Virus record (IMG/VR): IMGVR_UViG_2548877009_000013
Span: 1-7,210 of that record
Reading direction: 5' to 3' (one strand)
Length of the DNA stretch: 7,210 bases
DNA from: a virus
Taxonomy: Duplodnaviria > Heunggongvirae > Uroviricota > Caudoviricetes
Shown here: positions 1 through 7,210 of the stretch, one piece after another
Layout: each line of letters starts with the position of its first letter
How positions within the stretch are numbered: position 1 is the first letter of the stretch
The notes under the pieces: model-generated
Told to the model about the DNA's origin: nothing
Seen by the model: only the letters and a program-made list of their open reading frames with translations
Database searches by the model: none
Program-made: the position numbers and the translations under genes

Positions 1-222
1 ATGCGTGATGATCGTTTTAATTCCCTGAAACAGGAATTTTCCGGCGTTCCTGATGATGCGGCTGATGCGCTTTCGTCAATATCTGAAATTATGCGGGTGG
101 CTTTTTTCTTTCTTTGCACTGATGAGCACAGAGATACAGGGCTAAATATTCTTGATATTGCCGCTAACTATGCTGATTTCGTGACAGAGGTTATTTTAAG
201 AAAAGCGACGGACGGGGATTAA
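1..222 (+). CDS. Hypothetical protein, possibly 5'-truncated by the window edge
   Basis: ORF open from base 1 with stop at 220-222; its stop lies one base before the next start (224) in the same operon; no recognisable motif. Confidence 0.4.
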   Translation: MRDDRFNSLKQEFSGVPDDAADALSSISEIMRVAFFFLCTDEHRDTGLNILDIAANYADFVTEVILRKATDGD

Positions 223-223
223 T

Positions 224-457
224 ATGCGTGATATTTACCACGAAACAACAGATCGCGTATTTCTTGCACTTTCTCACAGTGAAAATATGATGGAAATATT
301 GCGCATATGGCTTGAAACACTTGGCGACAATGAACGCGACAAACAAAAATCAAGAATTGCCACGGCATTAATAACGCTTCTTGAGCCTGTAATAAATGAG
401 TTGCAGGAAATAGAGACATTACACGACCAGTATAAAGCGCCCCACACCGGAGAATAA
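224..457 (+). CDS. Hypothetical small protein (77 aa)
   Basis: ATG at 224 preceded by a G-rich stretch (GGGG ~208-213); tightly packed between flanking same-strand genes; no recognisable motif. Confidence 0.5.
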   Translation: MRDIYHETTDRVFLALSHSENMMEILRIWLETLGDNERDKQKSRIATALITLLEPVINELQEIETLHDQYKAPHTGE

Positions 458-462
458 AAATA

Positions 463-762
463 ATGAAGCTTAAATATTCTGGCTTAACTGCCAGTGGCAA
501 CACTCACCCTAAATTTACGCGCGGTGATATTTACCGCGACCAGTACGGCGGTACGGTAATGATTAAGGGCGTGGCGGGACGGTGCGTAACTTACCGCCGT
601 GAAGGTTACGAATATGATTGCGTGATGCCTGTTTATCAGTTCCGGCGTGATTTTTCTCTGGTACAGACCGCGCCGCATAACGTGCCCACCAGCAACGCCA
701 GAGCACGGGCAAACATCCAGAAGCTGAAAACAATGATTAACGGATTCAGGGGTAAAAAATGA
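463..762 (+). CDS. Hypothetical small protein (99 aa), translationally coupled to the downstream replication gene
   Basis: GGAGAA Shine-Dalgarno about 9 nt upstream of ATG 463; its stop overlaps the start of the next gene (ATGA at 759-762). Confidence 0.55.
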   Translation: MKLKYSGLTASGNTHPKFTRGDIYRDQYGGTVMIKGVAGRCVTYRREGYEYDCVMPVYQFRRDFSLVQTAPHNVPTSNARARANIQKLKTMINGFRGKK

Positions 763-2903
763 AACTGGCACCGAACGTAAAACAGCAGTCACGCGGCATA
801 AAACACAAAGAAACAGAAGTCATTATTTTTGCGGGTAGTGATGCCTGGTCACACGCAAAACAATGGCAGGAACATGACGCGCGTATGGCCGGAGATAATG
901 AGCCTCCTGTGTGGCTTGGGGAGCAGCAGTTATCCGAACTGGATAAGCTGCAAATTGTGCCGGAAGGCAGAAAATCAGTACGCATATTCAGGGCCGGACA
1001 TCTTGAGCCAGTAATGATCAAGGCGATTGGTCAGAAACTGGCGGCGGCAGGCGTACAGGATGCAAATTTTTACCCTGAGGGAATGCACGTTCAGAAGGTG
1101 GAGAACTGGCGCGAATATCTGGCCCGTGAGCGGCAGAATCTTTCTGATGGTCTGGTTATTGAGCTTCCGGTAAAGAAAAAAGATACCGGAAGTCATAGCG
1201 ATGACGAATTAAAGCCACGCGTTGAAAGTCGCGCCGATGGTGTTTTCTGGGTAACGCCCAAAGTGGATAAGCAGTCAGGCGAAATTATCCGGCCTGAGAC
1301 GTGGTTATGTTCTCCGCTTGAACTACTGGGAACGGGGACGATCGGTAAAGAGCATTACCGCGTGATGCGCTGGAAAAAAACCGCAAACCATGAAGTCATC
1401 ACAATGGCGATCCCGTGTGGTGGTATCGGCGACCGTGACGGCTGGCGGTTACTTAAAGATCACGGGCTGAACGTGACAACCAACGGCAAATACAGGGCAA
1501 TCCTGGCGGACTGGATGCAGTTAAGCGGAAGCCATGAGGAATGGCAGTTAAGCACAACAACGGGCTGGCATTTTGGCGCGTACATCATGCCGGACGGTTC
1601 GATCATTGGTGATTCTGAAAAACCGATCCTGTTTACCGGAAAAAGCGCCGCGATTAACGGTTATTCCGTGGCGGGTACGGCGGAGGGCTGGCGCGAGAGT
1701 GTGGCGCGACTGGCTGGCGGTAATGCCTCAATGATGCTGGGTGTGGCAACGTCACTGGCAGCGCCTTTAATTGGCCTTGTGGGTGCTGACGGCTTCGGGG
1801 TGCATCTTTTCGAACAGTCATCGGCAGGTAAGACCACCACGCAGAACATCGCATCAAGTTTATGGGGAGAGCCGGACGCGCAGCGGCTGACCTGGTACGG
1901 CACGGCGTTAGGTATTGCCAATGAGGCCGAGGCCCATAATGACGGGCTTTTACCACTGGATGAGATAGGCCAGGCCGGAAATGCGCGGGAAGTGTCAACG
2001 TCTGCTTATACGCTGTTTAACGGTTCAGGGAAATTACAGGGGGCGAAGGATGGCGGCAACAGGGAGATCAAACACTGGCGAACGGTGGCAATCAGCACCG
2101 GAGAAATGGACGTTGAGACGTTCCTCAAAACGGAGGGGATAAAGGTTAAGGCAGGACAGCTTGTCCGTCTGCTTAACGTGCCGATGGAAAAAGCCACGCA
2201 GTTTCACGAATACAGCACCGGAAAGGCGCACGCAGACGCGTTAAAAGATGCCTGGACAGAAAATCACGGGGCGGCGGGGCGTGAGTGGGTTAAATGGCTG
2301 GCAGACCACCAGCAGGAGACAAAGGACACGGTAAGGGCATGCCGTGAACGGTGGCGCAACCTGATACCGGAGAGCTACGGCGAGCAGGTCCACCGCGTGG
2401 GTGAGCGTTTCGCCATACTGGAGGCCGCACTTGTGCTTTCCGGTCATGTGACTGGCTGGGATGAGCAGGAATGCCGTGATGCCATTCAGCATAATTTTAA
2501 TGCCTGGGTGAAAGAGTTCGGTACGGGCAACAGGGAACACAGGCAGATTATTGAACAGGCTGAGGCGTTTCTTGCAGCCTATGGCCTGAGCAGGTTCGCC
2601 CCTGTCAATTATGACCCTGCCAGCCTGCCGATTTCAGAACTGTACGGCTACAGGGAAAGCGACGGGCGTTATGACGAGCCTGTTTTGTTTTACGTGCTGC
2701 CGGAGCCGTTTAGCTCACATGTGGCGAAGGGATTTAACAAGGATGCCGTAGCAAAGACCCTTCATGAAGCCGGAATGCTGAGAAAACCAGCCAGCGGGCG
2801 GGGATGGCAAATCAGGACACCACGACTAAAACACCTGAAAGGGGCGCGGCTAAGAGTGTATGGCCTTTTGCTGACGCAGGACCACGATGCTGAAAATGAT
2901 TAA
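759..2903 (+). CDS. Replication protein, primase/helicase-like P-loop NTPase (714 aa)
   Basis: Long ORF with a Walker A-like motif (SSAGKTTT) and a Walker B-like hydrophobic stretch ending in DE (LLPLDEIG) about 70 aa downstream; immediately followed by an iteron array, as in satellite primase-ori arrangements such as P4 alpha/ori. Exact family not determinable without a profile search. Confidence 0.7.
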   Translation: MKLAPNVKQQSRGIKHKETEVIIFAGSDAWSHAKQWQEHDARMAGDNEPPVWLGEQQLSELDKLQIVPEGRKSVRIFRAGHLEPVMIKAIGQKLAAAGVQDANFYPEGMHVQKVENWREYLARERQNLSDGLVIELPVKKKDTGSHSDDELKPRVESRADGVFWVTPKVDKQSGEIIRPETWLCSPLELLGTGTIGKEHYRVMRWKKTANHEVITMAIPCGGIGDRDGWRLLKDHGLNVTTNGKYRAILADWMQLSGSHEEWQLSTTTGWHFGAYIMPDGSIIGDSEKPILFTGKSAAINGYSVAGTAEGWRESVARLAGGNASMMLGVATSLAAPLIGLVGADGFGVHLFEQSSAGKTTTQNIASSLWGEPDAQRLTWYGTALGIANEAEAHNDGLLPLDEIGQAGNAREVSTSAYTLFNGSGKLQGAKDGGNREIKHWRTVAISTGEMDVETFLKTEGIKVKAGQLVRLLNVPMEKATQFHEYSTGKAHADALKDAWTENHGAAGREWVKWLADHQQETKDTVRACRERWRNLIPESYGEQVHRVGERFAILEAALVLSGHVTGWDEQECRDAIQHNFNAWVKEFGTGNREHRQIIEQAEAFLAAYGLSRFAPVNYDPASLPISELYGYRESDGRYDEPVLFYVLPEPFSSHVAKGFNKDAVAKTLHEAGMLRKPASGRGWQIRTPRLKHLKGARLRVYGLLLTQDHDAEND

Positions 2904-2928
2904 TCTCGCGTGTAGGAGGTAAAAATAT

Positions 2929-3218
2929 GTTGTCCCAGTCGTCCCAGTAAGCAACAAGCAATCGTAACACATTGAATTACATAAATTTCACTTACAAAAA
3001 GTGGGACAACAGCGGGACAACATTCAGGCATTTTGGGACAACATAGCGGCATTTTGGGACGACACGACACGTATTTTTTACCGTGCTGGAGGGTGGGACA
3101 ACACAAAAACCCTCATGTCGTCCCAAAATCGCCTTATGTCGTCCCACTTTGTGGAGTATGTTTTTAATAAAATCAACAGGTTAACATTAAGTGGGACAAC
3201 CGGGACAACTGGGACGAC
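2929..3218. repeat. Iteron array, putative origin of replication
   Basis: Twelve copies of the 9-bp motif YGGGACRAC. Eight are on the + strand (3002-3010, 3013-3021, 3034-3042, 3055-3063, 3094-3102 and three contiguous copies at 3192-3218) and four are inverted (2929-2937, 2938-2946, 3117-3125, 3138-3146). They are interspersed with AT-rich stretches (3147-3190, 3219-3257) and sit directly downstream of the replication gene. Confidence 0.7.
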
Positions 3219-3257
3219 GTGTTTTGTATATATATACGAAAAATCGAGATCTGAACT

Positions 3258-3506
3258 ATGAAGTTAAACCGCAAACAACCACACTACCGCGCCATTGACC
3301 TTACAGAGCACTGGCTGAGAGTGGCGATAAAAATCATCGACCGCAACACGGTGGAAGGATACGCGAAAGCACATCCCGAACTGATAAGCGCATTCATGAC
3401 CACAGCGGCGGCAAACTTTGCCACGCTGACAGAACGGGAGATTGCCGAAGCGGAACAGGTAACAACCATCAACGTAAAAACCGGAGAGTCAGGCGATGAT
3501 ACATGA
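3258..3506 (+). CDS. Hypothetical small protein (82 aa)
   Basis: ORF starting just after the iteron region; its 3' end overlaps the next ORF by 11 nt (coupled pair); no recognisable motif. Confidence 0.5.
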   Translation: MKLNRKQPHYRAIDLTEHWLRVAIKIIDRNTVEGYAKAHPELISAFMTTAAANFATLTEREIAEAEQVTTINVKTGESGDDT

Positions 3507-3744
3507 CCGCATAGCGGAGGAACTCGAGGCGAAAGGATTTTACCGGAGGGCGGCGGCGCGATGGGGTGAAGTCATGCAGCTGGTGGAGACAGACAAGGAA
3601 CGGCATCAGGTTACGATGCGACGGCTGGAATGTTCCAGGAAGGCACAGAGGCCACCGGAGCCGCCAACGGAGAACTATGCAGACCTGAGAAATGCAGTAA
3701 ATCGCACTTACGCAGACATGGGGCTGAGCAAATTAGCAGAGTAG
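3496..3744 (+). CDS. PerC-like small transcriptional regulator (82 aa), tentative
   Basis: N-terminal segment IAEELEAKGFYRRAAARWGEVM resembles, from memory, the conserved signature of PerC-family activators; GGAGAG Shine-Dalgarno 7 nt upstream of ATG 3496; followed by terminators. Confidence 0.45.
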   Translation: MIHDRIAEELEAKGFYRRAAARWGEVMQLVETDKERHQVTMRRLECSRKAQRPPEPPTENYADLRNAVNRTYADMGLSKLAE

Positions 3745-3766
3745 GAATACCAGAACCACACCACAC

Positions 3767-3790
3767 AGCCGGAGCAATCCGGCTTTTTTG
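3767..3790 (+). terminator. Rho-independent terminator
   Basis: Stem AGCCGGA (3767-3773), loop GCAA, TCCGGCT (3778-3784) followed by a run of six T, about 25 nt after the stop at 3744. Confidence 0.7.
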
Positions 3791-3795
3791 CGCCC

Positions 3796-3837
3796 AAAAA
3801 AAGCCCGATAAGGTCAGAGGTGGCTTATCGGGCTTTT
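3796..3837. terminator. Second hairpin terminator, possibly bidirectional
   Basis: A-tract (3796-3802), stem GCCCGATAAG (3803-3812), 11-nt loop, CTTATCGGGC (3824-3833), then TTTT (3834-3837). Confidence 0.5.
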
Positions 3838-3914
3838 GCATATGAGGCTTTTTGGTGCACTGACACACATGATCGGGATAATCATTTCATAATTTGCAAT
3901 ACAACTCAATATCA

Positions 3915-3942
3915 TTGCACAAAATGCAATCATGATTATAAT
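3915..3942 (+). promoter_or_regulatory. Sigma70-type promoter candidate for the capsid operon
   Basis: -35 TTGCAC (3915-3920), 16-bp spacer, perfect -10 TATAAT (3937-3942); lies about 55 nt upstream of the first gene of the capsid operon. Confidence 0.5.
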
Positions 3943-3945
3943 CAT
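3932..3945. promoter_or_regulatory. Perfect 14-bp palindrome overlapping the -10 hexamer (candidate operator)
   Basis: ATGATTATAATCAT is its own reverse complement and covers the TATAAT. The nearby dyads TGCAAT-N13-ATTGCA (3894-3918) and TTGCA-N5-TGCAA (3915-3929) suggest a regulator-binding region. Confidence 0.4.
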
Positions 3946-3998
3946 AACTGGATGAACATACAGTTATGATTTTTTAAGTCAAAGAGGAATTTCTTACT

Positions 3999-4205
3999 AT
4001 GGCTGAAGAGAAAAAAGGCGGTGTTTCGGTGTACATAAGCCCCGACATCGTGAAGGCGCTCAAGGAACGCCACCAGCAGAACGTAAAAGCAGGCATTGCG
4101 GCAGGACTTGATCCGCTGGCGATGGTTGAGCCGTCAACAGGCTGGCAGGTACGCGCCTATTTACGCGCGGCGCTGGGTATGAATCAGGTTCACGGGGGTG
4201 AATAA
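3999..4205 (+). CDS. Hypothetical small protein (68 aa), first gene of the capsid operon
   Basis: AGAGGA upstream of ATG 3999; stop overlaps the capsid gene start (TAATG at 4203-4207). The N-terminus (VSVYISPDIVKALKERH) has a strand-helix pattern compatible with a ribbon-helix-helix fold, which is speculative. Confidence 0.5.
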   Translation: MAEEKKGGVSVYISPDIVKALKERHQQNVKAGIAAGLDPLAMVEPSTGWQVRAYLRAALGMNQVHGGE

Positions 4206-5260
4206 TGACAGTAAAAGCAATGGCACTTAACACTAACCAGCTTTTTGCGTACCTGAATCGCGGGGATATTGCGGAATTTAAATTCAGTCCGCTGTTTACC
4301 ACGCTGTTTTTCCCGAACGTGGCGACATTCAGCACCCAAAACATCATGCTGGATACCCTGGACATTGAAGAAGTCACCATGTCGGCGTTTTGTTCGCCTA
4401 TGGTTGGCAGCCAGGTACAGCGCGATAAAGGGTACGAAACCAGCACAATTAAACCTGGCTACATGAAGCCAAAGCACGAAATCGATCCAACGAAAACCAT
4501 CATGCGCATGGCTGGAGAAGATCCAGCACAGCTTAACGACCCTACCTACCGCCGTATGCGCCTGATTACTGGCAACATGCGCCGCCAGATAAACGCCATT
4601 AAAGCGCGCGTGGAATGGCTGGCGGTGAATGCGATAACGACCGGAAAAAACATCATTGAGGGCGAAGGCATAGAACGCTATGAAATAGACTGGAAGATCC
4701 CAAGTAAAAATATCGCCAGACAGGGACCGGGTAAAAAGTGGTCAGAGGCAGATAAGGAAACACACGATCCAATCTATGACATCGAGCTTTATGCTGATCA
4801 GGCTGGTTGCCCCGCAAACGTCATGATTATGGGCGTTGAGGTATGGCGCACGTTACGCAGCTTTAAAAAATTCCGTGAGCTGTACGATCTTTCCCGTGGT
4901 TCAGAATCCGCCGCAGAACTGGCCTGTAAAAACCTGGGCGAAGTGGTGAGCTTTAAAGGCTATCTGGGCGATATTGCCCTTATCGTCTATTCCGGCAAAT
5001 ACGCCGACAGCGACGGCACAGAAAAATATTTCCTTGAGCCTGATTTACTGGTCCTGGGCAACACCAACAACAAAGGGCTGGTGGCCTATGGTGCGATTAT
5101 GGATCAGGAAGCGGTAAGAACAGGCGCAACGCAAAACATGTACTACCCGAAAAACTGGATTGAGGACGGCGATCCGGCGATTGAGTACGTGCAGACGCAC
5201 AGCGCACCGCAGCCGGTTCCGGCAGATATTCGCAAATTTGTTACCGTCAAAATTGCTTAA
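4205..5260 (+). CDS. Major capsid protein, phage lambda gpE-like (351 aa)
   Basis: Several blocks match lambda gpE as recalled: EFKFSPLF vs KFKFDPLF, PGYMKPKHE vs PGYVKPKHE, EDPAQLNDPTYRRMR vs EDPQNLADPAYRRRR, LGDIALIVYSGKY vs YGDVAIVVYSGQY, YPKNW and GDPA and SAP near the C-terminus. G-rich RBS upstream of ATG 4205. Confidence 0.9.
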   Translation: MTVKAMALNTNQLFAYLNRGDIAEFKFSPLFTTLFFPNVATFSTQNIMLDTLDIEEVTMSAFCSPMVGSQVQRDKGYETSTIKPGYMKPKHEIDPTKTIMRMAGEDPAQLNDPTYRRMRLITGNMRRQINAIKARVEWLAVNAITTGKNIIEGEGIERYEIDWKIPSKNIARQGPGKKWSEADKETHDPIYDIELYADQAGCPANVMIMGVEVWRTLRSFKKFRELYDLSRGSESAAELACKNLGEVVSFKGYLGDIALIVYSGKYADSDGTEKYFLEPDLLVLGNTNNKGLVAYGAIMDQEAVRTGATQNMYYPKNWIEDGDPAIEYVQTHSAPQPVPADIRKFVTVKIA

Positions 5261-5271
5261 CGGGGGATTCT

Positions 5272-5607
5272 ATGGACACTCCATACATTGAGTTATTTGC
5301 AGGTAGTCAGCAGGTATCCACGACGCTGGTACATTTTGCCGCTGATGCTGGCGTTATTCAGGAATTTACCCCGCTGATGCTGGCGGGCAATGGCGAGTTT
5401 AAGCCGTGGGATGGTCAGGAATCTGGCAAGGCTGTTTATCTGACCTCGTACCCCGTGGACACGTCAAAGCAGAAATCAGCACAGTGTTACAAGACGGGGA
5501 TATTTAATATCGCCGCCGTAAACTGGCCTGAGAGCGCCGACACTGACGCGAAAAAATGCGCCGCCTTTGCGGGTTCTGGCGTATCCGTTCAGCCGCTGGC
5601 GCGATAA
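5272..5607 (+). CDS. Head decoration protein, phage lambda gpD-like (111 aa)
   Basis: Size and motifs match lambda gpD as recalled: TPLML followed by WDG, YKTGIF vs YKSGTF, WPE with acidic residues, AAFAGSGVS vs TAFAGTAIS. GGGGGA RBS upstream; adjacent to the capsid gene. Confidence 0.85.
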   Translation: MDTPYIELFAGSQQVSTTLVHFAADAGVIQEFTPLMLAGNGEFKPWDGQESGKAVYLTSYPVDTSKQKSAQCYKTGIFNIAAVNWPESADTDAKKCAAFAGSGVSVQPLAR

Positions 5608-5619
5608 GCAGGGGAAACG

Positions 5620-6033
5620 ATGGCAACGAATGAAAGCATCATGGCGCTACCGCTGGCGAGTAAATTTAAAGCAGAAGCGCGGGCAATGGCTGACAGAGGT
5701 TTATCAACCTACGAGGCCGTATATCAACTCAACAAACTGGAAGAGCAGGACAAGCCGCGCGCTGATGCGATTATGGCGCTTCATGAACATAACGACTATC
5801 AGCCGCTGTTACGTGCAATGGCAAACGTGCCATGTATTAGCGTCGATAATGCTCGTGAAATCCTGAACATGACCATAGACCAGGAGCGCCCAAAGGTTGC
5901 ACCAGAGCTTACCGCAGCCTTTGAAAACTTTATGGACATGCACAGCCCGCAAGCCGTATCAGCTGGCATGGCATACGATGGCAGAAACCAGGGCGATGAC
6001 GGCGACATCGATCGCATACTGAAAACCATCTGA
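5620..6033 (+). CDS. Hypothetical protein (137 aa), last gene of the capsid operon
   Basis: AGGGGAAA RBS before ATG 5620; same strand and operon as the capsid and decoration genes; followed by a terminator. Function unknown; a head or packaging accessory role is suggested by position only. Confidence 0.6.
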   Translation: MATNESIMALPLASKFKAEARAMADRGLSTYEAVYQLNKLEEQDKPRADAIMALHEHNDYQPLLRAMANVPCISVDNAREILNMTIDQERPKVAPELTAAFENFMDMHSPQAVSAGMAYDGRNQGDDGDIDRILKTI

Positions 6034-6039
6034 GACAAG

Positions 6040-6061
6040 GCCGGAGAAATCCGGCTTTTTT
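6040..6061 (+). terminator. Rho-independent terminator
   Basis: GCCGGA (6040-6045), loop GAAA, TCCGGC (6050-6055), then TTTTTT (6056-6061), 7 nt after the stop at 6033. Nearly identical to the terminator at 3767-3790. Confidence 0.7.
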
Positions 6062-6062
6062 A

Positions 6063-6127
6063 CGGGTCCTTCCTGGAATTATGGCCCGTTACGGGGCGGC
6101 GACCTCGCGCGTTTTCGCTATTTATGA
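6063..6127 (+). other. Lambda-type cohesive end site (cos), left copy in + orientation
   Basis: Contains GTTACG then GGGCGGCGACCT (6094-6105) then CGCGCGTTTTCGCTATTTATGA. This matches the 12-nt cohesive end and flanks of the lambda cosN region as recalled (lambda: GTTACG, GGGCGGCGACCT, CGCGGGTTTTCGCTATTTATGA). It sits directly upstream of a Nu1-like gene, as in lambda. Confidence 0.75.
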
Positions 6128-6194
6128 CGTTTTTCCGTGAAGGTGACACCACCACCACTTGATTAACATTTAACCAGTCAATTGAGGTAATATT

Positions 6195-6635
6195 ATGATT
6201 GATAAGGATTGTTTTGTAAGTCAGCAGGAAATAGCTCAACATTTCAAGGTAAACAGAACCACTATTCGCGCATGGACCAAACAGGGGATGCCCTATCTTA
6301 ATGCGGATCGCGGAAAGTCTGGAGGTTATCACATCGGGCATACATTGCTTTGGTCTTCAGGTAAAAGCCATCTTGAGACCATCGGATATCACGTAGAAAC
6401 CAGTGCGCTGGAAAAAATTATGGTTGCCAGGCTGCTTTTATCTGAGCGTGACGAGTACTCCAGTGAAGAAACAGAACATCGCTTTGATGAAGGTTTGCAG
6501 ATTTACGGCTATTCACCGGAAGATGTGAGCAAGGCACGAAATAAAATGGCTGGCTTTCTGGCTGGGTGGCGTCATGCCGTAAGCGTTCGCCGTACCAGCA
6601 TGGAGCAATCAGTCGTTACAGAACAGCAAAGTTAA
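6195..6635 (+). CDS. Terminase small subunit-like protein with a Nu1-type winged-HTH N-terminus (146 aa)
   Basis: N-terminus VSQQEIAQHFKVNRTTIRAWTKQGMPYL parallels lambda Nu1 VNKKQLADIFGASIRTIQNWQEQGMPVL as recalled; GAGG RBS 8 nt upstream of ATG 6195; located immediately after cos. The C-terminal two thirds show no recognisable similarity to Nu1. Confidence 0.75.
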   Translation: MIDKDCFVSQQEIAQHFKVNRTTIRAWTKQGMPYLNADRGKSGGYHIGHTLLWSSGKSHLETIGYHVETSALEKIMVARLLLSERDEYSSEETEHRFDEGLQIYGYSPEDVSKARNKMAGFLAGWRHAVSVRRTSMEQSVVTEQQS

Positions 6636-6665
6636 AAATCACTTTCTGTTACGCCATCAAATACG

Positions 6666-6815
6666 CAATACAACAACCACGTATTTTTTTAAAACTATTT
6701 GATTCAATTAGCATTTTTTTATTTTCAGCATCAAAAAAACACTATCAGGTTGTTGTATTGCTCTCTATTTTTACTTAGTTATCAAATAGATATGACAAAC
6801 AATTAAACAACAACC
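6666..6815. repeat. AT-rich segment with three copies of ACAACAACC (two direct, one inverted), candidate cosB-like binding sites
   Basis: ACAACAACC at 6670-6678 and 6807-6815; inverted GGTTGTTGT at 6748-6756. The outer and middle copies form a 13-bp perfect inverted repeat (CAATACAACAACC at 6666-6678 vs GGTTGTTGTATTG at 6748-6760). No ORF of note in this segment. Confidence 0.4.
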
Positions 6816-6830
6816 TACCTCTAAAAAAGC

Positions 6831-6895
6831 TCATAAATAGCGAAAAACCGCGAGGTCGCCGCCCCGTAACGGGCCATAATTCCAGGAAGGACCCG
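6831..6895 (-). other. Second lambda-type cos site, inverted copy
   Basis: Reverse complement of 6831-6895 equals 6063-6127 except for 2 mismatches (63 of 65 identical); contains the complement of GGGCGGCGACCT at 6853-6864. Confidence 0.7.
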
Positions 6896-6928
6896 ACGAC
6901 ACCAGACTATCAGAACGATGGGGGCACA

Positions 6929-7210
6929 ATGACAGAAGCCGAACTACTGCGATTAATCCGTCGCGTTGCCGGAATCAGCCAGCAGGCTGACGAACAGGCC
7001 ACGCAGCCGGACAGCGTGACCGCCGAAAATTATGCGCGTGTGGTTGCTGAGGTGATGCGCCGTGACGGTATTGAGCTTAACGGCGTGGATATGCGCGACA
7101 TACGGATCCGCGTTCTGGAAATGCTGGCCTACAATCGCCGCGTTGAACTGTATCGGGAGAAAGAAAAAATTACGTACCACTGGAAGAAGCCGGAGCGGTT
7201 ACGGCGATAA
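6929..7210 (+). CDS. Hypothetical protein (93 aa)
   Basis: ATG 6929 preceded by GGGGG; the stop codon falls exactly at the window end; no recognisable motif. Confidence 0.45.
   Translation: MTEAELLRLIRRVAGISQQADEQATQPDSVTAENYARVVAEVMRRDGIELNGVDMRDIRIRVLEMLAYNRRVELYREKEKITYHWKKPERLRR

Follow-up and report, generated by a model that had tools for sequence, protein, structure and literature searches.

The window analysed here, a stretch of 7,210 nt of DNA, carries a dense array of short repeats directly behind the gene for a 714-aa replication protein (Rep). This raises the question of what the array does and which protein reads it. An earlier note had taken it for an iteron-controlled origin, probably bound by Rep. 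This reading was supported by position, anatomy, genomic context, and comparative evidence, though not in the plasmid copy-control sense. As judged from these comparisons, the array is very probably the vegetative replication origin of a phage-inducible chromosomal island (PICI) of the EcCICFT073 family, and the adjacent Rep is its likely reader.

The Island and Its Genes

By its sequence the window is assigned to the chromosomal phage satellites of E. coli, as a PICI of the EcCICFT073 family, and it is of the type int-alpA-...-DUF4222-pri-rep-array-perC-capsid-cos1-rppA-cos2. A copy of the region with 99.6% identity was found in E. coli 94-3024 (L001), inside an island of ~11 kb which splits caiT. 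The genes of this island are int, an AlpA-like HTH gene, ash, icd, DUF4222, DUF927, then (past the array) a hypothetical gene, PerC, another hypothetical gene, major capsid, head decoration, and terS, and their order is collinear with that of EcCICFT073. The caiT attachment site of L001 is absent from Table S1 of PMC6092414. Near-identical copies of the array are present in 29 complete E. coli genomes, and the sequence flanking it matches 1632 of 5426 complete genomes. The cassette that carries the array (defined below) had no match in the phage collection, nor among 72,556 plasmid records.

Two lambda-type cosN sites (GGGCGGCGACCT) lie inverted to each other at 6094-6105 (+ strand) and 6853-6864 (- strand), with perfect inverted flanks of ~47 nt at 6062-6110 and 6848-6895. 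Between them an ORF of 146 aa (6195-6635) and an AT-rich stretch are found. The 146-aa protein is 93% identical to a 144-aa EcCICFT073 protein at the same place, and by position and length it is assigned as RppA. The cosN pair of the window corresponds to cos1 and cos2 of EcCICFT073; the cos sites and RppA are already published. Past the capsid and decoration genes, a 137-aa ORF (5620-6033) matches PHROG 1999 (function unknown) and also shows a weak match (E = 4e-10) to the C-terminal end of the head-maturation protease PHROG 53, which may point to a scaffold-like role.

Anatomy of the Array

The earlier note had counted twelve copies of YGGGACRAC in about 290 bp, and an exact scan of the 7,210-nt window bore this out. 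It returned 12 exact copies, every one in 2929-3218, whereas dinucleotide-preserving shuffles averaged 0.14 and never exceeded 2 (0 of 200 reached 12). Eight copies are on the + strand (3002, 3013, 3034, 3055, 3094, 3192, 3201, and 3210) and four on the - strand (2929, 2938, 3117, and 3138). The 8-mer core GGGACRAC has no further exact copy in the 7,210-nt window. Moreover, within the whole island in L001 every iteron copy belongs to the array; two more were found in chromosomal genes that flank the island. The array begins 26 nt past the stop codon of the 714-aa ORF (2901-2903), ends 40 nt before the next ORF (3258), and fills the 354-nt gap 3′ of rep. From centre to centre the iterons are 9, 64, 11, 21, 21, 39, 23, 21, 54, 9, and 9 bp apart, and their extended consensus is (T-rich)-TGGGACRAC-A. 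The array and its immediate border consist of the following features:

2929-2946, - strand: iterons 1-2 (TGGGACAAC, TGGGACGAC), contiguous, from the repeat scan
2947-3001: AT-rich tract 1 between divergent iterons, GC 0.33-0.37, of low stability
3002-3063, + strand: iterons 3-6 (3002, 3013, 3034, 3055), with spacings of 11, 21, and 21 bp, a layout kept in relatives
3064-3093: inter-module spacer; among relatives ~8 to 160 bp separate iterons 6 and 7
3094-3102, + strand: iteron 7, from the repeat scan
3117-3146, - strand: iterons 8-9, 21 bp apart, mirroring iterons 5-6 in a 34-nt imperfect palindrome that is 82% complementary
3147-3191: AT-rich tract 2, from GC and stability profiles
3192-3218, + strand: iterons 10-12, three head to tail in a 9-bp register, from the repeat scan
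3219-3243, + strand: AT-rich element GTGTTTTGTATATATATACGAAAAA directly past the last iteron, a low-stability tract

The layout of the window therefore runs as two - strand sites, tract 1, and four to five + strand sites, then two - strand sites, tract 2, and three + strand sites. The three contiguous head-to-tail copies noted earlier at 3192-3218 are correctly placed and keep the 9-bp register, and the two inverted pairs are the - strand pairs at 2929/2938 (contiguous) and 3117/3138 (21 bp apart). A duplicated longer unit (GGCATTTTGGGACRACA) had also been described; the unit is real, but its two copies lie one base further left than given, at 3027-3043 and 3048-3064. The repeat finder reported a 21-nt duplicated unit with 86% identity, and GGCATTTT precedes both iteron 5 and iteron 6. 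It also returned two imperfect palindromes, one nested in the other: the first pairs iterons 1-2 with 11-12, the second 5-6 with 8-9. The AT-rich DNA said to lie between the clusters is present as well, with the tracts 2959-3007, 3144-3194, and 3212-3268 among the least stable 25-mers of the window.

The Replication Protein

The gene in front of the array and its last part can be described as follows:

759-2903, + strand: pri-rep gene, encoding an N-terminal module of ~160 aa, a DUF927 P-loop helicase core, and a C-terminal domain
2571-2900, + strand: Rep C-terminal codons (residues ~605-714), the proposed iteron-recognition domain, which tracks iteron class

Rep was found to match Pfam DUF927 (E = 1e-48, residues 171-438) and PHROG 1139, 'DNA primase' (E = 2e-177). 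It contains a Walker A GKT (SAGKTT) near residue 357 and a Walker B (LLPLDE) near residue 397. The homologues of Rep number 3805. Those in the PDB are 8tch, 'Pathogenicity island protein' (E = 3e-15), and more weakly 5dgk, 'Active helicase' (E = 0.003). A literature search on 8tch gave no relevant paper describing the entry. BLASTP of the window Rep against P4 alpha gave no hit at E ≤ 1. Four Pri-Rep alleles are published; in the annotations of published islands, EcCICFT073, EcCIATCC25922, EcCIIHE3034, and EcCIRM13514 have a 'DNA primase family protein', and EcCI042 has 'helicase RepA family'.

Residues 1-162 of Rep (759-1244) and the N-terminus of the EcCICFT073 Pri-Rep (L023, 5242-5730) share 88% identity. 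Past this module the EcCICFT073 protein is unrelated to the window Rep and is P4-alpha-like, with 40.6% identity to alpha. One small N-terminal module appears to have been shuffled between helicase families. For residues 20-130 AlphaFold gave a confident alpha/beta fold, which has no Pfam hit and is a putative primase.

For the C-terminus, a profile search of the PDB returned nothing at E ≤ 10, and a Pfam scan of the C-terminal and the N-terminal 164 residues returned nothing meaningful. The AlphaFold2 model of full-length Rep, based on a 34-sequence alignment, had a mean pLDDT of 60, which dropped below 50 in both the ATPase core and the C-terminus, and the C-terminal 109 residues modeled alone reached a pLDDT of 46.5. 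Both models were too poor for fold searching, and the suggested winged helix of the Rep C-terminus therefore stays an analogy with the Rep of staphylococcal islands (SaPIs).

A Shared Scaffold with Changing Words

From other Enterobacterales 16 loci were retrieved in which Rep is 55-83% identical, and nearly all of them have ~12 copies of a short word right after rep. Five further loci, from E. coli or metagenomes, gave TAACCCGCA, TGAGGCRAC, TGAGACAAC, and GTGGATA as their words. Altogether, ~25 loci belonging to a dozen genera of Enterobacterales show this layout of 12 sites in two modules. Counted from the stop codon of rep, the scaffold has - strand sites at +27 and +36, an AT tract, + strand sites at +100, +111, +132, +153, and ~+192, - strand sites at +215 and +236, a second AT tract, and + strand sites at +290, +299, and +308. 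These offsets hold in Escherichia, Cedecea, Winslowiella, Rahnella, Pantoea, Citrobacter, Yersinia, Tenebrionibacter, and Apirhabdus, and sites 1-2 keep the same +27/+36 positions and the same strand in relatives of other iteron classes. The words found on the scaffold are TGGGACRAC, TGGGACAAG, GGGAYAAG, TGAACCAAC, TGAACCACG, TGAACCGRC, TAACCCAC, and TAACCCGCA, and overall at least 11 classes were distinguished. With TGAGGCRAC only the left-module positions are kept, and with TGAGACAAC the array is arranged differently. In a metagenomic Enterobacteriaceae locus (L008, 4340-4500), iterons 6 and 7 are separated by ~160 bp, compared with ~8-35 bp elsewhere, so the two modules tolerate a variable separation.

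The selective constraint on the sites was examined by aligning the window array with two diverged arrays of the same word, which are 83% and 76% identical to it overall. Across the three lineages sharing the word, 91% of iteron positions were invariant, compared with 57% of spacer positions (Fisher p = 3e-11), and changes inside iterons fell on the Y and R positions only. Judged from this alignment, the iteron positions are under purifying selection that is stronger than in the spacers.

The Rep C-Terminus Tracks the Iteron Word

Over Rep residues 651-706, identity was 0.80 for pairs of the same iteron class and 0.45 for pairs of different classes, compared with 0.81 and 0.74 over the helicase core. 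The C-terminus is the only Rep segment whose divergence tracks the iteron class, in co-variation counts (~25 loci) that are not phylogenetically independent. A 'wing-like' stretch of the C-terminus is paired with the iteron words as follows:

GWQIRTPRLKHLKGARLRVYG: TGGGACRAC
GWQIRTPRLKHLKGARLRVYG with R682E and L693M: TGGGACAAG
GYQRKSPRIDGRQINVYV: TGAACCAAC
RYKKKALRKMGGKQHVFYV: TAACCCAC
NKWTTKTIKVNGMQQRFIV: GYGGATA

Another E. coli island, L024, shows how a word can change. Up to residue ~440 its Rep is 100% identical to that of the window, from there to ~600 the identity is 90-97%, and beyond this it collapses. The DNA of the two islands is 97.6% identical over 448-2570 and 91-97% identical over 3321-3950, whereas the ~750 bp in between are ~40-70% identical in 50-nt blocks and carry the word TAACCCGCA in the same layout. 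A recombination breakpoint was placed at about nt 2570, and the comparison delimits one segment of the window:

2570-3320, + strand: exchangeable cassette of the Rep C-terminal codons, the entire array, and the first codons of the next ORF

The word thus appears to have been swapped together with the Rep C-terminus as one cassette. The perC and DUF4222 genes lie in the conserved flanks of this pair and are therefore not the determinant of the word. The N-terminal module of Rep is not the determinant either, since EcCICFT073 has a module 88% identical to it but an unrelated iteron, GGTAGAYA. The same holds for the downstream genes, since these differ between arrays sharing one word: L002 (SSB/ProQ) and L003 (a hypothetical gene and SSB) have the word of the window.

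One locus, L025, forms an exception. Its Rep C-terminus is ~85% identical to that of the window, but its array is of the GTGGATA type, with the junction ~25 nt past the stop codon (loci L025 3643-4090, L029 2610-3081, and L030 2603-3014). In L029 and L030 the GTGGATA array follows a Rep whose C-terminus is unrelated to that of the window. The word of this array type is TTATCCAC-like and resembles a DnaA box. The simplest reading of L025 is that of a non-cognate (dead) recombinant; alternatively, specificity could be not fully contained in the C-terminus.

The window-like Rep C-terminus beside a foreign array in L025 is also what might suggest that the origin or binding array is read by another protein, whether a host factor, the DUF4222 protein, or the product of a small downstream ORF, and the fold of the Rep C-terminus, an analogy with a model pLDDT below 50, leaves room for such a reader. 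This is nevertheless very unlikely. At least 11 words within E. coli and its relatives are more than a host factor can account for. DUF4222 is encoded where the window and L024 are ~98% identical, yet the words of the two differ, and L002 and L003, with the word of the window, either lack the downstream ORF or have a different one. The sole segment found to track the word is the Rep C-terminus.

Other Signals in the Array

A promoter and terminator scan of 2700-4100 found no sigma-70-like promoter in 2904-3257 and no terminator between rep and the next ORF. Rfam at a permissive threshold gave no match in the array. A search of the array found no DnaA box, which fits a self-loading initiator-helicase. 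An 86-aa ORF (3001-3261) was dismissed since its frame passes through the repeats, so that relatives with other words cannot have conserved it. The IHF consensus WATCAANNNNTTR has its sole window match at 3171-3183, in AT-rich tract 2 between iterons 9 and 10, and this match is suggestive but not significant window-wide, as 47 of 200 shuffles have at least one. At the equivalent position L003 has an exact match and L002 has one mismatch.

A further element, GTTTTGYWTATATAY (TTTYKYDT/TATMTA), was found 2-4 nt past the last iteron in 15-16 of 18 full arrays, and in the window it occupies 3221-3237. It is common to arrays of at least seven word classes, whatever the iteron word. Candidate roles for the element are an unwinding site or start site, a -10 box, and a binding site for a host factor.

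If this TATATA-containing element past the last repeat were a -10 box, the repeats could primarily be operator sites, through which a regulator (Rep or another island protein) would control the perC-capsid operon or autoregulate rep. The array does fill the whole gap from rep to the next operon, and no terminator separates rep from the next ORF. A primary operator function is still highly improbable, since 2904-3257 has no sigma-70-like promoter, arrays of the same word have differing downstream genes, and the array is exchanged with the Rep C-terminus and not with any regulator. Moreover, twelve sites around melt-prone tracts are the published layout of an origin. A secondary regulatory role of the array is possible.

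Decayed Relatives and DNA Folding

Arrays with only the left module were found in L004 (2999-3234), L006 (2999-3233), L007 (after 6136), L015 (after 5719), and L026 (3640-3825). They consist of two - strand sites, an AT tract, and three or four + strand sites, with the next gene directly after; in L004, L006, and L007 this is an SSB gene. In the window the left module (A) spans 2929-3063 and the right module (B) 3094-3218; E. coli 042 likewise has module A alone. In L013, L017, and L021 the rep frames are interrupted, which leaves C-terminal ORFs of 89-220 aa in front of arrays that look intact. These interruptions could be due to pseudogenisation or assembly error. Together, left-module-only arrays and broken rep genes indicate that decay is common in the family. 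L005 (2960-3130) is a decayed remnant by tRNA-Pro/yejO with a truncated integrase and no rep gene; its right-module relic has CTTGTCCCA copies, then TGGGACAGG-CGGGACAGG-TGGGACGGG, and then the conserved GTTTTGTATATATATAC element.

With truncated arrays or frameshifted rep genes in L004, L005, L013, L015, L017, L021, and L026, the array of the window might itself be taken for an inactive relic in a decaying island. This is less probable still than a foreign reader or an operator, as the rep ORF of the window is intact, its 12 sites are exact, and its layout is the full consensus. The array is also shared almost unchanged by the 29 complete E. coli genomes, and its iteron positions are more constrained than its spacers.

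The least probable reading is that the DNA acts through its secondary structure, with hairpins or a cruciform as a single-strand origin, recombination site, or packaging signal: single-stranded 2920-3230 does fold far better than shuffles (-53 vs. -34 kcal/mol, z = -5.6), with iterons 1-2 paired to 11-12 and 5-6 to 8-9, but such pairing arises automatically wherever copies face in opposite directions, what is conserved is the 9-mer word with its positions and not compensatory stem changes, no rolling-circle Rep or recombinase adjoins the array, and a packaging role is excluded because the cos sites are elsewhere, at 6094 and 6853.

Comparison with Known Origins

An origin read by Rep can be compared with several known systems. 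Fillol-Salom et al. (2018, ISME J, PMC6092414) place the PICI origin directly 3′ of the gene for the replication initiator, where iterons flank AT-rich DNA. The same study reports that a ts plasmid is maintained by a pri-rep-ori segment of EcCICFT073, and that maintenance is impaired when rep or ori is deleted (PMC6092414). In SaPIs, 6-12 iterons directly behind the rep ORF are bound by a winged-helix domain at the C-terminus of Rep (Qiao et al., 2022, PMC9371898). Origin melting by this Rep requires no ATP, and the protein is self-loading (PMC9371898). Given the published layout of PICI and SaPI origins, the origin reading is the textbook reading for this class of element. The earlier note had proposed a comparison with PICI and P4-type origins. 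The likeness to PICI origins was confirmed by an array right after rep, opposed iteron sets (at least two on each side) around AT-rich DNA, and a PICI as the host element. PICIs are recognized by an integrase, an AlpA-type activator, transcription in one direction, pri-rep, and genes for packaging and interference, in about 10-12 kb at a specific att site, and the island was classed as a PICI on these features. A P4-type origin was not recovered: there is no alpha-family initiator, no TGTTCACC iteron, and no separated cis regions.

EcCICFT073 shares with the window the island family, the gene order, cos1/cos2, and RppA. Its origin also lies directly 3′ of pri-rep, with short iterons in both orientations around AT-rich DNA, and the first ~162 Pri-Rep residues are 88% identical. 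The two differ in the helicase (P4-alpha-like in EcCICFT073, DUF927 in the window), in the iteron (GGTAGAYA and TGGGACRAC, respectively), and in the site layout.

The Rep/PriRep origins of SaPIs in Staphylococcus aureus were reportedly the subject of work by Ubeda et al. in 2007. SaPIs have a helicase core homologous to that of the window Rep, as does the Cch helicase of SCCmec (5dgk), and the fused primase-helicase PriRep5 resembles the window Rep. Their 6-12 iterons follow the rep ORF around an AT-rich centre, with at least two opposed iterons on each side. In SaPIs specificity resides at the C-terminal end of Rep, and by analogy the same is proposed for the window. However, SaPI iterons are penta- or hexanucleotides, whereas those of the window are 9-mers in an element of a Gram-negative host, and SaPI origins have one central AT tract, compared with two modules and three AT-rich tracts here. 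Moreover, the C-terminal domain of the window Rep has no detectable sequence similarity to the solved SaPI/Cch-type proteins.

Like the window, P4 is an enterobacterial satellite with a primase-helicase, whose C-terminus is an origin-binding domain (the corresponding domain of the window Rep is predicted). The P4 crr region lies directly downstream of alpha and is modular, with iterons in both orientations. It has two repeated modules, each with five 8-bp type-1 iterons and ending in two copies in a 9-bp register. Unlike the window with its one contiguous array, P4 has two cis regions, ori and crr, ~4.5 kb apart. Its type-1 iteron is TGTTCACC, and its initiator is of the alpha family, to which the window Rep has no BLASTP similarity.

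Iteron plasmids (R6K, RK2, P1, F, and pPS10) also have initiator-binding repeats beside an AT-rich unwinding region. Their iterons, however, are direct repeats of 17-22 bp and not 9-mers in both orientations. They use a non-helicase Rep_3/RepA initiator, DnaA boxes, and DnaB loading, whereas the window Rep is a helicase and its array has no DnaA box. With these differences and no plasmid match, the iteron-plasmid origin type was rejected. By predicted function and by family the window array is therefore classed as a PICI origin, and the SaPI PriRep/Rep origins are its nearest counterparts in mechanism and helicase homology.

Proposed Mechanism

A mechanism can be drawn by analogy with the staphylococcal islands. 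After induction, the 714-aa Pri-Rep would bind the twelve TGGGACRAC iterons through its C-terminal ~110 residues. The iterons form two modules, each with two - strand sites, an AT-rich tract, and three or four + strand sites. As the sites flank AT tracts in both modules, it is proposed that Rep oligomers assemble on both sides of the readily melting DNA, separate its strands, and become the replicative helicase by self-loading. Priming would be next, possibly by the N-terminal module, and the host polymerase would then produce concatemers, which would be packaged from the cos sites of the island. We infer binding, melting, helicase loading, the roles of the single modules, and that of the TATATA element from this analogy.

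Significance

The type of origin was already described in 2018, and here the published principle is extended to another type of helicase. New are the conserved 12-site scaffold, the catalogue of words and C-terminal variants, and a clean natural cassette swap, which together make the specificity determinant directly testable. A broader proposal, on which the evidence is evenly poised, is that the DUF927-type satellite origins of Enterobacterales share one scaffold of 12 sites in two modules with a specificity-independent GTTTTGYWTATATA element. On this scaffold at least 11 words, each with a matching Rep C-terminal domain of ~110 residues, would be swapped as a single ~750-bp cassette. If true, these origins would form a natural library of mutually orthogonal initiator-origin pairs, which could be used to read out the DNA-recognition code of the domain and to build orthogonal replicons. 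The diversification was probably driven by competition or cross-talk of satellites in the same cell.

PICIs are very common in E. coli and spread virulence and anti-phage genes at high frequency. Knowledge of the DUF927-type origin bears on the annotation of islands, the prediction of cross-replication and exclusion, and the design of compact orthogonal replicon parts. The current picture of satellite replication is unchanged by this origin, which shows how specificity is exchanged.

Follow-up and report, generated by a model that had tools for sequence, protein, structure and literature searches.

EcCICFT073, a satellite of E. coli, is the closest described system. Its excision, replication and high-frequency transfer are induced by the CFT073 prophage, lambda and phi80, as shown for EcCICFT073 itself, and the island is described with two cos sites; the origin of Gram-negative PICIs is placed just 3' of the replication gene (PMC6092414). 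Its genes c1499 (capsid) and c1500 (decoration) were described in 2018. Among the phage late genes that Gram-negative PICIs carry, a capsid and decoration pair occurs most often, and the capsid-carrying configuration is not new, since capsid genes are reported for 21 of 29 reference Gram-negative PICIs (PMC10111431). An explained role for the pair was not found in the literature searched.

Other satellites handle the capsid differently. The cf-PICIs (e.g. EcCIEDL933) are int-alpA-rep satellites that carry their own head genes and steal the rest from the helper. They encode capsid, protease, portal, connectors, HNH, TerS and TerL and form island-sized capsids. Ccm of SaPIbov5 is a coat-protein homologue on a cos satellite, and CpmB of SaPI1 acts as an alternative scaffold inside the shell and binds the coat protein of the helper; both make small capsids, mostly from helper coat. 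The scaffold of lambda is Nu3, whose interaction partners are B, C, E and Nu3 itself (PMC3224144).

The stretch of DNA analysed here (7,210 nucleotides, referred to as the window) contains, near certainly, the capsid module of an EcCICFT073-type Gram-negative PICI, a cos-packaged satellite of lambdoid phages. The element is already known, being a mosaic variant of EcCICFT073, and its capsid and decoration genes are the previously published pair; it is a rediscovery of a published element. The window is 94.8% identical to CFT073 1381483–1388654 over the aligned stretch. The corresponding proteins share 98.5% (68-aa ORF), 96.6% (capsid, c1499), 96.4% (decoration, c1500), 92% (137-aa ORF, c1501) and 93% (Rpp, c1503 or rppA) identity. 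Gene order, two cos sites, PerC, DUF4222 and iterons are common to both elements. In contrast, the primase of the window is of the DUF927 type with 714 aa (584 aa in CFT073) and the window has no SSB gene. It is regarded as a mosaic variant because none of the complete E. coli genomes in the collection covers at least 80% of the window.

Close relatives with full context are present in CFT073 (L001), CEA601S (L002) and O157:H7 (L012), and more distant islands in Salmonella, Kluyvera, Superficieibacter and Cedecea. In islands with both ends in view, the layout is int-alpA-...-DUF4222-primase-ori-capsid module-cos/Rpp or TerS, followed by host genes after ~11 kb. In the three close relatives, each ~11 kb long, int and alpA lie 6–8 kb upstream; the left end of the window's own element is located outside the window. 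Since the ends of the element are not visible in the window alone, the window could be part of a small complete lambdoid prophage with its remaining genes further out. The probability of this is negligible. In relatives with a visible flank, host or helper genes are found within 1–3 kb of the module and the integrase lies ~7.5 kb upstream. The portal, protease and terminase genes near L009, L011 and L020 belong to the helper prophage that is interrupted by the island. For the relatives, a complete prophage is refuted. The original prediction of a satellite agrees with these boundaries, and a complete head and tail gene set was not found inside related islands.

The same prediction stated that portal, protease, scaffold and large terminase are missing. 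Pfam and PHROG scans of the window ORFs revealed no portal, protease, TerL or tail genes, and by tblastn the lambda and phage 21 genes A, B, C, W, FI and FII have no match in the window or inside related islands. A scaffold, on the other hand, is present in truncated form (see below). Lysis, tail, portal and terminase-motor genes are absent from the window, as in an EcCICFT073-type PICI. The gene set of cf-PICIs (portal, maturation protease, head-tail connectors, TerS/TerL(/HNH)) is likewise absent from the window and from related islands. None of the window ORFs scanned against Pfam and PHROGs matches the P4-like Sid, Psu or Delta families, and an Rfam scan of the window returned zero RNA families.

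The capsid operon is preceded by a primase/iteron origin and followed by a cos/Rpp packaging module. The features of these modules and a regulator gene are:

759..2903, plus strand: satellite primase/helicase of the DUF927 type, 714 aa (Pfam DUF927, E 1.1e-48; phrog_1139 DNA primase, E 1.6e-177)
3001..3201, plus strand: replication-origin iterons, six GTGGGACAACA-like 11-mers and inverted TGTCGTCCCA copies (repeat search, 82–100% identity)
3496..3744, plus strand: PerC-family regulator gene directly upstream of the capsid operon (Pfam PerC, E 5.8e-36)
6094..6105, plus strand: cosN (cos1), identical to the lambda cohesive-end sequence (exact GGGCGGCGACCT, with lambda cos-like flanks)
6195..6635, plus strand: Rpp, redirecting phage packaging protein (PDB 6HLK/6HN7 RppC, E 7.2e-32)
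6853..6864, minus strand: second cosN (cos2) in inverted orientation (exact GGGCGGCGACCT match)

The replication protein and iterons of the original prediction are thus the DUF927 primase and the six repeats. Its cos with a small TerS-like gene was correct for cos, which is present as two exact cosN sequences where none is expected by chance in the window. The adjacent gene, however, codes for Rpp (PDB 6HLK, E 7e-32), and its likeness to lambda Nu1 is confined to the N-terminal HTH. It is 93% identical to the CFT073 gene at L001 14177–14611, the homologue named rppA/c1503 (PMC6739421). As an RppC homologue, the protein is predicted to hijack the TerS of the helper and to redirect the helper terminase to the island.

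The operon itself consists of four ORFs on the plus strand, 3999–4205 (68 aa), 4205–5260 (351 aa), 5272–5607 (111 aa) and 5620–6033 (137 aa), flanked by expression signals:

3767..3837, plus strand: two consecutive terminator-like hairpins that separate the operon from upstream transcription, conserved in related islands
3881..3971, plus strand: conserved promoter/operator-like region of the capsid operon (repeat search and cross-island comparison)
3999..4205, plus strand: 68-aa ORF, translationally coupled to the capsid gene (phrog_3255, unknown function, E 8.4e-37)
4205..5260, plus strand: major capsid protein of the lambda gpE family, homologue of EcCICFT073 c1499 (Pfam Phage_cap_E, E 1.1e-49, full length)
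5272..5607, plus strand: head decoration protein of the lambda gpD family, homologue of c1500 (Pfam HDPD, E 2.8e-17)
5620..6033, plus strand: N-terminally truncated Nu3-type scaffolding protein, homologue of c1501 (phrog_1999, full length, E 5.4e-64)
6039..6061, plus strand: intrinsic terminator closing the operon, GCCGGA-GAAA-TCCGGC followed by TTTTTT (read directly from the sequence)

The first terminator-like site upstream of the operon spans 3767–3784. The second hairpin is a perfect 14-nt inverted repeat (3799–3812/3824–3837) followed by a T run. The region behind it contains the direct repeats ATCATTxCAxAAxxTGCAAT at 3881–3900 and 3911–3930, a candidate −35 box TTGCAC (3915–3920) separated by a 16-nt spacer from a −10 box TATAAT (3937–3942), and palindrome arms at 3940–3954 and 3957–3971. 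The region 3881..3971 is thereby a putative promoter of the operon. A consensus promoter scan does not list this candidate, nor does a terminator scan list the hairpin at 6039..6061. The promoter-like core is kept even in the Salmonella and L008/L009 islands, where the capsid proteins are 64–68% identical. The operon is insulated by this conserved promoter-like region and by terminators on both sides. No meaningful similarity links the sequence ahead of the operon to lambda, phage 21 or the natural helper; control by the helper's late regulation is unsupported.

The 351-aa protein matches PF03864 with 169.7 bits (cut-off 22.9) over profile positions 14–328 of 329. It aligns with lambda gpE at 43% identity over 328 residues with two 1-residue gaps and is 45% identical to the E protein of the natural CFT073 helper. 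A crystal structure of the satellite capsid protein exists (PDB 3BQW), to which the window protein matches with an E-value of 5.4e-233; a lambda-type capsid protein (PDB 7VI9) is matched with an E-value of 1.4e-81. The 111-aa protein matches PF02924 with 63.4 bits (cut-off 29.1) and is 37% identical to lambda gpD over 76 residues and 43% identical to D of the CFT073 helper. As sequence matches, both family assignments are far beyond chance. A four-gene operon with gpE-like and gpD-like genes, as originally described, is confirmed by the ORFs, Pfam and the lambda comparisons, and so is the E-then-D order, the reverse of D-then-E in lambda.

The capsid proteins of the satellites are at least 52% identical among themselves and 41–45% identical to those of lambda, phage 21 and the natural helper, which in turn are 62% identical to each other. 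Across 50,697 phage records, identity to the capsid protein of the window is at most 46%. The decoration proteins display the same lineage pattern. These comparisons show the satellite capsid proteins as a separate and apparently old lineage. A separate lineage of coat and cement is the pattern expected of coat, cement and scaffold partners that co-evolve and work together.

The 137-aa ORF is, by its profile matches, a cut-down Nu3-type scaffolding gene. Residues 64–200 of phage 21 Nu3 span the whole phrog_1999 profile (E 1.8e-69) and residues 117–200 of lambda Nu3 match it as well (E 2.7e-26). A further profile match is to the C-terminal end of phrog_53, 'head maturation protease'. With the final 85 residues of phage 21 Nu3, and likewise with those of the protease/scaffold of the CFT073 helper, the ORF shares 37% identity; a tblastn search against all phage records gave an E-value of 1e-5. 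Pairwise comparison with lambda Nu3 revealed no resemblance. The natural CFT073 helper has a Nu3 of the phage 21 type. Compared to phage 21 Nu3, two of three helical repeats and the C-terminal tail are kept and the protease domain is absent. The CFT073 homologue c1501 also has 137 aa. No match was found in the PDB sequence search, Pfam or NCBIfam. AF2 predicts an all-helical monomer, but with a low pLDDT of 52.7 that does not allow a search by fold. The NCBI name 'phage head-tail connector protein' on some c1501 homologues is unsupported by any profile or alignment.

The head genes of the window and of lambda and phage 21 belong to the same three families (PF03864, PF02924 and the Nu3 scaffold region). 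The order, however, is E-D-Nu3' in the window and C/Nu3-D-E in the phages. The window scaffold stands alone as a separate protein, has neither the protease domain nor the first repeat and is shorter (137 aa compared to ~200 aa). Identities to the phage proteins are 41–45% for the coat and 29–40% for the cement protein.

The stop codon of the 68-aa ORF overlaps the start of the capsid gene (TAATG). The protein has zero matches in the 50,697 phage records and none in the PDB sequence search, Pfam or NCBIfam. An exhaustive profile search of 1.84 billion proteins yielded 14 representative clusters, all of short members save for one weak match (E 8e-5) to a repetitive 1,264-aa protein, and revealed no larger parent protein. 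The AF2 model has a strand-helix-helix arrangement (pLDDT 74.5), for which Foldseek found nothing with an E-value below 0.6 in the PDB and viral models. A ribbon-helix-helix regulator is unsupported by this arrangement and by the lack of a significant fold match.

All four genes are under purifying selection, with dN/dS values of 0.13 (capsid), 0.11 (decoration), 0.19–0.27 (68-aa ORF) and ~0.30 (scaffold-like ORF), and the module is maintained. The full operon is present at at least 90% identity in 594 of 5426 complete E. coli genomes (~11%), and the capsid gene precedes the decoration gene in 11/11 islands from five genera. When species-representative genomes were scanned with the capsid protein alone, no locus came up; a second scan with an alignment as query found three loci only. 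The gpE-like gene, which had been considered as a possible pseudogene in related elements, is intact there, as its dN/dS reflects. In strain A33 (L015) it is frameshifted, but so are SSB and TerS next to it, which points to errors in the assembly or to an island that is dying. That frameshifted locus, together with the missing laboratory phenotype described below, would fit a functionless, decaying remnant of a lambdoid prophage head module. The dN/dS range of 0.11–0.30 across the four genes, an operon intact in hundreds of genomes, the pair and promoter region conserved across five genera and the additional frameshifts in A33 argue against decay. This explanation is very improbable and largely refuted.

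The remaining genes of the module are less uniform. Salmonella L007 is without the Nu3-like gene. In the L010/L011/L018–L020 clade, an AlpA-like gene follows the decoration gene and the 68-aa ORF is absent. This clade includes the helper-embedded PICIs (11capE type; L011, L020), which share with the window a gpE-type capsid gene followed by a decoration gene. They differ in the capsid protein (52–55% identical to that of the window), in the AlpA-like gene of 114 aa after the decoration gene and in the absence of the Nu3-like gene and 68-aa ORF. Furthermore, CFT073-type islands occupy chromosomal sites rather than a helper gene.

Phenotypes have been published for EcCICFT073, a 96–97% identical relative of the window element. 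Deletion of c1499 or c1500 left transfer by the resident helper unchanged (3.8e3 and 8.7e3 compared to 8e3 transductants/ml), and transfer of a c1499::cat island reached 1e5 when the resident helper was used, reached 1e6 with phi80 and was also good with lambda (PMC6092414). The published c1501::tetA marker was suspected of disrupting the scaffold-like gene. Its primer ends exactly at the c1501 stop codon (...ATCTGA) with the marker just downstream, so c1501 is intact in this strain; the hairpin of the closing terminator also lies within the homology arm of that primer.

Lambda-packaged EcCICFT073 DNA was all phage-sized, and an island-monomer band was not seen in induced CFT073, which has a phage-21-like helper (PMC6092414). 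These results bear on an unlikely explanation by which the module redirects the size or shape of the capsid: a Ccm-like coat homologue and a CpmB-like truncated scaffold would draw the helper's coat protein into shells large enough for the ~11-kb island but too small for the helper genome. The situation of Ccm is the very same, with a coat homologue carried by a cos satellite, and a 137-aa protein that keeps the C-terminal tail with two repeats instead of three follows the logic of a competing scaffold. Additionally, PmCI172, a Gram-negative PICI with a capsid homologue, makes small capsids. The scaffold tail matches phage-21-type scaffolds and not that of lambda, the phage used in the published extraction of DNA for sizing. 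Both DNA results nevertheless speak against small shells, as does the finding that neither the c1499 nor the c1500 deletion relieved lambda interference (PMC6092414). A full-length coat protein with a matching cement protein also exceeds the needs of a size-redirection factor. Ccm and CpmB have no sequence relationship to the window proteins and resemble them in logic only; the window coat homologue, moreover, is accompanied by its own cement protein and EcCICFT073 gave only phage-sized DNA.

Diverged coat, cement and scaffold could instead poison the capsid assembly of some lambdoid phages, be they helpers or competitors, either by dead-end mixed assemblies or by titration of portal, protease or scaffold. 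Interference with helper morphogenesis is typical of PICIs, the tail of the scaffold is a mimic of the one in phage-21-type helpers, and the module is insulated and separately regulated. However, lambda plaques were not restored by either deletion. Among single genes cloned from behind the island origin, only rppA inhibited lambda (PMC6739421), and removal of rppA restored lambda plating almost fully. Strong purifying selection along the whole coat and cement proteins suits building better than poisoning. A function in interference or defence is unlikely.

A role outside the virion, for example as a capsid-sensing immunity decoy or trigger or in regulation by the small ORFs, is improbable. It would be consistent with the lack of a c1499 phenotype in transfer and interference assays and with a 68-aa protein without recognisable relatives or fold. 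Positive support for it is nil, and the trio of coat, cement and scaffold, conserved in fixed order, points to assembly.

Coat, cement and scaffold are exactly those components of a lambda-type shell that make their contacts mainly among themselves. The proteins that touch DNA or the tail (portal, protease, terminase, head completion proteins and tail) are absent. Tentatively, and with somewhat less than an even chance of being right, the module is a shell-building set that is redundant with the helper's own set in laboratory assays. The silent deletions are proposed to result from a helper that makes its own E, D and Nu3, which renders the module redundant in standard crosses. We infer the following course. 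A lambdoid helper would induce the island, and the operon would yield coat, mini-scaffold and cement. The satellite-encoded shell would assemble on the helper's portal and be matured by the helper's protease. The helper terminase, redirected by Rpp to the island cos, would fill the shell with island concatemers, and helper tails would be joined to the filled shells. In nature, the benefit may be independence from the helper's own shell genes. It would show with defective prophage helpers, with a helper E interrupted by an embedded PICI, or where helper coat is limiting or mismatched.

Several observations favour a shell of the satellite's own, among them the complete set of coat, cement and scaffold families, the maintenance of the module by purifying selection and the separate lineage of coat and cement. 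The scaffold tail is of the phage 21 type, as in the natural CFT073 helper. As precedents, cf-PICIs make their own capsids and embedded PICIs interrupt helper gene E. The silent c1499 and c1500 deletions and the phage-sized DNA with lambda count against such a shell, as do the Nu3-like and 68-aa genes, which are not universal among capsid-carrying islands. The ready transfer of the c1499::cat island, the lambda interference that neither deletion relieved, the lack of lambda inhibition by cloned single genes other than rppA and the low-confidence AF2 model of the 137-aa protein speak against it as well. The coat is only 45% identical to the helper coat, and helper portal and protease would be needed.

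A more specific form of the shell-building set is possible, though less likely than not. Here the element would be a 'half capsid-forming' PICI whose coat, mini-scaffold and cement form a head shell of its own on a portal stolen from the helper, with the truncated Nu3 and the 68-aa protein adapting the 45%-diverged coat to the portal and protease of the helper. The element differs from cf-PICIs in that only coat, cement and mini-scaffold are encoded and the helper terminase is used via Rpp and cos.

With c1501 assigned as a cut-down Nu3, the capsid homologue is no longer a stray gene but part of a coherent shell-building set that also has scaffold and cement. If the 'half capsid-forming' element is real, it would stand between classical PICIs, by which whole capsids are stolen, and cf-PICIs, by which only tails are taken. 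If its shells are built, this would also matter for engineered delivery particles based on PICIs.

The operon consists of four ORFs that form a tight block, all in the same orientation, behind a promoter/operator-like region.

3881–3971: promoter/operator-like region upstream of the capsid operon (ATTTGCAA-type repeats, TATAAT, 15-nt palindrome)
3999–4205, + strand: 68-aa ORF (ORF listing)
4205–5260, + strand: major capsid protein, 351 aa (ORF listing; PF03864)
5272–5607, + strand: decoration protein, 111 aa (ORF listing; PF02924)
5620–6033, + strand: 137-aa ORF (ORF listing; phrog_1999)

Over its full length, the 351-aa protein falls into the lambda gpE family of capsid proteins (Pfam PF03864, E 1.1e-49), and the 111-aa protein into the decoration family of lambda gpD (Pfam PF02924, E 2.8e-17). 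PHROGs concur ("major head protein", E 5e-107, and "head decoration", E 7e-27, respectively). In direct comparisons, the capsid protein aligns to lambda gpE over 328 residues at 43% identity, with two gaps of one residue each, and the decoration protein is 37% identical to gpD. The genes are arranged E then D, whereas the order in lambda is C/Nu3-D-E. ORFs, Pfam, PHROGs and alignments thus confirm the predicted four-gene operon with its gpE-like and gpD-like genes in this order. The 68-aa ORF and the capsid gene overlap at stop and start codon (TAATG). This small ORF has no phage match, its family comprises only 14 clusters among 1.84 billion representatives and its structural model (moderate confidence) gave no fold match.

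The 137-aa ORF corresponds to c1501 (137 aa, supplementary table of PMC6092414) of EcCICFT073, the phage satellite (PICI) of E. coli CFT073. It falls into phrog_1999 (E 5e-64) and also matches the extreme C-terminus of phrog_53, "head maturation protease". Its sole match in 50,697 phage genomes is the very end of a phage-21-like C/Nu3 gene, directly upstream of D and E. Its identity to the C-terminal 85 residues is 37% both for the phage 21 scaffold Nu3 and for the protease/scaffold of the CFT073 prophage at icd; no pairwise similarity was found between c1501 and the lambda Nu3 tail. Residues 64–200 of phage 21 Nu3 span the entire phrog_1999 profile (E 1.8e-69), which is decisive, and residues 117–200 of lambda Nu3 match it (E 2.7e-26). 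The satellite protein aligns to the last two "IMAL...LA..P.MTV..AR.IL" repeats and the C-terminal tail (FE.FM..HSP.AV...) of Nu3 but has neither the N-terminal part nor the first repeat, and no protease domain. Judged by its sequence, c1501 is a truncated Nu3 scaffold. On the strength of the profile coverage and the alignment, a scaffold gene is therefore in view, contrary to the original prediction. An AF2 model of the protein is all-helical with low confidence.

Natural variants of 93 aa (homologues P0027, P0029 and P0031) lack residues 21–64, exactly one repeat unit between two RAMA(D/N) motifs, which looks like a repeat-mediated deletion. The NCBI name 'phage head-tail connector protein' on some homologues of c1501 (P0001, P0004, P0007 etc.; locus L016, 2161–2574) is unsupported by Pfam, NCBIfam, PHROG and alignment; the homology is to the Nu3 scaffold.

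The whole window is ~95% identical to E. coli chromosomes, including CFT073 (1381483–1388654). The CFT073 island starts at its left end with a tyrosine integrase adjoining roxA and reaches phoQ at its right end. The integrase is followed by an alpA-type HTH gene, an icd-like gene, DUF4222, primase, SSB, PerC, the four-gene module, a 144-aa gene and a last small ORF. This island is EcCICFT073, the model Gram-negative PICI (PMC6092414), and the same layout is present in strain CEA601S and O157:H7. Six iterons lie downstream of the window primase. Two exact lambda cosN are present in inverted orientation (6094–6105, + strand; 6853–6864, − strand), in agreement with the two cos sites described for EcCICFT073. 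The 146-aa protein encoded between them matches Rpp of known structure (6HLK, E 7e-32); the gene formerly described as TerS-like is therefore rpp. Rpp binds helper TerS and redirects it to the island cos site (PMC6739421). The int-alpA-primase-type islands, iterons, cosN and Rpp bear out the reading as a satellite element.

The capsid protein matches PDB entry 3BQW ("putative capsid protein of prophage", E 5e-233), which has served as a molecular-replacement model. As the protein is 96.6% identical to c1499 of EcCICFT073, the crystal structure 3BQW very probably represents c1499 itself.

The replication module of the window is mosaic. Its primase (759–2903; 714 aa, DUF927 type) is 88% identical to that of strain CEA601S, whereas CFT073 has a different primase of 584 aa. 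In the CFT073, CEA601S and O157:H7 islands, SSB sits between an 82–85-aa ORF and PerC. In the window the SSB gene is absent from this region (3258–3744), the 82-aa ORF (3258–3506) overlaps the PerC start (3496), and tblastn detected no SSB. None of the complete E. coli genomes covers at least 80% of the window.

Two hairpin terminators are located 3' of the upstream PerC gene (3767–3784 and 3799–3837) and a GC hairpin with a T run is located 3' of the 137-aa ORF (6039–6061). The operon is an insulated unit. The 160 bases 5' of the first ORF contain direct repeats with a ATTTGCAA-like motif, a candidate −35 element (TTGCAC) with a 16-nt spacer to a perfect TATAAT, and a 15-nt palindrome. The core (3881–3971) is strongly conserved, even in Salmonella and diverged E. 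coli islands with capsid proteins only 64–68% identical. We infer from these bases a regulated promoter.

Capsid homologues are 68% (Salmonella), 64% (E. coli) and 52–55% identical (E. coli, Kluyvera, Superficieibacter and Cedecea), all in PICI-type contexts. Homologue islands with a visible upstream flank are of the int-alpA-DUF4222-primase type, and the decoration gene is always directly 3' of the capsid gene. The 68-aa ORF and the Nu3-like gene are both present in the EcCICFT073 group and in two diverged E. coli islands (L008 and L009). The Nu3-like gene is absent from the Salmonella island (L007), and the 52–55% clade has an AlpA-like 114-aa gene in place of the small genes. Furthermore, a second integrase gene lies between primase and capsid module in the Salmonella island (8214–9194), which also has a hok-type toxin gene 3' of TerS. 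In the 55% clade, a predicted 463-aa protein (P0100) combines a PF03864 with a PF02924 domain, apparently by E-D fusion or read-through, as would fit the E-then-D arrangement.

Portal, protease and TerL genes, already missing from the window, were found inside none of the related islands. Adjacent copies (L009 and, in the 52–55% clade, L011 and L020) belong to the helper prophage, in whose gene A (L009) or E (L011 and L020) the island is embedded.

L009, 1534–4438: island follows truncated phage-21-type terminase large subunit gene
L011, 2511–2786 and 13309–14073: helper capsid gene E split by island
L020, about 2600–3300 and 13403–14200: helper capsid gene E split by island

A complete prophage extending outside the window can practically be dismissed.

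Of 5426 complete E. coli genomes, 594 carry the 2.4-kb operon region (coverage of 80% or more, identity of at least 90%). Across eight to nine E. coli islands, the Nei-Gojobori dN/dS is 0.13 for the capsid gene, 0.11 for the decoration gene, 0.19–0.27 for the 68-aa ORF and ~0.30 for the scaffold-like ORF. It is very improbable that the operon is a decaying remnant. In strain A33 (L015, 743–1800) the capsid gene is annotated as frameshifted, as are the neighbouring SSB and TerS genes; this points either to decay of the island or to an error-prone assembly.

PMC10111431 refers to the lambdoid prophage at icd as the helper, and this prophage was therefore taken as the natural helper of the island. 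It has a phage-21-type head module (L006, 33150–36125) with E 100% and D 98% identical to phage 21 and a protease/scaffold of 501 aa. Among themselves, satellite capsid proteins share at least 52% identity, but with those of lambda, phage 21 and the natural helper only 41–45%, whereas lambda and phage 21 share 62%. The decoration proteins follow the same pattern, and no phage in the phage collection exceeds 46% identity to the capsid protein. The capsid/decoration pair thus represents an old lineage specific to satellites rather than one recently captured from a helper. Comparison of the region upstream of the operon with the natural helper, lambda and phage 21 gave no useful similarity.

In the published work c1499 is named putative capsid protein and c1500 head decoration protein (PMC6092414). 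Deletion of either gene did not restore lambda plaques and left transfer by the resident prophage unchanged, the resident helper, lambda and phi80 all transferred an island with cat in place of c1499, and with lambda the packaged DNA was all phage-sized (PMC6092414). Of the cloned genes located after the island origin, only c1503 (rppA) blocks lambda (PMC6739421). The tetA marker used in these studies was considered as a disruption of c1501 and rejected; the primer places it just after the stop codon. A capsid gene occurs in 21 of 29 reference Gram-negative PICIs; capsid genes are the most frequent late genes of such islands and are dispensable for transfer (PMC10111431). The deletion and cloning results with lambda speak against poisoning of other lambdoid phages, which is quite unlikely. 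Redirection of capsid size as by Ccm or CpmB is unlikely, with no small DNA species seen. Lambda was the laboratory helper used for the published DNA-size analysis.

The three lambda head proteins that interact chiefly among themselves are coat, internal scaffold and cement. Nu3 also contacts portal and protease (PMC3224144). Since the satellite keeps coat, scaffold and cement under purifying selection and co-diverging, their most economical use would be shell building. The satellite proteins would build shells; portal, protease, head-completion proteins and tail would be taken from the helper, and helper terminase would be obtained through Rpp and cos. The deletions would be silent because helper E, D and Nu3 make the module redundant, and the phage-sized DNA would follow from full-size (T=7) shells. 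All steps beyond protein production are what we infer, and shell building is plausible yet somewhat short of probable. That the element supplies its own shell is a hypothesis which the existing knock-outs do not favour. Some non-structural role of the module is improbable.

A 2019 review noted the capsid homologue and the normal-size packaging. Neither a published function for the module nor c1501 as scaffold was found in an incomplete coverage of the literature, which is weak evidence. The configuration has been published for a 96–97% identical element and is therefore already known as a discovery. The modest addition is the recognition of c1501 as a putative truncated Nu3 scaffold, together with population and lineage evidence of a functional module. 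These make the question of the module's role directly testable.

Follow-up and report, generated by a model that had tools for sequence, protein, structure and literature searches.

Two facing cos sites in an EcCICFT073-family satellite: a putatively Rpp-redirected cos1 and a phage-like cos2

Why should a satellite element carry two cos sites that face each other around a single small gene? This question is raised by the DNA analyzed here (hereafter, the window), i.e., the 7,210 nucleotides at positions 1 to 7,210 of the IMG/VR virus record IMGVR_UViG_2548877009_000013. An initial, sequence-only reading of the window had described such a pair as unexplained by standard packaging models, which does not hold as stated: EcCICFT073 was reported in 2018–2019 to possess a pair of functional cos sites, named cos1 and cos2 (Fillol-Salom 2018 ISME J, PMC6092414; 2019 Mol Cell, PMC6739421), and in CFT073 they converge around rppA. 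The cos pair itself is thus already on record and its bare observation is no discovery. The reason for having two sites was left by Fillol-Salom et al., in the available text of both papers (PMC6092414, PMC6739421), as an explicit open question; in the same text the cosB of PICIs is called "completely divergent" from that of phages, the word "inverted" is absent and no phage source of cos2 is given. The literature searched contained nothing on what cos2 does, on its orientation or on inversion, and a 2026 paper on lateral transduction and a 2025 paper on Chi hotspots contained nothing relevant to cos2.

In the window we recognize the packaging end of a cos-type phage-inducible chromosomal island (PICI) of the EcCICFT073 family. 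The island is localized between roxA and phoQ and has the order int, alpA-like regulator, replication genes, PerC, capsid E/D homologues and cos-rpp-cos, of which the window contains the DUF927 primase, PerC and the capsid E/D homologues besides the cos module. The full island, as present in L001, spans int to orf93, and CFT073 has the same right end, adjoining phoQ. The island thus shows the organization of a cos PICI, with an integrase, an alpA-type regulator, a replication module and chromosomal integration but without terminase or tail genes; published evidence that a helper induces its excision and replication and its transfer at high frequency concerns EcCICFT073 only (PMC6092414 and PMC6739421). 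The cos module is flanked by two genes that keep their orientation when the DNA between them flips, i.e., the left backbone gene (5620..6033, plus strand, 137 aa, PHROG 1999), which some genome annotations call a head-tail connector, and the right backbone gene (6929..7210, plus strand, 93 aa, PHROG 1561, function unknown). Direct reading placed a hairpin, GCCGGA-GAAA-TCCGGC followed by a T-run (6040..6062, plus strand), where the capsid-gene block ends; it is a putative terminator, while a consensus terminator scan left it unflagged and a consensus promoter/terminator scan of 5950–7000 stayed at the background level. Its T-run extends into cosQ of cos1, and a similar 30-nt copy of the hairpin is found at 3763–3792.

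A repeat search of the window revealed inverted-repeat arms at 6063–6134 and 6824–6895, each of 72 nt, 94% complementary and separated by 689 nt. Within them, 6063–6127 and the reverse complement of 6831–6895 differ by 2 mismatches over 65 nt, precisely the 63 of 65 identities given in the sequence-only reading. The left arm (6063..6134, plus strand) comprises cosQ, cosN and the first cosB bases of cos1 and matches EcCICFT073 cos1 as printed in Fig. S1A of PMC6739421, whereas the right arm (6824..6895, minus strand) comprises the same parts of cos2, and its outer side is that of the published EcCICFT073 cos2 (the outer flank, TCGTCGGGTCCTTCCTGGAATTATGGCCCGTTACG, is identical in the window and CFT073). 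The 12-nt cohesive-end sequence of cosN, GGGCGGCGACCT, is matched exactly at 6094–6105 (plus strand) and 6853–6864 (minus strand), with 0.04 matches expected per shuffle; no further copies were detected in the window with one mismatch allowed. Each cosN is preceded by GTTACG and followed by CGCG..TTTTCGCTATTTATGA, as is also seen in the cos sequences of lambda and phi80 given in the supplementary material of PMC6739421 and PMC6092414. In copy 1 the cosQ-like TTTACGGGTCCTT begins 35 nt upstream of cosN, as in lambda (direct count against the printed sequence), and in copy 2 the cosQ, read directly as CGGGTCCTT, lies at the same distance. Moreover, a blastn search with 6040–6160 gave matches to 79 lambdoid phage records at their cos region, one of the matched features (in phage DE3) being annotated as "cos site". 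The exact cosN, the lambda-like flanks, the cosQ spacing and these matches confirm that both copies are of the lambda type and, because each of them reads cosQ, cosN, cosB toward the interior, the two sites are convergent, as the initial reading had claimed.

The suspicion that the second copy is an artefact of assembly or duplication is favored only by the fact that two cos sites are, a priori, unexpected, and it was rejected, its probability being negligible: in 56 complete Escherichia coli chromosomes at least 80% of window 6000–7000 is matched as one co-linear piece, and the arrangement recurs in dozens of IMG/VR contigs and of chromosomes finished independently of one another, as well as in the experimentally studied CFT073, where cosN(+) at L094:2672 and cosN(-) at L094:3411 converge with rppA between them. 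Conservation of the pair in related elements was likewise borne out, since facing cos sites were present in 19 of the 19 Rpp-encoding IMG/VR loci with a lambda-type cosN and both flanks present, in addition to CFT073. The relatives of Rpp loci were drawn from IMG/VR; a search for Rpp loci in GTDB species genomes gave no confirmed locus.

The gene bracketed by the cos sites (6195..6635, plus strand, 146 aa) had been regarded as Nu1-like. This is correct for its N-terminus, which matches PHROG 57, "terminase small subunit" (E 6e-8), but the protein as a whole matches RppC of PDB 6HLK (E 7e-32, residues 1–125) and shares 48 of its first 50 residues with RppA as printed in the supplement of PMC6739421. 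Judging from these similarities, it is an RppA-type redirecting-phage-packaging (Rpp) protein and not a small terminase. The residues R21, T22, R25 and K29, proposed as the DNA-reading residues of Rpp (PMC6739421), are all found in its translation (KVN-R21-T22-T-I-R25-A-W-T-K29; direct reading). The gene follows cos1 immediately, in the position that terS occupies relative to the cos of phages: the last base of cosN is 6105, and the start codon (ATG) is at 6195. Binding of the helper TerS, blocking of helper packaging and promotion of cos1 are known for RppA, RppB and RppC of the published islands only (PMC6739421).

The cosB of cos1 (6106..6275, plus strand, extent approximate) was delimited by homology to CFT073 and overlaps the 5′ end of rpp. 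It is homologous to the stretch moved into the phi80 chimera (primers phi80quimera-cosB-3m/4c, TTTCCGTGAAGGTGACACC to CAGAACCACTATTCGCGCATGG). In EcCICFT073, cos1 was reported to be required for island transfer, and RppA to stimulate only the cosB of cos1, the site recognized by the RppA-TerS complex (PMC6092414 and PMC6739421). By this homology, cos1 of the window may also be Rpp-dependent. A search of its cosB for repeated R elements, of which lambdoid cosB has three, found none; this agrees with the single R3-like site proposed by Murialdo and Feiss (2022), who treated only cos1.

The inner side of cos2 is, by alignment with phage cosB, a putative complete lambdoid cosB copied from another lambdoid phage group (6666..6852, minus strand; hereafter G-type). 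It contains three matches to GGTTGTTGT, where 0.09 are expected: an R3-like element at 6807–6815 (minus strand, bp 50–58 from the first cosN base), an R2-like element at 6748–6756 (plus strand, bp 109–117) and an R1-like element at 6670–6678 (minus strand, bp 187–195). They run forward, reverse, forward, i.e., in the arrangement of lambdoid cosB, ordered R3-I1-R2-R1 with R2 opposite to R3 and R1 (PMC9026076), and are candidate TerS-site-like R repeats. A "distant" blastn search with the cos2 spacer of the window against 50,697 deposited phages gave no match, and the non-phage origin of cos2 that this blank result implied was overturned by a pattern search combined with typing of the downstream genes. 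The pattern (cosN, 25–55 nt, GGTTGTTGT) was present in 88 IMG/VR contigs, in 66 of which Nu1 lies near +300 and gpA near +700, and most G-type phage cosB regions are 77–80% identical to that of the window over 200 nt. This identity is unevenly distributed: the R-like elements are 97% identical to those of phage cosB, compared with 64–68% (about 66%) for the DNA between them. The distance from cosN to R3, reported as critical in lambda, is 1 nt shorter in the window-type allele than in phages (58-nt versus 59–60-nt pattern matches, and alignment).

A different allele occupies the inner half of cos2 in CFT073, with CATGTCCGG-type repeats instead of GGTTGTTGT. Over 110 bp, this C-type cosB shares 99.1% identity with that of the PhiR12 phages, in which the match sits between Rz and Nu1; these phages were deposited with K-12 MG1655 and E. 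coli C as laboratory hosts. Two different phage-type cosB alleles have been recruited at the cos2 position. It was also found that the cosB type co-varies with the N-terminal DNA-binding domain of the phage TerS, a relationship known for lambda versus phage 21. One such domain (beginning AFLLNKSDMASSIGISVQAFDKWGVPP...) is common to all G-type phages, across three C-terminal lineages, while the TerS of PhiR12 has a different N-terminal domain joined to a C-terminus identical to that of L008; both proteins belong to Pfam Phage_Nu1. Of 5,426 complete genomes, 244 carried the G-type cosB/TerS, including those of strains 2013C-4282 and Z247, and 1,155 carried the C-type. Among the matches listed, the island and G-type phage lists shared a single IMG genome, 2585427729. 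Furthermore, in Rpp-less islands one G-type and one C-type cos face each other, and in these islands, devoid of rpp and cosB1, the two phage-type cos sites are the sole packaging signals. The native helper of CFT073, phi4, has yet another cosB (its cos is printed in the supplement of PMC6092414).

We consider it probable (roughly 0.7) that the window belongs to a dual-specificity PICI, in which an Rpp-redirected cos1 and a phage-mimicking cos2 together widen the helper range, and the DNA between them forms a flippable cassette. The RppA-type protein would pair with the small terminase of the helper and redirect the terminase to cos1, as published for CFT073 and presumed here by homology. At cos2, the shared cosQ and cosN are joined to a lambdoid cosB with R3-, R2- and R1-like repeats, and the unmodified terminase of a helper of the matching group could package the island there directly, with no need of Rpp. 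The island would then be packaged with two specificities, a "redirected" one and a "mimicked" one, and, as a consequence, by a wider range of helpers. Two terminase specificities had been among the explanations put forward in the sequence-only reading, and the dual helper specificity of cos1 and cos2 is well supported: cos1 is Rpp-dependent (published), and cosB2 is a phage cosB associated with a different TerS DNA-binding domain. Owing to the convergence of the two sites, packaging begun at one would meet the other in the wrong orientation for termination. Against the dual-specificity reading stand the 1-nt shortfall in the cosN-R3 spacing, the overall identity of cosB2 to phage cosB of only 77–80%, the dispensability and even cost of cos2 in CFT073 with lambda and phi80 as helpers, the distinct cosB of phi4 and the single orientation in which the window allele was found.

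The same reading had offered a decoy or terminase trap, and cos2 could indeed be pictured as such, or as a decaying relic, which is bound or cut unproductively and at most interferes with the helper. In EcCICFT073, deletion of cos2 raises lambda-mediated transfer and cos2 is dispensable with lambda and phi80 as helpers (PMC6092414), and RppA does not stimulate cos2 (PMC6739421); moreover, the window cos2, with its overall identity to phage cosB of only 77–80% and its cosN-R3 spacing 1 nt short, could be decaying. However, terminase cutting and packaging have been published for CFT073 cos1 and the C-type cos2, each of the two sites confers transfer when cloned, and cos2 alone suffices for a plasmid (PMC6092414 and PMC6739421). 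A decoy also fits poorly with R-like elements held at 97% in surroundings drifted to about 66%, with the recruitment of two distinct phage-type alleles to one position and with islands whose only packaging signals are two phage-type cos sites, and interference with the helper is already explained by Rpp. The selective conservation of the repeats and the transfer supported by cloned CFT073 cos2 leave the decoy explanation unsupported, and we judge it rather improbable.

The cassette of the dual-specificity reading, i.e., the cosB1-rpp-cosB2 segment between the cosN sites (6106..6852), has homologues that are inverted and exchanged between island backbones. Exchange between two sites that face each other would invert the rpp cassette and not delete it, and among relatives, in two sister modules, the segment is present in both orientations. 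A 727-bp module with zero mismatches to that of CFT073 lies the other way round in 15 complete genomes; of the CFT073-type modules, 38 have the canonical orientation and 15 the inverted one, and the two orientations of the Rpp-less module are about equally numerous. On the flank phylogeny the inversion is recurrent, with more than one event, although the 15 inverted CFT073-type copies, identical over 1 kb, may represent a single one. The allele of the window was found in one orientation only among its matches, so the inversion between the repeats envisaged in the initial reading is supported by comparison for the sister modules and not for the window allele itself. The inversion breakpoints fall inside a 25-bp stretch with cosN, even where no other perfect homology exists; modules with 0–2 differences occur in backbones about 10% apart, with the change of identity at most 9 nt from cosN. 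Comparison thus portrays the segment as behaving like a mobile cassette, bounded at cosN, which was flipped on more than one occasion and passed from one island backbone to another.

Alternatively, the segment could act as a programmed switch that inverts often and to an adaptive end (e.g., toggling rpp expression or selecting the chromosomal flank to be packaged from the integrated island). Both natural orientations, the recurrence on the flank phylogeny and the retention of the inverted repeat even in diverged islands are in line with a switch. Nevertheless, no recombinase was found among the family-supported ORFs of 5620–7210 (orf137, rpp, orf93), and a dedicated invertase in or beside the module was rejected. 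The possible single origin of the 15 inverted copies and the single orientation of the window allele also weigh against it, and two intact cos sites result either way, with no obvious change of phenotype. We find a programmed switch decidedly improbable. The island integrase, encoded about 8 kb from the cos module, may be involved in the inversion.

As to how the cassette moves, it is conceivable, but doubtful, that it is terminase-bounded and inverted or exchanged by terminase cutting without a recombinase. If both sites were cut, the inner ends of the fragment would share the 5′-GGGCGGCGACCT overhang and the outer ends would carry its complement, and because the overhang is the same at both fragment ends, the fragment could be re-annealed and ligated either way round or into another cos-cut element. 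RecA-mediated or phage Red/RecT-type recombination in the cos arms would produce an indistinguishable pattern and is, a priori, the likelier route. The left cosQ equals the right cosQ in the window and WP4, unlike in CFT073, which indicates gene conversion outside cosN and thus homologous recombination acting on the arms. The position of the crossover was discarded as a means of separating homologous recombination from terminase cut-and-rejoin, as the only perfect homology in diverged arms is the 25 bp containing cosN.

What appears unreported, then, is that cos2 copies the packaging signal of another helper group and that the DNA between the cos sites has been flipped and moved several times. 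At least two cos2 alleles exist, each matching the native cosB of a common E. coli lambdoid prophage group with its own TerS domain. If cos2 gives Rpp-independent packaging, cos-type PICIs combine redirecting with mimicking, and both their range of helpers and the dissemination of their gene cargo would be broader than lambda- and phi80-based assays indicate. Cassette flipping and backbone swapping show packaging specificity to be a mobile module in these satellites, and the cos-bounded cassette is a natural system in which to ask whether terminase cleavage drives DNA rearrangement. Were the terminase route real, satellites could flip and trade rpp and cosB modules and acquire the cosB of their helpers.

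The closest known system is the EcCICFT073 module, with which the window shares the family, the gene order, a cos1 whose cosB overlaps the 5′ end of rpp, the outer half of cos2 and the convergence of the sites; it differs in its cosB2 allele (GGTTGTTGT-type in the window, CATGTCCGG-type in CFT073). Lambdoid phage cos sites have the identical cosN and the lambda cosQ spacing, and the cos2 repeats at about bp 50, 109 and 187, the middle one reversed, resemble those of lambda, whose R3 and R2 lie at about bp 49–64 and 109–124 (our count on the printed lambda sequence). Unlike in lambda, the repeat sequence is not that of the R sites and the third cos2 repeat lies about 35 nt farther out, and no TerS/TerL gene follows cos2, which instead abuts the 3′ end of rpp. 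Phage P4, a cosmid-like satellite, carries the cos of P2. SaPIbov5 and SaPIbov4 have been cited as cos-carrying satellites, the latter with two putative cos sites (PMC6092414). Like these three elements, the island of the window would rely on the helper terminase via a carried helper packaging signal, but it pairs the mimicked cos with an Rpp-redirected one, facing it within 0.76 kb. Invertible segments bounded by inverted repeats are known as Mu G, P1 C, Salmonella hin and the fim switch. The cassette is similar to them in being a short segment of this kind, found both ways round among near-identical elements, and differs in having no invertase nearby, no evident coding or promoter switch, and repeats that are themselves putative terminase cleavage sites.

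Genes in the window code for a DUF927 primase, a PerC regulator, proteins homologous to lambda capsid proteins E and D, and proteins of 137, 146 and 93 aa. In at least 56 complete Escherichia coli chromosomes, 80% or more of the length of window positions 6000-7000 is matched co-linearly, and in one of them the full island, from the integrase to the 93-aa gene, was found between roxA and phoQ. The element is organised like EcCICFT073, which serves as the Gram-negative model of a cos-type phage-inducible chromosomal island (PICI). Directly downstream of the primase gene, repeats containing GGGACAAC are clustered at 2994-3153 in direct and inverted orientation (families D14 and D16; pairs I2, I3, and I9); the cluster resembles an iteron-type origin from which the island would replicate. 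The homologues of the lambda major capsid protein E and decoration protein D (Pfam E-values 1e-49 and 3e-17, respectively) occupy positions 4205-5607 (782-2184 in L094, the CFT073 locus); PMC6092414 describes EcCICFT073 as devoid of genes for capsid morphogenesis. A frameshift has made the capsid gene of strain EPSSH018 a pseudogene. The 137-aa protein (5620-6033), encoded upstream of cos1, belongs to PHROG 1999 (function unknown) and weakly matches (E 4e-10) a PHROG of head maturation proteases, in the C-terminal part of the latter, while its PGAP annotation varies and includes head-tail connector.

The 65-bp inverted repeat with a lambda cosN in each copy, described in the sequence-only reading, was borne out. 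Its arms (6063-6134 and 6824-6895; 72 nt, 94% complementary, 689 nt between them) contain a 65-nt core with 63 of 65 positions matching, and the cosN 12-mer GGGCGGCGACCT is present as an exact match at 6094-6105 (+ strand) and 6853-6864 (- strand), with no third copy in the whole window when one mismatch was allowed (0.04 matches expected by chance). Both copies are preceded by GTTACG and followed by CGCG..TTTTCGCTATTTATGA, as in the cos of lambda and phi80 (sequences in the supplements of PMC6739421 and PMC6092414), and a cosQ-like TTTACGGGTCCTT begins 35 nt ahead of cosN, a spacing equal to that of lambda. The proposed search against lambdoid phages revealed matches of the left copy to the cos region in 79 records, one with a feature annotated "cos site". 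As each copy reads cosQ, cosN, cosB inward, the two sites are convergent, and they do point toward each other around the enclosed gene. Two 30-nt hairpin and T-run sequences, 87% alike (D5), end the PerC block (3763-3792) and the capsid block (6035-6064), the latter overlapping the cosQ start of cos1.

The 146-aa helix-turn-helix (HTH) protein encoded between the repeats had been called Nu1-like, and its N-terminus does match a small-terminase PHROG; nevertheless, judging by its sequence, the protein is of the RppA type. Over the first 50 residues, 48 are identical to RppA, and the protein matches the RppC crystal structure 6HLK (E 7e-32). When compared with Fig. S1A of PMC6739421, the left copy is cos1, because its cosB runs on into the start of this rpp gene (CGTTTTTCCGTGAAGGTGACACCACCACC...ATGATTGATAA), and the right copy, once reverse-complemented, shows on its outer side the flank of cos2 (TCGTCGGGTCCTTCCTGGAATTATGGCCCGTTACG). 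Also in the CFT073 chromosome two cosN motifs converge around rppA.

The inner side of the window cos2 is unlike the published CFT073 cos2. It carries three GGTTGTTGT elements (0.09 expected by chance), located at 6807-6815 (- strand), 6748-6756 (+ strand), and 6670-6678 (- strand), i.e., about bp 50-58, 109-117, and 187-195 from cosN. Their forward, reverse, forward order corresponds to the lambdoid cosB rule of R3-R2-R1 with R2 in the opposite orientation (PMC9026076), and the first element falls within the R3 interval of Murialdo and Feiss (bp 48-65). A plain blastn search of the cos2 spacer against deposited phages gave no match. The pattern cosN-N(25-55)-GGTTGTTGT was present in 88 IMG/VR contigs, 66 of which have, downstream of the pattern, genes for a Nu1-type small terminase (TerS; near +300) and gpA (near +700), and are therefore lambdoid prophages with this G-type cosB as their own; the others were 17 PICIs and five contigs too short for classing. 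Over 200 nt, the window cosB2 and most of the phage G-type regions show 77-80% identity, the three repeat elements being 97% identical and the DNA between them 64-68%. The PICI and phage sequences diverge a few bases past the third element, at a point where the start codon of the phage terS is still about 25 nt away, and the cosN-to-R3 spacing is 1 nt shorter in the window. These comparisons indicate that the inner half of the window cos2 is a phage cosB.

Two G-type contigs deserve separate mention. In L065 (IMGVR_UViG_2617270987_000004; cosN at 2431), the G-type cos precedes a truncated Nu1 gene, and a capsid E homologue with 46% identity to that of the window comes as early as +1.4 kb, the large terminase and portal apparently missing; the contig may therefore represent a prophage with a deletion or a different type of satellite. 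The prophage contig L051 (IMGVR_UViG_3300028982_000003) contains, +10.8 to +13.6 kb from its cos, homologues of the capsid E protein (54% identity) and of the island 93-aa protein (78% identity), which hints at a common ancestry or at an adjoining satellite.

The CFT073-type (C-type) cosB2, with CATGTCCGG-type repeats, shows 99.1% identity over 110 bp to PhiR12 phages, in which it lies between Rz and Nu1. The cos2 inner half exists as at least two phage-type alleles. The small terminases of both phage groups belong to Pfam Phage_Nu1. One N-terminal DNA-binding domain is common to all G-type phages, combined with three C-terminal lineages, whereas in PhiR12 TerS a different N-terminal domain is joined to a C-terminal half that also occurs, without any difference, in a G-type phage. 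Therefore, cosB type and TerS DNA-binding domain co-vary, as would be expected of cognate specificity pairs. Among 5,426 complete E. coli genomes, the G-type was found in 244 and the C-type in 1,155, so both packaging specificities are common in this species; in phi4, the native helper of CFT073, the cosB is of a third type, neither G nor C. The paired arrangement, which was to be sought in relatives, is present in all 19 complete Rpp loci in IMG/VR, with a G-type outer site in eight and a C-type in 11. One isolate (IMG genome 2585427729; L017, L081/L102, L105, and L118) carries a prophage of the G-type, two islands whose cos2 is G-type in one and C-type in the other, and an additional contig with Rpp, i.e., several cos-PICIs and a matching potential helper in one cell. 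Three distant islands (L114:2357-3192, L115:2371-3179, and L116:2364-3185; Rpp 82-85% identical) retain 77-80-nt inverted arms around rpp, with a cohesive-end region unlike lambda's and unequal between the two arms; in L115, GGTTGTTGT-type repeats are still present inside the right arm.

According to PMC6092414, lambda and phi80 transfer plasmids carrying either EcCICFT073 cos1 or cos2, deletion of cos1 lowers island transfer, deletion of both sites abolishes it, and deletion of cos2 raises lambda-mediated transfer. PMC6739421 reports that RppA, the gene for which lies beside cos1, forms a complex with the small terminase of the helper, so that packaging is redirected to the cos1 cosB, not to that of cos2. 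In the published work, cos1 acts through RppA-TerS, and cos2 is functional when cloned but is not stimulated by RppA. We propose that cos2 would admit the unmodified terminase of a helper with matching cosB, which would package the island; the element would therefore combine one redirected and one mimicked packaging specificity. This agrees with the earlier suggestion of two terminase specificities, and such a dual helper specificity is well supported by comparison, i.e., by the phage-type cosB2 alleles and the co-variation of TerS domains. No support was obtained for cos2 as a decoy. If packaging began at cos1, cleavage of cos2 would break the DNA only 0.75 kb further on, which would explain the gain in lambda transfer upon cos2 deletion, and a terminase translocating from one cos would find the second one oriented wrongly for termination through cosQ.

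The suggested inversion of the segment between the repeats was found, by comparison, in sister modules; the window allele (cosB1-rpp-G-type) itself was found, in complete genomes and IMG/VR, only in the canonical orientation. One island sub-family (L002:5941-6538; also L007, L010, L012, L021, L028, L054, L070, and L091) lacks cosB1 and, apart from about 90 bp of its 3' end, rpp. Facing G-type and C-type cos are its only cos sites, so from their sequences these islands would be cosmid-like satellites. In them, the 512 bp between the cosN are 98-99.6% identical to the reverse complement of that segment in sister islands, while the flanks keep their orientation (mostly 98-100% identity), and the breakpoints lie within the 25-bp CCCGTTACG-GGGCGGCGACCT-CGCG, the sole perfect homology between the arms. 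On the phylogeny of the 1.9-kb upstream flank, the two orientations do not form separate groups: L007 (G-type left) and L028 (G-type right) are 2 nt apart, L010 (left) and L012 (right) show 11 differences, and L007 and L010, of the same orientation, show 38; at least two or three independent inversions are therefore required. A synthetic inverted window segment matched 15 complete genomes (83% coverage), in which the CFT073-type module is upside down, with the RppA accession of CFT073 on the opposite strand and the same neighbours beside phoQ. The 727 bp between their cosN show zero mismatches to the CFT073 reverse complement. The module is canonical in 38 complete genomes, and the 15 inverted copies, identical over 1 kb, may represent one event.

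Moreover, in 30 compared loci, modules with 0-2 differences in 512-747 bp reside in backbones whose adjacent 400 and 300 nt differ by up to 38 and 38 positions, the nearest flank mismatch often being 9 nt from cosN. As the flanks are also coding, purifying selection was ruled out as the cause of this contrast, and the module has been exchanged among island backbones, the cos arms forming the junctions. The two arms also evolve in concert: a right-type cosQ is present on both sides in the window and WP4, whereas CFT073 differs, and in E. coli Ch1 both arms (L003:5949-6012 and 6703-6766) share the single-base cosN variant GGGCGTCGACCT, which indicates a concerted change of both cohesive ends or a match to a helper with that cosN. 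The Ch1 island has an Rpp variant of 137 aa. The default explanation of flipping is homologous recombination within the arms, by RecA or the helper Red/RecT. Arm-to-arm exchange would invert rpp with no deletion. Alternatively, terminase might cut both cos sites; the released fragment would carry the same 5'-GGGCGGCGACCT overhang at each end and could anneal again in either orientation, or join a different element opened at its cos. We consider this route less likely; gene conversion outside cosN supports homologous recombination in the arms.

The comparisons give a concrete, testable answer to the published open question of why there are two cos, and the mobility of the cos-bounded cassette was unexpected. 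The word "inverted" occurs in neither PMC6092414 nor PMC6739421. The analysis of Murialdo and Feiss (2022), in which cos2 is nowhere mentioned, was confined to cos1, to which they ascribe one R3-like site and no R sequence in repeated form. The paired cos had been presented as unexplained in the sequence-only reading; the arrangement is real, but it is already published for this satellite family as cos1/cos2 of EcCICFT073, of which the window is a new member with a different cos2 allele.

Follow-up and report, generated by a model that had tools for sequence, protein, structure and literature searches.

The gene at positions 6195-6635 of the 7,210-nucleotide stretch of viral DNA analysed here (the window) very probably encodes an RppA-type 'redirecting phage packaging' protein (Rpp) of a phage-inducible chromosomal island (PICI) of the EcCICFT073 family. 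We document its homology, its domain limits, its conserved DNA-reading residues, the geometry of the cos1-rpp pair, the island context and the absence of a terminase gene from the window. The window Rpp is another allele of a published and structurally solved family and not a new fusion; earlier work on EcCICFT073 already covers the protein and how it acts, the location of its gene beside cos1, the pair of cos sites and the genes for the capsid and decoration proteins, and the finding is therefore already known. The coordinates of the features are collected in Table 1.

Table 1. Features of the window Rpp and of the two cos sites; bp are counted from the cohesive end of the respective cos.
Feature	Position	Strand	Basis or remark
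Winged-HTH (wHTH) DNA-binding domain	about residues 8-56 of the window Rpp
Helical dimerisation/TerS-binding part	about residues 57-145 of the window Rpp
GC hairpin GCCGGA-GAAA-TCCGGC with T-run, terminator-like, after the 137-aa ORF and directly before cosQ	6040..6061	+	read from sequence
cosQ core GGGTCCT of cos1, at the lambda position of -30 to -24 relative to the cohesive end	6064..6070	+	alignment with EcCICFT073 and lambda
cosN of cos1, 12-nt cohesive end GGGCGGCGACCT, identical to lambda	6094..6105	+
cosB core of cos1, bp 48-65, AGGTGACACCACCACCAC	6141..6158	+	matches EcCICFT073 cos1
rpp gene (RppA-type, 146 aa)	6195..6635	+	93% identity to RppA; E 7e-32 to RppC 6HLK; ATG at bp 102
cosB of cos2, A/T-rich spacers with TTGATAA	6650..6852	-	aligned base by base with lambdoid phage cos
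R1 of cos2, GGTTGTTGT, bp 187-195	6670..6678	-
R2 of cos2, inverted GGTTGTTGT, bp 109-117	6748..6756	-
R3 of cos2, GGTTGTTGT, bp 50-58	6807..6815	-
cosN of cos2, cohesive end GGGCGGCGACCT	6853..6864	-
cosQ core of cos2, GGGTCCT	6888..6894	-

Sequence relatives of the 6195-6635 protein

The open reading frame starts with ATG, has a GAGG 8 nt upstream and shares 134 of 144 residues with RppA (c1503) of EcCICFT073, an island located in the E. coli CFT073 chromosome (extract positions 1-9000). Fig. S1 of PMC6739421 served to verify the RppA sequence, and the supplement (Fillol-Salom et al. 2019) gives c1503 as RppA. A phmmer search of the PDB sequences matched RppC (6HLK/6HN7) over residues 1-125, and the RppB type (cluster P0003, starting MNNKDCF) is 84% identical to the window protein. 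The protein is conserved as such: homologues from 17 clusters show 52-93% identity, and 53 columns distributed over the full length are invariant. When 1.84 billion representative proteins were searched exhaustively with phmmer, only 32 matches came back and none gave a link to full-length TerS families; the near-full-length matches are short proteins of ~120-155 aa and the few longer ones match over short stretches only, a profile that indicates a small and distinct family.

Ten substitutions separate the window Rpp from RppA, all of them outside the recognition helix, and the six-residue tail is different, with ...SVVTEQQS in the window and ...SADTEQ in RppA. The dN/dS of the window rpp versus rppA is 0.53, moderately below 1 and derived from just 15 differences. 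Based on the 93% identity, the identical recognition helix and the identical cos1 core, we expect with high confidence that this allele works like RppA and RppC. An allele that still sequesters TerS but, by its ten substitutions or its altered tail, no longer promotes packaging of its own island is conceivable, since the published R21A/T22A mutant of RppA separates interference from packaging (PMC6739421) and the two activities are thus separable in principle. We consider such an interference-only allele very unlikely, as the recognition helix and the wing are the same as in RppA, the cosB core of cos1 is the same as that of the functional EcCICFT073 cos1 and the 146-aa tail variant recurs in many islands.

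Structure and DNA-reading residues

Residues Arg21, Thr22, Thr23, Arg25, Trp27, Lys29 and Lys41, which have been proposed to read DNA in RppC, are all present in the window Rpp and are invariant across an alignment of 16 homologues that spans Escherichia, Salmonella, Klebsiella and Phytobacter. Position 30 is Gln, as in RppA, and position 39 is Arg. In comparison with RppC (6HLK; 6HN7 is the complex with residues 1-98 of lambda TerS), Arg21, Thr22, Arg25, Lys29 and Lys41 are conserved, whereas overall identity is about 40-50%, position 30 is Arg in RppC and Gln in the window, and the dimerisation residues of α6 are poorly conserved; mixed dimers of RppA and RppC do not form, according to the Rpp structure paper.

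An AlphaFold model was built from the 16-sequence alignment (mean pLDDT 57, pTM 0.48) and was used for the order of the structural elements and for the top Foldseek matches, not for interfaces. Helices are predicted at residues 10-17, 21-29, 51-62, 71-85, 91-103 and 108-145 together with a hairpin at 36-46, and the predicted order of α1, α2, β-hairpin and α3-α6 matches that of RppC. The length of 146 aa lies within the Rpp range of about 135-154 aa, and the modelled arrangement is that of a wHTH followed by helices α4-α6. The only significant Foldseek matches in the PDB were 6HLK and 6HN7_A. Structure prediction, which the original prediction had named as a check, thus pointed to the two RppC entries, but the model itself was poor, and its low confidence means that the structural agreement rests mainly on sequence.

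After RppC, the next Foldseek matches were MerR regulators, at a non-significant E of about 1, and Pfam gave sub-threshold matches to HTH_17, MerR_1 and HTH_28, as would be expected if the protein were an ordinary wHTH transcription factor or recombination-directionality factor of the MerR/excisionase type and unrelated to packaging. All of these HTH-family matches, however, fall below their curated cut-offs (15.8 bits versus 21.6 for PF13411), and the match that covers the full length is to RppA and RppC, for which a packaging role has been shown genetically and structurally (PMC6739421). Moreover, rpp is tied to cos at a fixed distance, with its ATG at bp 102, counted from the cohesive end, in every one of the 22 loci compared, and we regard a MerR/excisionase-type factor as highly improbable.

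Extent of the resemblance to Nu1

The resemblance to the small terminase subunit of lambda is confined to the N-terminal domain. BLASTP against lambda gpNu1 gave one alignment only, over residues 8-56 (33% identity, pairwise E 8e-6), and the Nu1 DNA-binding-domain structures 1J9I and 7LW0 were weak phmmer matches in the PDB (E 0.2-0.5, residues 8-53). The 199-position profile PHROG_57 'terminase small subunit' matched residues 4-46 only (E 6e-8), whereas Pfam Phage_Nu1 (PF07471) remained below threshold, with 13.3 bits over residues 8-37 only and a cut-off of 30. In hhalign, 16 Rpp homologues and seven lambda-like TerS proteins aligned over columns 5-51 and no further. Given where the BLASTP, PHROG, Pfam and hhalign matches end, the C-terminal ~90 residues have no detectable TerS counterpart, and the C-terminal region of Nu1 responsible for self-assembly and TerL binding is absent from the window Rpp by hhalign and BLASTP.

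These limits agree with the original prediction, made from the sequence alone, that only the N-terminal winged-HTH is Nu1-like (~residues 5-56) and that the remainder lacks the Nu1 C-terminal region (~90 residues matching no TerS). The profile comparison that it proposed against Nu1/TerS families yielded no full-length alignment. Its suggestion that the protein redirects or blocks helper packaging in the manner of Rpp proteins gains support from the close similarity to RppA and RppC. What it missed is that a close orthologue has already been published and characterised structurally.

The fallback in the original prediction was a divergent genuine TerS. Such a protein would attach to the island cos and itself bring in the helper TerL, like the SaPI TerS does for pac islands. 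The wHTH is indeed Nu1-like, the gene lies directly 3' of cos, which is the place of Nu1 in lambda, and a real terS occupies the rpp slot in some sister islands. However, similarity to TerS ends at residue ~56 by all four methods and the window Rpp is ~35 residues shorter than lambda-like TerS. The TerS of a sister island in E. coli 94-3024, in contrast, has 180 aa, shows 35% identity to lambda Nu1 along its entire length and covers positions 8-192 of PHROG_57 (E 5e-51), yet it gave no alignment with the window Rpp. A search for terL and terS within the window found no terminase gene, and no terL directly downstream of rpp, where the A/T-rich cosB, the inverted cos2 and a 93-aa ORF follow; in phages that share the cos type of cos2, terS and then a gpA homologue are found. 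Transfer of EcCICFT073 also depends on the helper TerS (PMC6092414), and a genuine island TerS is in our view extremely unlikely.

The cos1 site and its spacing from rpp

The cohesive-end sequence GGGCGGCGACCT is present in two copies in the window, where 0.04 would be expected by chance. The copy upstream of rpp belongs to cos1, which is identical between the window and EcCICFT073 over bp 18-73. This stretch includes bp 48-65, a position that Murialdo and Feiss proposed as a putative Rpp-binding 'R3-PICI' (PMC9026076); the cosB of the EcCICFT073 cos1 confers RppA-dependent transfer (PMC6739421). The bp 102 spacing of the rpp start is the published geometry of cos-rpp modules (PMC9026076). The terminator-like hairpin that precedes cosQ is also found in EcCICFT073; it was not listed by a consensus scan for promoters and terminators around rpp, which performed no better than on shuffled sequence.

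The inverted second site, cos2, as a copy of a phage cos

Downstream of rpp, cos2 reproduces almost the whole cos of a distinct lambdoid phage lineage, with cosQ, cosN and a full cosB that comprises R3, an IHF-like spacer, R2 and R1. The repeat GGTTGTTGT occurs exactly three times in the window (0.09 expected) and its copies are laid out as R3, R2 and R1 of lambda. At least 66 IMG/VR contigs carry cosN followed by GGTTGTTGT at the R3 position, with terS (Nu1-like) and terL (gpA-like) after it, and they represent genuine lambdoid phages. We refer to phages with GGTTGTTGT repeats after cosN and a TerS of the MAFLLNKSDMASS... kind as type A. The alignment of the window cos2 with the type A phage cos spans roughly -30 to +215 and stops where the phage terS would start. 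In EcCICFT073, cos2 (extract 8100-8340) has three copies of CATGTCCGGTT. Over bp 1 to ~135 it is nearly identical to the cos of another phage group, type B, whose members have their own terS and terL. Among the matches listed, at least one genome (IMG 2585427729) harbours an island and a phage that are both of type A.

In a blastn search of the GenBank phage collection, cos2 matched in cosQ/cosN only (query positions 2-99), and the TerS proteins in that collection closest to those of the type A phages were from N15, Enterobacter phage MStein-2023a and PhiR12, at ~53-57% identity. By these two comparisons no isolated, named type A phage was found, and both phage types are known here as IMG/VR contigs only. 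Two further ideas on the repeats were discarded. The resident prophage of CFT073 does not match the EcCICFT073 cos2, its R sites being (C/T)(A/G)TGTCGG with no second C, and the cos2 repeats do not qualify as Rpp sites, as identical Rpp DNA-binding domains accompany either type A or type B and both types precede their own terS in phages.

Among the 22 Rpp loci, the tail ...SVVTEQQS (146 aa) goes with a type A cos2 and ...SADTEQ (144 aa) with type B. This co-variation places a cassette junction inside the last ~6 codons of rpp (6620-6635 in the window), and such a junction explains the two tail variants. Sequence comparison indicates that islands which are near-identical in other respects exchange cos2 as a cassette, its type being A in the window, B in EcCICFT073 and lambda-like in the E. 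coli 94-3024 island.

The cosQ/cosN portions of cos1 and cos2 lie within a 72-nt inverted repeat (6063-6134 and 6824-6895) whose arms are identical at 68 of 72 positions, whereas in EcCICFT073 the cosQ-to-cosN spacer of cos1 is unlike that of cos2. This difference suggests gene conversion between the inverted sites. The 689-bp segment with rpp could in principle invert by recombination.

Since cos2 is a straight copy of a phage cos, the unmodified terminase of that lineage could package the island directly. We put at about even the chance that the module is 'bilingual', with cos1 read by Rpp-TerS and with cos2, as a mimic of the cos of a cognate phage, serving for Rpp-independent packaging in the opposite direction by the unmodified terminase of the cognate lineage. 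Two points count against such direct use of cos2: Rpp might also sequester the cognate TerS, and deletion of cos2 raised lambda-mediated transfer of EcCICFT073 (PMC6092414).

The source papers identified no phage cosB in the island and described the island cosB as 'completely divergent' from those of lambda and phi80; their comparisons were limited to these two phages and, in the 2018 paper, inducing phage 4. In their review, Murialdo and Feiss deal with cos1 only (PMC9026076). A full-text literature search found no other paper on a phage origin of the island cos2, and this side observation may be new.

Other variants of the packaging module

The island of E. coli 94-3024 is 97% identical to the window over 74% of its length. 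In its cos1-rpp slot (locus 6380-7320) it has a cos with GGTGGTGGTGGTT/CACCAACC repeats and a full-length Nu1-like terS, and its inverted cos has lambda-like R sites (TCCGTTCTTCTTC), a third type of cos2. By these comparisons the packaging module is interchangeable between an Rpp type and a TerS type. At least nine IMG/VR contigs have two convergent phage-like cos sites, one of type A and one of type B, ~480 bp apart, with only a 22-aa remnant of rpp between them; such contigs may represent islands that do without Rpp and depend on a pair of mimicked phage cos sites.

Island context

The gene order in the window is DUF4222, primase, PerC, a 68-aa ORF, a gpE-like capsid protein, a gpD-like decoration protein, a 137-aa ORF, cos1-rpp-cos2 and a 93-aa ORF, and it matches EcCICFT073 and an island of E. 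coli MEI4BO-21. Carriage by a PICI is borne out by the presence of the primase, PerC and capsid module and by the lack of a terminase gene. The window stops short of int, and the evidence for int and alpA comes from two syntenic islands, EcCICFT073 and that of E. coli MEI4BO-21, each of which is inserted between roxA and phoQ; in the MEI4BO-21 island, int and alpA are at the left end.

The capsid gene (4205-5260) encodes a full-length gpE-like major capsid protein with 43% identity to lambda E, and the decoration protein (5272-5607) is 37% identical to gpD. For the 137-aa protein (5620-6033), the sole annotated match is a head-maturation-protease PHROG, of which it resembles the C-terminal end (E 4e-10); this is a hint of a scaffold. 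A homologue of the lambda Nu3 scaffold was considered and dropped, BLASTP against Nu3 being not significant. Published deletions of the capsid and decoration genes left interference unrelieved, and EcCICFT073 was packaged in phage-sized heads.

The replication module is of a different make in the two islands, the window having a 714-aa DUF927-type primase (759-2903) and no SSB gene, and EcCICFT073 a 584-aa primase together with SSB (extract 2241-4948). Differing replication modules next to packaging and capsid modules that are ~95% identical point to modular exchange between islands. Just 3' of the primase gene, at 2990-3200, GGGACAACAT...GGCATTTT occurs twice at 21-nt spacing, and further short repeats are GTGGGACAAC, twice, and CCTNATGTCGTCCCA, twice in inverse sense. 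This is the location reported for PICI replication origins.

Proposed mechanism of packaging redirection

For the window allele, we infer TerS binding, phage interference and cos1-specific packaging from the published work on RppA and RppC. Rpp proteins bind the helper TerS, block recognition of the phage cos and turn packaging towards the island; lambda plaques return when c1503 is deleted, and RppA, which binds TerS, is required for transfer of the island (PMC6739421). Contact between Rpp and TerS is made through a surface that mimics the dimer interface of the TerS DNA-binding domain and through α6/α3 helix packing, the heterocomplex cannot use phage cosB and uses the cosB of cos1, and TerS stays essential, presumably for bringing TerL (PMC6739421, PMC6092414, PMC9026076).

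In the window island, the N-terminal winged-HTH of Rpp would likewise mimic the DNA-binding domain of a lambda-like TerS (gpNu1), and the helical C-terminal part would dimerise and pack against helix α3 of TerS. On induction of a lambda-like helper, Rpp would capture TerS in a heterocomplex that would no longer recognise the phage cosB, so that phage packaging would be blocked, and that would recognise the island cosB at cos1 (the core and its surroundings). The TerS half would recruit TerL, the cosN of cos1 would be cut and island concatemers would be packaged rightwards; since Rpp is without the TerL-docking region, helper TerS would be needed.

Comparison with known systems

The closest system is RppA of EcCICFT073, with which the window shares the flanking genes, an identical cosB core of cos1, the rpp start position and an inverted cos2 downstream, but whose cos2 repeats are CATGTCCGGTT and not GGTTGTTGT. 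With lambda gpNu1 (PF07471; 1J9I) the window Rpp has in common the winged-HTH fold, ~33% identity over ~49 residues and a gene directly 3' of cosN/cosB. It differs in being without the C-terminus for self-assembly and TerL binding, in having other DNA-reading residues and in that Rpp binds TerS and does not replace it (PMC9026076). Piracy by SaPIs through TerS and Ppi similarly diverts the helper terminase to the island and blocks phage packaging, although the proteins are unrelated and two SaPI proteins do the job of the single Rpp, as discussed in the source papers (PMC6739421). The strategy of SaPIbov5, which carries a helper cos, is resembled by cos2.

The main use of the finding is correct annotation, as such rpp genes are annotated in RefSeq as 'hypothetical protein'. 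If cos2 cassettes copy the cos of specific lineages, the helper range of an island would be readable from its sequence, with cos1 standing for Rpp-sensitive TerS types and cos2 for one cognate lineage. Mimicry by cos2, if true, would also explain why EcCICFT073 keeps a second cos that is dispensable or slightly harmful with lambda and phi80 as helpers.

Follow-up and report, generated by a model that had tools for sequence, protein, structure and literature searches.

Why should a phage satellite carry two cos sites? In the E. coli phage-inducible chromosomal island (PICI) EcCICFT073, the first of these, cos1, is needed for transfer by lambda and phi80 (PMC6092414, PMC6739421), and experiments have established that its cosB is read by a heterodimer of RppA and TerS (PMC6739421). 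The second, cos2, works on a plasmid when cloned from CFT073, with no stimulation by RppA (PMC6739421, PMC6092414), and its deletion from the island raised transfer by both lambda and phi80 (PMC6092414). When the cosBs were swapped, only that of cos1 responded to RppA (PMC6739421). The cosB of cos2 has been described only as "completely divergent" (Fillol-Salom et al. 2018, 2019; PMC6092414, PMC6739421), and the reason why some islands have two cos sites was left open by these authors (PMC6092414, PMC6739421).

The 7210-bp stretch of DNA analysed here (the window) covers the right part of an EcCICFT073-like PICI, an E. coli satellite. A 96.5% identical copy is found in E. coli MEI4BO-21, where the island spans 11 kb, includes an integrase and an HTH regulator and lies between roxA and phoQ, and CFT073 shows the same layout at the same chromosomal place. 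Of the island backbone, the window itself holds the DUF927 primase, the integrase, HTH regulator and chromosomal insertion being seen in the near-identical island, and its rpp gene has cos1 directly upstream and a second, inverted cos downstream. The product of this 146-aa gene, which an earlier note on this DNA had called Nu1-like, matches RppC (PDB 6HLK, E=7e-32), and the gene aligns to CFT073 c1503/rppA; it encodes Rpp and no terminase small subunit. Because the gene is rpp, aligned to the published RppA, the left cos, which has the lambda orientation, can be equated with the published cos1 and the inverted copy with the published cos2. That the latter is a genuine inverted copy, as the earlier note had it, is borne out by the two cos arms, which form a 72-nt inverted repeat with 94% complementarity.

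Elsewhere in the window, GGGACAAC/GTCCCA repeats are densely packed on both strands directly after the primase gene (2925-3235) and probably represent the iterons of the island replication origin. E-like and D-like head genes are present, although the literature has the island packaged in full-size helper capsids. The 93-aa ORF at the right end has no Pfam match; a few RefSeq genomes annotate it as "phage head-tail connector protein", and it is conserved between the window and CFT073.

The segment between rpp and the inverted cos is indeed AT-rich (27-28% GC), and on the cosB side of the inverted cos it contains three exact copies of ACAACAACC, a 9-mer with no other exact copy in the 7210-bp window (Table 1). 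Counted from the cos2 cohesive end, the boxes run direct-inverted-direct, and the three-copy pattern that had been noticed at roughly 40, 100 and 180 bp holds good when measured. In dinucleotide-preserving shuffles of the segment 6640-6830, a 9-mer with at least four G/C that occurs at least three times on either strand turned up in 3 of 20,000. Between the first two boxes lies a candidate I1, an IHF-like site that matches WATCAANNNNTTR at 12 of 13 positions, matches of this grade numbering 9 in the window against 6.3 expected. Prediction of IHF sites in the AT-rich tract, as the earlier note had suggested, puts a match at the position of phage 21 I1, and matches of its grade are not enriched. 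The TTGATAA core of the site is kept in E. coli type-A cosBs (those with the boxes of the window), and the site is absent from an Aeromonadaceae copy (L204). A second 12/13 match to the IHF consensus, AATCAAATAGTTT, is seen between R2 and R1 (window 6692-6704, minus strand; bp 161-173).

Table 1. Features of the window and of the phage cosBs set beside it. For cos2, bp 1 is the first base of the cohesive end (window 6864, minus strand).
Feature	Position in window	Strand	bp	Basis or remark
DUF927 primase	759-2903			
PerC-like gene	between iteron-like repeat field and head genes			
Lambda E-like major capsid gene	4205-5260			PF03864
D-like decoration gene	5272-5607			PF02924
cos1: cosQ-cosN and start of Rpp-type cosB	6063..6134	+		alignment with CFT073 cos1
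rpp (RppA-like), 146 aa	6195..6635	+		between two convergent cos sites
AT-rich spacer	between rpp stop and inverted cos copy			
Whole putative cosB of cos2 (type A, N15/Monarch type)	6665..6852	-		homology to L228
R1-like box GGTTGTTGT	6670..6678	-	187-195	exact match (ACAACAACC on +)
R2-like box, inverted relative to R3	6748..6756	+	109-117	exact match (ACAACAACC on -)
Candidate I1, IHF-like site TATCAAATAGATA	6780..6792	+	73-85	between R3 and R2
R3-like box GGTTGTTGT	6807..6815	-	50-58	exact match (ACAACAACC on +)
cos2: inverted cosQ-cosN arm	6824..6895	-		inverted repeat and alignment to published CFT073 cos2
cosN cohesive-end sequence GGGCGGCGACCT of cos2	6853..6864	-		read from sequence
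93-aa ORF	6929-7210			just outside cosQ of cos2
Monarch-type prophage (L228), R3			51-59	
Monarch-type prophage (L228), R2			110-118	
Monarch-type prophage (L228), R1			188-196	
Monarch-type prophage (L228), terS start			229	
Phage 21, R3			50-65	annotated, M81255
Phage 21, I1			72-86	annotated, M81255
Phage 21, R2			107-122	annotated, M81255
Phage 21, R1			150-165	M81255
Phage 21, gp1 start			189	M81255

The repeats were also compared with the cosBs of candidate helpers, as the earlier note had advised, and here the array finds its counterpart, matching both N15 R3 and the cosB of Monarch-type prophages. Window 6665-6870 aligns to positions 8950-9156 of one such prophage (L228) with 81.5% identity over 211 nt (E=1.6e-48), the homology being bounded by R1 and by the cos arm. 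In this lambda-like prophage, cosB and terS sit between the lysis genes and a run of terL, portal, S49 protease and D-like/E-like head genes. The box GGTTGTTGT is also found at bp 50-58 of phage N15, that is, with the same sequence in the same register, and the somewhat longer GGTTGTTGTT at bp 50-59 of cos2 is the core of N15 R3, including the critical bases GTTGTT at 54-59. N15 R3 has been defined by block mutations as bp 48-59, GAGGTTGTTGTT (Feiss et al. 2015, PMC4669245), and scrambling GTTGTT at bp 54-59 lowered the yield ~100-fold (PMC4669245). The "Monarch" N15-like prophages have the TerS recognition helix of N15 together with a tripartite cosB that includes an IHF site (PMC4669245).

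It is this kind of cosB that cos2 appears to reproduce, with its GGTTGTTGTT at bp 50-59, its three boxes, its inverted R2 and its candidate IHF site between R3 and R2. The likeness to the Monarch group is drawn from the published description and from N15 R3, the Monarch sequence itself appearing only in a figure. Taken together, the identity with N15 R3 and the homology to the L228-type cosB indicate that cos2 would carry a Monarch-type cosB of N15 specificity. We consider it very nearly certain, judging from sequence, that the array is a homologue of the N15/Monarch-type cosB, and the earlier proposal of a cosB-like R3-I1-R2-R1 layout seems well founded. The minus strand of window 6665-6895 would then constitute a complete phage-type cos, with cosQ, cosN and a tripartite cosB made up of R3, an IHF-like site, R2 and R1.

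There are differences from the phage sites as well. The cos2 site lies in a satellite and not in a phage. Compared with the E. coli prophage copies, it keeps the spacing and 27 of 27 box positions, but identity over the 119 positions from R3 to R1 is only 59-67%. Above all, cos2 has no terS after it; the next feature is the antisense 3' end of rpp, whose stop codon falls at bp 230-232 (window 6633-6635). Since terS starts at bp 229 in the L228 prophage, the rpp stop stands at the terS start position, and the captured module would end precisely where terS begins.

The cosBs of lambda and phage 21 are built like that of cos2, with R3 and R2 equally far from cosN, and differ from it in box sequence (CGTTTCC in lambda); R1 of cos2 also lies ~37 bp further out than that of phage 21 (bp 187 versus bp 150). 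Phage 21, on the premise that its R boxes contain CATGTCGG, was considered as the source of the cassette found at cos2 of CFT073 and was rejected, the annotated entry M81255 showing other boxes and another gp1; the true match is PhiR12_1. Neither lambda nor 21 packages N15 DNA. N15-specific DNA packaging per induced lysogen was 3.5 with an N15-specific helper versus 2.9e-4 with a lambda helper (PMC4669245).

If the boxes of cos2 are of N15 type, one would like to know which terminase small subunits go with them in phages. A scan of IMG/VR for a cosN followed by GGTTGTTGT and ACAACAACC at the distances seen in the window returned 83 loci: 63 have a ribosome-binding site and a TerS after the array, 17 are islands, and 3 are too short to classify. 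The protein that follows, TerS-A, is a 168-aa member of the Nu1 family (Pfam PF07471, E=1.4e-21) with the N-terminus MAFLLNKSDMASSIGISVQAFDKWGV and the N15-like winged-helix domain pattern MA.LLNKSDMASS.GISVQAFDKWGV. Over its first 45 residues, N15 gp1 hardly differs from the prophage TerS-A, and by this DNA-binding domain N15 is the closest isolated phage; the phage collection held no record in which a type-A cosB and the E. coli TerS-A occur together. No solved structure for TerS-A was detectable by sequence. Because R3 and R2 were required exactly in the scan, their conservation in these loci is by construction, and bias-free evidence comes only from R1, from the spacing and from loci anchored on the protein. 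R1, which lay outside the search pattern, is present in every full-length type-A locus.

A search with the TerS protein instead of DNA as query, limited to one genome per species, gave 26 full-length TerS-A homologues at 34-100% identity, from Escherichia, Trabulsiella, Pluralibacter, Erwinia, Aeromonas, Pseudomonas, Halomonas and others. A short way upstream of terS, all 26 have GTTGTTGTT, including those with another cosN. In most of these loci the box is single, as in N15, and the Aeromonadaceae copy has all three at the same distances. The N15-type DNA-binding domain (ISVQAFDKWG) is in this way linked to a type-A site in 63 of 63 pattern-selected and 26 of 26 protein-selected loci from phage relatives. 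In complete E. coli genomes, the cosB-plus-terS segment of the Monarch-type prophages is present in 246-257 of 5426.

A scan for the other cassette type, type B, with its AACCGGACAT boxes, yielded more than 120 loci, 106 of which precede a second protein, TerS-B. The N-terminal domain of TerS-B (VATQTEVARHLSLTDRQLRRL...) is unrelated to that of TerS-A, and the C-terminal halves of the two are nearly identical (71% identity over residues 25-168). Among pattern-selected loci, type A goes with the N15-like TerS in 63 of 63 and type B with the different DNA-binding domain in 106 of 106, no classified locus mixing the cosB type of one with the TerS type of the other. TerS-A and TerS-B represent a natural domain swap that tracks cosB type. 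With this linkage, and with cos1 read by Rpp-TerS (PMC6739421), the earlier suggestion that the two cos sites of the window are served by different DNA-binding specificities gains considerable credence. In two loci, one from Shigella flexneri (L205) and one from E. coli ECMA0423 (L206), a terS of the TerS-B lineage lacks the N-terminal domain, and the sequence upstream of it resembles the end of an IS transposase gene.

Whatever reads cos2 does not seem to be made by the island. A tblastn search with the DNA-binding domains of TerS-A and TerS-B found no match in the window or in one whole island, and a reader encoded there was set aside as a candidate. With no TerS-A domain in the island, a helper phage would have to supply the reader, and since Rpp, for its part, is nearly unchanged between islands whose cassettes are unrelated, an island-encoded reader is unlikely.

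The comparison with CFT073 shows how sharply bounded these cassettes are. Its cos2 belongs to the same island family and shares with that of the window its position downstream of rpp, its inversion and a near-identical cosQ-cosN arm (PMC6092414, PMC6739421). The two islands share ~97% identity over cos1, rpp, the cos2 arm and the gene after it, whereas the ~190 bp from the rpp stop codon to cos2 are unrelated: in place of the N15/Monarch boxes of the window, CFT073 has three AACCGGACAT boxes, a type B cassette. From cosN to the third box, the CFT073 cassette (L002:9036-9184) is nearly identical to the cosB of PhiR12_1 (L255), a phage that encodes TerS-B, and the match is lost exactly at the start of the phage terS leader. 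PhiR12-like phages are, on account of this match, the obvious candidate helpers for the published cos2; the literature on PhiR phages yielded nothing relevant. Sequence comparison identifies the cosB of cos2 as a cassette exchanged with phages, of type A in the window and of type B in CFT073.

Islands other than these two follow suit. Loci retrieved with the Rpp protein alone split into 9 with type A and 13 with type B. Where both flanks are available, the order is cos1-rpp-A-cos2, as in the window, in 8 loci and cos1-rpp-B-cos2, as in CFT073, in 5. A further 6 have the order cos-B...A-cos and 3 the order cos-A...B-cos, with rpp reduced in both groups to a 3' fragment and the type A and type B cosBs facing each other ~535 bp apart. 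In all four architectures the two cos sites are convergent. The two groups with the rpp fragment (L010, L025, L050, L065, L066 and L084 versus L005, L008 and L019; for example, L005:4100-4800) are inversion isomers of the segment flanked by the two cos sites, implying that the inverted cos arms have recombined with each other. The RppB islands (L248, L249 and L250; rpp at 1501-1938) have a different cosN, yet carry type-A boxes at cos2; here the cohesive ends of cos1 and cos2 differ within one island (CCGCGGGGCGGGAGCGGCGC versus CCGGGGGTAGCCATACGCGC, for example). In one of the three, L250, two boxes are degenerate, and the array is not always maintained. An anecdotal observation, made from IMG/VR genome identifiers, is that genome 2585427729 contains a type-A island and a type-A prophage together.

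Does cos2, then, do anything for the island? A skeptic might hold that it is a relic, left over with its cosB from recombination that the island once underwent with a lambda-like prophage and without any role in packaging. Such recombination would be easy, as the cos arms are common to many prophages, and it is certainly awkward for a packaging role that CFT073 lost no transfer when cos2 was deleted, cos1 being the required site. L250 has two decayed boxes, and the CFT073 cassette, being nearly identical to PhiR12_1, was captured recently. The window cassette, on the other hand, is old (59-67% identity outside the boxes), and all 27 box positions and their spacing have nonetheless stayed intact. 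Neutral debris would also hardly account for two alternative, complete cosB cassettes at the same site, for the persistence of the two-cos layout in RppA and RppB islands with different cosN, or for the retention, even doubling, of phage-type cosBs in islands that have no intact rpp. We regard a relic as unlikely. That cos2, on amplified island DNA, acts mainly as a decoy, titrating or misdirecting a Monarch-type terminase in the service of interference instead of transfer, is quite improbable to our minds, although cos2 reproduces the phage recognition site faithfully, interference with helper packaging is a known trait of PICIs, and packaging from one of two convergent cos sites runs into the other. 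With cosQ and cosN intact and in the right order for both initiation and termination, binding at cos2 should yield packaged DNA; the decoy and packaging roles are, in any case, compatible with each other.

One might also read the spacer as regulatory DNA or RNA: a promoter or operator, an rpp terminator or a small RNA, in which the repeats would be operators for an island regulator or for Rpp. The spacer is AT-rich and intergenic and has inverted repeats, and RNA folding allows R1 and R2 to pair in a 14-bp stem (z=-2.5). A promoter and terminator scan, however, found no promoter-like or terminator-like site in 6640-6830, an Rfam search gave no match near any family's threshold, and together with the folding these gave nothing to rival the reading as cosB. 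None of the island's proteins looks like the TerS-A DNA-binding domain, Rpp hardly differs between the window and CFT073 despite unrelated cassettes, and RppA acted only on the cosB of cos1 in the published swap (PMC6739421). The phage copies of the array, moreover, sit between cosN and terS at fixed cosB distances. A regulatory role strikes us as highly improbable. That cos2 actually serves the island in packaging is, from this sequence evidence, the reading we favor, with a probability of about 0.65.

How might such a site work? We infer that cos2 is a captured, swappable phage-type cos that would be read directly by the TerS of a cognate helper, cos1 being read by Rpp-TerS. When a Monarch-type, lambda-like helper grows in the cell, its Nu1-family TerS, with its N15-like winged-helix domain, would dock as a dimer on R3 and R2 of cos2, probably across a bend in the AT-rich spacer that could be IHF-induced or intrinsic, and would place TerL to nick cosN. 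Packaging would then go leftward through rpp and the remaining island concatemer and would stop at the next cos2, encountered from the cosQ side. Termination depends on cos orientation, as is established for lambda, and cos1 would be crossed in the non-terminating orientation. No Rpp would be required on this route, so that the island would have two packaging entry points with two DNA-binding specificities. Lambda and phi80 do not have the cognate TerS, and the finding of no benefit from cos2 in the published tests fits the proposed route. Rpp might bind TerS-A too and block the use of cos2.

The proposed cos2 has partial precedents. In carrying the helper's own packaging site, it shares the strategy of cos-type SaPIs such as SaPIbov5, from which it differs in sitting beside a second, Rpp-dependent cos in the same island, with which it converges. 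Such SaPIs have been mentioned before (PMC6092414). The cos1 site of Rpp PICIs (for which an R3-PICI has been proposed; Murialdo and Feiss 2022, PMC9026076) likewise uses the island's cosQ/cosN and the packaging machinery, but lacks repeated R boxes and has the Rpp-TerS heterodimer as its reader, whereas cos2 presents three phage-type boxes. The cosB class and the existence of cos2 are already known; the searchable literature gave no report of a cos2 whose cosB is tripartite, of phage type and defined specificity, and exchanged as a cassette.

The evidence suggests that the second packaging entry point is kept for a different class of helper phage. In its fullest form, this reading would have two routes of piracy embodied in one convergent pair of sites, with Rpp re-targeting TerS at cos1 and cos2 mimicking the cosB of the helper, and the cos2 cassette setting which helper classes can mobilise the island without Rpp; we would put the chance that these parts hold jointly at about even. 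If true, the two-route reading would answer why some PICIs have two cos sites and would make helper range predictable from sequence. Viewed as a cosB of defined phage specificity, cos2 turns an open question into one that is testable with existing phages, lambda N15hy4 and PhiR12-like phages among them. It would explain why cos2 has seemed dispensable with lambda and phi80, and it would let the cassette predict the helper range of these virulence-associated islands.
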